Assembly: GCA_029258885.1 (NCBI GenBank)
Contig: JAPDJW010000001.1
Location: forward strand, 215,466 to 279,465
Reading direction: 5' to 3'
From: Thermoproteota archaeon
GTDB taxonomy: Archaea > Thermoproteota > Thermoprotei > Thermofilales > B9-G17
DNA: 64,000 nt
The first letter of the stretch is position 1. Each line of letters begins with the position of its first letter. Below, piece after piece: positions 1 to 64,000 of the stretch. The notes under the pieces were generated by a model. It searched no databases. It saw nothing but the letters and a program-made list of their open reading frames with translations, and had not been told where the DNA came from. A program made the translations under genes and the position numbers.

Positions 1-282
1 TACGGCGTTAAGGATAACAATTACCATTATTACAATGGCATCTTCCATCTCGCCAACGAATACCGATATGACTACAGAAGCGAGCAATATCAATACGAGA
101 ATGCTTTTAAATTGCTCGAGAAATATTGAAAGGACTCCACGTCTCTTTTCCACTAGGATTTCATTGTAGCCATATTCTATAAGCCTCTTCCTTGCCTCTT
201 TCTCATCCAAACCATGGGTAGAAGATGTTTGAAAATACTCAATAACTTCCTTAATATCCATTACGTGAAAATTATTATACAA
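1..282 (-). CDS. P-type cation-transporting ATPase (Ca2+/type II-like), N-terminal part; runs off window edge
   Basis: Not in ORF track. Manual translation from TTG at 282 (GGTGA RBS upstream): MYNNFHVMDIKEVIEYFQTSSTHGLDEKEARKRLIEYGYNE...FLEQFKSILVLILL...EMEDAIVIMVIVILNAV, the GL..EA..RL..YG.NE cation-ATPase N-terminal signature. Confidence 0.9.
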   Translation of the reverse strand, partial: MYNNFHVMDIKEVIEYFQTSSTHGLDEKEARKRLIEYGYNEILVEKRRGVLSIFLEQFKSILVLILLASVVISVFVGEMEDAIVIMVIVILNAV

Positions 283-334
283 GATAGTATCACCCAACTA
301 AGAAAAAATAAAAAGGTACTAGCGGGCATAGGTT

Positions 335-610
335 TTATTCCTGCTTTACTAGCACTATTTCAATTGTAGAGACCATTCTCTCTTTTCCAGGCTCTCCTAC
401 CTTCTCGCTTGAAATAGTTATGCTCTCCTCCTTAACTTTGCCCGGAAATATTCTCTTAACCATCTCAGCAGTATCTACGGCCTTTGAGATCGCTCTCCCT
501 CTTGCTTTAATCACCACCTTCTCCGTACCCATTGAAAACTGTGTAACAACTGCTAGAACATAGTTCGACGTTGGCTTAGCTCCTATAAGAACTGCTGCCT
601 CCTGGGACAT
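335..610 (-). CDS. albA: DNA/RNA-binding protein Alba
   Basis: IGAKPTSNYVLAV...KARGRAISKAVDTAE...STIEIVL Alba motifs; ATG at 610 preceded by AGGTGA. Confidence 0.95.
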   Translation of the reverse strand: MSQEAAVLIGAKPTSNYVLAVVTQFSMGTEKVVIKARGRAISKAVDTAEMVKRIFPGKVKEESITISSEKVGEPGKERMVSTIEIVLVKQE

Positions 611-784
611 TGTTGTCACCTTGCACATCATTTTATGATTGAATATTTAAAAGTTTCGACCAATATTCCGCATATGTTTGCATTTTAACGTTTGATTGTG
701 GACGCATCAGCAAGAGTGAAATGATTCGTTTAAATGTTTAAGCGCTATACATATAGGTATGTCTTTTAAACATTTTATAATTGG

Positions 785-831
785 ATGATGAGGTCTCAAT
801 TCGGATTAGTGAAGTTAAGAGAGTCAGCTGA
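785..831 (+). ncRNA. C/D box guide sRNA; D guide complementary to 23S rRNA helix 69
   Basis: C ATGATGA 785-791, D' CGGA 802-805, C' GTGAAGT 809-815, D CTGA 828-831; 815-827 is the reverse complement of CUGACUCUCUUAA. Confidence 0.8.
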
Positions 832-973
832 TGACTACGAACATGCTTCTAACACATGATAGGACTGCTATGAAAGCGTGCTCTAATTCTTAACGTATCT
901 TAAGCCTATTATCTTTGCATTCCCGCCCTACGCTAAAAGCTTATTTACCTATAAATTCGATAGAATACCCTGG

Positions 974-2200
974 GTGATGAATATGAGGAAAATCGTAGCT
1001 GATAGAATAGGCTTAATATCCTATGCGATTAGAGAGCTGGTTCCTCTCGCTAGGGAGATGGAGAGGAAGGGAGAGAAGGTAATTTACCTTAATATAGGAG
1101 ATCCTCTTAAGTACGATTTTGATACTCCCCATCATATAAAGGAGGCATTGTATGAGGGTACTCTAAAGGGGTATAATTATTACTCTGTATCCGAGGGCCT
1201 CGATGAGCTACGCGAAGCAATTGCATACAAGGAAAAGAAGTTTAACGGCGTAGATATAACGGCAGAGGAAGTTATAGTAACGCAAGGTGTATCTGAGGCC
1301 ATAGCATTCATCGCCGCAACTCTATTGAATTCGGGGGACGAAATACTTGTTCCTGACCCGACATACCCGCTATATCAGACGTATATACGGGTTTTTCATG
1401 GTAAGCCTGTTTTCTACGGCACCATTGAGGAGAACGGATGGCAGCCTGATATAGATGACATAAGGAGTAAGATAAGCGAAAAAACTAAAGCAATAGTTAT
1501 AATTAACCCTAATAATCCTACAGGGTCAGTCTACGACGAAAAAACTGTAAAGGCCATCCTTGATGTAGCAGCTGAACACGACATAATTGTCGTCAGCGAC
1601 GAAATCTATGATAGAATAGTTTTCGACGCTACGTTTAAGAGCACGGCCGCTCTTTCAAAGGATGTGCCAATAATAGGGTTAAACGGTTTCTCGAAGGTTT
1701 ATCTAATGACTGGATGGAGACTCGGCTATATGTACGTCTATGATCCCACGCAAAAGTATAGAGATATATTGGTTTCGGCGCTCGTAAAAATGGCGAGATG
1801 TAGACTATCGGCGTCCACTCCAGTCCAGTATGCAGGAATAGCTGCAATTAAAGGGCCACAGGACCATGTCAAGGACATGGTAGCTAAAATAAGGAGAAGA
1901 AGAGACTACTTGTACAAGCGTATATCCGAAATCGATGGGATGTCGTCTATACTGCCTAAAGGAGCCTTCTACATATTCCCCAATATAAGCAGAATAGAAA
2001 AAGACGATAAATTGTTTGCATTAAAGCTTCTTAAGGAAGAAAAAGTTCTAGTAGTGCATGGTTCAGGCTTTGGGCCATCGGGAGCAGGTCATCTCAGAAT
2101 AGTTCTCCTACCACCAATAGAACTGCTTGAAGAAGCAATGAGTAGAATAGAACATTTCATTAAGAAGACGTACGGAAATCGCGTGAGTAAAATTAATTAA
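974..2200 (+). CDS. PLP-dependent class I/II aminotransferase (Ala/Asp aminotransferase-like)
   Basis: LNIGDP, INPNNPTG, SDEIYD, GFSKVYLMTGWRLG (PLP Lys), GAFY motifs. Confidence 0.93.
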   Translation: MMNMRKIVADRIGLISYAIRELVPLAREMERKGEKVIYLNIGDPLKYDFDTPHHIKEALYEGTLKGYNYYSVSEGLDELREAIAYKEKKFNGVDITAEEVIVTQGVSEAIAFIAATLLNSGDEILVPDPTYPLYQTYIRVFHGKPVFYGTIEENGWQPDIDDIRSKISEKTKAIVIINPNNPTGSVYDEKTVKAILDVAAEHDIIVVSDEIYDRIVFDATFKSTAALSKDVPIIGLNGFSKVYLMTGWRLGYMYVYDPTQKYRDILVSALVKMARCRLSASTPVQYAGIAAIKGPQDHVKDMVAKIRRRRDYLYKRISEIDGMSSILPKGAFYIFPNISRIEKDDKLFALKLLKEEKVLVVHGSGFGPSGAGHLRIVLLPPIELLEEAMSRIEHFIKKTYGNRVSKIN

Positions 2201-2221
2201 GCAAAAATTCATCTATTTTAG

Positions 2222-2295
2222 GGGGCCGTAGTCCAGCCTGGTAGGATGCCTGGCTTGGGCCCAGGTGGTCCGGGGTTCAAATCCCCGCGGCCCCA
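2222..2295 (+). tRNA. tRNA-Pro(UGG), no intron
   Basis: GGGGCCG/CGGCCCC acceptor stem; anticodon arm CCTGG-CTTGGGC-CCAGG; T-loop GTTCAAATC. Confidence 0.97.
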
Positions 2296-2393
2296 CCTTG
2301 AGTTTTTTCCAGTGTTTCTAGTGAACCCACCTACCTTGATAAGGTTATCAAGAGTACTAGCGTAATCTAAATAATTATAGAAGAAAAACAGAA

Positions 2394-2467
2394 TGGGCGG
2401 GGTGGGACTTGAACCCACGACCCTCCGGTCTTCAGCCGGATGCTCTCCCAGGCTGAGCTACCCGCCC
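2394..2467 (-). tRNA. tRNA-Phe(GAA), no intron
   Basis: GGGCGGG/CCCGCCC stem; anticodon arm TCCGG-CTGAAGA-CCGGA; GTTCAAGTC. Confidence 0.97.
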
Positions 2468-2554
2468 TAACTAACATAATATAATCTGTTCAGGGGTTAT
2501 AAAAATTTCTCTGGATATGGTTAGAGCCCCGCTATATAAAAGGAGATACTAAGG

Positions 2555-2628
2555 CGCCGGGGGTGGGATTCGAACCCACGACCACGCGGTTAACAGCCGC
2601 GTGCTCTCCCAGGCTGAGCTACCCCGGC
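2555..2628 (-). tRNA. tRNA-Asn(GUU), no intron
   Basis: GCCGGGG/CCCCGGC stem; anticodon arm CGCGG-CTGTTAA-CCGCG. Confidence 0.97.
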
Positions 2629-2748
2629 TGAAGGAAATCAGTGAATACTATCAGCAAATCGTTTAATAAAGTTTTCTAGATTATTCAAGCCAGGTTGAGA
2701 GAATCCTAACCGTGAAAATACGAATAATTCGTGTCTTAGAATGGGAGG

Positions 2749-2833
2749 TGCGGGGGGTGGGATTCGAACCCACGTAGGCCTACGCCACCGGATCTTGAGT
2801 CCGGCCCCTTTGACCTAGCTCGGGCACCCCCGC
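2749..2833 (-). tRNA. tRNA-Leu(CAA), long variable arm, no intron
   Basis: GCGGGGG/CCCCCGC stem; anticodon arm CCGGA-CTCAAGA-TCCGG; variable arm GGCGTAGGCCT. Confidence 0.97.
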
Positions 2834-2928
2834 CTACGTATGATATACGCATTTTCCTATGTAACTTTTTTCTTCATTCTTTCGATAGTACTATAAATAT
2901 TTTTGCTAAGAAAATATAGGGTGATCGA

Positions 2929-3234
2929 GTGAAAAAGGCTAAAGCAGTCGTATTTTTTATAGCATTACTCCTAGTTTTCATGTATAGGCCGAAGGCGTAT
3001 GCAAGCCCCGAGGAGATAGTGATGAACGCAATCCAATACGTTGAAAGCTTCTTAAAAACGGTATTAAACCGAATCTATTCGCTTGCGCTTGATGTAATGA
3101 GGTTAGCGTATAATGCAATGCTAGCTGTAGGTATACTCCTATATGCCACGGGTTTCGATTCATTTAGAGGTAAAAGATTAATAGTAGGGGCACTAGTACT
3201 AGCAGCTGCAACCGAAGGGTTAGCGACAATCTAA
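2929..3234 (+). CDS. small secreted/membrane protein, TrbC/VirB2-type pilin-like
   Basis: Signal peptide ending AYA|S, amphipathic helix, then two hydrophobic helices joined by G-F-D-S-F-R-G-K-R; GGTGA RBS before GTG. Confidence 0.6.
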   Translation: MKKAKAVVFFIALLLVFMYRPKAYASPEEIVMNAIQYVESFLKTVLNRIYSLALDVMRLAYNAMLAVGILLYATGFDSFRGKRLIVGALVLAAATEGLATI

Positions 3235-3328
3235 TGCCTTATATCTCTGTACGTTAAAGAATATCAGATAATGGAGCGGTTTTAACGTTTTTCCTCATTC
3301 ATTAATAAAACTACGCTCCTTAACTCGT

Positions 3329-3595
3329 CTACAGTTCTTTCTCAGATTCTTGGTCGAGTTTCACTAGTATGAAGCTATCCATGAAAAATATGAGGATGAG
3401 TGCCTGCAATGCTGTTGCAGATCTGTCATTCATGTTCCCATACTCCTCAAGAAGGAAGTATGGGCGAGATGGAGTCCCTGCCGCAAGATACAATACATCA
3501 CCCTCCTGTATAGAATGAAACGGTAGAGATAAACAGTTAGCGATTTTCTGGCACCTAGCATGCGATGTTCCCCATGCTAGAGAAAACAAAATCAA
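3329..3595 (-). CDS. possible hypothetical protein (88 aa), doubtful
   Basis: Only ORF in the spacer; TATA-like AAAGTATAAA about 35 nt upstream; no recognisable motif; region is hairpin-rich. Confidence 0.25.
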   Translation of the reverse strand: MILFSLAWGTSHARCQKIANCLSLPFHSIQEGDVLYLAAGTPSRPYFLLEEYGNMNDRSATALQALILIFFMDSFILVKLDQESEKEL

Positions 3596-3687
3596 GGAAT
3601 TAAGAATAAGACGAGAGAGAAATCAATTTATACTTTAGTTAAGGAAATCAATAAGTTAAATTGGGAAGTGTATTAGTGCTGTAGAGG

Positions 3688-4953
3688 TTGTTTGACTTGG
3701 AGACGCTCTGTGGTTGGATAAATGAGAAAAAGGATATTGGAGGCATAGTTTTCTTAACAGTCGTTCCGGATAACGGGATAAAGCCTATAGTAGCTGTCTG
3801 TAAAAAAGGTAGAAACCCTGAAGTATGGAAAGTAGCGAAGAAGCTTAAAATTGGCTCGGCCGTAAGGATAGATGGACAATACGCTGAAACTCAAATAAGC
3901 AAGAAAGGGCTCGAGTTTATTCCATGCAAAATTGTTGTCGTATCAGAGATGAGCGAAGAGAAAATACCTATAGATTTTTCCGGAAAAACACCTTTCTTGC
4001 TTGATACGAAGCTGGATTATAGATACTTAACCTTAAGGCTTCCTCGTGAGAGAGCAATATTCATAATACGATCTGAGATCTTAAAGTTAGCTAGGGAATG
4101 GTTCTATAAAAATGGCTTTATAGAGGTTCATACGCCTAAGCTATGTGGCGCCGGAGCAGAGGGAGGAGCAACAGTCTTCGAATTAAATTACTTCGAGAAA
4201 AAAGCATACTTAGCGCAAAGCCCCCAGTTATATAAGCAGATGTTAATGAGTGGACTTGAAAAGGTGTTTGAAATTACTCCCTACTTTAGGGCTGAAAAAT
4301 TCTCAACTACCAGACACTTAAACGAAAGCTGGGGAATAGACATGGAAGTAGGCTTTATCGATAATGAAGAGGATATAATGCGTTTACTTGAAGACCTAAT
4401 AGTCCATCTAGTTGAAGGTTTAGCTGAGAGATGTAGCAAGGAATTGAAGATATTAAATGTTAAACTTAAAGCTCCCGAAAAACCATTCCCCAGAATAAAA
4501 TACGACGAAGTCCTCGAAATACTTAGGAGGAGGGGTGTCGAAATAGAGTGGGGAGAAGACTTGGGTGATCGAGAGGAGAAAATATTGGGAGAAGAAATGA
4601 CAAAAAGCGGCATAGATTTCTACTTTATTACGAAGTATCCATGGAAGGTAAAGCCTTTCTACATAATGAGGGAGAATTACCTAAGTAGATCGTTCGACCT
4701 AGATTGTAAAGGACTTGAACTTGCTTCAGGTGGTCAAAGGGAGCATAGAATAAACGAATTAGTAAATAATATGCTTGAGAAAGGACTAAATCCTAAGGAC
4801 TTTGAGTTCTATCTCGAAGCCTTCCGATACGCTATGCCTCCCCATGGAGGATACGGCCTAGGCGTTGAAAGACTAATGATGAAATTACTGAACTTGAAAA
4901 ATATAAGAGAGGCAATTCTATTTCCAAGAGATAGGTGGAGGCTTGTTCCTTGA
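3688..4953 (+). CDS. aspS: aspartyl-tRNA synthetase (archaeal type)
   Basis: OB-fold GW..E.KDIGG, GAEGGATVF, LAQSPQLYKQ, FRAEK..T.RHLNE, PPHGGYGLGVERL class II motifs. Confidence 0.93.
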   Translation: MFDLETLCGWINEKKDIGGIVFLTVVPDNGIKPIVAVCKKGRNPEVWKVAKKLKIGSAVRIDGQYAETQISKKGLEFIPCKIVVVSEMSEEKIPIDFSGKTPFLLDTKLDYRYLTLRLPRERAIFIIRSEILKLAREWFYKNGFIEVHTPKLCGAGAEGGATVFELNYFEKKAYLAQSPQLYKQMLMSGLEKVFEITPYFRAEKFSTTRHLNESWGIDMEVGFIDNEEDIMRLLEDLIVHLVEGLAERCSKELKILNVKLKAPEKPFPRIKYDEVLEILRRRGVEIEWGEDLGDREEKILGEEMTKSGIDFYFITKYPWKVKPFYIMRENYLSRSFDLDCKGLELASGGQREHRINELVNNMLEKGLNPKDFEFYLEAFRYAMPPHGGYGLGVERLMMKLLNLKNIREAILFPRDRWRLVP

Positions 4954-5501
4954 ATTATGGTACAAGTGTTCATGAAAGCATCGAAAAATGCCCAGTCTGT
5001 GGATTGAATAAATTGCATAAAAACGAGGTTATCTATGATGTTCCTCTTCTAGGCCAAGTAGTAATCTTTTCGTGCTACTGTGAGGCGTGCGGATATAGAC
5101 ATATGGACATTGTTAGCATGGAGTTGAAGGGCGGACGACGAATATCGTATGTGGTGGAGGATGAGGAGGATATCTACGCAAAAATTGTAAGAGCTCCCAC
5201 GGCGACAATAAAGGTTCCAGAGCTAGGGACGACAATTAGACCGGGGCCAGCCGCTCAGGCTTTCATTACAAACGTAGAGGGACTAATGGAGCGCATAAGG
5301 GATGCCATAGAGATGGCTATACGGTGGAGCGAAAGTGATGAGGAGAAAAAGCAGGGATTAGCCTACTTAAAGAAAATAGAAGAAATCTTAAATGGTAATG
5401 AGAAAGCGACAATAATAATCGAGGATCCTCTCGGAAATAGTTTTATAATACCGCCAAAAGGAAGAGAAAAGAAGTTAAAAATAGAGTATATGGAGTATTA
5501 A
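4950..5501 (+). CDS. ZPR1-type zinc finger protein
   Basis: CPVC...CEACGYR, PELG..I.PGPAAQAFITNVEG, IEDPLGNS; TTG start overlapping aspS stop. Confidence 0.92.
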   Translation: MNYGTSVHESIEKCPVCGLNKLHKNEVIYDVPLLGQVVIFSCYCEACGYRHMDIVSMELKGGRRISYVVEDEEDIYAKIVRAPTATIKVPELGTTIRPGPAAQAFITNVEGLMERIRDAIEMAIRWSESDEEKKQGLAYLKKIEEILNGNEKATIIIEDPLGNSFIIPPKGREKKLKIEYMEY

Positions 5502-5503
5502 AT

Positions 5504-6220
<717 letters not shown>

Positions 6221-6324
6221 TTAATATTACTCTTCTGAGTTTTCAAACCGTAGTCATGCGGAGGCTAAAGTACGTGAGCTTAATTAATGGCTTATAAATA
6301 TGAATATCTTAGAGGTATAGGGCA

Positions 6325-7443
6325 ATGTGGTATATTTTGAGACCTGACTCGATTACGGTATGGAAGAATACAGAGGTAAAGAGGAGATTGAGTCATTACT
6401 ATCGCGTAATGACTAATAAAAGGCCTGCTAAATACTTGATAGTGAAGAGAGTGGAGGTTAACGATGATATAGATGATATGTCATACGAAGAGTTATGGAA
6501 TCTTCATGACAAAATTAGCAACGAGTTTACACGTATCTACGGGGAAATAGTTCGGGAGGAAATTTTGCCGGAAAACCTCGATAAATATTTGTCTAAACCT
6601 AAGGTTAGTTTTCTTGACCTGAAAATTAAGCTTGTCAATATAATGATTAGGAGCTGTATTCTTTGTGAATGGAGATGTAAGGTAAATAGGCTTAAGGGAC
6701 AAAGAGGAGCATGTGGTTTAAATAGCGAGACGAGAGTTGCATCGTATTTCCATCACTGGGGAGAAGAAGCTCCTCTCGTTCCTTCAGGAACCATATTTTT
6801 CACTGGTTGTAGCTTCAAATGCGTCTTCTGTCAGAACTGGGATATATCCACGAGACCTGAAAACGGGGAGCTAGTATCTCCTGAGAAGTTAGCTGAAATA
6901 GCCACGAGACTTAGAATTTCGGGGGCAAGAAACATAAACTATGTCGGCGGAAATCCTGACCAACATCTCCATACGATAATTTCTTCTCTAAAATATATGG
7001 ACATAAATGTGCCTCTTCTCTGGAATAGTAATTTCTACATGAGCCTTGAAAGCATGAAGCTACTTAGAGATATAATAGATATATGGCTACCAGATTTTAA
7101 ATATGGAAACAACAATTGCGCATTAAGGCTGTCAAAAGTTAAGAACTACTTTGAGGTGGTATCAAGGAACCATAGGATTGCCTGTAACACCTCAGATATT
7201 ATAATAAGACATCTAGTGCTTCCGAATCACCTCGATTGTTGTACAATACCTGTCTTAGAATGGATTGCTAAAAATTGTCCTAATGCATTGGTAAATGTCA
7301 TGGATCAATATCATCCAGACCACCTTGTCCTAACATATCCGGAAAGATACAAGGATATAGCTAGAAGGCTCAGGAGCGATGAAATAGCAAGAGCTTTTGA
7401 AGTTGCGGAGGAGCTAGGTCTGGTCTTTAAGCCGATATCGTAG
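6325..7443 (+). CDS. radical SAM protein, PflX-like (PFL-activating enzyme family)
   Basis: CILCEWRC..NR extra cluster; GTIFFTGCSFKCVFCQNWDIS CxxxCxxC; DIWLPDFKYGN; IIRHLVLPNH. Confidence 0.88.
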   Translation: MWYILRPDSITVWKNTEVKRRLSHYYRVMTNKRPAKYLIVKRVEVNDDIDDMSYEELWNLHDKISNEFTRIYGEIVREEILPENLDKYLSKPKVSFLDLKIKLVNIMIRSCILCEWRCKVNRLKGQRGACGLNSETRVASYFHHWGEEAPLVPSGTIFFTGCSFKCVFCQNWDISTRPENGELVSPEKLAEIATRLRISGARNINYVGGNPDQHLHTIISSLKYMDINVPLLWNSNFYMSLESMKLLRDIIDIWLPDFKYGNNNCALRLSKVKNYFEVVSRNHRIACNTSDIIIRHLVLPNHLDCCTIPVLEWIAKNCPNALVNVMDQYHPDHLVLTYPERYKDIARRLRSDEIARAFEVAEELGLVFKPIS

Positions 7444-7480
7444 TTTTCGCCGGGACTATAAGGGATTTTATCATAGATAA

Positions 7481-7750
7481 TTGAGAAACATGATGATCCT
7501 AATCTTAAAAACCATAGTCCAAATAGTTAGGAGGAGAAGGGGGTCACAGCTAGTAGAAGAAGGATTACTGCTTGGAATATCCCTAATAGCATTAATGATA
7601 GTTGTTTCCATGGTGTCGGGACTGCTGACAACCATACAGACGGCCGTTGCAAGCACCCAGGATTCCTTCGATAAATTCCTTACACAGGTATTTCGGGATG
7701 ATTTTAATAAGATCTGGGAGTTTATATTTGGACAGAAAGTGCAAGGCTAA
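7481..7750 (+). CDS. class III signal peptide protein (type IV/Flp-like pilin)
   Basis: RRRRG|SQLVEEGLLLGISLIALMIVV: basic leader, Gly cleavage site, Glu at +5, hydrophobic helix. Confidence 0.75.
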   Translation: MRNMMILILKTIVQIVRRRRGSQLVEEGLLLGISLIALMIVVSMVSGLLTTIQTAVASTQDSFDKFLTQVFRDDFNKIWEFIFGQKVQG

Positions 7751-9375
7751 AGAATTTCCTCTAAAATCCCGGAAATTTCTCTCATTTTTTTATCTCTCTC
7801 AGCCTCTATTTCATTCAAAGTCCTCTCAAAATCCCTTCTACTAATCCTGCCCCTCCTTCTATCTTCTATTATTCTCTCAAGCTCTCTCTCGCAATCCTTA
7901 ATTTCAGCCATTAGTCGCTTAATCTCATCAGCAACATGCCTAAAGCCTGGACTTATTTCTTCCATCTCTTTTATCTTTGCTCCAATATCCTGTTCCAGTG
8001 CCGCGATTTTCCTGGAAATGCTGAGTAGCCTCTGCCTATACACATGCCTTGAGATCTTCCTTTCCAGATATCTAAGCCTCAACTCCTTTCTACGTTCAAT
8101 TAAATCAAATAACTTGACATAGTTGTTCCTTAGACTCTCCACTAAGGAACGGTATTCAATTTTTTCTACAACTACAGTAGGTATTTTTCTCTTCGAATAA
8201 AAGCCCTTATAGTATGCAAAAAGTAGCAGAGAAGGTATAAGTATAACGGCTCCAATTTTAAGATACTGAAAGTACTTTGCGAATGTGTTAATGCTAGCGT
8301 TTATCTTAACTTCTGTATTAACCGGGAGATCAGGTATAGAAGGAATTTTATCTTTAAACAAAGCTACCTGATATATACCCTTTACAAATCTTTCCGATGG
8401 AGACATACTTATATCACGTATTTCCCCTAGAACCCTTATATAGACACTTGAGTTTAACACCATAATGTTTGGATTGAAGAATGCGTTCACAATTAATTCT
8501 CCGTTCTCAGAGAAAGCTGGAATAGTATATTCTATAGTTAGTTCTGCTATTTCTCCGGGGGCAGGTGGAGCTACCAACGCAACGGTAAGTTTAGTACTAT
8601 TTTCCGAGGCTGATACTTCGTATTGACCTATACCGCCTCCGCGAATATATTTGCCGAGCACACCCCTAACGCACTTTATAGTAGCGTTTGCTGGTAAGTT
8701 TAGGTGAACCCTAGATACCCTATAATTCCCTATGCTCTCCAGAACCATATAGTCGATAACCGTAACTTTTCCAGTATCCTCTATTAGAATTGTTCGGTTC
8801 AAGACGTTGCATCTAAGCCATAGCCATTCAGTTGATCTAAGGATTATTTCAGCGCGAAGTTTCTCCGCTGCGGAAACACAGCTTATAACGCCATGTGCTG
8901 TACTAGTATATTTCGTAAAAACCGGAGGATAAGCTATATCCCACTCAGATGCTATATCCTGGATTATATCAATATCGCATGAAACATTAAATTCGAGGGG
9001 GGCAATTAGTGATAATGGTATATCAACTTTCGTTATACTTCCCTCTACTTTAAACACGTCCTTTAAAATGAAGACCAGCTTAGTATCAATGGAGTATTGA
9101 ACTGATATAATATCGTCTCCTGTATCTACTATGCTATACTCTGTGCCCTTAATTAGATAAATTCTGACGATATAGTCTTTATATTCGGAGATGTTATACG
9201 TTAACCTTGGATAATTACCTGAAATATTATAGCTAACCTGCATTACTACGTAGCCTTCTTTAATAGTTATCTTACAATATGCTTTCTCCACGTTTCCATC
9301 AGCGAAAACATATATCGGAAGAGAAAGCGCTATAGAAGCAGTAAGAAGCAGTAATATGAGAGTTCTTCGATTCAC
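7747..9375 (-). CDS. ribophorin I (Ost1/RPN1)-like type I membrane protein
   Basis: Signal peptide from GTG 9375 (GAGGTG RBS), beta-rich ectodomain with NRTILIEDTGKVTVIDY..LP.NA...PGE...IEYTIP, one TM helix, long cytosolic coiled coil. Confidence 0.6.
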   Translation of the reverse strand: MNRRTLILLLLTASIALSLPIYVFADGNVEKAYCKITIKEGYVVMQVSYNISGNYPRLTYNISEYKDYIVRIYLIKGTEYSIVDTGDDIISVQYSIDTKLVFILKDVFKVEGSITKVDIPLSLIAPLEFNVSCDIDIIQDIASEWDIAYPPVFTKYTSTAHGVISCVSAAEKLRAEIILRSTEWLWLRCNVLNRTILIEDTGKVTVIDYMVLESIGNYRVSRVHLNLPANATIKCVRGVLGKYIRGGGIGQYEVSASENSTKLTVALVAPPAPGEIAELTIEYTIPAFSENGELIVNAFFNPNIMVLNSSVYIRVLGEIRDISMSPSERFVKGIYQVALFKDKIPSIPDLPVNTEVKINASINTFAKYFQYLKIGAVILIPSLLLFAYYKGFYSKRKIPTVVVEKIEYRSLVESLRNNYVKLFDLIERRKELRLRYLERKISRHVYRQRLLSISRKIAALEQDIGAKIKEMEEISPGFRHVADEIKRLMAEIKDCERELERIIEDRRRGRISRRDFERTLNEIEAERDKKMREISGILEEIL

Positions 9376-9496
9376 TGGAGCCACCTCTAAACTAGCGTAG
9401 TGTAAACATGCAAAACATGACAACATTTATATTTCTTTCGTTTTGTCAAGATAAGGTATAAGTATGCTTCTACGAAAAAGTTAGAAGGTATACACA

Positions 9497-11356
9497 ATGT
9501 ATCTTTCACCTAAAAGGTTCCTTAATGATGCTGAATTCAGAGAGTACCTAAAAAATATTAGGAAAATAGCTGTATTCGATAAGGAAGTTAGGAAGTGGAG
9601 GATAGACTGTAATGTAGTTATATCGAACGTCAAAAGTAAGAGTGAACTCACTTCAATAATTCAAACGCTAAAAAAGTATGTAGATATACCTGAGGAGCTT
9701 GAGGATGAACTATATAGGTGCATTACCAGCTTAACTACAGCCTATCTGAATTCGAGTAACCTATCGTTTAAGCTAGATGTAAAAGTGCCAAGAAGTGTCT
9801 TCGACCAGCTATCCGCGTACTGTAAATACTATAATGGGAGATTTTACTTAAAGGATCCAGGATATGTTTCTCAAGTCGAGAAGATACTGGAAAAATACGG
9901 TATAAAACTCGTATATAATAGGAGATTGATAGAATCAATAAGACTAAAATGCACGGTACGTAGGTCTGGCGGAAACCTCATTTTAAAATTTAATTATTAT
10001 TGTGAGAATATAGTAAGAAGGCTGAATGAAGTATGTACTGTAGAGTACTATATTGAGAAGCCAATTTTCGATGAAGCAGGCAATTACGTTGAAACAAGGA
10101 TAGTTAAGAAGATGCTCAAGTTCTTCAAGTTCTCGATGGATACGCTCACCGGAATCTCCTGTATCGGGCTTCTAGACCGCATACTAGATGTACTAAGGGC
10201 TATGGATGTATTAATTATCTATGGTATAGAGGAGAAAGAAGACATAAAGTTAAACCTAAAATGTAACTTTAAGCTCCTGCCGCACCAGAAGCTAGCCTAC
10301 GAGCTCTGGAGTAAAAGAAAGCGAGGAACCATAGCTATATTCACACGTGGAGGCAAATCCTTTATAGCCTTAAAAGCTATCTACGATACGAGGAAACCAA
10401 CCATAATATTCGTTACGACTAGGGAGTTAGCCCATACGTGGATGGAGTACCTAAGCAATTACCTAGGGTTAAATAAGGCGTTAGTAGGATACTTGGGAGA
10501 GGGAATTAAAAAGATTAGGGAAATCACGGTAGCTATCTATAACAGTGCTGTAAAAAACATAGATTTGATAAGAGATAAATTCGAGCTAGCAATATTCGAC
10601 GAAGGCCACCATGTTCCTGCAAACACTTTCAAAACCGTAGCCGTAAAGCTGGATGCTCTCTACAGAATGGCTCTTTCAGCAACGCCAGAAAGAAGGGATA
10701 AAAACCATACACTTCTCTTCGCCTTCTGCGGCCCCCTCCTAGTAAACATAAACTATGAACAACTAGTAAAGCTAAGAATTGTCGCACCAATAGAAGTCTT
10801 TAAAACAGTATTTGCTAAAGGCCCCGAGGATAAGATTAAAAAATTAATTGATATACTTAGTGAGGTTAAAGGCAGTAAAGTAATTATATTTACCCAGTAT
10901 GTGGATACAGCAAAAGAATTATGGAAAACGTTGATAATTAAGGGTTTCTCCGCTAGCCTAATAACTGGGGAAACAGACCCCAAGAACAGAAAATTTGCTT
11001 TCAGGGACTTCCTGAAGGGAAATATAAAAATCATAGTAACGACTACTGTACTCGACGAAGGAGTAACTGTTCCAGATGCCGAGGTAGCGATAATATATGA
11101 AGGTAGCGGCGAACCCCGGCAAATGATACAGAGAATAGGCAGAGTACTTGGATACTACCCCGGAAAAACTGCTAAAGTATACGAATTAATAGATATAACT
11201 AACTCCAAGGAGAAGAGGGCATACTTTAAAAGAAAGTGGGTTAAAGAACTCTACATTTTCCCAGGTATAGAAAAGTACGTAGAGGAAACTAAGAGAGGAG
11301 CATTATTCGGAGAAAGAAGCGAGAAGCTGAAGATGCAGACGAAACTGGAGATATAA
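9497..11356 (+). CDS. XPB/Rad25-like SF2 helicase with long N-terminal extension
   Basis: Q-motif LLPHQ, GKS, DEGHH, LSATPERRD, LDEGVTVP, QRIGR. Confidence 0.85.
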   Translation: MYLSPKRFLNDAEFREYLKNIRKIAVFDKEVRKWRIDCNVVISNVKSKSELTSIIQTLKKYVDIPEELEDELYRCITSLTTAYLNSSNLSFKLDVKVPRSVFDQLSAYCKYYNGRFYLKDPGYVSQVEKILEKYGIKLVYNRRLIESIRLKCTVRRSGGNLILKFNYYCENIVRRLNEVCTVEYYIEKPIFDEAGNYVETRIVKKMLKFFKFSMDTLTGISCIGLLDRILDVLRAMDVLIIYGIEEKEDIKLNLKCNFKLLPHQKLAYELWSKRKRGTIAIFTRGGKSFIALKAIYDTRKPTIIFVTTRELAHTWMEYLSNYLGLNKALVGYLGEGIKKIREITVAIYNSAVKNIDLIRDKFELAIFDEGHHVPANTFKTVAVKLDALYRMALSATPERRDKNHTLLFAFCGPLLVNINYEQLVKLRIVAPIEVFKTVFAKGPEDKIKKLIDILSEVKGSKVIIFTQYVDTAKELWKTLIIKGFSASLITGETDPKNRKFAFRDFLKGNIKIIVTTTVLDEGVTVPDAEVAIIYEGSGEPRQMIQRIGRVLGYYPGKTAKVYELIDITNSKEKRAYFKRKWVKELYIFPGIEKYVEETKRGALFGERSEKLKMQTKLEI

Positions 11357-11358
11357 AT

Positions 11359-12510
11359 CTACTCTATCCACTTTCCAGTAGATATCTTCTCGGGAAGATA
11401 TCTATGCGAGAGGAATTTGAAGCCATGTCCCGACAGTGCCTCTATCTCTATCTTTTCCTTACGCTTCAAAAATAGCTTTAACTGCTTCTGCCAAGCCTTG
11501 CTACTAAACCATGGGTATGAGAGCAGCTCTTTAGCACGTTTCAAGTCCCTTTCGGTAGCCTTTATTATATAGTTCTTCGGGATCTTGTATTCGTATATGT
11601 CTGTTACCGCTACTCCTATGAACTTTGCATCCGGTGTAGCCAGTCTCTCGCTCTCGTAGCTGAGCGATATGGAGCCACTCCTATATACCGAGTATATATA
11701 GAATCCAAAGCTGTCGCAGTCCGTCAATATATAGATCGGTAATCCGAATTCTTCTGAAAGCCGTCTAACCATGCGCCTAGTACTCCTATCCGGCTGACCT
11801 TTTCCAGTAATCAACACGCACTTTTCCCGCCTCCAGTACTCCTCCTCATTCAGCCTCTCAAAGATAGCGTCCTTCTCCACCACAAGAACGTATTCAGCGT
11901 CAACTTCAAGTATCTCAAGCCTATCGGGATTTGGAGGTATTGCATATGCTCCACTACCCAACCTTGATAAGTCTATCCTGTATCCTTTAGATCTAATAAT
12001 CACGTTCCCAACGATCTTGCCCTTAGCGTCGTGCATTATGCCCATATGTTCTCTAAGAATGCCAGTCATAACCTCTATGTCCTGAATAATGGCATTAGAT
12101 TCTCTCTGATCATACCATGTCTCCTCGGTTCTCTTTCTACCGAGGTGGTCCACGTATTCAATGGTATGTTTTCCGGTATAGTATAGGTCTCTTATAGTAG
12201 GATAATCGTTCTCTCTCCTAGCTCTGAGCATCAACGACAACATTAATACGGTCTGCATAAACTTCTTAGATTCATTAATACTAAAGAAATCCCTGATAGC
12301 CTTCTTACTGCCCAGTCTTAAAATCCTCCGCCTACTATCCCATATAGTATTAGCTAAGCTCCTAACAGGTATTTCGAAATAAGGTTTCTCCCCTTTCATT
12401 ATTTGGTCGACTACAACTCTACCAAGCGCCTCGAGCCTTTCTATGACTTCTTCGTATGTAGGTGCTTTAAACGCTTTTCGTCTTCGCCTCTTTACCAATT
12501 TTCGCCTCAC
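11359..12510 (-). CDS. top6A: DNA topoisomerase VI subunit A
   Basis: TIRDLYY (catalytic Tyr region), VEKDAIF, ITGKGQPD, DCDSFG, EIEAL. Confidence 0.97.
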   Translation of the reverse strand: MRRKLVKRRRRKAFKAPTYEEVIERLEALGRVVVDQIMKGEKPYFEIPVRSLANTIWDSRRRILRLGSKKAIRDFFSINESKKFMQTVLMLSLMLRARRENDYPTIRDLYYTGKHTIEYVDHLGRKRTEETWYDQRESNAIIQDIEVMTGILREHMGIMHDAKGKIVGNVIIRSKGYRIDLSRLGSGAYAIPPNPDRLEILEVDAEYVLVVEKDAIFERLNEEEYWRREKCVLITGKGQPDRSTRRMVRRLSEEFGLPIYILTDCDSFGFYIYSVYRSGSISLSYESERLATPDAKFIGVAVTDIYEYKIPKNYIIKATERDLKRAKELLSYPWFSSKAWQKQLKLFLKRKEKIEIEALSGHGFKFLSHRYLPEKISTGKWIE

Positions 12511-14038
12511 CTCTTGATTTTAGATCCTTCTCCAAAATTGCTATAAGCTTCTCTTTTATAGTTTTCTCGCTAACGCCAGTTATTTCATTAAGTGCCCGCG
12601 TAACCTCCGGTAAATACTTTAAAATAGTTATCTTCCTACGCTTAATTTCATGTATCTTTTCAATGTACGAAATATGCCTCCTAAGTCGCCTAGCACAATC
12701 CTTAATGGCATTCGCAATTTCCCTCTCAACCTCGGGAACATCAGCAACGGCTTCCTTACCCACGCCCTTAAATGGAATCTTAGTGGAGCATATATGTACA
12801 ATAACCGCTAAGGGGGCTGGAAACTTAACTTTATAGTAGCCCCAGTCAATACTATCAACAACTTTCCTGGCTACATCAACACCCTCATCATAGAGTAGCG
12901 GTATCTTATTAGCAAACCTATAAAGGATCGGCTTATCTACTACCGAGATTTCACCGCCGTAAGCTATTGCTACTTCAACTATGAATGGATGCCCTGAGTA
13001 CGAGGAGGCTTTTCTAGTTACGGCAGAAATATACTCCGGTTTCAGTATCTTCTTAACGCCTTCTTTGAGAAGTTTCTCCCCAAGAGGAGACAGCGGAATA
13101 GGCCTTGGACGACGCCACTTAGAGAATCCTCTCATAGCCTTAGACAACTGATCCAGGTCTTTAATTGAAAGCTTTTTCACCTTAGCATTGCCGTTAAGCT
13201 TAGACCACCTTAAGAAAGTTGCTATTGTTCGCTCTCCCGTGCCCTCAAACTTCTTAAGCAGAAACTCCTTTAACGTCATGTTGGCATCACAGTCACTAAT
13301 AAGCATCTTAAGCAACTCTATATCAACACCATACGGGTGAGGTTTACCCAACCTTGGAGGATTAGGCAGAATCCTAGTTGAACGCTTAAATTCCAGCTCT
13401 AGGTCAGGTCCCCTAAGCCTTATCTCAGCGTAGGGCGCTATCATAGCAGTCCGCCTAACATATTCCTCTACTCTACGTTTTGCCATGGCCCAGTTGCCCT
13501 CTATAGTAATCCTTACCTCAGTTCCATGCTCCTTTCTTCTCTTCTTAAAGATCCTCTGAGAAACTATTATCGGCATATTCTTGGAAATATCGATCATTAT
13601 CTCTTCTTCATGTACTATCGGTGAATCGGGAGTAGAGCTCCTAACGAATATAGGCTTACCTGTAGTTAGCTGGGAATAGAGGACAGCCATCTTTATTCCA
13701 AGCCCAAATATGCCTCTGCTCTGCTTCAAATCATATTTAGAACCGTAAAAAACGCTTCCAAATACATACGGTACATGCTCTATAGGCACGCCTATACCGT
13801 TATCCTTTACCGTTATTATCACCCTATCCGAGTGTTCTTCATCAATTTTAATATCAATCTCTATTGTAGGCAGGATGCCGTAGAGTTCCGTAGCGTCAAG
13901 GGAGTTCTCCAGTAGCTCCCTTATAGTCTGATATAAAGCTCTAACAGGATTCGAAAAGCCAGCTATTTCCCTATTTCTGTAGAAAAATTCTGCAGGACTA
14001 AGTCCCTTAAAGTCGCTCCTTAGAATTACACTCGACAT
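12467..14038 (-). CDS. top6B: DNA topoisomerase VI subunit B
   Basis: SPAEFFYRN, RELLENSLDA, DNGIG, QSRGIFGLG, GTEV GHKL motifs; RFANKIPLL. Confidence 0.97.
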   Translation of the reverse strand: MSSVILRSDFKGLSPAEFFYRNREIAGFSNPVRALYQTIRELLENSLDATELYGILPTIEIDIKIDEEHSDRVIITVKDNGIGVPIEHVPYVFGSVFYGSKYDLKQSRGIFGLGIKMAVLYSQLTTGKPIFVRSSTPDSPIVHEEEIMIDISKNMPIIVSQRIFKKRRKEHGTEVRITIEGNWAMAKRRVEEYVRRTAMIAPYAEIRLRGPDLELEFKRSTRILPNPPRLGKPHPYGVDIELLKMLISDCDANMTLKEFLLKKFEGTGERTIATFLRWSKLNGNAKVKKLSIKDLDQLSKAMRGFSKWRRPRPIPLSPLGEKLLKEGVKKILKPEYISAVTRKASSYSGHPFIVEVAIAYGGEISVVDKPILYRFANKIPLLYDEGVDVARKVVDSIDWGYYKVKFPAPLAVIVHICSTKIPFKGVGKEAVADVPEVEREIANAIKDCARRLRRHISYIEKIHEIKRRKITILKYLPEVTRALNEITGVSEKTIKEKLIAILEKDLKSRGEAKIGKEAKTKSV

Positions 14039-14147
14039 TTCAATCACTTAACAATTTATACTATAGCTTCTAACAAAAGCCTATAGGACTCTTATTAAAG
14101 TATCGCGATTAAAGGTAAAACCCTAAAGGCTGAAATACAAGGTCAAA

Positions 14148-14870
14148 TCATTTCCTCATGCTCGACTCTAGCATAACCATCTCAAATCTTAATATTTCAA
14201 ACGTCTCCCTTATTGCCCTAACTTCCTCCTTCATTAATTTAACATAATCTTCAAAACGCACTCTGTCTTCTCCAAGCTTTGCTCCCGAAAACTTAACATT
14301 AATGTTCTCAAGTCTCCTAATCATCTTGTCTAACATTTCCTCCCGTAGCTTTAGGTATTTTTCTAGGTAAGGTACCACTTCCCTACTATCTAAAACTAGC
14401 CTAAGGAGTTGCTGAAGCATATCTTCCCTAACAGCCTTGAAAATCTCCTCATCGACCTCGCCTCTGAGGAACCTCCTATCCAGTATGACTAGTCCCTCTC
14501 GAAGCGACTTAATTCTCCTAGCTAGCAACATAGCTCTGCTGATGTGCTCCTCGTACTTCTCCTGCTTCACCTGATCCTTCCTACTTTTTATCAGTTCGAT
14601 TTTACGTATGGTATCCTTAATTGAATTTTCCACAATGTATATCCTGCCCTCGTAGATGAGTATCTTATCTGCATCAAACGTGAATACCTTATCGCCGGAG
14701 CTAACTTCGACATACTTAGCTTTCTTAGTTTTAGCACTAGCCCTTATCTTCACTATTTTACCGAAGATGCTCCCGTCACTACTAAGTACTTTCCTACCTA
14801 TATACTGCTTAAGCTTCTTTAATGGGACATCCTTTATTGTAGTATAACACTTCTTCCTTACCGAAAACAT
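14148..14870 (-). CDS. CdvA-like protein (PRC-barrel plus coiled coil)
   Basis: LKQYIGRKVLSSDGSIFGKIV PRC barrel; RIKSLREGLVILDRRFLRGEVDEEIF helix resembles the CdvA (R..AL..L...EI....Y) segment. Confidence 0.65.
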   Translation of the reverse strand: MFSVRKKCYTTIKDVPLKKLKQYIGRKVLSSDGSIFGKIVKIRASAKTKKAKYVEVSSGDKVFTFDADKILIYEGRIYIVENSIKDTIRKIELIKSRKDQVKQEKYEEHISRAMLLARRIKSLREGLVILDRRFLRGEVDEEIFKAVREDMLQQLLRLVLDSREVVPYLEKYLKLREEMLDKMIRRLENINVKFSGAKLGEDRVRFEDYVKLMKEEVRAIRETFEILRFEMVMLESSMRK

Positions 14871-15057
14871 ACATGATACATCTTCTTAATGGTAGTAAAA
14901 CAGTTACCAAAACTGATGATAGAAAATAGTCGAATATTAGCTCAGATAACATCCTAATATTAATAGGATCCTTAAAGTAAAATTTGGCATATTCAGCCTT
15001 GAGTAAATTGTTAGGGTATCGATAAATTAATATTCACAGTTCATAGACTATAATCTT

Positions 15058-15100
15058 GTGATGATATCCTGCGGGCCTGATTGATGAGGAAGACCTCGGA
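15058..15100 (+). ncRNA. C/D box guide sRNA
   Basis: C GTGATGA 15058-64, 12-nt guide, D' CTGA 15077-80, C' TTGATGA 15081-87, D CGGA 15097-100 (D box uncertain). Confidence 0.7.
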
Positions 15101-15179
15101 GGCTGCATCCAGAGGAAAACCTATATTTTTATGTGAATCATGATTATTGGTCGTAGGAGGTTGCAGTAGGTGTTATAGA

Positions 15180-16298
15180 TTGACGAATAACACTGCCTTT
15201 CCGTTAGATTGGCTCCTCTGGCTGGTATTCATAACTATATTCTTCTACTTTAACAGAGAGCTGGAAATAATGAGGATAGTTAAGGAGATAGAATCCTACA
15301 TTATGTTGTTTAAACAGATAAGGGATAAGGCTGTTAGTACCGTAATTAAAGCCTTTAGAAAGGAGGCAGCTAAGGAAGGAAATGTCATCGATATAAAGTT
15401 CCTTGAGGCCAGGGTTATGGACTTAATTGAATCTGAGGTAATAGAGCCGGTGAAATTGGACCCCTATGGTATAGTAGCTAAACTAAAACATCTTCTCGTA
15501 ACTACCGATGAAAACCTGAACCTTGAAATAAAAAGAATAGTCCCAAACATTACTACAGCCATGCTGGAAAATCTTAAGAACCTAATAGGATCCGCCAAAG
15601 TCTTAAACTTTTACTATAAAGCACTGGATCACGACTATAGGATGGGCAAGAAGTTCAAGAGCATATGGATACTATATCAGTTGCAAGCATTATTACCATT
15701 CATTACCGAAATAGTTAGAGCGGTGGAAAGCAATGTAGAGGCAGTTTCGAAGGGCTTTCCAATAGGAGATAGTGCGGGACCATTAACCGTGGTAAGATTT
15801 GCGCTGAAAAATGGCTTTAACCTCGAGCCAAAGCAGATAGCGGAAAAAACAGTATTGCTTGAAGGAACATATAGAGATAGAAGAGTGATAATAATTAAAG
15901 CTGAGGGACCTGGAGGTAGCGTGGGCAGACTGGACGACGCTATAATGAAGGTGTTTGAGATCGAGGATAAGATAAGCGCGATAGTAACGGTTGACGCAGC
16001 GCTTAAACTAGAGAGCGAAAAAACTGGAACAATAGTAAGTGGTATAGGAGTAGCAATGGGCGGGATAGGAGTCGAGAAGTTTAATATCGAGAAGATAGCT
16101 ACAGAGAAGAAGATACCGCTTTACGCAGTTCTGATAAAGATGTCGATTCCGGAAGCCTATGCTACGATGGATAAAAACATTTCCGAGGCAATAGATAAAG
16201 CCATTGAAAGGATAGAACGTACAATAGAGGAGAAGACACATGAGGGCGATACAGTACTTCTAATAGGAGTAGGTAACACGATAGGCGTGTATCCATAG
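15180..16298 (+). CDS. DUF1512 family protein
   Basis: GDSAGPL, KAEGPGG.VG, VDAALKLESE..G, GVAMGGIGVEK motifs; TTG start at 15180. Confidence 0.8.
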   Translation: MTNNTAFPLDWLLWLVFITIFFYFNRELEIMRIVKEIESYIMLFKQIRDKAVSTVIKAFRKEAAKEGNVIDIKFLEARVMDLIESEVIEPVKLDPYGIVAKLKHLLVTTDENLNLEIKRIVPNITTAMLENLKNLIGSAKVLNFYYKALDHDYRMGKKFKSIWILYQLQALLPFITEIVRAVESNVEAVSKGFPIGDSAGPLTVVRFALKNGFNLEPKQIAEKTVLLEGTYRDRRVIIIKAEGPGGSVGRLDDAIMKVFEIEDKISAIVTVDAALKLESEKTGTIVSGIGVAMGGIGVEKFNIEKIATEKKIPLYAVLIKMSIPEAYATMDKNISEAIDKAIERIERTIEEKTHEGDTVLLIGVGNTIGVYP

Positions 16299-16308
16299 GT
16301 GAGGCGGT

Positions 16309-16677
16309 ATGAGTACCGAGCTATTAATGAAAATTAGGATCAAGTGGATCATAATCTATACAATACTTTTAATAGTCTTTATATTAATTACCGCAAGCTT
16401 CCTCATAATGTATATGGTGGAAAACGACGCTAACTATTCCTCAATATCATTCATCACAATGATGATTGCAGTATGGATAGCTATAAACTTGGCAAGGGCA
16501 CTTAAAACGAAGATACCCAAATATAGGTATATTGAAGTAGTAAAATGTTTAAGTTGTGGCTATAGTTTTAAGAAGAAGCCAGATGAGGGAGACTATATTC
16601 TTAGGGATGTAGGGATTTGTCCTCAATGCTCAGGAAGATTGATCGTATATAGCATTTATAGGGAGAAGGTGGAGTAG
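16309..16677 (+). CDS. 2-TM membrane protein with C-terminal Zn ribbon
   Basis: Two hydrophobic helices; CLSC...CPQC. Confidence 0.8.
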   Translation: MSTELLMKIRIKWIIIYTILLIVFILITASFLIMYMVENDANYSSISFITMMIAVWIAINLARALKTKIPKYRYIEVVKCLSCGYSFKKKPDEGDYILRDVGICPQCSGRLIVYSIYREKVE

Positions 16678-16679
16678 CG

Positions 16680-18023
16680 CTACAAGATATATTCTTTCCC
16701 ACGTATTGGAGCTATGCATTTAGCTATATTACCTAGATACTTAGCCATAAGCATAGGATTTTCACTATGAACAATGTATACTTTCTCCGGATTTATCTCC
16801 TCTACAACCATTCTTATTTCAAGAGGGGACGCGTGTCCGGATGCATGAATATGGTACATAGGTATACCAAGCACATCAAGCCAGTTTATAAGCTTCTCAA
16901 ATCTTAATTCCCTCTCTTCATCAAAAGGCTCCGAAGAGCTTAGGATATATACGCTACCCGGCGGAGGATCTATGGACTTTATATCCTCAATGTTGTAGAA
17001 GTTTGCCGAGAAAACGTACACTTCCGGTTCCTTTATTAGTTCAACTTTCGTAACAAACCTATCCTGATCCAGAACCTTTAGAAGAAATTTTAAGGCCTTA
17101 TTTCTAGATCTACAGCTGTTATAGACCATTATATTTTTGTCGTCAAGGGATGGTAGATCGAGCTTTGTCCAACTAAACTCCTGCTCCTGCTTTATCATCA
17201 TATACAGTAAATATGCCTGTCGAGGCGATAACACGACTTTCCGACCAGCCTTCACCGCAGCTTTATAGATGCTCTTAAAGCGATCAACGTCGCTCTCTGA
17301 ATAATCGAGAATAATTAATCCTTTAGACTCAGAAAACACCTGGAACAGCTTCTCCATAACCTCCTTCTCCGATGTTATGTGAGAAAGCACAGTGTTCGTA
17401 GCTTCAATTATAAGATCCGTTACACCTTCTCTGATGGCTAGTTCTATGAAATCCTTAGTTAAGTATCCTTTAGTTCCATGTAATCTAAAATCCCCCGTAT
17501 AAGCTAAAGTTCTCTTTCCCAATATAGATATAAACCCGTATGAGCCAGGTATGCTGTGATCCACGTGGACGGGTATAATCGTCCCAAGCGATGTATCTAT
17601 CTCTCTACCCGAGTGGAAGACCTCCACGTTAACGTTCTGGAAGTCATTTTCAAATGTTTTCCTCAGCCTTATCTCGTTCTTTGACTTTACTATCGTATAG
17701 GCCATGTATCCCATGTAAACTTTAATGCTTTTGTTAAGCAGAGGCACATAGCCGCAGTGATCCACATGAGCATGCGAAATAAAGGCGTAACTTACAGGAA
17801 CATTATGACTAATAGTATATATGGGCAAATCGGGAACATTACCAGTTACTATTAGGTCGTTCAAGCTTCTGGGAGTGACGTATGGATACTCGAAAAACAT
17901 CTTCCTTAGCTTAAAGTTAACTCCGAAATCATATATTAATCCGTCATTATTAGTTAAAAGCAGAATAAGGTTGCCGCCGATCTGGCCCTCAACGCCACCG
18001 TAGAAGTAAAGCCTGATATTCAT
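16680..18023 (-). CDS. MBL-fold/beta-CASP ribonuclease (RNase J-like)
   Basis: ISHAHVDHCG, VDHSIPGS, YTGDFRLHG, HASGHA. Confidence 0.88.
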   Translation of the reverse strand: MNIRLYFYGGVEGQIGGNLILLLTNNDGLIYDFGVNFKLRKMFFEYPYVTPRSLNDLIVTGNVPDLPIYTISHNVPVSYAFISHAHVDHCGYVPLLNKSIKVYMGYMAYTIVKSKNEIRLRKTFENDFQNVNVEVFHSGREIDTSLGTIIPVHVDHSIPGSYGFISILGKRTLAYTGDFRLHGTKGYLTKDFIELAIREGVTDLIIEATNTVLSHITSEKEVMEKLFQVFSESKGLIILDYSESDVDRFKSIYKAAVKAGRKVVLSPRQAYLLYMMIKQEQEFSWTKLDLPSLDDKNIMVYNSCRSRNKALKFLLKVLDQDRFVTKVELIKEPEVYVFSANFYNIEDIKSIDPPPGSVYILSSSEPFDEERELRFEKLINWLDVLGIPMYHIHASGHASPLEIRMVVEEINPEKVYIVHSENPMLMAKYLGNIAKCIAPIRGKEYIL

Positions 18024-18039
18024 GGTTTCACCTTAAAAG

Positions 18040-18091
18040 TCAGTCGGGTAAGTTTTCTTCACTAATGTCGAGTAAGGCCGGAATACATCAT
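18040..18091 (-). ncRNA. C/D box guide sRNA; D guide complementary to 23S rRNA ~1946-1956
   Basis: C ATGATGT, degenerate D' TCGA, C' GTGAAGA, D CTGA; D guide AAACTTACCCGA pairs with UCGGGUAAGUU. Confidence 0.8.
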
Positions 18092-18129
18092 CCCTGAGAG
18101 TATTACTATTATCTCAAATTTACATCTTT

Positions 18130-18378
18130 CTAAAATACTTTAACCCTTCTCCTAATAACTCTTTTTTTCTTAACGTTTATTATAAACAATAATATTGCTA
18201 TCGGAGAAAACATTAGAAGGAGAAAACTCGAGAAATATATCATAGATATTAGGTCCATCGTCCCCTCGGCTAAGGTCTTTACCAGAACCCATAAATCGAT
18301 GCTTATAACCAGCGAAAGATAGGTCTTAATAGCGTCGTAAAGGGATTTCTTAACGTGTCTATTAAACATATCAACCAC
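18130..18378 (-). CDS. small membrane protein (2 TM)
   Basis: Two hydrophobic segments, basic C-terminus. Confidence 0.65.
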   Translation of the reverse strand: MVDMFNRHVKKSLYDAIKTYLSLVISIDLWVLVKTLAEGTMDLISMIYFSSFLLLMFSPIAILLFIINVKKKRVIRRRVKVF

Positions 18379-18572
18379 TTTAGGTAATATCTAGATAATA
18401 CCTGTATGTTATTCAAATAATAATCTTACTTTTGAAATACAGTACGATGAAATAATGTTCAGACACTAAGCTTTAAGGTCTATTTTCTCGTATAGACACC
18501 CTATAGCAGCCGATAGAAACCTTTATTTAGATTAATTAAAATCTCATAGAAAGCTAAATTAAGGTGTAGAGT

Positions 18573-18764
18573 ATGGCATATGTCCCTAAGAGACTATTTG
18601 TGGGCAGATGTGTCAGATGCGGAAAACCCCTATACCGGGCAGATGAAATGTATAGATGCGTGAAGGACAACATAGTAGTTTGTCCTATTTGCTATAGAAA
18701 GACCTATGGAAGATGCCCCATATGTGGTGTACAGTTAACGCCCAGCCTACGAATATATGTTTAA
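18573..18764 (+). CDS. small Cys-rich zinc-finger protein (RING/C1-like spacing)
   Basis: CxxC-x12-CxxD-x4-CxxC-x7-CxxC; AGGTG RBS. Confidence 0.8.
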   Translation: MAYVPKRLFVGRCVRCGKPLYRADEMYRCVKDNIVVCPICYRKTYGRCPICGVQLTPSLRIYV

Positions 18765-18775
18765 TAACGTACGGC

Positions 18776-18825
18776 TCAGAACAAAGGCCTTTCTTCACCT
18801 TTCATAAGCGCGAAACCTTCTTCAC
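18776..18825 (-). ncRNA. C/D box guide sRNA; D' guide complementary to 16S rRNA ~356-368
   Basis: C GTGAAGA 18825-19, 13-nt guide, D' ATGA, C' GTGAAGA, 12-nt guide, D CTGA 18779-76. Confidence 0.85.
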
Positions 18826-18950
18826 AGCCAGGATAATTACTCTAAGCGGTAGTTATAAAGTTGTTGCTTTATAGGTATTTAAGACTTTTATACTACCAAA
18901 TTAAATTCTTAAGATACAGCATCCATCTAGGGCTGTTACTTGGATGATAA

Positions 18951-20060
18951 GTGAGTGATATCATGAAAAGCCTTAGGAAGAAGCCCATACTGCTACTAAT
19001 ACTAGGAATCCTAGTGCTACTGCTGTTTATTGCCGTGATGGGAGTTGATTTAGCAAAACTCCTTGATTTATTCTATTCGTCGGATAAGAGGTTCTTCGCG
19101 CTTGCATACGTCTTTGATATAGGCTTCATGTTCTTCTATGCGCTTGCGTGGTATTATCTAGTAAAAATCATTGAAGATAAGATAACATATAGGGATGCTG
19201 TCATAGCTACGCTCATGGGCTGGTTCAGCGACATGCTTGTACCAGCAGCATTCATAGCTGGAGAGGTTGTTAGGCTATACTACCTCAAAAGGAAGTATAA
19301 TGTGGAGATAAGCAAAGCCATGGCAACAGTACTTATACATAGAGTATTAAGCGCGTTCGCGTTCGTCTTCTTCATACTACTGGGGCTTATCTATATCATA
19401 ATAGGTCGAAGATCCCTTTCCACAGATGTTATCATACAGGCTCTTCTTTTCGCTTTCCTAACAGGCATAGTTACGTTTATCGGCCTAACAATAATAGTTA
19501 GAGTTGAGCTTTTTGAGAAATGGAGTATAAAAATATTCGATAAACTATGTAAATACCTGAAGAGGCTGAGGCTTGAGAGGTATCGTAAATACGTTGAAGA
19601 GTGGATCGTATCGTTTAAGAGGTCTGTACTTCTAATAAGGGCGAAGAAATTAAACATAGTAATCGGCTTCATCTTCCTAATAATACAGTGGACATGCGGC
19701 ATTCTTATACCCTACTCCTTCTTCCTTGCTGTGAAATCCCCTGTAAGCTTCTGGATACTAGCATTAGCATATCCAATGTATGGAGTAATAGATAATATTC
19801 CATTAGCTATTCCCGGCAACGCCGGGCTTCTGGATGTGGCTATGATATCAACCTTCATTTTATTGGGCGTAAGCAGGGAGACCGCCATAGCTGTAACGTT
19901 ATTAGTGAGAATGGTTATCGTACTCTTTGAAGCCTTATTTACCGGAACAGTAACAATGATATATGCTCCAGAGATATTCGAAGGATTCAACTTAAAGGAA
20001 TTTAGGGAGAAGATATTCTACCTCAAGAGGATGATTGAGGAAACTGAGCCTCCTCAATAG
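18951..20060 (+). CDS. UPF0104 / lysylphosphatidylglycerol-synthase TM-domain (flippase-like) membrane protein
   Basis: Multi-TM; P.A..AGEVVR.YYL, IPGNAGLLD motifs. Confidence 0.82.
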   Translation: MSDIMKSLRKKPILLLILGILVLLLFIAVMGVDLAKLLDLFYSSDKRFFALAYVFDIGFMFFYALAWYYLVKIIEDKITYRDAVIATLMGWFSDMLVPAAFIAGEVVRLYYLKRKYNVEISKAMATVLIHRVLSAFAFVFFILLGLIYIIIGRRSLSTDVIIQALLFAFLTGIVTFIGLTIIVRVELFEKWSIKIFDKLCKYLKRLRLERYRKYVEEWIVSFKRSVLLIRAKKLNIVIGFIFLIIQWTCGILIPYSFFLAVKSPVSFWILALAYPMYGVIDNIPLAIPGNAGLLDVAMISTFILLGVSRETAIAVTLLVRMVIVLFEALFTGTVTMIYAPEIFEGFNLKEFREKIFYLKRMIEETEPPQ

Positions 20061-20209
20061 CTTCTATCACTTCGTTAAAAGTATTCTTCTTACAGTATGG
20101 GCAGTAGAGAAATATTTTCTTAAATTCGAACAAATTGTAACCTAAATCTATTTCACGGATTTTGCCGCAACTAGTACATTTTATCCTCCAAATGGCCAAT
20201 CTCCTACAC

Positions 20210-21094
20210 CTACTTTTTCAATATTTCCTTAAAGTACATAACTATTTCTCTTGCAATGTTCTTCCGAGTAACCCTACTCAGTTCGTCAAAGTCTGCGCTA
20301 GCATTAACTTCAAGAAGGAAATATCTGCCCCCGCTCTCTATTACATCTACTCCGGCATAGTCGAGGTTCAAGGCTCTAGTAATCTTAAGAGCCAGATTAA
20401 TAACCTCGGGATCTGGATCATATTTAACTCCAGTTCCGCCTTGAGCTATATTCGCCTTCCAACCGCCGGAGGGAGCCAATCTATACATTGAAGCTATAAC
20501 TCTATCGCCTATAACGAATATCCTCATATCTCTTAATGGGTTAACTAGATACTTCTGAACCATAAGAGGTAAGTTATACTCCAGAAGTGCTCTCATGGCT
20601 TGAAATGCAGTATCCTTATCGCTAAACCGTGATAGACCAAAGCCTCTAGATCCTACAATAGGCTTTAGAGTAATTTCCCCCATTTTATCGATATAATTGT
20701 ATGCAAACATTATATCCTCAGTTAGCATGGTATTAGGAACATTAATACCCAGCTTCTTAGCTATGAAAAGAGTATAAAACTTATTTCTAGCATTTAAAAG
20801 GGAATTAACAGGATTCATTATCCTAACGCCTAAATTCTCGAGAACCTTAAGTATTGTAACCCTCGAAATATAGGTTTCATTGTTAACCGAGAAGCCTAAG
20901 CCCCTGAGAAGTATTCCGTCAATATCTAGTTCCTTTGACCCTACGTAAAGCCCAGTTTTCTCTCCTATTTCAACTGAAATATACTTTATAGGGATATAGT
21001 GCGCTTTAAGCCCTATTTTTCTTGCTTCCCTTAACAAGGCTCTACAGGATTTAGGGGGTATTCTTGCCTCATGTACAATAGCTATTTCTACCAC
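20210..21094 (-). CDS. RimK/LysX-family ATP-grasp ligase
   Basis: NARNKF, KPIVGSRGFG, VQKYL, DMRIFVIG, WKANIAQGG, YAGVDVI, LLEVNAS. Confidence 0.92.
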   Translation of the reverse strand: MVEIAIVHEARIPPKSCRALLREARKIGLKAHYIPIKYISVEIGEKTGLYVGSKELDIDGILLRGLGFSVNNETYISRVTILKVLENLGVRIMNPVNSLLNARNKFYTLFIAKKLGINVPNTMLTEDIMFAYNYIDKMGEITLKPIVGSRGFGLSRFSDKDTAFQAMRALLEYNLPLMVQKYLVNPLRDMRIFVIGDRVIASMYRLAPSGGWKANIAQGGTGVKYDPDPEVINLALKITRALNLDYAGVDVIESGGRYFLLEVNASADFDELSRVTRKNIAREIVMYFKEILKK

Positions 21095-21197
21095 AGCAAC
21101 ACCTCTAACGTGAAAATATGGTATGCCAAAATTAAAACTTTATATATTTACAAAAGTATAATTTAAATTCGAGCGTTGCATAAACGGAGGAACCAAA

Positions 21198-21572
21198 ATG
21201 CTATCTCGTGATTCGAGTGAGAAAATAAGGATTCTTCTCGATGATTTTGTTGATGGAGATATAATATATGGAGCAGTGGTGTTTAATTCTCTTGGTGTCC
21301 CGATTATATGGAAATTAAAGCCGACAATAGCGCTTACAACGGTCCAAAACCTAATGCCTCTACTGGAGGCTGCAATGAAGGCAAACAAACTTTCAGATCC
21401 AAGCCTAGGGCCATTCTTCTATTCCGTCTATAGGTTCAGAAACGTTAAGGTCTCATTTGCCAACATCGATGGATCGGGGTATCTGATAATAATTGTCAAT
21501 CCCGAGTGGCACGTTGAGCTCCTACTTCCCAAAATCAGGAAGCTTCTAATGAACCTGAGGAGGCTTCTCTAG
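21198..21572 (+). CDS. Roadblock/LC7 (MglB-like) domain protein
   Basis: 124 aa; helix, then IYGAVVFNSLGVPII, helix, three beta strands, C-terminal helix. Confidence 0.65.
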   Translation: MLSRDSSEKIRILLDDFVDGDIIYGAVVFNSLGVPIIWKLKPTIALTTVQNLMPLLEAAMKANKLSDPSLGPFFYSVYRFRNVKVSFANIDGSGYLIIIVNPEWHVELLLPKIRKLLMNLRRLL

Positions 21573-21622
21573 CACATTTTTATATTCCCTATTCTCTTAA
21601 TTATATGTCTAGAGGTGGTTAA

Positions 21623-22384
21623 GTGGAGAGAGTAAAGTCGGGCATACCGGGTCTGGATGAAATATTGTATGGAGGCATACCGAGAAGAAACGTAGTGCTA
21701 TTATCAGGAGGACCGGGTACTGGTAAGACTATATTTGGCCAGCAATACGTATACTATGGCCTAACTAAAGGAGAACCAGGAATTATAGTTGCGCTGGAGG
21801 AGCATCCTGTACAGATAAGAATAAACATGAAGCAGTTTGGATGGGATGTTAGACCATACGAGGAAGAAGGCATCTTCGCTATAGTTGACGCCTTTACTGG
21901 AGGAATAGGGGAGGCGGCGAAGAGGGAGAAATATGTGGTTAGGGCTATAGACGACATGCCTTCCTTCATCGATGTAGTTAGAGCGGCAATAAGGGATCTT
22001 AAAGCTAGGAGAGTAGTAGTCGACTCAGTAACGACGCTATACATGACTAAGCCTGCAGTAGCTAGGGCTGTAGTTATGACGCTTAAGAAAGTCCTTTCAG
22101 GCATGGGTTGTACTTCAATACTCATATCGCAGGTTAGTGTCACTGAGAGAGGGTTCGGAGGACCTGGAGTTGAGCATGCAGCAGATGGTATAATAAGGCT
22201 TGACTTAGACGAGGTTAACGGCGAGCTTATTAGGAGCTTAATTGTATGGAAGATGAGAGGTACAAAACATAGCATGCGGAGGCATCCATTCGATATAACC
22301 GATAAAGGAATAGTAATCTACCCGAGTAAGACGTTAAGCTATAGAGGTTTCAGGGGAGTAATTGAGGAGATAAAGGAAAAATAA
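21623..22384 (+). CDS. single-domain KaiC-family ATPase
   Basis: [51 protein letters not shown]. Confidence 0.93.
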
Positions 22385-22421
22385 TATAAAGGGATAGAAA
22401 TGTAAACCTTGGTGATAACAT

Positions 22422-22889
22422 ATGTCTGAAATTCCTCTTAAGCCTATGTCGAGGGCTGATATACATAGACTTGAGACAGCGTTGATGATAGCAACTCTTC
22501 TAAGACCTGATGTTCTAGAGAAAATAAAGTCGGCGGAGGAGCGATTGACGTGGATAGATTCCCTAGCAGTAGCTGCCGGAGCCCTTGCACGGGAGAAATT
22601 CGGTATGCCGGTATCGAAAATAGCTGATGAATTGGGAAGAAGTGAGGCTACTATTAGGAGGCACCTGACGGGGAAAAGCGAAGCTGGTAAACTTATAATG
22701 GAAACATACAGGAAGTTTGCTGTGGATGGCGTAAAAATAGAGCTTCCTACAGGATTTGCTGAACCCAGCGAAATATCTAGGTTAAAGGAGGAACTTAATG
22801 CCACTAAGCGCGAGCTAGAAGAACTCAAGAAAAGAGTTGAGAATACTAAATCTCTACTTCATCAAGCTCTCGACTTGTTGTCTAAATGA
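22422..22889 (+). CDS. KaiC-associated HTH regulator with C-terminal coiled coil
   Basis: LTWIDSLAVAAGALARE...IADELGRSEATIRRHLTG..EAG; the family is typically next to archaeal kaiC. Confidence 0.85.
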   Translation: MSEIPLKPMSRADIHRLETALMIATLLRPDVLEKIKSAEERLTWIDSLAVAAGALAREKFGMPVSKIADELGRSEATIRRHLTGKSEAGKLIMETYRKFAVDGVKIELPTGFAEPSEISRLKEELNATKRELEELKKRVENTKSLLHQALDLLSK

Positions 22890-23761
22890 TATATAGGTTT
22901 AGACCTAAAAACTACCCTATTTTTACGTTAACAACTGTAGAGGAGATACTCCAAAAACATACTAAGGGTGGAAGCTGTACTGTAACACTTGATATGGGCA
23001 GAACGTCTTCAAAAATATTTTTCATTAATGACCTTATTTGCACGAATGCATTTAAAATTCCAATATGTAAACTCAAGGATATTAAGTGGAGGGAAGGCGA
23101 TATATATTGTTATAATGGAGAGTGCTTCCTTAAGATAGCTTTCTTCGGAGATGGTAAATACTATAGACTTAGAGAAGTAAGGTTCAATACTGCGCCAACG
23201 CTCGAAATAAGCGGAATACACATGCATAGAATTAAAAATATCACGCCTTGGGAGGATTCATTAATGAAGATTAAGCTAGCTAAAATACGTAGAGGACATA
23301 AAGTCCTGGATATATGCACTGGCCTAGGATACACAGCTATACTAGCGATGTTGAGGGGCGCAATCAGTGTAACCACGATAGAACGAGACATAAATGTCCT
23401 GAAAATAGCTGAGTATAATCCATGGTCAAGGGAGTTGGCTGATGAAAGGATAAAAATCGTGGTCTCCAGAGCCGAAGAATACCTACCTAAACTACCCTCA
23501 AATCACTTTGATAGAATTGTACATGACCCTCCACGAATGGCCTTAGCTGGCGAGCTTTATAGTAAAAGGTTCTATACGGAAACATACAGGGTTCTTAAGC
23601 CCGGAGGGATAATGGTACACTATACCGGTCAGCCAGGATATCTATCGGGTAAAAACATAATTGCAGGCGTATGTAGAAGGCTTAAAGAGGTAGGATTTAA
23701 AGTAAAGATAGTTAAAGAACTACCTGGAGTGGTCTGTTATAAGCCTAATATTAATACGTAG
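22886..23761 (+). CDS. archaeal SAM-dependent methyltransferase (COG2521-like)
   Basis: PTLEISGIHMHR, VLDICTGLGYTA, HDPPR..LAGELYS. Confidence 0.88.
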   Translation: MIYRFRPKNYPIFTLTTVEEILQKHTKGGSCTVTLDMGRTSSKIFFINDLICTNAFKIPICKLKDIKWREGDIYCYNGECFLKIAFFGDGKYYRLREVRFNTAPTLEISGIHMHRIKNITPWEDSLMKIKLAKIRRGHKVLDICTGLGYTAILAMLRGAISVTTIERDINVLKIAEYNPWSRELADERIKIVVSRAEEYLPKLPSNHFDRIVHDPPRMALAGELYSKRFYTETYRVLKPGGIMVHYTGQPGYLSGKNIIAGVCRRLKEVGFKVKIVKELPGVVCYKPNINT

Positions 23762-24295
23762 ATTAGTGATAACGACGTCACCTCCCCTAAGGTATAGGTT
23801 CCTCAACGACAGACCGTATGCTTTTCTCCGGAAGAATAAGGCGTCGCGCCACGCTCTGCCTTTGAGATCACTAGTAAAACTGCCACGTATTACATGTGAC
23901 CCCTTATACTCCATTATAATACACAAGTTATCTTTTCTACATGATATCGAGTTATTCTTCCTTTCTAAATCTTCGCATATAATTGTGGGGCATAGAACAT
24001 CAATAAGCTCTATATCCCTCAAAGCCTTTACGTAGCACTGAAAGAATATACAGTCTTTGCTAAATGTGAATGAGTGTACTATTGAAAACTCGGCATATAG
24101 CCCCCTAAATATGCAGAAGTTCTTGGCTGGTTCTATTCTATACGGAAATAATACGTCATCGAAGAATTCGAAGGGTAGAAACGTGATTAAGCAATTTGCT
24201 GAGGCTGAATGAATTAGAAGATTTGTGCCGTCAATTACTTCAATGCCTACCTCTCCTCCACCTGTAAAACACTTGTGAATACATCGTTTAAACAT
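23720..24295 (-). CDS. hypothetical Cys-rich protein
   Basis: 191-aa ORF filling the gap; overlaps the 3' end of the convergent methyltransferase by 42 nt; no motif. Confidence 0.5.
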   Translation of the reverse strand: MFKRCIHKCFTGGGEVGIEVIDGTNLLIHSASANCLITFLPFEFFDDVLFPYRIEPAKNFCIFRGLYAEFSIVHSFTFSKDCIFFQCYVKALRDIELIDVLCPTIICEDLERKNNSISCRKDNLCIIMEYKGSHVIRGSFTSDLKGRAWRDALFFRRKAYGLSLRNLYLRGGDVVITNLRINIRLITDHSR

Positions 24296-24400
24296 TACTA
24301 TCCCAGTAATAAGGGGAGGTCTACAGTAATAAAGCGTCCCCTTAGTGGACAGATAATTTAAAGTATAAATAACTTCCTAAATAGCTTATATACTGGGCTG

Positions 24401-25087
24401 GTGATAATAGTGGTTAAACCCGATCTTCAAACACCATTTATAGTTAGAGTATTCGGGGATAAAGTTAAGGAGTGGAAAAAGGTAGGTGGTGCTACTCAAC
24501 TAATATTTCATAACTCAAAGTTCAGCGAAATGTACGTCCTACGGGTTCCAATACCCTTATCATTCGACGTAAAGCATGTCTTCATAGCAATCACACCCGT
24601 AATTTCAAGGGAAAAAATGAACCAGGAGATGAAGGAGGCATATAAGCTTCTAAAAGGAACCGAGGCAACCCTAAAGTATAGGGGTTTATTTTCACGTACG
24701 CCATTCTTCGACCACCTACCTAAGCTGAGTCAGCTGAAAGCATACATACCTGAGCTGGAAATCAGTAATCTAGTAACTGCTAGGTTAAACAGCGACACAG
24801 AGCTGTTAAAACTGATAAAAGACGTGAAGCCCGGCAAGATAAACATTGAATTAAAATCCATACCCGAATATATGGTCTTCGGAGGGCAGGCAGGGGATGC
24901 TAGAATGCAGGCCGAGGTTTATTATTACTCCGACCCCACAGAAATTACTTGGATAACTACCCTTGAGACTATGATCATAAGAGGACCTAAAGTAAGGAAG
25001 AGTTCTGGCAAAATACTGGAGATATTGAATAGAATAAGCCAACACCTAATAGATGCATCCTCGAGCATAATCTCTAAGGCGAAGTAG
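24401..25087 (+). CDS. hypothetical protein
   Basis: 228-aa ORF, TATA-like TTTAAAGTATAAA upstream, 1-nt gap to next gene. Confidence 0.75.
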   Translation: MIIVVKPDLQTPFIVRVFGDKVKEWKKVGGATQLIFHNSKFSEMYVLRVPIPLSFDVKHVFIAITPVISREKMNQEMKEAYKLLKGTEATLKYRGLFSRTPFFDHLPKLSQLKAYIPELEISNLVTARLNSDTELLKLIKDVKPGKINIELKSIPEYMVFGGQAGDARMQAEVYYYSDPTEITWITTLETMIIRGPKVRKSSGKILEILNRISQHLIDASSSIISKAK

Positions 25088-25088
25088 A

Positions 25089-26222
25089 GTGAATATCCTA
25101 ACGGATAAAGGCGGTGTAGCCTGTATATTCATACTTATCCTAATTATGGCTAACGGTAGCCTTATAGTAAGCCTAACAAGGGTAAAGTATAGCCTTACAA
25201 TTTCATTCCTAATAGAAAACGTGGGAGACAGTACGATCACATATAACATTGGATGCCTTGGCCCCAAGGTATACTTAATCCCGACAATAGAGGGATGGCA
25301 GGAGCTGGCGGATATCATCGTGTTGGTGAATGGACATAGGGAGGAGTATGTAATTTCGTCAGATGGCGATGGTAATACTCTAGTTAAACTGCGGAATAAT
25401 ATGCTCATAAGGCGTGGGGAATCAGTTAATATCACCGTAATCCAGGAAATCTGGGTATACTGGTCACTCATGGGGCTAGGATTTATAAGGAAGAGGGCGG
25501 TTCTACCGCAATCACTAAGCTTTAGCATCAGCGAAATACCGTTAAATATGTCTAAGTATGCCTATTTAAACGAGAAGTGGTCCTGGTGGCTTAAGGGAGA
25601 AAATAAGGAGTTCTTTGAGGAGAAGCTACACGAGATTCTTTCTCGAGCAAATACTAAGGATTTAGCCGAAGTCATTAGGAGAATTTCGCTGTGGGTTAAC
25701 ACATACGTGGAGGACGAACAGACGAGTGATAACGTTAAAACACCTATTGAAACGCTACATAAGATGAAGGGCACGTGTATGGATCAAGCCTTCCTAATAT
25801 CTGCTGCACTAAGATACTATCGGATACCAGCGGTTATAGCCTATAGCATAGTTTACAGAGAGGGCACCTATAAAATAAATCTTAGTAACTATGAAGAGGA
25901 GTATGTAAACGTCTATCCTCATGCGTTTGTCATGTGCTGGGCGCCTACCGTAGGCTGGTTTCCAATAGATACGGCATATAATGCTCAAGATCCCATAGGG
26001 GGTGCAGCCATAAACGTATTTGATAATGTAATAATTTTAGCTAAAATGGTTGAAAGCAATCCGGTGGAGTTCTTATCATACCCGCTGCCCAGCGACAATG
26101 TAAACCTTAAAGTTAAAATTATGCTAGTGAAAACCTCGAATCCCCTTATAACACTAGCATTAATCTGCCTAGCACTAATAGCGCTAACTTTCTTCTTATT
26201 AAAAATAGCTAGGAGGCATTAG
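25089..26222 (+). CDS. membrane-anchored transglutaminase-like protein
   Basis: GTCMDQA (Cys), YPHAF (His), WFPID (Asp) triad; N-terminal signal anchor and C-terminal TM. Confidence 0.85.
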   Translation: MNILTDKGGVACIFILILIMANGSLIVSLTRVKYSLTISFLIENVGDSTITYNIGCLGPKVYLIPTIEGWQELADIIVLVNGHREEYVISSDGDGNTLVKLRNNMLIRRGESVNITVIQEIWVYWSLMGLGFIRKRAVLPQSLSFSISEIPLNMSKYAYLNEKWSWWLKGENKEFFEEKLHEILSRANTKDLAEVIRRISLWVNTYVEDEQTSDNVKTPIETLHKMKGTCMDQAFLISAALRYYRIPAVIAYSIVYREGTYKINLSNYEEEYVNVYPHAFVMCWAPTVGWFPIDTAYNAQDPIGGAAINVFDNVIILAKMVESNPVEFLSYPLPSDNVNLKVKIMLVKTSNPLITLALICLALIALTFFLLKIARRH

Positions 26223-26822
26223 CTACTTAAGCTTTCTACCACAATGAGGACAGAATATGTGAATGTCTCCTAATGGAAGGTCACCGCCGCAATAGGGGCA
26301 ACGTTTCTTTGTAGCTATAGTAGCTTTCTCCGGAAGTTTAGCTATAGCAGACGTACTAACCGTTGTAGCTGGTAACTGACGAACCTGAGGTATTTGTCTA
26401 GTTGAAAGCGCTGGAGGAGCTGCCGTTTCAGTTGGAGCAACCCTAGCTGGAGCGAGTTCAGTTGGAGGAAGAGCTACACGAGAAGCCTCTAAAAATTTCG
26501 TAATTCTTCTATAAGTCTTCTTGACTATATAGTCTGATGAGAACGTTATCAGAAGCACTACCGACGCTAAGAGAGCTCCTTCAGTTATAAGTATAAACAT
26601 AGTTAACCCACAAACTATATCACTCATAGTTGTCGTACTAGCAGTTTCGTTCGCTAGCATTAGACTGGATATGCTGTTCCCTCGCATGCTCGGAATAAAC
26701 ATAGCAACAATAATACCAACAACAAAGACTACTATTGATAGAATCAACCCAGGCACTAATGTAATAACCCTTTTTTCTACAACCTTTTTCCTTTTCTTCG
26801 CCCTACTTTTCTTTTTAGGCAT
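26223..26822 (-). CDS. 2-TM membrane protein with Pro/Thr/Ala linker and C-terminal Zn ribbon
   Basis: CPYCGG...FCPHCGRKL; ATG 26822 with AGGTGA RBS. Confidence 0.8.
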   Translation of the reverse strand: MPKKKSRAKKRKKVVEKRVITLVPGLILSIVVFVVGIIVAMFIPSMRGNSISSLMLANETASTTTMSDIVCGLTMFILITEGALLASVVLLITFSSDYIVKKTYRRITKFLEASRVALPPTELAPARVAPTETAAPPALSTRQIPQVRQLPATTVSTSAIAKLPEKATIATKKRCPYCGGDLPLGDIHIFCPHCGRKLK

Positions 26823-26842
26823 GATATCACCTTTACAGTCCC

Positions 26843-26890
26843 TCAAGGAGGAATTTCAATCATTTAATCATAGCTTGGGCCCGACATCAT
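26843..26890 (-). ncRNA. C/D box guide sRNA; D' guide complementary to tRNA-Pro(UGG) anticodon loop
   Basis: C ATGATGT 26890-84, guide CGGGCCCAAGCT, D' ATGA, C' ATGATTG, 10-nt guide, D TTGA. Confidence 0.75.
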
Positions 26891-26959
26891 CGGGGGCTTA
26901 TACGATTATATTTACACCACATAGAAATATTTATCTTTTGTAAATACTTACTCCTCTAC

Positions 26960-27802
26960 GTGAAGCCCGATATAGTTCTGATTTCCTCGATTAAAGATCC
27001 AGCCAGCATTAACATACGGGATTTACTGATAAAAAAGTACAATCCAGAAAGGCTAACTGATAGGAAGATCAACGGCTTTACCGTTTATCACTTTAGAACA
27101 TACAATAAGCTTATAGAGATAATAACTATATCCAGCGATCTCATATATGCTGAAGAGCTTAACAAAAGAGTGAAGGGAAAATTGTTCATATTTTTAAGCC
27201 GCCATAAATCGGAGGAGGCACTGCCTACGCTTACCGCTCACGTGCCCGGAAACTGGCTAAATACTGCTCCATATGGAGGAAGACCAAAGGATGTGTGTAT
27301 AGCGCCAGCTAAAATGCTCAGTGTTTTCATAAAGGCATTATACAGAGAAAGGAGCAAGCTTAAACTAGATGACTGGAAATGCTCGCTTGAAGCAACGCAC
27401 CATGGCCCATACATCGAGGAGGTTCCGACAATGTTTGTTGAAATAGGTAGTAGTATAAAGGAGTGGACGAATAAAACGGCCGCAGAAGCCATAGTCAATG
27501 CGTTAGACTGCGTTTTTAAGGCCGATATGGGGGATGTGGCTGCAATAGGAATAGGAGGTCCTCATTATGCGCCGAAGATCACAAAGTTTGTCCTAGAGGA
27601 AAACATACCGGTTGGCCATATAATTCCCAAGTATGTTACTAGCCATATAGGCGACTATGAGCTAAACATGGCTATCGAAAAAACCTTTGAAGATGTTAAG
27701 TACGCAGTAATAGACTGGAAAGGTATACGGGGGACTGACAGAAGGAGAATAATAGATATCCTCAAGGAAAGATATAGTTACATAGACATAGTGAGGATTT
27801 AG
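26960..27802 (+). CDS. dtdA: D-aminoacyl-tRNA deacylase (archaeal DTD2)
   Basis: FLSRHKS, LTAHVPGN, EATHHGP, FVEIGS, GGPHYAP. Confidence 0.92.
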   Translation: MKPDIVLISSIKDPASINIRDLLIKKYNPERLTDRKINGFTVYHFRTYNKLIEIITISSDLIYAEELNKRVKGKLFIFLSRHKSEEALPTLTAHVPGNWLNTAPYGGRPKDVCIAPAKMLSVFIKALYRERSKLKLDDWKCSLEATHHGPYIEEVPTMFVEIGSSIKEWTNKTAAEAIVNALDCVFKADMGDVAAIGIGGPHYAPKITKFVLEENIPVGHIIPKYVTSHIGDYELNMAIEKTFEDVKYAVIDWKGIRGTDRRRIIDILKERYSYIDIVRI

Positions 27803-28098
27803 AAGCCAGAGAGAATAGCCTTAGCTCTCTCTATGAAGTCGCTCGACTCCATATTCAGCGTTGATATAGACTCCAGCCTGAATTCATTATCCACGTTATT
27901 TCCATATATTTTATCGAGTGCTGATCTGGCAGAGTCATTTATCTCAGCTATACGGGAGCGTATATATACAAAATCTTCTTCTAACTCGAGGACCAGTCGC
28001 TTAATCTCTAATAGCTCACTTTTATATTCGCTTGGAATACTATCGCTATAAAGCAGTCTATTTATCCTACTAATAATTTTCCTGAACTTTAAGTACAT
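27799..28098 (-). CDS. hypothetical helical protein
   Basis: 99-aa coiled-coil-like ORF with upstream TATA-like ATATTTAAG. Confidence 0.55.
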   Translation of the reverse strand: MYLKFRKIISRINRLLYSDSIPSEYKSELLEIKRLVLELEEDFVYIRSRIAEINDSARSALDKIYGNNVDNEFRLESISTLNMESSDFIERAKAILSGF

Positions 28099-28342
28099 GC
28101 TCTAACCCGAAAACCATCTAGAGAGAGGCTTAAATATTACTTCATGATCCTGCTAAAAAATATCATTTAGATAATATTGCACTATATGCATCCTTTTGTA
28201 ATTATATGTAGCTGGTATAAGCAGTGTATCACCTACATGCAATTATTAGAACCCATTTTATAGCAGCGTAGCATTAACATGTTATCTTATTGGCCGCCGC
28301 GTGCAGACGAATGTATAACTGCTTCACGGAGTTTTAACTATA

Positions 28343-29800
28343 TTAGTAGTTAAAAACTACACGCCTTACGGTAGCGACAAAATCTTTAAGGCATAGTGTG
28401 ATAGCATATCGCCACGGAGTTTTCATTACACTACCGTATTCATTTATATACTTAATTCGAGAGGATGTGGGTGGATGGGGATTCCAAGAGAGCCATCTAA
28501 CCAGCTTATACGTGCTATTCTCTTCCTTTATAACGCGCATGAAGTCTATTTTATTTAATGCAGACGATAAACTTAGGGGGTCTCTGGTAGCTAGTATAGC
28601 TTCAAGATCAGCTCGAGCCTCTATAAACTTTGCAACGAAGAATAAGGTGGTTAGCGATGCTATTAAGTACGCCCAGTCCATCGGAGGCGCAAACGGCCTT
28701 AAGTATAGCAGGATGTATAGCCTTAGGAAGTATTCGATTAGGCTTAAAGCACATATTAACAGCAGGTCATGATGTTTAACATGGCTAGCCTCATGAGCTA
28801 TCACGGCCTCAATCTCCGGTTTCGATAATCTCGTTAAAAGCCCCGATGTAACTAGTAAAGTGGAGAAGTGATGAGCTACCCCGCTGCTAGCAGCATTAGG
28901 CCAAATTACATTTTTTAAAACTATTTTTGGTGTAGGTAATCCCATTTTTCCGAATACCTCGGAGACTATTCCGTAGAGATCTATCTCCTTAACTATGACG
29001 TCCTTTTGATCCATGATGATATTGAAGTCCCTGAGTACATGAACCACTTTTTCCTCTATACTATCTGAACTAAGGATTAATGCATTGTATATAGAGCGCT
29101 TAATTCTATACTTATGTTTAAGAAAGACTGTGCTGATAAGCTTATCATAAGTTTCAGGGGGAAACTTTAAACCTATAATCAATACCTTGCCATGTTTTCT
29201 TGTGATGGTCCAATCTCCCATGCATGCAACAATCTTATTCGATAGGATCACTAGCATTATATTTACTATGAAGATTGAGTATATTGCATTATAAAGTCCT
29301 ATAATCATAGATAAAATGTAAAAGACTATTATAGAGAATAGCCATATCGAAAACATGTTCCCAAAGAAAACCCTACTTAACGCTGCTCTAAGTGTCGAAT
29401 GCTCGCTTCTTGGTACTATATTTAGTCCGGGTACATAAACGTAGTATATAACGCCGACGCCTCCTGTAAGGCCGAAGAGATAGGTAGCTTCTCTTATCAT
29501 TCTGGAGATTATGGGAATAAAGTTTTTGTGTAATTTATCGTACACCGTTATCTCATAGAAGGGTTTTCTAGATGCTACAACAAGAATATCAATGCATACA
29601 TCGTAGCCTAACTTAAGACGGATTACTATGCATGGATAACCTTCATAAAATGTCTTATATGCATAGGATATTGAGTCCCCGTACTCTACCTCAAAAAGCT
29701 TTCTTATGAACTCTAAATATACATCATTTTTCTCAGGCTCAATCTCAATGCTAGTAATACGGTGTCTCTCCACGAGTATGCTTGTATCCACTACTAACAC
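28343..29800 (-). CDS. M48 (HtpX/Ste24-like) membrane metalloprotease with N-terminal extension
   Basis: AVIAHEASHVKHHD (HExxH), EARADLEA, HPPTSSRI. Confidence 0.88.
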   Translation of the reverse strand: MLVVDTSILVERHRITSIEIEPEKNDVYLEFIRKLFEVEYGDSISYAYKTFYEGYPCIVIRLKLGYDVCIDILVVASRKPFYEITVYDKLHKNFIPIISRMIREATYLFGLTGGVGVIYYVYVPGLNIVPRSEHSTLRAALSRVFFGNMFSIWLFSIIVFYILSMIIGLYNAIYSIFIVNIMLVILSNKIVACMGDWTITRKHGKVLIIGLKFPPETYDKLISTVFLKHKYRIKRSIYNALILSSDSIEEKVVHVLRDFNIIMDQKDVIVKEIDLYGIVSEVFGKMGLPTPKIVLKNVIWPNAASSGVAHHFSTLLVTSGLLTRLSKPEIEAVIAHEASHVKHHDLLLICALSLIEYFLRLYILLYLRPFAPPMDWAYLIASLTTLFFVAKFIEARADLEAILATRDPLSLSSALNKIDFMRVIKEENSTYKLVRWLSWNPHPPTSSRIKYINEYGSVMKTPWRYAITLCLKDFVATVRRVVFNY

Positions 29801-29863
29801 CAGTTTAATATGAAGCTAGAATAATAAAAATAGGTAAACTATTAAGGTTTTCTAAAAAGCAGG

Positions 29864-31861
29864 TTAATCGATATTTATGTCTTCCTCCTCTTCCTCGCCT
29901 TCCTCCTCCTCTTTCTCCTCTTCCTTACCGGATATGAGCTTTACAGCTAGGAGCAGTGCAGTAAGAGCAATCGTAAGGCCAGCAACTTCCTCCACCGTGA
30001 CTGCTACATTAACGTACGGGATCGTGAAGAGCACGTTAAGCTTCATGTTTATCTCCATATCTCCATTGAGCTCGAGGTTCTCCGTCTTTTCCACTCTCTT
30101 GTACTTCCCAACTACCTGGTAGGTTCCCTCGGGTATCTGTTCGAAGACCGCTATTCCATCCTTACCTGTCTCCTTTATATCAAGTACGTTGCCATTTTCG
30201 TCCACTATTGAGATCTCAGTTTCGCCTAGCGGCTGCCCTAGGAAGTTGGTAGCCTTTACCGTGAGGTAATATACTTTACACTTTGCTTCAATGAATCTCT
30301 CGGTTACAGTCTTGATTGTGGTTTCATAAACGTATTTACCCTTAAACTTTATCGCTAGCGTGTGTTCACATGGCTTATAGAGCTTGACCTCAGCATATCC
30401 TGAGGCATTAGTTTTCGTAACATATCCTCCTAGACTAGCCACTTCCACTATTGCATTGGCTAAAGCTTTGCCCCTCGAATCAACGGCCTTGATTATAAGT
30501 GGTTTCCACGATATGTCTATGGTATATGTTCCGTATTCAACGATATTTCCCGTCTTTATCTGAATATATGCCTCGCTCTCGAAGACGCTTATTGACCTTA
30601 AAGAGGAGCCCCACGGCAGTGTGCTTTCAAAGTATGTACCAAGACTGGCGCCGGATGGAGACTTAACGTCCCTTATTTCACCGTAGCTGGGTATCTGTAC
30701 CACCAGGTATGCGTATTTAACGTTGCCGATATCTCTCTCCGTTACTGCTATTTTAACTCCGTTCGGATACCACTCGCCCCTGGCCTTTATAGATATCGGT
30801 ATGTATATCATGCTTATAGGATAGCTCTTCTCGTTAACTACCTTAAACCATGGACTGAAGACAACGTATGCCTTTGCATTGAACACGAAGTTTATGGGAG
30901 GTATCAAGTAGGAGACGCCGCCAGCAGTTATAGTTTCATGTATTGAATACACGAAATCAGTCAGTCCAGCCTCAATGTACATACCGCCTTTCTCCTTGTT
31001 TACCTCCGGGGTCATACTGTAGAGCACAACAGCGTATCCCATCAACTGCCAATCGTTTCTACCCTGAACTGAAATAACCTTTGAGCCTCCAGCTGGAATA
31101 GTTTCATTGTAGAATTTCTCTTCAACTACTAGGAATGCTGAAGGTAGTCTGTATTCGTCGCCCTGATTCAGCACTATCCTGTACTCGCCCTCAGGTAGGC
31201 CGTGGCTGAATGAGAGCATTACATGCTTGGGATCCACGCCTACGGCCTCAGGATCTATATCTTCCTGAGTACTGCTGTTTGTTAGCGATACGCCTGAAGG
31301 GCCTATTACATCCTTAACCTGATACGGAGCGTAGTTGTCGATCGAAAACTTTACCGTTAAATTGGAGAGCTGGAATGGAGGCTCCGGTTCCTCTACAGAT
31401 ATTAATATTTCTGTGGTATCAAGTGGAACCCACTCTTCCTTAACGTAGGTGACGATTATCCTAGCGTTAAACTGCACCTCTGTAATGCCGTTGTTAGCCA
31501 GCTTTATTACATCCTTTCTAGATATAATTGCAGTAAGCCTTCCATTGGCTTCACGTTTTCTATCGAAAACTACTGGAACTATGTTTTCAGGGAATCCGTT
31601 TTCACAGCGTACCTCAAAATACTTCAGCATGTATCCTGTCGGCTCTGGAGGAGCCATAAGCTCCAAAATGTCTCCTGGCTTAAGGGAGAACGTTCTAACG
31701 ACATCACTCACTATAATATACTCTACCTTAGCCATGTAGAAGCCTGAATTCTCATCCGGCGTAGCTTTAACTGAAGTTGCATTAGATGTATATAGAGCAT
31801 TAACTAAAACCATTACTAGGGCTAGGGTCAAACATCCTAAAATCCTAAACTTACGCCTCAT
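29864..31861 (-). CDS. secreted beta-rich surface protein with C-terminal carboxypeptidase-regulatory-like (Ig) repeats, TM anchor and acidic tail
   Basis: Signal peptide; two V.D..G..L..A.V...TN..G.A-type repeats; TM then KEEEKEEEEGEEEEED. Confidence 0.75.
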   Translation of the reverse strand: MRRKFRILGCLTLALVMVLVNALYTSNATSVKATPDENSGFYMAKVEYIIVSDVVRTFSLKPGDILELMAPPEPTGYMLKYFEVRCENGFPENIVPVVFDRKREANGRLTAIISRKDVIKLANNGITEVQFNARIIVTYVKEEWVPLDTTEILISVEEPEPPFQLSNLTVKFSIDNYAPYQVKDVIGPSGVSLTNSSTQEDIDPEAVGVDPKHVMLSFSHGLPEGEYRIVLNQGDEYRLPSAFLVVEEKFYNETIPAGGSKVISVQGRNDWQLMGYAVVLYSMTPEVNKEKGGMYIEAGLTDFVYSIHETITAGGVSYLIPPINFVFNAKAYVVFSPWFKVVNEKSYPISMIYIPISIKARGEWYPNGVKIAVTERDIGNVKYAYLVVQIPSYGEIRDVKSPSGASLGTYFESTLPWGSSLRSISVFESEAYIQIKTGNIVEYGTYTIDISWKPLIIKAVDSRGKALANAIVEVASLGGYVTKTNASGYAEVKLYKPCEHTLAIKFKGKYVYETTIKTVTERFIEAKCKVYYLTVKATNFLGQPLGETEISIVDENGNVLDIKETGKDGIAVFEQIPEGTYQVVGKYKRVEKTENLELNGDMEINMKLNVLFTIPYVNVAVTVEEVAGLTIALTALLLAVKLISGKEEEKEEEEGEEEEEDINID

Positions 31862-31959
31862 ACCTCACCTTTAACATCACATGGAGAAAATATATTAAAC
31901 ACTGATACTTTCGGAGAATGAAACCATATTCAAATAATACCCGAATATTCAATCTACAT

Positions 31960-32487
31960 CTATTTCTTCTTACGCCACTTCAATAGGCCGTGTTTCTTAA
32001 ACAAACTGTAGAGTTTAGACCAGCTAACACGAATATTATAGTTTAATCTTATGTAGTCGACAATCTCCCTATAAGTATATCCCTGACGTCTCAGCTTAAT
32101 TATCTCACGTATAACAGTTTCAGAGTACCTAGTTCTATGTTTAACTAAATTATGACGCTCGAGTATTGTCCTTAACTTGGCCATAGTGAGCCTATACCCT
32201 TTACTCCTAAGTAATTCATCTAAAATTTCCCTATACGTTAACCCTTTCTTCCTAAGGCTTACAACAAGCTCCTGAACTTCATCTGGAACATTGAGGCGTC
32301 TAGGCTTATACTTTTTAACTAACCCGTGTCTCTTAAATATTCTAAATAATGTGCTTCTGGATATTGGATGCCCCATTTCCTTAAGCATATTTACTATATC
32401 ATTTACTGGTTTTCCTTCAAGTTTAGCTTTAATAGCCGCCCTTATCGCCTCCTCTCTACTGACGTATCTTAACTTCCTTCGTTTCAT
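31960..32487 (-). CDS. basic protein with three tandem HTH repeats
   Basis: Three ~55-aa repeats of G.TYREI...L....G..IS.S.L..I.K.HGL.K. Confidence 0.8.
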   Translation of the reverse strand: MKRRKLRYVSREEAIRAAIKAKLEGKPVNDIVNMLKEMGHPISRSTLFRIFKRHGLVKKYKPRRLNVPDEVQELVVSLRKKGLTYREILDELLRSKGYRLTMAKLRTILERHNLVKHRTRYSETVIREIIKLRRQGYTYREIVDYIRLNYNIRVSWSKLYSLFKKHGLLKWRKKK

Positions 32488-32494
32488 ACCTCAC

Positions 32495-33301
32495 CTAACC
32501 TAAGGAGAGTGACAGGAGTTTCAATACAATATTTCCGTAGAGCCTATATGTAATAAAGCCGAAGGCTATAAATACTATTAGAGGTATAGTTGGCGCCGCC
32601 CAAATATAATCATTTGGAGAATATTTGCCAATAAAGTAACTGTCCCCCTTAATCCTACAGCTTAAAATTAGCCGTCTCTTCTTGTTACTTCTTATTTCAG
32701 ATGGGAAGTAGAAAAAAGGATTGTTTAAGAGATCCCCAACCCTGATCCTACAGGACGTAATTAAAATAATTATCTTCAGAAGTGCATTCCCCTCATATTC
32801 CCTAAATATATCTCTATCTTTAGCATAGAGGAGGACGTTTCTTATAGCCAGTAGCAGAATAGTTAACATCGATAGAACGTAGCTGTTCACGATTATGGAT
32901 AGAGATGGAATAACGTAAGATGATGCAGTTAGTCTAGGTAGTTCAATTAGTCCCAGGGCTATGAAAGCCTTAGCATCAGCACCGCCGAAGAAGCCGGAAT
33001 ACCCCAATGTTAGAGAGAAAACCAGTGCTATAGACAATGATATCACGTAAAGTAGTGCCGTTAGATAGTGAAATTCCGCAATTAGCTGGTAAATGGTTAC
33101 AGGGAGCCCTATAAGGAGCATTAAAATCCATATAATATCGCTTATCTCCCGTGTCCTAAGATCCATGTATGATGCCGCCAGAAGCAGTATTGAGACTAAG
33201 ATATCTCTTACCATGAAGATATTGAACGTAGCAGCCATAGTAGCAATTATTATGGTATTATGGTATTTAAGCTTGTACAGATTTAAGTAGCAACGTATCA
33301 C
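32495..33301 (-). CDS. prepilin/preflagellin peptidase (A24, FlaK/PibD-like)
   Basis: ASYMDLRTREISD and GGADAKAF catalytic Asp motifs; C-terminal PTIPLIVFI. Confidence 0.88.
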   Translation of the reverse strand: MIRCYLNLYKLKYHNTIIIATMAATFNIFMVRDILVSILLLAASYMDLRTREISDIIWILMLLIGLPVTIYQLIAEFHYLTALLYVISLSIALVFSLTLGYSGFFGGADAKAFIALGLIELPRLTASSYVIPSLSIIVNSYVLSMLTILLLAIRNVLLYAKDRDIFREYEGNALLKIIILITSCRIRVGDLLNNPFFYFPSEIRSNKKRRLILSCRIKGDSYFIGKYSPNDYIWAAPTIPLIVFIAFGFITYRLYGNIVLKLLSLSLG

Positions 33302-33383
33302 ACATTTACGCGAGAAAAAATAAATGTATGATATTCAAAATGTAAGTTAAAGCGTACCCAGCCTGTAGATTGTCGGTGAAAAA

Positions 33384-34475
33384 ATGGATGTTGAAGAGAA
33401 GGTCGAACTTATATTAAGAGAGCCAACAGAGGAGGTAATTACGGTAGAGGAGCTGAGAAACCTATTCGAAACTAAAAGCCATCCAGTAGTTTATAATGGA
33501 TTTGAGCCGTCGGGCCCCGTCCACCTAGGCACGGGAGTAATATGTGCTTACAAGATGAAGGACTGTATAGAGGCGGGATGCAAGGTTAAGGTTTTCCTGG
33601 CAACCTACCACGCGTGGATAAACAATAAGTTGGGAGGGGACCTAGAGAAAATAAAGTTAGCTGCGGAGCACTTCAAGCACTCTTGGATAGCCCTCGGCGT
33701 GCCAGAGGATAAAGTTGAGTTCGTAATGGCAGACGAATTATACGATGACGTAGAGTACTGGAGGAAAGTCCTCCTAGTAGCTAAGGAGATAAGCATAGCT
33801 AGGGCTAGGAGAACTCTGGAAATAGCTGGGAGAAGCGAAATAGAGGCAAAGAAGGTCTCGGATCTCATATATACTCCCATGCAGGTCGCAGACATATTTC
33901 ACATGAACATAGATATATGTCAGCTTGGAATGGATCAGAGGAAAGCTAACGTTGTAGCGAGAGAGGTCGGGCCAAAGCTCGGTTTCTGGAAACCCGTATG
34001 CGTCCACCATCATCTACTACAAGGGCTGGCAGCACCGCCGAAGTGGCCCCTTAGTCGAGATGAATTGAAAGTTGCACTCTCATCTCTTAAGATGAGTAAA
34101 AGTAAGCCGGAAACAAGCATATACATTTATGACTCACCGGAGGATATTAGGAGGAAGATAAGGAAGGCTTTCTGCCCTCCTGGAGAGACTTCATTCAACC
34201 CAATCCTAGACATAATGAGGTACATAATATTTCGTGAATACGATGAGGTAATAATAAAGAGGCCTAGAGCGTTGGGTGGAGGCGAGGCAGTATACCATGG
34301 CTTCGATGAAGTGAAGAGGGATTATGAGAGAGGTAGAATACATCCACTGGATTTAAAGGAGAGCGTAACGAAATACCTTACAGAGATACTTAAGCCTGTA
34401 AGGGAGTACTTCGAGAAGAATACAAGCGCTAGACGTACGCTCGAATTCATAAAGAGCGTGAAGATAACAAGGTGA
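33384..34475 (+). CDS. tyrS: tyrosyl-tRNA synthetase
   Basis: YNGFEPSGPVHLG, YTPMQVADI, GMDQRK, KMSKS. Confidence 0.96.
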   Translation: MDVEEKVELILREPTEEVITVEELRNLFETKSHPVVYNGFEPSGPVHLGTGVICAYKMKDCIEAGCKVKVFLATYHAWINNKLGGDLEKIKLAAEHFKHSWIALGVPEDKVEFVMADELYDDVEYWRKVLLVAKEISIARARRTLEIAGRSEIEAKKVSDLIYTPMQVADIFHMNIDICQLGMDQRKANVVAREVGPKLGFWKPVCVHHHLLQGLAAPPKWPLSRDELKVALSSLKMSKSKPETSIYIYDSPEDIRRKIRKAFCPPGETSFNPILDIMRYIIFREYDEVIIKRPRALGGGEAVYHGFDEVKRDYERGRIHPLDLKESVTKYLTEILKPVREYFEKNTSARRTLEFIKSVKITR

Positions 34476-34479
34476 TTTC

Positions 34480-36231
34480 TTGAATAAGGAGAGAATAAGG
34501 GAGCTAGCATACAAGTACGCTCTATTAAACGCCTTTCTACATAATGGGAAGGCTGTAGCTAAGGCAGTATTAGGCAAAATTATAGCAGAGGATCCCGAGC
34601 TAAAGAGGCGAATTCCCGAGGTTATACAAGTAATTGAGGAGGTTGTTAAGGAAGTAAACAAGCTTAGCTTAAAAGAGCAGGAGAAAATATTGTCGGAGCG
34701 CTATCCTAAGCTCCTAGGGAAAAAGCCTTCCGTAGAGGAGAAAAAGCTACCGCCCTTGCCGAACGTGGATAAGTATAAGCAGGTTGTTACACGTTTTGCT
34801 CCCAACCCCGATTTCGTCCTCCATATAGGGAACGCCAGACCAGCAATATTAAGCTATGAGTATGCGAGAATGTATAAGGGTAAATTCATACTTAGATTTG
34901 AAGATACAGATCCCAAGACTAAAAGCCCTAAGCTTGAATACTACGACTTAATTAAGGATGACTTAAGGTGGCTTGGATTAAAGTGGGATGAGGAGTATAT
35001 ACAGTCGAAGAGAATGGAGATCTACTACGATTATGGACGGAAGCTACTGGAGCTCGGTAAGGCCTACATTTGCACTCATTCAAGTAGCGAAATAAGGGAG
35101 ATGAGGAAAAAGGGCGTTAGATGTGAATGCGCTTCCTTAAGCATAGAGGATAGACTTGAGATGTGGGATAAAATGCTCGAGGGAGCGTATGGCGAGGGAG
35201 AAGCAGTATACAGGGTGATTACCGACTCCAAGCATCCGGATCCATCCGTTAGGGATTGGATAGCATTTAGGATAATAGATACAGATAGTTATCCACATCC
35301 AATAGTAGGCTCTAAATATGTGGTATGGCCAACGTATAACTTCGCATGCGGCGTAGATGATCATTTAATGGGGGTTACCCACATACTTAGAGCGAAAGAG
35401 CACATGGCTAACACCGTAAAGCAGAAGTTCATCTACAAACACTTCGGATGGCGGTATCCTGAAGCTATACATTTTGGAAGACTAAAGCTAGAAGGCTTCG
35501 TATTAAGTAAGTCTAAAATAAGAGCTGGACTGGAAAGAGGGGAATACACTGGTGTGGATGACCCGAGGCTCGGCACACTGCAGGCGCTGAAGAGAAGGGG
35601 ATTTACCCCCGAGAGCATATGGAGCCTAATACTAGACGTCGGTATAAAGCCGTCATCTGCTGTAATTAGCTTCGAGAATTTAAGCGCGTTAAACCGTAAA
35701 ATCATAGAGCCTAAGGCAAACAGGTACATGTTCGTATATGATTATAAGGAGGCAAGGATAGTTGGCGTTGCAAAACCTCTGACAGCTCACGTTCCGTATC
35801 ATCCGTCATTCCCGGAGAGAGGCTATAGGGAATATAAGCTAACGCCCGAGAATGGCGCCATTTCTCTCTATATTTCGGGATCCGATTTCAATAGCTTGAA
35901 GGAAGGAGGTAACGTAAGGCTCCTCGGGCTAGCGAACTTCAGAATTCTAAAGAAAAGTACTGAATCCCTTACACTCGAAATTGTTGGACTTAGCCTAGAT
36001 GAGGCGAAGGAAGGCAAGTATCCAATAATACAATGGATTTCTCCAGCTTTCTCGGTGGACGTTGAGGTCTTAAGACCCTATCCATCTAAACTGGAGAAAA
36101 TCAGAGGATTGGGTGAACGCGAATTAGCTAGGGTAGAACCCGGGCTGGTAGTTCAATTCATAAGATTCGGATTTGTAAAGATAGAGGAGGTAAACGCCAA
36201 TAAGGTACTTGCAGTATACACTCATGATTAG
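34480..36231 (+). CDS. gltX: glutamyl-tRNA synthetase (archaeal)
   Basis: TRFAPNPDFVLHIGN, LRFEDTDP, WPTYNFAC..DDH, LSKS. Confidence 0.96.
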   Translation: MNKERIRELAYKYALLNAFLHNGKAVAKAVLGKIIAEDPELKRRIPEVIQVIEEVVKEVNKLSLKEQEKILSERYPKLLGKKPSVEEKKLPPLPNVDKYKQVVTRFAPNPDFVLHIGNARPAILSYEYARMYKGKFILRFEDTDPKTKSPKLEYYDLIKDDLRWLGLKWDEEYIQSKRMEIYYDYGRKLLELGKAYICTHSSSEIREMRKKGVRCECASLSIEDRLEMWDKMLEGAYGEGEAVYRVITDSKHPDPSVRDWIAFRIIDTDSYPHPIVGSKYVVWPTYNFACGVDDHLMGVTHILRAKEHMANTVKQKFIYKHFGWRYPEAIHFGRLKLEGFVLSKSKIRAGLERGEYTGVDDPRLGTLQALKRRGFTPESIWSLILDVGIKPSSAVISFENLSALNRKIIEPKANRYMFVYDYKEARIVGVAKPLTAHVPYHPSFPERGYREYKLTPENGAISLYISGSDFNSLKEGGNVRLLGLANFRILKKSTESLTLEIVGLSLDEAKEGKYPIIQWISPAFSVDVEVLRPYPSKLEKIRGLGERELARVEPGLVVQFIRFGFVKIEEVNANKVLAVYTHD

Positions 36232-36633
36232 CTATTTCTCCTCGCTTAAGTTAAACGGTTTACCGTTCTTGAGTATTTCCTCAGGAATCTTCTCCTTAAA
36301 CTTCCTCAGAAACTCTATGTCTTTATCCCTATCCCTAAGTTCATCTGGTAGGAGAACGGGGATTTCCTCCATTATAGGGTACCATCTCATGCATTTTTCA
36401 CATATCAGCACACCATATTCAACTTCAAACTTTATGCATTCGTTGCAGTCGGCTTCTCCCTCCTCCAAATCTTTGACGAACTTTTCCCTGTACTGACAAT
36501 AATACTCGCACACTGGTATCTTTCCGAACTCTATTTTACGCTCCGGATATTTGCGTCTGGTAAAGACTATTAGCTTTAGGGGAGAGTGTCTACAGTAGGG
36601 ACATGCAAGTATATCCAACAGCCTATATTTCAT
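36232..36633 (-). CDS. Trm112-family methyltransferase activator (long archaeal form)
   Basis: LLDILACPYC...GVLICEKCMRWYPIMEEIPVLLPDELR. Confidence 0.9.
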   Translation of the reverse strand: MKYRLLDILACPYCRHSPLKLIVFTRRKYPERKIEFGKIPVCEYYCQYREKFVKDLEEGEADCNECIKFEVEYGVLICEKCMRWYPIMEEIPVLLPDELRDRDKDIEFLRKFKEKIPEEILKNGKPFNLSEEK

Positions 36634-36742
36634 GCAACCACCTTTTCTCCTATGGATGCGATAAATATAAAACTATTCTCTTAAGATCGTTTCGCATTAT
36701 CGAGAATATTTATTAAATACCTGAGTAGTCTTCAGTATGGGG

Positions 36743-36791
36743 ATGATTAGGAACTCGGGTTCTGAAGGATGAGGAATAGATAGTATGATGA
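36743..36791 (+). ncRNA. probable C/D box guide sRNA (first of a tandem pair)
   Basis: C ATGATTA 36743-49, 12-nt guide, D' CTGA 36762-65, C' ATGAGGA 36769-75, 12-nt guide, D ATGA 36788-91. Confidence 0.55.
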
Positions 36792-36797
36792 CCTTTT

Positions 36798-36846
36798 GTG
36801 ATGAGGATGGGAAGAGCCGAGCAGTGAGGAAACTGTCTCACACTGA
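36798..36846 (+). ncRNA. C/D box guide sRNA; both guides complementary to 23S rRNA domain V
   Basis: C GTGATGA, guide GGATGGGAAGAG, D' CCGA, C' GTGAGGA, guide AACTGTCTCACA, D CTGA. Confidence 0.9.
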
Positions 36847-36855
36847 TATACTGTC

Positions 36856-37332
36856 ATGATCCCTATAGGAAGATTTAATAGAAAGATTGTAGATGTGTTC
36901 ATAGCAAAAGGTGTTTACATGAATCGTGCTCGTGGTGCCCGTGGAGTAGCGTTGTTTCGGGTAGATAAGGATGTAGATCTTACTCTCCTCGACCTTGAGC
37001 TTATCGGACTATACTTAATTCGTAGTCCCTTTAGAGGTAAACACTATAGGCTACTTAGGGCTCTTAAGGAGCTTGAGGATATAAAGCCTGAGTTAAAAGA
37101 TCTAACATACAATTTATCCCTAATGCAGTATAAGGCGGTTATTCTTGTCTGTAAATTCTACTATGATAGATTAAGTGAGGATATCATTAAGTACGTAGCC
37201 TTTGTCTCTCAAAATCCTGGCATACTAACAAGGGTTTCTAAGGAGCTAGTTAAGATAGGATGGAAAAGGGAGTTTATTCTTGATATAATTCCTGTCAAAC
37301 GTAGGAAACTTACCGGAAGATTTAGATATTAG
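36856..37332 (+). CDS. hypothetical protein
   Basis: 158-aa basic ORF co-oriented with the downstream operon. Confidence 0.7.
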   Translation: MIPIGRFNRKIVDVFIAKGVYMNRARGARGVALFRVDKDVDLTLLDLELIGLYLIRSPFRGKHYRLLRALKELEDIKPELKDLTYNLSLMQYKAVILVCKFYYDRLSEDIIKYVAFVSQNPGILTRVSKELVKIGWKREFILDIIPVKRRKLTGRFRY

Positions 37333-37374
37333 TTTACATAATTGTATTTGAACTAATTTTCTTCTGGTGATACT

Positions 37375-38523
37375 ATGGGGCTACTTGACAAGATAGAGCC
37401 CAAAACCGAGGGACAAAGGAAGCTCGTCACAGCCCTAAAGAACCCTAACATCGAGATAGTTGGCGTCTTTGGTCCCACGGGAACGGGTAAAAGCCTCCTT
37501 TCAACAGCCTACGGCATCGATTCGGTAATGGACGGCACGTACGATAGATTCATCATCTTCAGGCCCGTAATCGACGTAACTAAAGGAGTTGAGCTTACAC
37601 CGATAGAGCTTGGAGACCTCTACTACAGGGTTGCAGCAGAATACTTAAACGATCTACTTCATGGATACATAAGTGGCAGCGAGTTAGGGAAGCTATTAGA
37701 ATCCAAGAGAATTCTAATAGCGGATCCCCACTTCCTGAGAGGAAGAACATTCGACAATACGGTTATCCTATTTGATGACGTCCAAAATGCCTCTCCGGAG
37801 AACGTCTGCGAAACGATAATGAGGGTGGGATATAACTCAAAGCTAATAATTGCCGGCGACCCCATATTCCAAAGCGTATCCAATCAAGAGGTGAACGTTG
37901 GCTCGCTAATAAGGGAAATACTTTTGGGTGAAGATAAAACAGTTGTGGTAGACCTAGGATTAAAGGATATTGTTAGGCCTGGAGCCAAACGTGGATTAAG
38001 GCTGGCTCTAGAGCTTAGGATGAGGAAGCGGAGCCTAAGCGATATTGAATCAAAAATATTGAATTCCGCCAGGGTACATTCGCCAGATGCAGACGTAATA
38101 ACTGTTGTTGAGTTTAAGGATAAGAAGGAGGAGCTGAATATAACCAGTGAAAATGCCCCGGATGCATTGATAATCTCTAAGGAAGGCTATCTAGGTAGGC
38201 TTGTCGGAAGGGGCGGAGAGAGGATACAGGCGATAGAGAAGGACTTGGGAATGAAGATTAGGTGCGTAGAGCTAACATCCAGCCTAAAGGACATCGTAAC
38301 GGCCGTCCATCCGGTTGGATGGATAGGAAAGCATATAGTCGACGTAGACTTTGCCGGTCCCTCGCTACAAGTATCCGTTATATCCGATGCACTAGGGGCC
38401 TTTATCGGACAAAAGGGTATGTACATAAGGTTGCTCGATCATGTCTTTAATAAACTGATGGGTATAGGGGTTATCGTAAGTACAGTTGAAGCTAAGCGTA
38501 AAGCTAGGAGAAGGAAAAGATAA
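37375..38523 (+). CDS. PhoH-family ATPase with C-terminal KH domains
   Basis: GPTGTGKS, FLRGRTF, DDVQN, IAGDP; GRLVGRGG and GAFIGQKG KH loops. Confidence 0.88.
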   Translation: MGLLDKIEPKTEGQRKLVTALKNPNIEIVGVFGPTGTGKSLLSTAYGIDSVMDGTYDRFIIFRPVIDVTKGVELTPIELGDLYYRVAAEYLNDLLHGYISGSELGKLLESKRILIADPHFLRGRTFDNTVILFDDVQNASPENVCETIMRVGYNSKLIIAGDPIFQSVSNQEVNVGSLIREILLGEDKTVVVDLGLKDIVRPGAKRGLRLALELRMRKRSLSDIESKILNSARVHSPDADVITVVEFKDKKEELNITSENAPDALIISKEGYLGRLVGRGGERIQAIEKDLGMKIRCVELTSSLKDIVTAVHPVGWIGKHIVDVDFAGPSLQVSVISDALGAFIGQKGMYIRLLDHVFNKLMGIGVIVSTVEAKRKARRRKR

Positions 38524-48431: not shown

Positions 48432-50024
48432 ATGACGACATCATTTAAGGAATTTGCTGAACTATGCAGGAAAGTAAAGAACACTAGCAGAAGAACCGAG
48501 AAAACAGCGATAATAGCCGAGTTTCTAAGAAAGCTAACGCCAACTGAAGCTGAGATAGCGGCGAGGCTTCTAGTAGGGAGAATTTTTCCCGAGTATTCGG
48601 AGCTAACCCTTGACGTAGGCTTTTCGATGATAAGGAATGCGCTGGCAAACATAAGTCCACAGGCTCTCCTCTTCGAAGAACCCGTAACCATAGAGGAGGT
48701 ATATCAAATACTTACCAAGATAGCTGAGGCAAAAGGGGAAAATTCGAGGAGGAGAAAGGAGAGACTTCTAACTTCATTGCTCAGCAGGCTAAGTGAGGCC
48801 GAAAGGGAGTACCTGATAAGGTCGATATTCGGGGAAGTGAGGATAGGAGCATCCGAGGGATTAATACTAGAGGCGATAGCCAAAGCCGTTAACACAAAAC
48901 TGGATACCGTGAGGAGGGCATACATGTTCCTAGGGGACTTGGGCGATGTGGCGCGAATAGCCCTTGAAGGAGGAGAAGAGGCTCTTAGCAGAGTAACCCT
49001 AACGTTGTTTAGGCCCGTAAAGCCTATGCTCGCCGAAATGTCGTATAGCATTAGAGAGGTGTTAAGGGAATTCGGAAACATAGCAGCGTTCGAATACAAG
49101 TACGATGGAGTAAGAGTTCAGATACATAAGAAGAAGGATCTAATACGAATATTCACTCGAAGGCTAAGCGAAATAACCCAGAGCCTTCCAGACATAATTG
49201 AATTGGTTAGAAGGAACGTGAACGCCGATGAAGTCGTGCTCGATGGCGAGGTAATAGGCTTTAAAGATGGAAAGCCCATAAGGTTTCAAGATTTAGTTAA
49301 GAGGGTAAGGAGAATAAGGGATGTGTGGAAGCTTATAGGGAAGATCCCCTTAGAGCTTAGGCTATTCGACATACTCTACCTAAACGGCAAGGTGCTAGTA
49401 GACGAACCCTATGAGAGGAGGTGGAAACTCCTAGAGAGCGTAGTGAAGGATAAGAACATGCTAGCTAAACGTATAGTTACTGGAAGCTTTGAGGAGGCAG
49501 AACGTTTCTTCGAGGAGTCTATAAGTGAGGGACACGAGGGACTAATGGCTAAATGTCTCAAAAGTAAATATACTCCGGGAACCAGAGGCAAGAACTGGTT
49601 TAAAATAAAGCCCGCCGATACCATAGACGTAGTAATAGTTGCAGCTGAATGGGGTCATGGTAGACGGAGGGGCTGGCTCAGTGACTACTACCTAGCAGTT
49701 AGGGATGAAAACACAGGCGAATACCTTGTCGTCGGAAAAACGTTCAAGGGGTTAACTGACGACGAATTCAGGGAAATGACTAAGAAGCTTCTAGAGCTAA
49801 AGATAGCGGAGGAGGGGTACGTAGTGAAGGTAATACCCAAAATAGTGGTTGAGGTGGCCTACAGCGAAATACAGCAGAGCCCGAAGTATAAATCGGGACT
49901 AGCCCTAAGATTCGCAAGAATAGTGAGGATAAGATACGATAAATCCCCTGAAGATATTACGACGCTAGGTGAGCTGAAAAAGAGGTATGAGATGCAGTTC
50001 AGGTATAAAGCCAAAGTATTTTAA
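48432..50024 (+). CDS. lig: ATP-dependent DNA ligase
   Basis: EYKYDGVRVQIH, LDGEVI, EGLMAK, WFKIK, ALRFARIVRIRYDK. Confidence 0.95.
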   Translation: MTTSFKEFAELCRKVKNTSRRTEKTAIIAEFLRKLTPTEAEIAARLLVGRIFPEYSELTLDVGFSMIRNALANISPQALLFEEPVTIEEVYQILTKIAEAKGENSRRRKERLLTSLLSRLSEAEREYLIRSIFGEVRIGASEGLILEAIAKAVNTKLDTVRRAYMFLGDLGDVARIALEGGEEALSRVTLTLFRPVKPMLAEMSYSIREVLREFGNIAAFEYKYDGVRVQIHKKKDLIRIFTRRLSEITQSLPDIIELVRRNVNADEVVLDGEVIGFKDGKPIRFQDLVKRVRRIRDVWKLIGKIPLELRLFDILYLNGKVLVDEPYERRWKLLESVVKDKNMLAKRIVTGSFEEAERFFEESISEGHEGLMAKCLKSKYTPGTRGKNWFKIKPADTIDVVIVAAEWGHGRRRGWLSDYYLAVRDENTGEYLVVGKTFKGLTDDEFREMTKKLLELKIAEEGYVVKVIPKIVVEVAYSEIQQSPKYKSGLALRFARIVRIRYDKSPEDITTLGELKKRYEMQFRYKAKVF

Positions 50025-50045
50025 CGTCTTCTCTATACCATTAGC

Positions 50046-51911
50046 TTGATTAATATGAAATCTGATCTAAGGATCATCGTTTTCACGGCACTGCTACTTA
50101 CATTATTTTCGCCAGCTCTCTCACTCCCTCAAAATCACGAGATAGAGATCTATATAGCGGATAGTGTAGCTGAATACTTAATCCTAACAACGCTAATAGA
50201 TCCTAGTAATGAGTTTGTAGTTCTGAACGGAAGCGGTGTCCATAACCTTATCAGCCAGCTTTCACTATACCTAGATGCATCCCTAGTGCTGGTAAGAGAA
50301 ATAGCGGATTATGAAGACGTATTCAACAAGTCAATAGAGATAGCTCAATACTTTAACTCTAAGCTAGATAGCATAGTAATGGTTAATGTAGAGAATGAAT
50401 CGCTGTCCGTTGTAGCATCACTAATAGCTTCAGCGCTTAACCATCCGCTAATAATGTATGAAAACCGCATAGAACTTGAGAAGCTGAAAAACCTAGGAGT
50501 AGAAAACGTATTTACCATAGGCGTAGGTGAAGATGTGGTCAATAAGCTAAAGGAATACTTTAACGTACGATCAATCCACGATATTAGTGAGGCATTAGCT
50601 TTTTACAATAGTATGTTAAGTAACAGTAAAACGCTGACAATAGCTCTGAAAAACGACGAGCTAGCTTTCATATCTGCCCTCTATGCTAAGGCAAAGAAGT
50701 CACGGTTCATAATTGTAGATAAAATACGGAAGGAGAATGAAGAATTAGTTAATTCGTTAGCAGGAATCGAGAAAGTAATCCTAGTATCATCCTTCAAAAA
50801 CCTTAAAACCGAGAGAGCATACTCAAAACTATTAAATATATTAATGAAAGGAGGGGTCGACGAGAAATATATAGAGCCTGCAGTTGCACTTATTTCAGGA
50901 ATATCGAAAAGCCATGCATCAATATTTGCCGTAAGAACCCTAAATTCAGGCAGAATACTGAGGAAGCTCAATAGGGGACAAAACCTGATATTTATGGACG
51001 ACAGCTATTCATTAACCCAAAAAATAATCAGAATAGGACGGAGGGCGGGGCTAGTCCCTAAGACCCTATACAGTGTAGGCAAGAGAGGCAACATAACAAC
51101 AGGAAACATAATTAATCTATTAAACAACGGAAACATGTTAACATACATAAACCTACATGGAAACCCTCTCGGATACGGGCTTACAACATACGGACCCTAC
51201 GTCCTCCATGCAGGTCACGTATCAGTAATAGCTCCAACAATAATAGTAACATTATCATGTCTAACATGCGATTTCGATGCAGAATACCTATATAGCGCAA
51301 AGGAAAGCATAGCGCTAAAATTCGTTTCAGCTGGAGCACTAGCATACGTAGGAGCCTCAAGGACAGAATTCACAAATGAAATAGAGATAAGTACAGCCTA
51401 TCCTGAGCTAATAGTATACCTACAAACCCACGGAGTAACGTTGGGAGAGGCGGTAAGGATAATAAATAACATACATATAAAGGAAAAGAAGGGACCATAC
51501 ATGTACCTAATAGGGGACCCAGACATAGTACTAGATAACATAAATTTTGAGTATAGGGTAGAGACGGTAAGCGGAAACGAGCTTTACAGAATAGAAATAA
51601 CTAACTTGACAGAAGTAGTCTACGTAAAATTCATAATCGATAGAAATAGGGATGATATTAAAAAATTTGAGGAAGATACTCCAAATATATTCAAAAGAAT
51701 ATACGTTGAGAAAACGAGCGAAGGTAAGTACATAGTGAATGTCTTTATGACAAAGATTTTCTCCAGCGACGTAGGCGACTTTAAGCCTGGAGAAAGTATT
51801 AAGCTGAAAATAATTTACAAGCCGTCTCTACAAATGATAGTATTAACTATAGCGCTAGTAGCGTTCTCCCTCGTTGCAGTAATGCTGCTTCTAAAGAGGC
51901 ATTCAAAATAA
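50046..51911 (+). CDS. secreted, C-terminally anchored protein with peptidase C25 (gingipain/caspase-fold) domain
   Basis: Signal peptide; LHG (His codon 51156) and SCLT (Cys codon 51258); AYVGASR, TLGEA, LIGDP; C-terminal TM. Confidence 0.72.
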   Translation: MINMKSDLRIIVFTALLLTLFSPALSLPQNHEIEIYIADSVAEYLILTTLIDPSNEFVVLNGSGVHNLISQLSLYLDASLVLVREIADYEDVFNKSIEIAQYFNSKLDSIVMVNVENESLSVVASLIASALNHPLIMYENRIELEKLKNLGVENVFTIGVGEDVVNKLKEYFNVRSIHDISEALAFYNSMLSNSKTLTIALKNDELAFISALYAKAKKSRFIIVDKIRKENEELVNSLAGIEKVILVSSFKNLKTERAYSKLLNILMKGGVDEKYIEPAVALISGISKSHASIFAVRTLNSGRILRKLNRGQNLIFMDDSYSLTQKIIRIGRRAGLVPKTLYSVGKRGNITTGNIINLLNNGNMLTYINLHGNPLGYGLTTYGPYVLHAGHVSVIAPTIIVTLSCLTCDFDAEYLYSAKESIALKFVSAGALAYVGASRTEFTNEIEISTAYPELIVYLQTHGVTLGEAVRIINNIHIKEKKGPYMYLIGDPDIVLDNINFEYRVETVSGNELYRIEITNLTEVVYVKFIIDRNRDDIKKFEEDTPNIFKRIYVEKTSEGKYIVNVFMTKIFSSDVGDFKPGESIKLKIIYKPSLQMIVLTIALVAFSLVAVMLLLKRHSK

Positions 51912-52138
51912 CTTATGCATGTAGTTAGACAAATTTTATGTATAAATTATTGGTAGAAGTAAAGAAGATTCTAAGGATGCGTGCATGTACTGTTTAGGTA
52001 AAGGGCATAAAGGAGACTTTTTAATTTACATTTTACGTTTGTAAAGCATGCTAATTTTTCTCATATATAAATTTTACCATAAAGGTTAAATTCTCCACGA
52101 GGCTATATATACCAAACTAGATACCTAGGTGTTTACGT

Positions 52139-54118
52139 ATGAGTGAGGAGAAAACAGAGGTTAAACCTGAGGTAGTAGCAAAACCAATTACAATCAAATC
52201 AATAATACTTGGAATAATAGGAGCTATAGCTGGCGTAACAGCAGCATCAATCCTAGGTCCAACAAGCGGATTCATACCAACAGCTGAAGTAGCAGTCATG
52301 ATGACGGTTATACTCGCACTATTGCAGCTATTCACTCCAATAAAGTTCACACTTGCCGAATACGTCTTTATCTACGCCATGACCTACGGTGGATCAGCAG
52401 GCTTCGACTGGGCGACAAGATGGCCAGCAGGCCTATTCTTCCACGCAACAACCCCAGCCTGGCTACAAAAGTATATGTCGTACGTTCCGGGCTTCTATTA
52501 TCTACCTAAGGAGGCATATGACCTGGCACTTCAGGGAGGAGTAGCACCACCTTGGGGCATGTTAATACCAGCATTCATAACAATGACTGTTCTAGGAGTA
52601 TTTCTAAACACTCTAACAACGTTCGCCGTACTACCATTCAAGAAGCAGATAGTTGAAGTAGAGAGATTACCATATCCAGCTACCTCAGCTGCTTTCTCTG
52701 CAGTAAACACCGTTATACTCCCGAAGGAGGAGCAGGCTGCTCCTGTGCTAGGCTCAAGAAGGAACTGGCTGCTCTTAGGACTACTAATAGGTTTCATAAC
52801 TGTAATATTCACAGAAGGATATCTAATTAGCACACTATGGCCGGGAGCACCTGTTATTCCTGAATGGATAGGAGATAGTGAAGAGGCGCCAGGAATGTTC
52901 TTCGACTACCTACCGGGCTTCATCATTGGAATACACATGAACTCACTATTTCCATGGGGCTGGTTTGGCTACTTCGCACCATTAGAAGCGCTTCTCTCAA
53001 TAATGATATTCACCTTCATAGGAATGTTCATCTTAGTATGGGAGGTAACATCGGGTAAAATACCATATGAGCCAGGAGATGCGTACGGCGATATAGGATA
53101 TATGGACTATAGATATGGAATAAACTTGTACATGATGGGCAATGTCATGCTAGCCGCCGCCGTAATAGCCCACTTCATAGTAGGATACAAGTACATACTT
53201 GAAACTATAAAGAGCAAGGAGAAGGAAGAGCCCGGCTTCATATCTCCGCAAATGATGTGGATACTATCCCTACTTTCAGTAATAATATTGACCGCCTTCG
53301 GAGTAGTCCTCGGAGCACCACCACATGTAGGCTTCTTCATAGTACTCTTCATGGTATACCTAAACACAATGTGGAGCATAAGAGGATTAGGAGAAGTTAA
53401 CCTAGCAGTAAGAGGCTACGGCTTAACAAGAGCATTCTCGGCAGGAATCAGCGAGCTATTTGGAGTAGCAACACCAGGCACAGGCGAAGTAACTCCGCCA
53501 GTTGTAGGAATGTTCCTACTACCCTACCATATAATCGATGGAAACATGGGCTCATTCGCATTAGTAGAAACCTCAAGGTTCGCATTTCTATCCAGAGTAA
53601 AAGCCACAAAGGCAATAATAATAGGAATAATAGTCGGAGCGGCAATATCTATATTGGTAGGCTGCTTCATACAGGGAAGCCTAATATATGGCCTAGGGCT
53701 TGCACACGAGGTATACGGGCAGGCCGGAGCATATTACGGATTAGCAGTACATAGAGTAAGATATTATGTAGAATACGCCTATGTGGATAGAATAACAGAA
53801 GATAGAATTCCATGGGCAATAGGCTTCTTCATACTAGCAATGGCCTTAGTATTCCTAAGAGCAAAGTTTGCAGTAATAATGCCTCTAACAGCAATAAGCG
53901 CAGGACTAGCATTCTACCTAGTAGACTGGGACGTAACAGGATGGGCATACACATTCCTACCATTCCTAATAATCAAATACCTAGTACTTAAGATAGGTGG
54001 ACCAAAGCTAGACGAGCAAGTAGCAAGACCGTTCTTCGCAGGAGCGGCAGCAGGAGGATTATTCGGAGCAGTAGTAAGCGGAATAGCAATTACGATGAAG
54101 GCTCTAGGAATGATATAA
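52139..54118 (+). CDS. OPT/YSL-superfamily-like transporter (A)
   Basis: 659 aa, many TM segments, VERLPYP motif. Confidence 0.72.
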   Translation: MSEEKTEVKPEVVAKPITIKSIILGIIGAIAGVTAASILGPTSGFIPTAEVAVMMTVILALLQLFTPIKFTLAEYVFIYAMTYGGSAGFDWATRWPAGLFFHATTPAWLQKYMSYVPGFYYLPKEAYDLALQGGVAPPWGMLIPAFITMTVLGVFLNTLTTFAVLPFKKQIVEVERLPYPATSAAFSAVNTVILPKEEQAAPVLGSRRNWLLLGLLIGFITVIFTEGYLISTLWPGAPVIPEWIGDSEEAPGMFFDYLPGFIIGIHMNSLFPWGWFGYFAPLEALLSIMIFTFIGMFILVWEVTSGKIPYEPGDAYGDIGYMDYRYGINLYMMGNVMLAAAVIAHFIVGYKYILETIKSKEKEEPGFISPQMMWILSLLSVIILTAFGVVLGAPPHVGFFIVLFMVYLNTMWSIRGLGEVNLAVRGYGLTRAFSAGISELFGVATPGTGEVTPPVVGMFLLPYHIIDGNMGSFALVETSRFAFLSRVKATKAIIIGIIVGAAISILVGCFIQGSLIYGLGLAHEVYGQAGAYYGLAVHRVRYYVEYAYVDRITEDRIPWAIGFFILAMALVFLRAKFAVIMPLTAISAGLAFYLVDWDVTGWAYTFLPFLIIKYLVLKIGGPKLDEQVARPFFAGAAAGGLFGAVVSGIAITMKALGMI

Positions 54119-54293
54119 AGTTAAAGAACTTTTTCTATCTAATTCAATAATTATTATTTTTATTCATAATCCCTTTTTGTTCATAAGGCTTTACTTATTT
54201 GTCATACAACTATGGTAATTGGCTATTTTCAATATTAAACCTTATAAATAGTAAATGTATTTTTAATATCCAATTCGAGAATGGAGTGAAAGC

Positions 54294-56237
54294 ATGTCGT
54301 CCATGACCCTTGCAACCGAGGAGGTTTATAAGGAGGGATTAACGCTAAAGGCTCTTATGGCAATGATATTCTCCTCTGTAATTATGATGCCAGCTCTCCT
54401 CTGGGTCTATCTAGCTACGGGAGTAGGTATAGGACCTATAGCGGCAGCATACGCTACGATGCTTATCTTCGGAGAATTAGGAAAACTGTTAATGTCGCCG
54501 CTAAACGAACATGAGCTTGCAACGATAAGATGGGGTGCTTCAATGGCTGCTTCCTATACTGGAGGCTTCTTATTCTCAATATATATGAGGAAGTCGCCGA
54601 TAACACATCAATATGGTATAGCCGATAAAATACCTGTATGGGTAGTTCCCCCCGAGACAAGTGAAGCATTAATTAATAGAATAATATGGCACCCTGACTG
54701 GCTACTACCCATAGGAATCGGTTACCTTACATTCTTTATATCACTAGTAGGCACAATAGGTATTTCATACATAACTAGGGAGCTATTTATAGAGGTTGAA
54801 AAACTCCCATTCCCTACAGGAGCCTTAGCTGCTGAAATAGCTAAAGCATTATCAAAGGAGGCAGGCGGGGAGAGGTATAAGATATTCGCCATAGTAACTA
54901 CACTAATGGCCATGTTTGAAGCCGCTAGGTCGCTTGCCCCAGCCTTAGGAATGGTTCTCTTCGGCAGACCAATTATTCTAATACCTCCTTTGCATTGGGA
55001 CTTTACACAGCAAATAGAGCTCATAATTCCCGGCGCAACAATAGGCTTCACCACAAACTTCATGATTATGAGCCTCGGCTTCATAATACCAGATAAGGTT
55101 ATAATATGGTCGATAATAGGAATGATATTCGCCTATATAGTAATGCCGCCGATATTCGTAGCCCTAAGGTATGGTCCGTACGCCGATTGGAGGCCGGGTA
55201 AGCCAGGAGTAATGTTAATACCAGGAACTATAGAGGGATCATGGTATCAGCCACTGCTGAACATATGGTTAAGCATAGTGATTGGCATGGCGGTTGCTGG
55301 AGCTATAATACCTTTCATAACATCATTTAAACAGTTTAAGGAGTCCCTAAAATCCTTCCTAAAACTATCATCCTCTGAGGCAAAAACATACGGAGTAATA
55401 CCTGGAAAAACTGCCTTCATAATGTTTCTAGCATCCTCAATAACTCTATCGATACTAGCCTACATGCTCACTCCAAGAGGCATAGCATTTCTTATAGGAG
55501 TATTCGCAGTAAATGTAGGTATAAGCTTCCTAAACAATATCATAGCTGGTAGGGGCATAGGACTAGCGGCTATGGCTCCAATAATACCGTATGCAAACGA
55601 AGTTGTACTATGGTTAACTACAAGCCCACAAGATATTGAGGTGTGGTTTAACCCATTCTTCGCCCAGCTAGGGGGAGCTGACCTCTGTATAGGATATAAG
55701 GCGGCTGAATTAACGAGGACTAAACCCATGAGCATAACTAAGGCTCATATAATAGGGCTACTTATGACCAACCTGGTTGGTTTAGTAATAGCTGCAATGT
55801 TCTGGAATGTCTACGATATTCCATCCAGGTTCCTTCCAGCGCCAACTTATCCCGCCGATGCGCTAATGAGATGCCTGTTTATAACCAGACAGTTCATGTT
55901 CCTTAAACCCGAGCTGATAGTTATGTCATTCATAATAGGTACGCTAATAATCGTTGCTCCAATGATACCAGTAATTGGACCAATACTAGAGCCCGTGACA
56001 GGCATTAGCGTAGTATTCGGCTTAATAAACGGATTTAACGATATGCCAAGCAACATAACGGTGCTATTTATGGGCTGGATAATTAAGAAGCTCATAGAGA
56101 GAAAGATGGGAAGAGAATGGGCCAGCAGAAACATGATAACAATAGCAGCAGGAATATGGACTGGCGGCAGCCTAGTAATAAGCCTATCGACAGCCCTAAG
56201 ATTCGCTAGAGAGGCCGTAGCACCAGAGGTCTTCTAA
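54294..56237 (+). CDS. OPT/YSL-superfamily-like transporter (B)
   Basis: 647 aa, many TM segments, VEKLPFPTG motif, divergent paralog of the upstream gene. Confidence 0.75.
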   Translation: MSSMTLATEEVYKEGLTLKALMAMIFSSVIMMPALLWVYLATGVGIGPIAAAYATMLIFGELGKLLMSPLNEHELATIRWGASMAASYTGGFLFSIYMRKSPITHQYGIADKIPVWVVPPETSEALINRIIWHPDWLLPIGIGYLTFFISLVGTIGISYITRELFIEVEKLPFPTGALAAEIAKALSKEAGGERYKIFAIVTTLMAMFEAARSLAPALGMVLFGRPIILIPPLHWDFTQQIELIIPGATIGFTTNFMIMSLGFIIPDKVIIWSIIGMIFAYIVMPPIFVALRYGPYADWRPGKPGVMLIPGTIEGSWYQPLLNIWLSIVIGMAVAGAIIPFITSFKQFKESLKSFLKLSSSEAKTYGVIPGKTAFIMFLASSITLSILAYMLTPRGIAFLIGVFAVNVGISFLNNIIAGRGIGLAAMAPIIPYANEVVLWLTTSPQDIEVWFNPFFAQLGGADLCIGYKAAELTRTKPMSITKAHIIGLLMTNLVGLVIAAMFWNVYDIPSRFLPAPTYPADALMRCLFITRQFMFLKPELIVMSFIIGTLIIVAPMIPVIGPILEPVTGISVVFGLINGFNDMPSNITVLFMGWIIKKLIERKMGREWASRNMITIAAGIWTGGSLVISLSTALRFAREAVAPEVF

Positions 56238-56303
56238 AGCTAAATATTTAAGAGATTATGTTATATGTATTTATATCTCGAACTCCCAGTAGAGGTGTAT
56301 GAT

Positions 56304-59300
56304 ATGGTAAAATTTAAGAGGAGTATCATCGGTATTACACTAGTTATAGTTCTACTTTTAATGTCCCTTGCTATACAGAATGGTATCAATGTGAAGGCTT
56401 CTCCGGAGGAGATAGAGGTATTAAACCTCAATAAGGATAACATACTTAAACACGTAGAATATCTTTCCTCACTAGGCACTAGGGTGAGCGGATACAACCA
56501 GTGTAATCTTGCAGCTCAATACATATTGAATAAGCTTAAGGAGTATGGTCTAAACGCGTGGCTTGAAAACTTTACCGTAACTGTTCCAGTAAGCTATGGA
56601 GCCTACCTGAAGATGGAGGGGAGAACTATAAATGCTTATCCTCTCGCTCCTAATCTCGTTGAAACATGCTATGTAAATGGCTTAAGCGGGCAGCTTGAAT
56701 ACATTGAGGTGAAGAATAGGGATCTAAGCGATTTCAATGGACATGAGGTTAAAGATAGAATAATTCTAATGGACTATGATTCAGGCGATGCATGGAGGTG
56801 GGCTGTATATCTCGGTGCAAAAGCTGTAGTATTCGTATACGATCCGGAAAAGGATGTTGAATCACCCTATAGAGATGATTTCTTTAAGAGGATGTGGGTT
56901 CCAGTAGACTTTCCCCGAATACTCGTGTATAAGGAGGATATAGCAGATCTATTGTCTAAGATTAGAGAGGGAGGTGTTGAGGGAGAAATAGGAGTAAACA
57001 TGGTTTATGAGAACAGGATATCCTACAATGTTATCGGTGAAATTGAGGGCTCAGACCCTAACTTTAAGGATCAGATGCTGATCTTGGCAACATATTATGA
57101 TAGCTGGTCCATAGTTCCTGATCTCGCGCCGGGTGCTGACGAGGCATTAGGTCCAGCGATCCTGTTAGAGGTAGCTAATGAAGTAGCCAAGAAGGGGGCT
57201 ATAAGAACAGTTAGATTCATATTCTTCTCAGGCTACCATCAGGCGCTAGCTGGAGTAAGAAACTACGTTTACTATCATAAGAAAACAGACTTGGATAAGA
57301 CGGTATTTGTAATAGAAATCCAAGCTTCAACCGCAACCGAGGAAATAGGGTTCTTTGATAGAGGAAACTACTTTGGGCATCTTATAGGATCGGCTGAGGC
57401 GCCGAGAAACTTCATGGAGAATGCTAAGAGAGGGATATTTTATAGGGTTGCATACGACTACTTCGGAGTTAATGCAAGCTATGTAGTTGAAAGCTATAAT
57501 CCATCCCATGCTTCTCCAGAGCTACCCAGGTACTTCTGTATAGAGCACTTCACTTTAGCAAGTATACCTGGATTAGCCATAGCCCCCATATCTTTATCCG
57601 AGTACAGGAAGAGCCCATACGACACGTACGACAGGGTGTATAGGAACAGGGATAAAATATATAAGATAGCTGACATCTATGCCACCATCTCCCTCTATTA
57701 CGCGAAATACTGTACCGAGCTAAGACTATGGGGCTCCGCCCTTAAGCTAAATAGAATAACCATACTTGAGGGCAGAGTTCTCCTACATAATAAGACAACT
57801 GGTAGATATAGCCCAGTTCCAAACGCCTTAATAACCTTCATCTACGATCCGAGGGCTAGAGGAATAGCGTTCCACTACCTAATTATAAAAGCCGATGAAA
57901 ACGGCCACTATAGGTTCGTATATCCTGCTGATAGCGATAGGGGGGCATACTACGTAACAGCATTCTCCGACTACCCCACAGAGGGCCCCGTCGACTACGG
58001 GCCTGATATGGGCGTATATGCTAGAGGATGGCGCGTTCAGTCGGTAGGCGAAAGAAGCTATGCTGAAACAGTAGTATTTCCAGCGGGATCTCTAGTAGTA
58101 TTCGACGTATTAAACCCTGAAACCCTAGAGCCCCTTGGCTGGTTCTTAGGTTCTATATGGATAGTGGACCATGAAACTCAGAGGTTCGCAGACTACTTTG
58201 GGCTAATGACTGAAATGATAGGTTTCTGCTGGGGCGAGAAGTACTTTACCGGCACTATGATGTTCTTCATAAACCCGAAGATTAACGAGATGAAGGCCAT
58301 AGATATATCCCTATCCCCGCCTGGATACATATGGGCAAGCTGCATCCTAACTAATAGATCTCGAGGATACACTATAGGGAAAGGACAGCAGTATATAGAA
58401 ACGTTCTCAATAATTAGAATCTTTGAAAACATAAGGCTACTTAACGAGGAAAGGTATAGGTTGTCCAGAAAAACAAGGCTCTACATAGAATCGGTGGAGG
58501 AATCATTTAAGATAATCGACGAAAAGTGGCCTAAAGTTATTGAAGCACTCAAGAATAAGGACTACACTAAGGCTAGAGCTCTTGCATTATACGCCTACAG
58601 CGCTGAGAGAAGAGCATACGTAGACCTAAGGTACAACCTTCTCGATGCATCATACACATCAATATTCTTCCTCCTAATGGCGCTTCCATTCGCCTATCTC
58701 ATGGAGAGGCTTCTCTTCGAATTCGAGGATCTTAAGAAGAGAGCCGTAGCAATGTTCCTAATCTTCATCTTCTCCGTGCTGTATATGTCGTATGCACATC
58801 CAGGATTCTGCTTAGTAGCCAACGTATTTCTAACAGCCCTCTCGTTCCTAATGATAGTATTGACAACTATTCCACTAATACTCGTGTTTAACAGCGCTGG
58901 AGGAGCGCTTAAGGAGCTCAGAACTAAGATCATAGGAAAACACTTCGAGGAGATGGATAAACTAAGTGCATTCGTCCTCTCAATGTCGCTCGGTCTCAGA
59001 AACCTAAGAAGAAGAAAGCTTAGAACGACGCTTTTAATAATCTCGATACTTATAGTCACGATGGCGTTCGTATCTATAATAAGCGTGGTTTCAGCAAGAT
59101 ATATTGCGCCTGTTGAGCAACTAGAGCTTGACCATGCACACGTAGGTATAATGATTAGGAGGTCATTAATTGAGAGAGCTCTATCGCCTCAGGTACTTCA
59201 AGTAATATATCACATGTATGGGGACGAGCTAGAGTACATACTTCCGGTAGTCTTTGCGTATCCAAGGGGCTTGGAGAGGCAAACAGGCATATACTTGGGT

Positions 59301-60704
59301 CCAGGTTTAAGACCTGGGGAAAGGGTATATGCAAGAGCTATAGTTGGCTTATCTACAGGAGAATGGGAGGTATTAAGGCTTAAGGACTACATAGGAACAA
59401 TGTTTTCCCCCGATACTAGGCCTTTCGTCAGTGACACGGAGCTAGTATGTATTGTTCCAGCGGATCTACTAAGGGAGCTCGGCAAGGAGATAGGGGATAC
59501 GCTTGACATAAGAGGATATTCCCTGAGAATAGTTGGAAACCTATCGGAGCCATCCCTCTATTTCAACTATGTAACCGATAATAAAGGCGAACCCCTGCTT
59601 CCTCTCGAAATGGAGGCTCAGCAGAGAGAAGTTGAGGTCAGGTACGTAGAGCCCGGAATGATAATCATTGTTCCAAGCAAGGTAGCTGAGATGCTTGGAG
59701 GAGAAGTATTCGCCGTTAGAATAGTGCCTAAGAATAAAGACAGGGATACTTTGTATCGTATAGCGAGCGAAATAGCATATTTCTTCGAGTACGACGTAAC
59801 GTACACGTATTTTGACTCAGAGAGAGGTAAATATATTGCAGTAAGGCTCGCTAAGGTAACGGCACAGCAGGTGCTAGGGCAGGAGGTCATACTGCCAGCA
59901 GCCATACTTATAATGATAATATTGAACTCAGTCATGGGCGCCGTCCACGAGAGGAGAACTGAGATAGGAATATTCAGCTCTGTAGGATTATCACCACTAC
60001 ACGTCGCCGGAATGTTCCTAATGGAGTTCATTATAGTATCCGTGGTCGGAGCATACCTAGGCTACATGATCGGAGTACTAACGCCCCAGTTCATAGGAGG
60101 ATTAAAGATAAAAGCAGGATCTATATGGCTTGTAATAGCCGTCCTCGTCTCAATAGGCGTAACCCTACTCTCAACTCTCTACCCAGTAAGGTTCGCATCA
60201 AAGCTAGTTACGCCATCCCTCGAGAGAAAATGGAGGCTAGAGAGACAGGCAATAAGAAGAGGAGATACGTTCTACGTAAAGATACCCTTCGTAATAACTA
60301 AGGAGTACGTCGATGGCGCGCTGCTCTATCTAGCAGAATACCTTGATCTCTTTAGATCAGAAAGAGAAGGTGCATTCGCTGTTGACGAAATGCACTATGA
60401 GGAATTTACCGAGGCTGGAGCACCCGTGCGAAAGTTGTCAACAAAGGTAAGAGTAAAGCCTTTCGACTGGGGTGTAACTATGAGGGCGGATATAGTAGTG
60501 AAGGAGGCTGGCCCCACCACGACATGGGAAATAATATGTAGAAGACTTACAGGAGTAGAGCATATATGGGTTAGAGGCGTAAAGAACTTCGCGGACACAA
60601 TAAGAAAGCAGCTGCTTATGTGGAGAGGCCTTACACCTGAGGATAGAGAAGACTACGTTAGGAGGGCGAGGAAAGAGCTGGAAAGATTAAAGGGGAAAAG
60701 CTAG
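56304..60704 (+). CDS. giant fusion: M28/PA peptidase-like ectodomain + MacB/FtsX-type permease + cytosolic C-terminal domain
   Basis: Signal peptide; LSSLGTRVSGY, PGADE; RNLRRRKLRT.L; ERRTEIGIFSSVGLSP FtsX motif; ATG 56304 with GAGGTG RBS. Confidence 0.85.
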   Translation: MVKFKRSIIGITLVIVLLLMSLAIQNGINVKASPEEIEVLNLNKDNILKHVEYLSSLGTRVSGYNQCNLAAQYILNKLKEYGLNAWLENFTVTVPVSYGAYLKMEGRTINAYPLAPNLVETCYVNGLSGQLEYIEVKNRDLSDFNGHEVKDRIILMDYDSGDAWRWAVYLGAKAVVFVYDPEKDVESPYRDDFFKRMWVPVDFPRILVYKEDIADLLSKIREGGVEGEIGVNMVYENRISYNVIGEIEGSDPNFKDQMLILATYYDSWSIVPDLAPGADEALGPAILLEVANEVAKKGAIRTVRFIFFSGYHQALAGVRNYVYYHKKTDLDKTVFVIEIQASTATEEIGFFDRGNYFGHLIGSAEAPRNFMENAKRGIFYRVAYDYFGVNASYVVESYNPSHASPELPRYFCIEHFTLASIPGLAIAPISLSEYRKSPYDTYDRVYRNRDKIYKIADIYATISLYYAKYCTELRLWGSALKLNRITILEGRVLLHNKTTGRYSPVPNALITFIYDPRARGIAFHYLIIKADENGHYRFVYPADSDRGAYYVTAFSDYPTEGPVDYGPDMGVYARGWRVQSVGERSYAETVVFPAGSLVVFDVLNPETLEPLGWFLGSIWIVDHETQRFADYFGLMTEMIGFCWGEKYFTGTMMFFINPKINEMKAIDISLSPPGYIWASCILTNRSRGYTIGKGQQYIETFSIIRIFENIRLLNEERYRLSRKTRLYIESVEESFKIIDEKWPKVIEALKNKDYTKARALALYAYSAERRAYVDLRYNLLDASYTSIFFLLMALPFAYLMERLLFEFEDLKKRAVAMFLIFIFSVLYMSYAHPGFCLVANVFLTALSFLMIVLTTIPLILVFNSAGGALKELRTKIIGKHFEEMDKLSAFVLSMSLGLRNLRRRKLRTTLLIISILIVTMAFVSIISVVSARYIAPVEQLELDHAHVGIMIRRSLIERALSPQVLQVIYHMYGDELEYILPVVFAYPRGLERQTGIYLGPGLRPGERVYARAIVGLSTGEWEVLRLKDYIGTMFSPDTRPFVSDTELVCIVPADLLRELGKEIGDTLDIRGYSLRIVGNLSEPSLYFNYVTDNKGEPLLPLEMEAQQREVEVRYVEPGMIIIVPSKVAEMLGGEVFAVRIVPKNKDRDTLYRIASEIAYFFEYDVTYTYFDSERGKYIAVRLAKVTAQQVLGQEVILPAAILIMIILNSVMGAVHERRTEIGIFSSVGLSPLHVAGMFLMEFIIVSVVGAYLGYMIGVLTPQFIGGLKIKAGSIWLVIAVLVSIGVTLLSTLYPVRFASKLVTPSLERKWRLERQAIRRGDTFYVKIPFVITKEYVDGALLYLAEYLDLFRSEREGAFAVDEMHYEEFTEAGAPVRKLSTKVRVKPFDWGVTMRADIVVKEAGPTTTWEIICRRLTGVEHIWVRGVKNFADTIRKQLLMWRGLTPEDREDYVRRARKELERLKGKS

Positions 60705-61855
60705 ACAATAGGCTTGACTCCGGCCTCCTGCCATTTCTCTCTAGCTAGCTTTCCCTCATACTTAAATACTCTAACCATCTCTTTGGCTTCCTCTCTCTTT
60801 TCCTGATGTTTTTCCAGAAAGTTACTAATTTTCTCAGCTAGATATAGCTTACATTCACCGCAGAGAATTTCTCCATTAATGCATTTCAAATATCTCTCCC
60901 TCAAATTGTTATCGTCTTCCTCAAAGAATATCTCTAGCCATTTAAACACAGTACAAATTTCAGGATTTCCTCCTCTCTCCCTCTGAAGCTTAGCCGTAGG
61001 CTGACCACCAGTAAAAGCATACTTAATAAGCTTTCCTTCAATCGACTCCGGTGGATCGGTTAGGAAAACGGCCGTTTCACGTTCGCTAGCACTCATTTTA
61101 CCCTCAGGACCAGTTAATGCTGGCATAAACTTGCTGTGGATAGCTGCGGCTTTATAGTAGCCGAGCTTCTCGGCAATATCCCTCTGAATCCTCCAGTATG
61201 GATCCTGATCTATACCGCACGGTATGAGGCATCTCCTCCTCTCGAGCATTGTCGGTGCAGCCTGCATGGCAGGGAAAAATATCATGCCAATGTTGGCCTG
61301 CGTATCAAACCCGAACACCGCTCTAGCCGTTGAGAAGGTTACCTTCTTAGCTATCTGAACAGCTATCTCGTAGATTTTCGGATACTCCATGTTCTCGAAT
61401 ATAAAAGTCCTATCGGGATCGAAGCCTACTGCAATTATATCCAGGATATTATCGTAGGAGTATTTCTTAACGTCACTGTAGCTTAAGTTACGTTTAAAGA
61501 GAAACTTCTCATCGTCGGTTATCTGAATATACAGGTTAACCTTAAACCTGTCCTGAAGCCACTTCGTAAAGTAGAAGGGAACTATGTGGCCTATGTGCAT
61601 CGGACCAGATGGACCCCTGCCAGTATACAGGAAGAAGCCCCTGCTCTCTCTATAGTCCTTTAAAACTAAATCCAGATCCCTGTGGGAGAAGAAGTACCTA
61701 CGCCTAAGGAACAGCGGTAGATCTCCAGTAAGCGACCTTATTTCAGCCATAAGTTCGTCAGTAATTTCCTGAGTACCAAACTCCTCTATAAGTTTTCTAT
61801 AATCAACCCTACCCCTAACTTCCCACGGCGTAACAACAAACTCATTGGACGCCAT
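60701..61855 (-). CDS. trpS: tryptophanyl-tRNA synthetase
   Basis: YTGRGPSGPMHIGH, QITDDEKF, GIDQDPY, KMSAS. Confidence 0.97.
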   Translation of the reverse strand: MASNEFVVTPWEVRGRVDYRKLIEEFGTQEITDELMAEIRSLTGDLPLFLRRRYFFSHRDLDLVLKDYRESRGFFLYTGRGPSGPMHIGHIVPFYFTKWLQDRFKVNLYIQITDDEKFLFKRNLSYSDVKKYSYDNILDIIAVGFDPDRTFIFENMEYPKIYEIAVQIAKKVTFSTARAVFGFDTQANIGMIFFPAMQAAPTMLERRRCLIPCGIDQDPYWRIQRDIAEKLGYYKAAAIHSKFMPALTGPEGKMSASERETAVFLTDPPESIEGKLIKYAFTGGQPTAKLQRERGGNPEICTVFKWLEIFFEEDDNNLRERYLKCINGEILCGECKLYLAEKISNFLEKHQEKREEAKEMVRVFKYEGKLAREKWQEAGVKPIV

Positions 61856-61983
61856 AGGTTAACCCTCCGGTTAATATCAGTTAAAAACAACATGAATATT
61901 TAATAATTACCTTTCCGGCTGTCTTCTAATTTAATATCATTAGCTTTCTCATCTGAAAAGAAATATAAGTAACCCTTCAACTA

Positions 61984-62541
61984 ATGGGGAAAGCACTGTT
62001 AGAGGTAGATCTCTTGTATTCAGGGAGGCTTGACGAGATAATGGCTCTCCATCCAGAGGCAGAAACAGTACTTGATATAGGATGTGGAAACGGGAGAAAC
62101 ACCAAATATTTCCTAAATAAGGGACTAGATGTCTACTGCATCGATGTAGACCTGGAAAGTCTAAAAATGCTGATTGCTTCTGAGGCCGATAGATACACTC
62201 TCATGCCCTTACGCTGTAATGCAAACTTTCCTCTTCCATTTAGAGATAAAACCTTTGATATAATCATAGATTCATATCTATATACCTTCATACGAGATAG
62301 GATGGGATATGCAGGCGAGGTACATAGAATACTGGACGAGAATGGAATATTTCTATTGGAGTTCGACATGACGCCGCATATATACACACATGAAAAACTG
62401 GAGAAATATCTCCATCCCTTCATTTGCTTATTCAGAATAGAAAGGAAATACAGGATATATCATGAATGGGGAAACGTGGCAAACGAAGAGCTAAGGCACG
62501 TGCCAGCAATAAGCCTAGTAATGAGGCCAAAATTACTTTAA
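61984..62541 (+). CDS. class I SAM-dependent methyltransferase
   Basis: VLDIGCGNGRN, CIDVD, PFRDKTFDII. Confidence 0.88.
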   Translation: MGKALLEVDLLYSGRLDEIMALHPEAETVLDIGCGNGRNTKYFLNKGLDVYCIDVDLESLKMLIASEADRYTLMPLRCNANFPLPFRDKTFDIIIDSYLYTFIRDRMGYAGEVHRILDENGIFLLEFDMTPHIYTHEKLEKYLHPFICLFRIERKYRIYHEWGNVANEELRHVPAISLVMRPKLL

Positions 62542-63135
62542 GTACCTACTAGCTACGCCCACGATCCCTTCTCTAAGCATAGTTACAGCTATTACAGCCA
62601 ACAGAAAAGCCATAATTCTAGAGAAGACTAGGAGGAAGTTTCTGCCTAGTTTCGACAGAATCCAGTCACTACACCTCAATATAATCCAGGCAAAAGCAAC
62701 ATTTAAAATAACTGACGTAAGCGTTGGAGCAAAACCATACAGGGAATTCAGGTAAATAACGGTATATATGCTGCCCGGACCAGCCATCAGCGGAGTAGCC
62801 ATAGGGAAAATAGCAATATCCTCGCTTCTAATAATCTCAGCCTCAACCCTACCCAAAAGTCCCTCAACAGCCAATATTAAAAGCAGAATCCCTCCAGCAA
62901 TACGGAAGTCGTCCAAGGTAACCCTATAGTAGCTTAAAAATAGATCCCCGAAAAACATGAAGAATATCAGGAGACATCCAGCAATAACAACAGACCTAAA
63001 AAATATCCTATGCCTACGTCTGCGATCCATATCCTTCGTCAACATATAGAATATAGGCACATTACCTATAGCATCAAAAACTATAAACAGCATAAAAAAC
63101 GAGTCCAAGTAGGCTTTCGCTATATAGCTAGGCAT
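62533..63135 (-). CDS. MarC-family membrane protein
   Basis: DAIGNVP, FRIAGGILL, AIFPMATPLMAGPGSI, SRIMAFLL. Confidence 0.92.
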   Translation of the reverse strand: MPSYIAKAYLDSFFMLFIVFDAIGNVPIFYMLTKDMDRRRRHRIFFRSVVIAGCLLIFFMFFGDLFLSYYRVTLDDFRIAGGILLLILAVEGLLGRVEAEIIRSEDIAIFPMATPLMAGPGSIYTVIYLNSLYGFAPTLTSVILNVAFAWIILRCSDWILSKLGRNFLLVFSRIMAFLLAVIAVTMLREGIVGVASRYLK

Positions 63136-63200
63136 AGGGGCAAAGATATAAATCAGAAATATATTTCTTCCGCAGCCAATTTACACAACATTCATCAAAT

Positions 63201-63902
63201 TCATCCATCTGGCCTCGTGAGAAGCTTCATTAATTTCTCGTATACTCCAAGCCTTCTGCTTAAATTTTCCATAAGAGCTAAGTCTATAGTATCCCTGTAT
63301 TTCCTCAGTAGAAAAAGTGCATCCTCAATCTTACCATACATTATCAAGTATGGAATTAGATCCTCAACTCTTACAATTCTTACAGGAGTACATTCAATAT
63401 GATAGCTTCTAGCCCTCCTCAACCTTTCCTTATCGATTTCGCTAGCAAATACAATATCAAGCCTAAAAACGGGAATCTCCGAGTGAATACCTACAGCCCT
63501 CGAACGTTCCCTGAAAGCTAACATAAAATCATAATCTGAAACCATAAAGCCAGAGGCTTTCGCTATATCAAGAAGCTTATTCAATTCAGTTATATCATTC
63601 ACATCAACTATTATATCAACATCCAGCGTCGTTCTAGGCCTACCATACATCACAACAGCAAAACCGCCGGTCACAGCATATAGTATCTTCTCCTCATTCA
63701 GCCTCCTAATCAAACCCAAGAATATATCCTTAAGCTTCTCCCAAGAACAATCATCCTTCCTCAACGAGGAAAAAAACCTAAGGAACCTAACCATTTCATT
63801 CAGCATATCCTTAGGCGATAAGCCCCTCGTCTGACGAATCTCCAACGTAATCTTATCAACTAACCTACCATAATAATACATTCGCTCCAACTTAACCCCC
63901 AT
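63201..63902 (-). CDS. nucleotidyltransferase-fold protein (DUF6036/AbiEii-like) with N-terminal extension
   Basis: YAVTGGFAVVMYGRPRTTLDVDII (GG...T.DVD) motif. Confidence 0.75.
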   Translation of the reverse strand: MGVKLERMYYYGRLVDKITLEIRQTRGLSPKDMLNEMVRFLRFFSSLRKDDCSWEKLKDIFLGLIRRLNEEKILYAVTGGFAVVMYGRPRTTLDVDIIVDVNDITELNKLLDIAKASGFMVSDYDFMLAFRERSRAVGIHSEIPVFRLDIVFASEIDKERLRRARSYHIECTPVRIVRVEDLIPYLIMYGKIEDALFLLRKYRDTIDLALMENLSRRLGVYEKLMKLLTRPDG

Positions 63903-64000
63903 CGTTCACTCTTACATTTAAGTAGTATACAATATTAAGTTTCCCCTAATGTAAAATAGTTCTAAAGAGCTTATAAAACATACAAGAATTCAGAGAGAAG

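Follow-up and report, generated by a model that had tools for sequence, protein, structure and literature searches.

The window, a 64,000-nucleotide stretch from the genome of an uncultured hot-vent archaeon (contig C3, positions 215466-279465), carries four large co-oriented genes encoding a C25-like peptidase, two permeases of the OPT fold (A-type and B-type) and a giant protein that forms the core of the module (Table 1). Open reading frame calls, Pfam and profile comparison agreed with the domains that an earlier analysis of the DNA letters (the sequence-only reading) had assigned to these genes. Translation of the giant more likely starts at the second position given in Table 1 (MVKFKRS...), 13 codons into the open reading frame, and the string TTTATAT lies about 27 nt upstream of this ATG. 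Each gene had also been credited with a TATA-like element of its own. AT-rich, putatively TATA-like strings do precede all four genes, but the existence of four separate promoters was not supported, since the gap between the B-type and giant genes is of only 27-66 bp. Four small RNA contigs from a sediment metatranscriptome mapped to the B-type and giant genes, one of them to the B-type gene; these contigs may correspond to DNA carry-over, and the parts of the locus without a contig are uninformative on expression.

Table 1. Features of the locus in the window and of the ATPase genes found elsewhere in the genome (contig C2)
Feature	Position	Strand	Remarks
C25-like peptidase gene	50046-51911	+	likely ATG start 50055
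A-type OPT-fold permease gene (DUF6785/DUF6784 lineage)	52139-54118	+	
B-type OPT-fold permease gene	54294-56237	+	
Giant protein gene, module core	56265-60704	+	1479 aa; 1466 aa from 56304
Giant: PA + M28-like extracellular head	56397-57710	+	residues ~45-482
Giant: beta-sandwich domains and three-helix stalk, head to membrane	57711-58649	+	residues ~483-795; secondary structure of model m371342a13617
Giant: three extra TM helices and cytoplasmic elbow/coupling helix (G.HF.E...LRNLRRRKLRT)	58650-59015	+	model m6ae02ef73a87, helices 2-136
Giant: MacB/FtsX module (TM1, extracellular MacB-type core domain, TM2-TM4, ER..REI..S.GLSP loop)	59016-60209	+	Pfam, Foldseek
Giant: cytoplasmic C-terminal alpha/beta domain (VTPSLERKW...RKQLLxWR)	60210-60701	+	family signature; alignment of 63 sequences
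Orphan LolD/MacB-type ATPase	C2:342683-343423		NCBIfam
Paralog ATPase	C2:376287-377009		adjoins 219-aa FtsX-only protein

The product of the first gene matched Peptidase_C25 (PF01364) with 25.6 bits, against a Pfam cut-off of 23, the match being limited to the C-terminal catalytic part of the profile (positions 219-372). The protein has an N-terminal signal anchor, and a TM helix followed by a basic tail at its C-terminal end. Alignment of six C25-like orthologs showed that His371-Gly372 and Cys405 are invariant, and this putative catalytic His-Gly...Cys pair, with about 33 residues between its members, lies inside the profile match. These features argue for the surface-anchored, gingipain-like (clan CD) protease that had been proposed. 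The gene is present as a single copy in the genome. In five further genomes, all of different families, it likewise adjoins the orthologous module despite changes in gene order and strand; this conservation fits a peptide specialisation of the window's copy of the module.

The B-type permease matched the OPT profile PF03169 with 47 bits (Pfam cut-off 25.8) over positions 22-616 of 623, and its family profile matched barley YS1 (PDB 7wsr, E 3e-5). The Pfam scan gave no match of its own for the A-type protein, PF20581 and PF20580 included; comparison of the A and B family profiles with hhalign resulted in a full-length alignment (probability 99.9, E 8e-35). Three of the seven A-type paralogs were scanned, all three matching PF20581 (DUF6785) with 55-125 bits. 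The scanned A paralogs match DUF6785/DUF6784 (PF20581/PF20580) and, weakly, OPT, one of them reaching 26.6 bits for the latter, and the Staphylothermus A protein scored 99.2 bits for PF20581. The motifs VERLPYP and VEKLPFP are present, E-x-L-P-[FY]-P being found in both OPT-fold proteins. The window's A-type protein, the most diverged of the eight A copies in the genome, fell within the A clade and its B-type protein within the B clade, each with 100/100 support; the B paralogs are 22-27% identical to each other. The description of the pair as divergent OPT-like paralogs is thus upheld by the full-length PF03169 match of B and, for A, by profile comparison. A six-frame PF03169 search of two Staphylothermus genomes revealed no significant match, which marks a limit of sensitivity, since the Staphylothermus B-type protein, once translated, passes Pfam PF03169 with 41.8 bits.

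The giant protein scored 46 bits for Peptidase_M28 and 40.1 bits for FtsX (cut-off 25.5) in Pfam, and 23 bits, below the cut-off of 27, for MacB_PCD. Its structure was examined in two AlphaFold2 models with mean pLDDT values of 89.4 and 89.6. The head profile matched 2ek8 in the PDB (E 5.5e-28), and 2ek8 came first in the fold comparison with Foldseek (E 1.5e-27), followed by BSAP, PaAP, TfR1 and GCPII; the head therefore has the PA/M28 fold of family M28. Its metal site is remodelled, with YYD in place of HxD, GADE retained, His substituted for the ligand Glu and SGYHQ (SGHWQ in the paralogs) replacing the catalytic Glu-Glu; these residues were assigned by motif position in the alignment, without structural superposition. 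Lacking the catalytic Glu-Glu and the complete M28 zinc-ligand set, the head looks non-catalytic at the level of its motifs, in line with the dead-peptidase ectodomain previously suggested.

For the MacB/FtsX module, covered by the model with pLDDT 89.6, Foldseek retrieved 5xu1, MacB, LolCDE and HrtB (E 4e-10 and weaker), and VIA-align gave a Z score of 13.2 with HrtB and of 12.3 with the MacB periplasmic domain 3ftj (rmsd 4.7, 184 residues). The models predict a four-TM FtsX domain with the extracytoplasmic core between TM1 and TM2, as in type VII ABC systems. The elbow/coupling helix and the ER..REI loop (TM2-TM3) are conserved among giants, and H845, P846, H893 and R917 are invariant in their alignment. 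At the C-terminal end, the motif PFDWGV...RKQLLMWR is present. The C-terminal domain was detected in 70 of 401 genomes of the phylum, and every listed match that was not truncated by the edge of a contig or an in-frame stop placed it inside a frame of about 1500 aa. The fold of this domain is of the KA1/TBP-like/helix-grip kind (5iri, Z 9.4, rmsd 2.3, 98 residues), its matches at Z 7-9 being too low for a claim of homology; a search of the ESM Atlas with the domain gave no usable match. We also considered the domain as a cryptic ATPase, a candidate rejected on its 130-residue KA1/TBP-like alpha/beta fold without a P-loop. Altogether, Pfam, the PDB profile search and the models confirm a fusion of about 1470 aa that joins an M28/PA ectodomain, a MacB/FtsX permease and a cytosolic C-terminal domain.

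The genome contains eight modules, duplicated as a whole, and in each of them a single giant is accompanied by a single permease of either type, A and B. The trees of the A-type, B-type and giant proteins agree on a clade formed by modules M2, M4 and M5, and the split between A and B has 100/100 support. Nearly all loci examined in Thermofilaceae-type, Bathyarchaeia and Brockarchaeota genomes contain the trio. Related loci were found with an alignment of giant orthologs as query, a single-protein query retrieving none; in the 76 loci retrieved from other taxa, B nearly always comes immediately after the giant, and A is no more than a few kb away. Giants occur in 70 of the 401 sampled genomes of the phylum, with up to about nine copies per genome. 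Gemmatimonadota and Latescibacterota have giants joined to the A-type permease, in natural fusions of about 2100 aa with the order M28-PCD-FtsX-DUF6785-DUF6784. Synteny and co-duplication led us to reject a chance co-location of the four genes. The idea that the three membrane proteins act as one unit is sustained by the eight co-duplicated copies, by near-universal synteny across classes and by the giant-A fusion; the giant, A and B probably form one complex. A literature search (FtsX, OPT and M28 in archaea; DUF6785/DUF6784, PF20581/PF20580) found nothing relevant, and we regard the module as a hitherto undescribed, putative transporter that combines two known kinds.

The absence of an ABC ATPase from the window was corroborated, as none of the 47 genomic PF00005 matches lies inside it. 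No gene for a cognate ATPase subunit was found beside any of the eight module copies, and 71 of the 76 related loci were without an ATPase. An ABC ATPase gene at C4:109347-110273, 0.9 kb from M2, fell outside the LolD-type group in a search with the orphan ATPase. Genome-wide, NCBIfam identified four ATPases of the LolD/MacB type; one of them is an orphan, which the sequence-only reading had proposed to look for and which is flanked by THUMP, NMD3 and CGI-121 genes. A paralog of the orphan lies next to a small FtsX protein (Table 1). The architecture without ATPase was therefore not sustained for the genome, where that reading is probably wrong; most likely, the missing ATP motor is encoded elsewhere in the genome, the LolD/MacB-type ATPases being the candidate.

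The distribution of these genes points in the same direction. Orthologs of the orphan ATPase, 78-90% identical, were found in 22 of about 24 relatives that carry giants, and a search of relatives lacking giants yielded none; in the phylum sample the clade occurs in 66 of 70 genomes with giants vs 23 of 331 without them. Within one family, the ATPases are present in only two of 16 genomes, those carrying a giant, and there, at the module's own locus, GH57 genes flank the small FtsX gene and the two ATPase genes. Staphylothermus marinus and S. hellenicus have the ATPase pair and the small FtsX in cis with their single module. Linkage of a cognate ATPase to the FtsX fusion, which the sequence-only reading had named as evidence against its own model, is thus supported in part by Staphylothermus and by the 66/70 co-occurrence of this candidate, but not in cis for most lineages: proximity to a giant was observed in only two of about 29 genera, and chance proximity is non-negligible where a genome has many module copies. 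It has to be noted that the co-occurrence may partly reflect shared ancestry, and that the ATPase trio can work alone, since the ATPase clade is also present in 23 sampled genomes that lack giants.

These data bear on the model of the sequence-only reading, taken as a truly ATPase-independent complex in which the OPT pair would import peptides on the proton gradient and the giant would be a passive receptor or scaffold, its MacB module and C-terminal domain only coupling to the permeases. OPT carriers are secondary transporters, and such a complex would account for the lack of ATPase genes in the window and in most related loci, as well as for a 94% complete genome (G409) with seven giants and no close ATPase ortholog; furthermore, all members have a family-specific cytoplasmic domain after TM4, which could fill the ATPase contact site or take its place. 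On the other hand, the co-occurrence of giants with a LolD-type ATPase clade of high conservation is tight, the two are linked in cis in Staphylothermus, the giants retain the motifs seen in the elbow helix and TM2-TM3 loop of relatives driven by an ATPase, and their small KA1/TBP-like C-terminal domain is devoid of nucleotide-binding features. On balance, we consider this alternative unlikely.

The giant shares with type VII ABC proteins (MacB, LolCDE, FtsEX, HrtBA, YbbAP, YtrEF, BceAB; PF02687) the four-TM FtsX domain with a MacB-type core, the N-terminal elbow/coupling helix and the conserved TM2-TM3 loop, with fold Z scores of 11-13 and a co-occurring LolD-type ATPase clade, although a cis ATPase gene is absent in most genomes. 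It differs from them in an N-terminal extension of about 900 residues, made up of the PA/M28 head, the beta-sandwiches, the stalk and three TM helices, in its family-specific C-terminal domain, in its two obligate OPT-fold partners and in an import-like gene context. Its head has the PA and M28 folds of the PA-M28 aminopeptidases (2ek8, BSAP/YwaD, PaAP, GCPII) and, like the M28-fold pseudo-peptidases transferrin receptor 1, nicastrin and nicalin, has lost the catalytic Glu; unlike these proteins, it is fused to a transporter module, and its metal site shows remodelling instead of a mere loss. Regarding the OPT/Yellow-Stripe-like family (PF03169, TC 2.A.67; YS1, 7wsr), the B-type protein resembles it in its full-length profile match and both permeases in the E-x-L-P-[FY]-P motif, whereas A and B are very diverged, A being recognisable only by profile comparison, are always paired and locked, sometimes by fusion, to a MacB-type protein, and in some module copies lie in sugar loci instead of peptide or metal-chelate loci. 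Sus-like PULs of Bacteroidota and archaeal Opp/Dpp ABC importers are analogues in function only: several paralogs per genome accompany differing extracellular hydrolases and catabolic genes, but the proteins are unrelated, and the modules have neither SusC/D nor a type I ABC importer dependent on a substrate-binding protein.

The genes beside the modules are informative on the likely substrates. An M1 aminopeptidase gene with a signal peptide adjoins the giant in three loci orthologous to that of the window, and other module copies adjoin GH57, DUF6259, CBM4_9, GFO/IDH/MocA and xylose-isomerase-like genes, which suggests that the window's copy handles peptides and the others glycans. The locus and its trio probably represent a new kind of nutrient importer. 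In such an importer, the surface C25-like peptidase, and in relatives also the secreted M1 aminopeptidase, would cut extracellular protein, the head of the giant would capture the oligopeptides, and the mechanical work of the MacB-type module outside the membrane would load or gate the OPT-fold permeases, which would provide the path across the membrane. The giant would most likely be driven by trans LolD/MacB-type ATPases common to all eight modules, and the permeases may contribute proton coupling. The other seven module copies would play the equivalent part for glycans. We judge the chances to be even that the window's locus encodes, as the copy specialised in peptides, a modular envelope machine made of a MacB-type giant and two OPT-fold permeases and served by trans ATPases. 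More tentatively, the system could be a new importer class, with a MacB-type mechanotransmission protein as extracellular loader or gate for an OPT-fold pair and with one set of trans ATPases for many substrate modules. We know of no MacB-type system that imports, those known acting in export, extraction or activation, and this counts against the import model.

The same consideration leads to a function in export, assembly or envelope work, with a module that would place or activate surface enzymes or extract membrane material, as LolCDE, FtsEX, HrtBA and MacAB do. Characterised type VII ABC systems, to which the fold matches point, all act outward or on the envelope, most accessory genes beside the modules encode secreted or anchored proteins, and the C25 family includes the sortase-like enzyme PorU, for which the first gene gave a weak NCBIfam match. 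This function nevertheless seems improbable: the module has two OPT-fold permeases as obligate partners, and the OPT members known so far are importers; many modules lie within catabolic operons with cytoplasmic sugar-processing enzymes; and the divergence of the eight copies is better explained by differing substrate specificities than by a single housekeeping task at the envelope. Even less probable is a role of the C25-like protein as dedicated maturation or trans-peptidase enzyme, acting on the ectodomain of the giant or on a different surface protein of the module, which would agree with its single copy, found only with the window's orthologous module, with the roughly 300 initial residues without assignment ahead of the C25 match and with the PorU-type match, but fits less well than protein digestion the second extracellular peptidase (M1) of the three relatives and the polymer-degrading enzymes held by paralogous modules in the equivalent position.

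To our knowledge, OPT carriers are thought to work alone and type VII ABC systems to act only outward or on the envelope. If confirmed, the obligate, sometimes fused pairing of FtsX and OPT proteins would be a new transporter architecture, and the importer would be an archaeal counterpart of polysaccharide or peptide utilisation loci, combining parts of a primary (ABC type VII) and a secondary (OPT) transporter. It would then constitute a major unrecognised route for the uptake of protein and glycan fragments in sediments and vents, in Thermofilaceae-type archaea, Bathyarchaeia and Brockarchaeota, and also in some bacterial phyla (Gemmatimonadota, Latescibacterota, Armatimonadota and Planctomycetota). 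In current metabolic reconstructions, the genes of the module are labelled "M28 peptidase", "FtsX permease", "DUF6785" or "hypothetical".

In Staphylothermus marinus, Smar_1400 was published as a peptide transporter of the OPT family, a lone secondary carrier (PMC2678158). Gene count from the glycogen synthase gene Smar_1393 identifies Smar_1400 as the B-type permease of the single module of this species; unlike the published view, it is located between the giant/A pair and GH57 genes, beside two LolD-type ATPase genes and the small FtsX. This cultured archaeon carries a single complete locus, so the question is directly testable.

Analysis of the source genome (archaeal, 2.1 Mb, 99.9% complete), in which the window corresponds to C3:215466-279465, revealed a locus of four ORFs, all in one orientation, as the sequence-only reading had described. 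This description was borne out by Pfam and profile matches, and the motifs quoted in it were found in the translations of the genes. AT-rich, TATA-like strings are located upstream of each of the four genes. In gene 4, encoding the giant M28/PA-MacB/FtsX protein, a signal-anchor-like start (MVKFKRS...) is preceded by TTTATAT about 27 nt upstream of its ATG, within the nominal first 13 codons of the longest ORF, and this ATG is probably the true start. Nothing unusual flanks the locus: Pfam identifies an ATP-dependent DNA ligase, an ADP-forming acetyl-CoA synthetase, a PrsW protease and a class I tRNA synthetase. The 3′ ends of the giant and of the convergent tRNA synthetase gene overlap by 4 bp, leaving no space for a terminator between them. 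The PrsW-family gene, for an intramembrane protease, is located 4 kb upstream of the four genes; its conservation with the module formed by the giant and the two permeases was not found.

Location of the features discussed (C2, contig of the same genome; L, loci from other taxa)
Feature	Location	Description
Four-gene locus	window 50046-60704	co-oriented ORFs
Gene 1, C25-like peptidase		Peptidase_C25, 25.6 bits, match limited to C-terminal part of profile (Pfam)
Gene 2, OPT-A		no Pfam match
Gene 3, OPT-B		OPT, 47 bits, full length (Pfam)
Gene 4, giant, 1479 aa	window 56265 (longest ORF) or 56304 (probable start) to 60704, +	Peptidase_M28 255-372, MacB_PCD 921-1097, FtsX 1212-1313 (residues; Pfam)
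A-B spacer indels	window 54129-54149	population variants
PrsW-family gene	window 45300-46190	intramembrane protease
Class I tRNA synthetase	window 60701-61855, -	convergent with giant
LolD/MacB-type ATPase, orphan	C2:342683-343423	among THUMP, NMD3 and CGI-121 genes
LolD/MacB-type ATPase, paralog	C2:376287-377009	adjoins 219-aa FtsX-only protein
LolD/MacB-type ATPases, other two of four		adjoin ordinary FtsX permeases
M1 peptidase homolog	C2:160220-165669	37% identity to relatives' module-associated M1 peptidase
Second-class FtsX proteins	L022:4913-7876; L027:6812-9685; L014:2901-6479; L016:340-3942	beside some modules

The proposed assignment of both permeases to the OPT family was upheld, for gene 3 by its Pfam match and for gene 2 through profile-profile alignment. 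Comparison of the two proteins by BLASTP was marginal (E 0.02); family profiles built from the orthologs and paralogs of each aligned over their full length (hhalign probability 99.9, E 8e-35). In addition, the gene 3 family profile matches barley YS1, a solved OPT member (7wsr, E 3e-5), and gene 2 paralogs match DUF6785 and DUF6784 in Pfam, one of them passing the OPT profile too. Gene 2 accordingly encodes an OPT-fold protein, and the two permease lineages are termed A (gene 2) and B (gene 3).

The architecture of the giant was studied with two AlphaFold2 models, obtained from alignments of 43 and 67 sequences (mean pLDDT 89.4 and 89.6). The predicted extracellular PA and M28 head matched 2ek8, BSAP, PaAP, transferrin receptor and GCPII in structure searches, and nicastrin and nicalin were among its matches in a sequence-profile search. 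In the models the head is followed, outside the cell, by beta-sandwich domains and a three-helix stalk, and the membrane part comprises three extra TM helices, a cytoplasmic elbow helix and a MacB-type module (TM1, core domain, TM2-4) whose fold resembles those of HrtB, MacB, LolC/E, YtrF, FtsX, YbbP and BceB. The modelled cytoplasmic C-terminal domain (130 residues, alpha/beta) is like KA1, TBP-like and helix-grip folds (best Z 9.4), a likeness too weak for a claim of homology, and contains no nucleotide-binding motif. Where M28 enzymes have the canonical Glu-Glu, the paralogs show SGHWQ and the window copy SGYHQ; the window copy also carries YYD in place of HxD and retains GADE. The reading of the head as a dead peptidase agrees with this putatively remodelled site; since the general base is absent, a role in binding appears more likely than hydrolysis.

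A search by tblastn and ORF clustering identified eight loci in the genome, each made up of a single giant (about 1470-1520 aa) and a single permease of each type, A and B. In a tree, the 16 permeases fall into two groups of eight (support 100/100), each locus contributing one member to each lineage. The same three modules (M2, M4 and M5) form a clade in all three trees, those of A, B and the giant, indicating duplication of whole modules. In each permease clade, the window's member has diverged further than any other. Conservation of the neighbourhood was also found in 76 loci of other taxa, where B almost always lies directly after the giant and A at most a few kb away, the three together in nearly all of them except those of Brocadiaceae, in which just the giant and B were seen. 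By these comparisons, the three membrane genes can be regarded as one unit.

Within the same order the giant was matched in 38 of 41 genomes, many with 10-20 matches; a genus of that order with complete 1.6-1.8-Mb genomes gave weak domain-level matches only. The relatives of the module are found in Thermofilaceae/Thermoproteales MAGs, with further members in MAGs of Bathyarchaeia, Brockarchaeota, "Thaumarchaeota", Desulfurococcaceae and Brocadiaceae; Armatimonadota and Planctomycetota members of the giant family are also present in protein databases. Of 401 genomes sampled from the phylum, 70 (belonging to 29 of 161 genera) encode the family-specific C-terminal domain, and in all matches listed it lies within a frame of about 1500 aa, contig-end or in-frame-stop cases aside. 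Database names are limited to "M28 family peptidase", "FtsX-like permease", "ABC-type ... permease subunit" or "hypothetical". In Gemmatimonadota and Latescibacterota, a giant and an A-type permease are naturally fused into one protein of about 2100 aa, with the order M28-PCD-FtsX-(about 170 aa)-DUF6785-DUF6784. Five Planctomycetota-labelled contigs of 35-144 kb (L080, L081, L083, L100 and L104, from Brocadiaceae/Brocadiia MAGs) carry the giant and B, with no A-type gene within 10 kb; the system may have just two components there, or their A may be more diverged. A second class of FtsX protein, which spans about 950-1200 aa, has an N-terminus resembling CarboxypepD_reg and lacks the M28 head, lies beside some modules, including orthologs of the window module in other genomes; none was found in the window.

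None of the 47 ABC-ATPase matches of the genome is located in the window, in agreement with the sequence-only reading. NCBIfam identified four LolD/MacB-type ATPases, and the genome-wide search for an orphan among them found one. Its orthologs in 22 relatives of the order, all with giants, are 78-90% identical, whereas identity between giant orthologs is just 34-48%. Relatives in the order that lack a giant have only generic paralogs, 42-51% identical to the orphan. In the phylum sample, whose counts include related and hence non-independent genomes, the ATPase clade was present in 66 and not found in 4 genomes with a giant, and present in 23 and not found in 308 genomes in which no giant was found. 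Completeness is 70-89% for three of the four giant-only genomes and 94% for the other (G409). Of the 16 genomes of one family, just two carry a giant, and these are also the ones with the ATPases. A link in cis between such an ATPase and the FtsX fusion, a finding that would speak against the proposed ATPase-free architecture, was seen in only 2 of about 29 genera; in G124, a genome of a second lineage, the paralog ATPase lies 2.1 kb upstream of a giant. Considering the co-occurrence (66/70) and the cis locus of Staphylothermus, the proposed architecture lacking an ATPase is probably an artefact of viewing a single window. More likely than not, an ATPase encoded in trans would drive the giants.

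In Staphylothermus marinus, one of the two giant-bearing genomes of the family just mentioned, the cis locus contains, in order, GH57, glycogen synthase, three small genes, a gene for a 612-aa beta-sandwich protein, giant, A, B, GH57, a 183-aa gene, two ATPases, a small FtsX, a 151-aa gene and a large gene that corresponds to a GH57 gene in S. hellenicus. S. hellenicus is presumably the other giant-bearing genome of this family. The single S. marinus module (L119 / L123 of G235) sits in a glycogen/alpha-glucan locus with GH1, GH57 glucanotransferase, glycogen synthase and two further GH57 genes. By gene count from glycogen synthase (Smar_1393 in PMC2678158), its B permease is Smar_1400, published as the first crenarchaeal OPT-family peptide transporter (PMC2678158). 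On the same count the module would span Smar_1398-1400. Given its position in a glucan locus, the published annotation may need revisiting.

Neighbours of the other seven modules, and of many elsewhere, differ from those of the window copy, and include GH57 enzymes, PSMA-like amylase, DUF6259/GHL6, CBM4_9, a PQQ-type beta-propeller with Ig domains, GFO/IDH/MocA oxidoreductases, xylose-isomerase-like TIM barrels and DegT aminotransferases, so the modules look substrate-specific. The C25-like gene is present in one copy in the genome. In five further genomes, no two of them from the same family, it adjoins the orthologous module with varying order and orientation, a linkage that would be hard to maintain without selection. 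The protein carries a signal anchor as well as a TM helix at its C-terminus, and 34 residues separate its invariant His371-Gly and Cys405, like the pair of clan CD peptidases. Three of the orthologous loci have a gene for an M1-family peptidase, with signal peptide, after the giant. From this gene content we infer that the window copy is a protein/peptide module. Comparative genomics supports the proposed heteromeric capture and uptake complex fed by the C25 protease, in which the window locus would handle peptides, each functional step being putative. The nearest in-genome homolog of the relatives' M1 peptidase adjoins a shorter FtsX-type protein, not the window module.

Altogether, the description that fits the system best is that of a type VII ABC machinery variant, so far undescribed, which is tied to two OPT-fold permeases and specialised per locus. 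Our literature search found no paper on DUF6785/DUF6784 or on the combination of FtsX, OPT and M28. New here are the peptide assignment of the window copy, the phyletic distribution of the ATPase, the Staphylothermus cis locus and the assignment of a module permease to a gene already published for a cultured organism.

Four short contigs from a marine-sediment metatranscriptome, 97.5-99.7% identical and located on OPT-B and the giant, weakly suggest transcription of the locus. DNA contigs from two other metagenome studies span the locus (10.9 kb) with about 1-1.4% substitutions; indels are confined to the A-B spacer, with substitutions only in the coding regions, the pattern that intact, selected genes would be expected to show.
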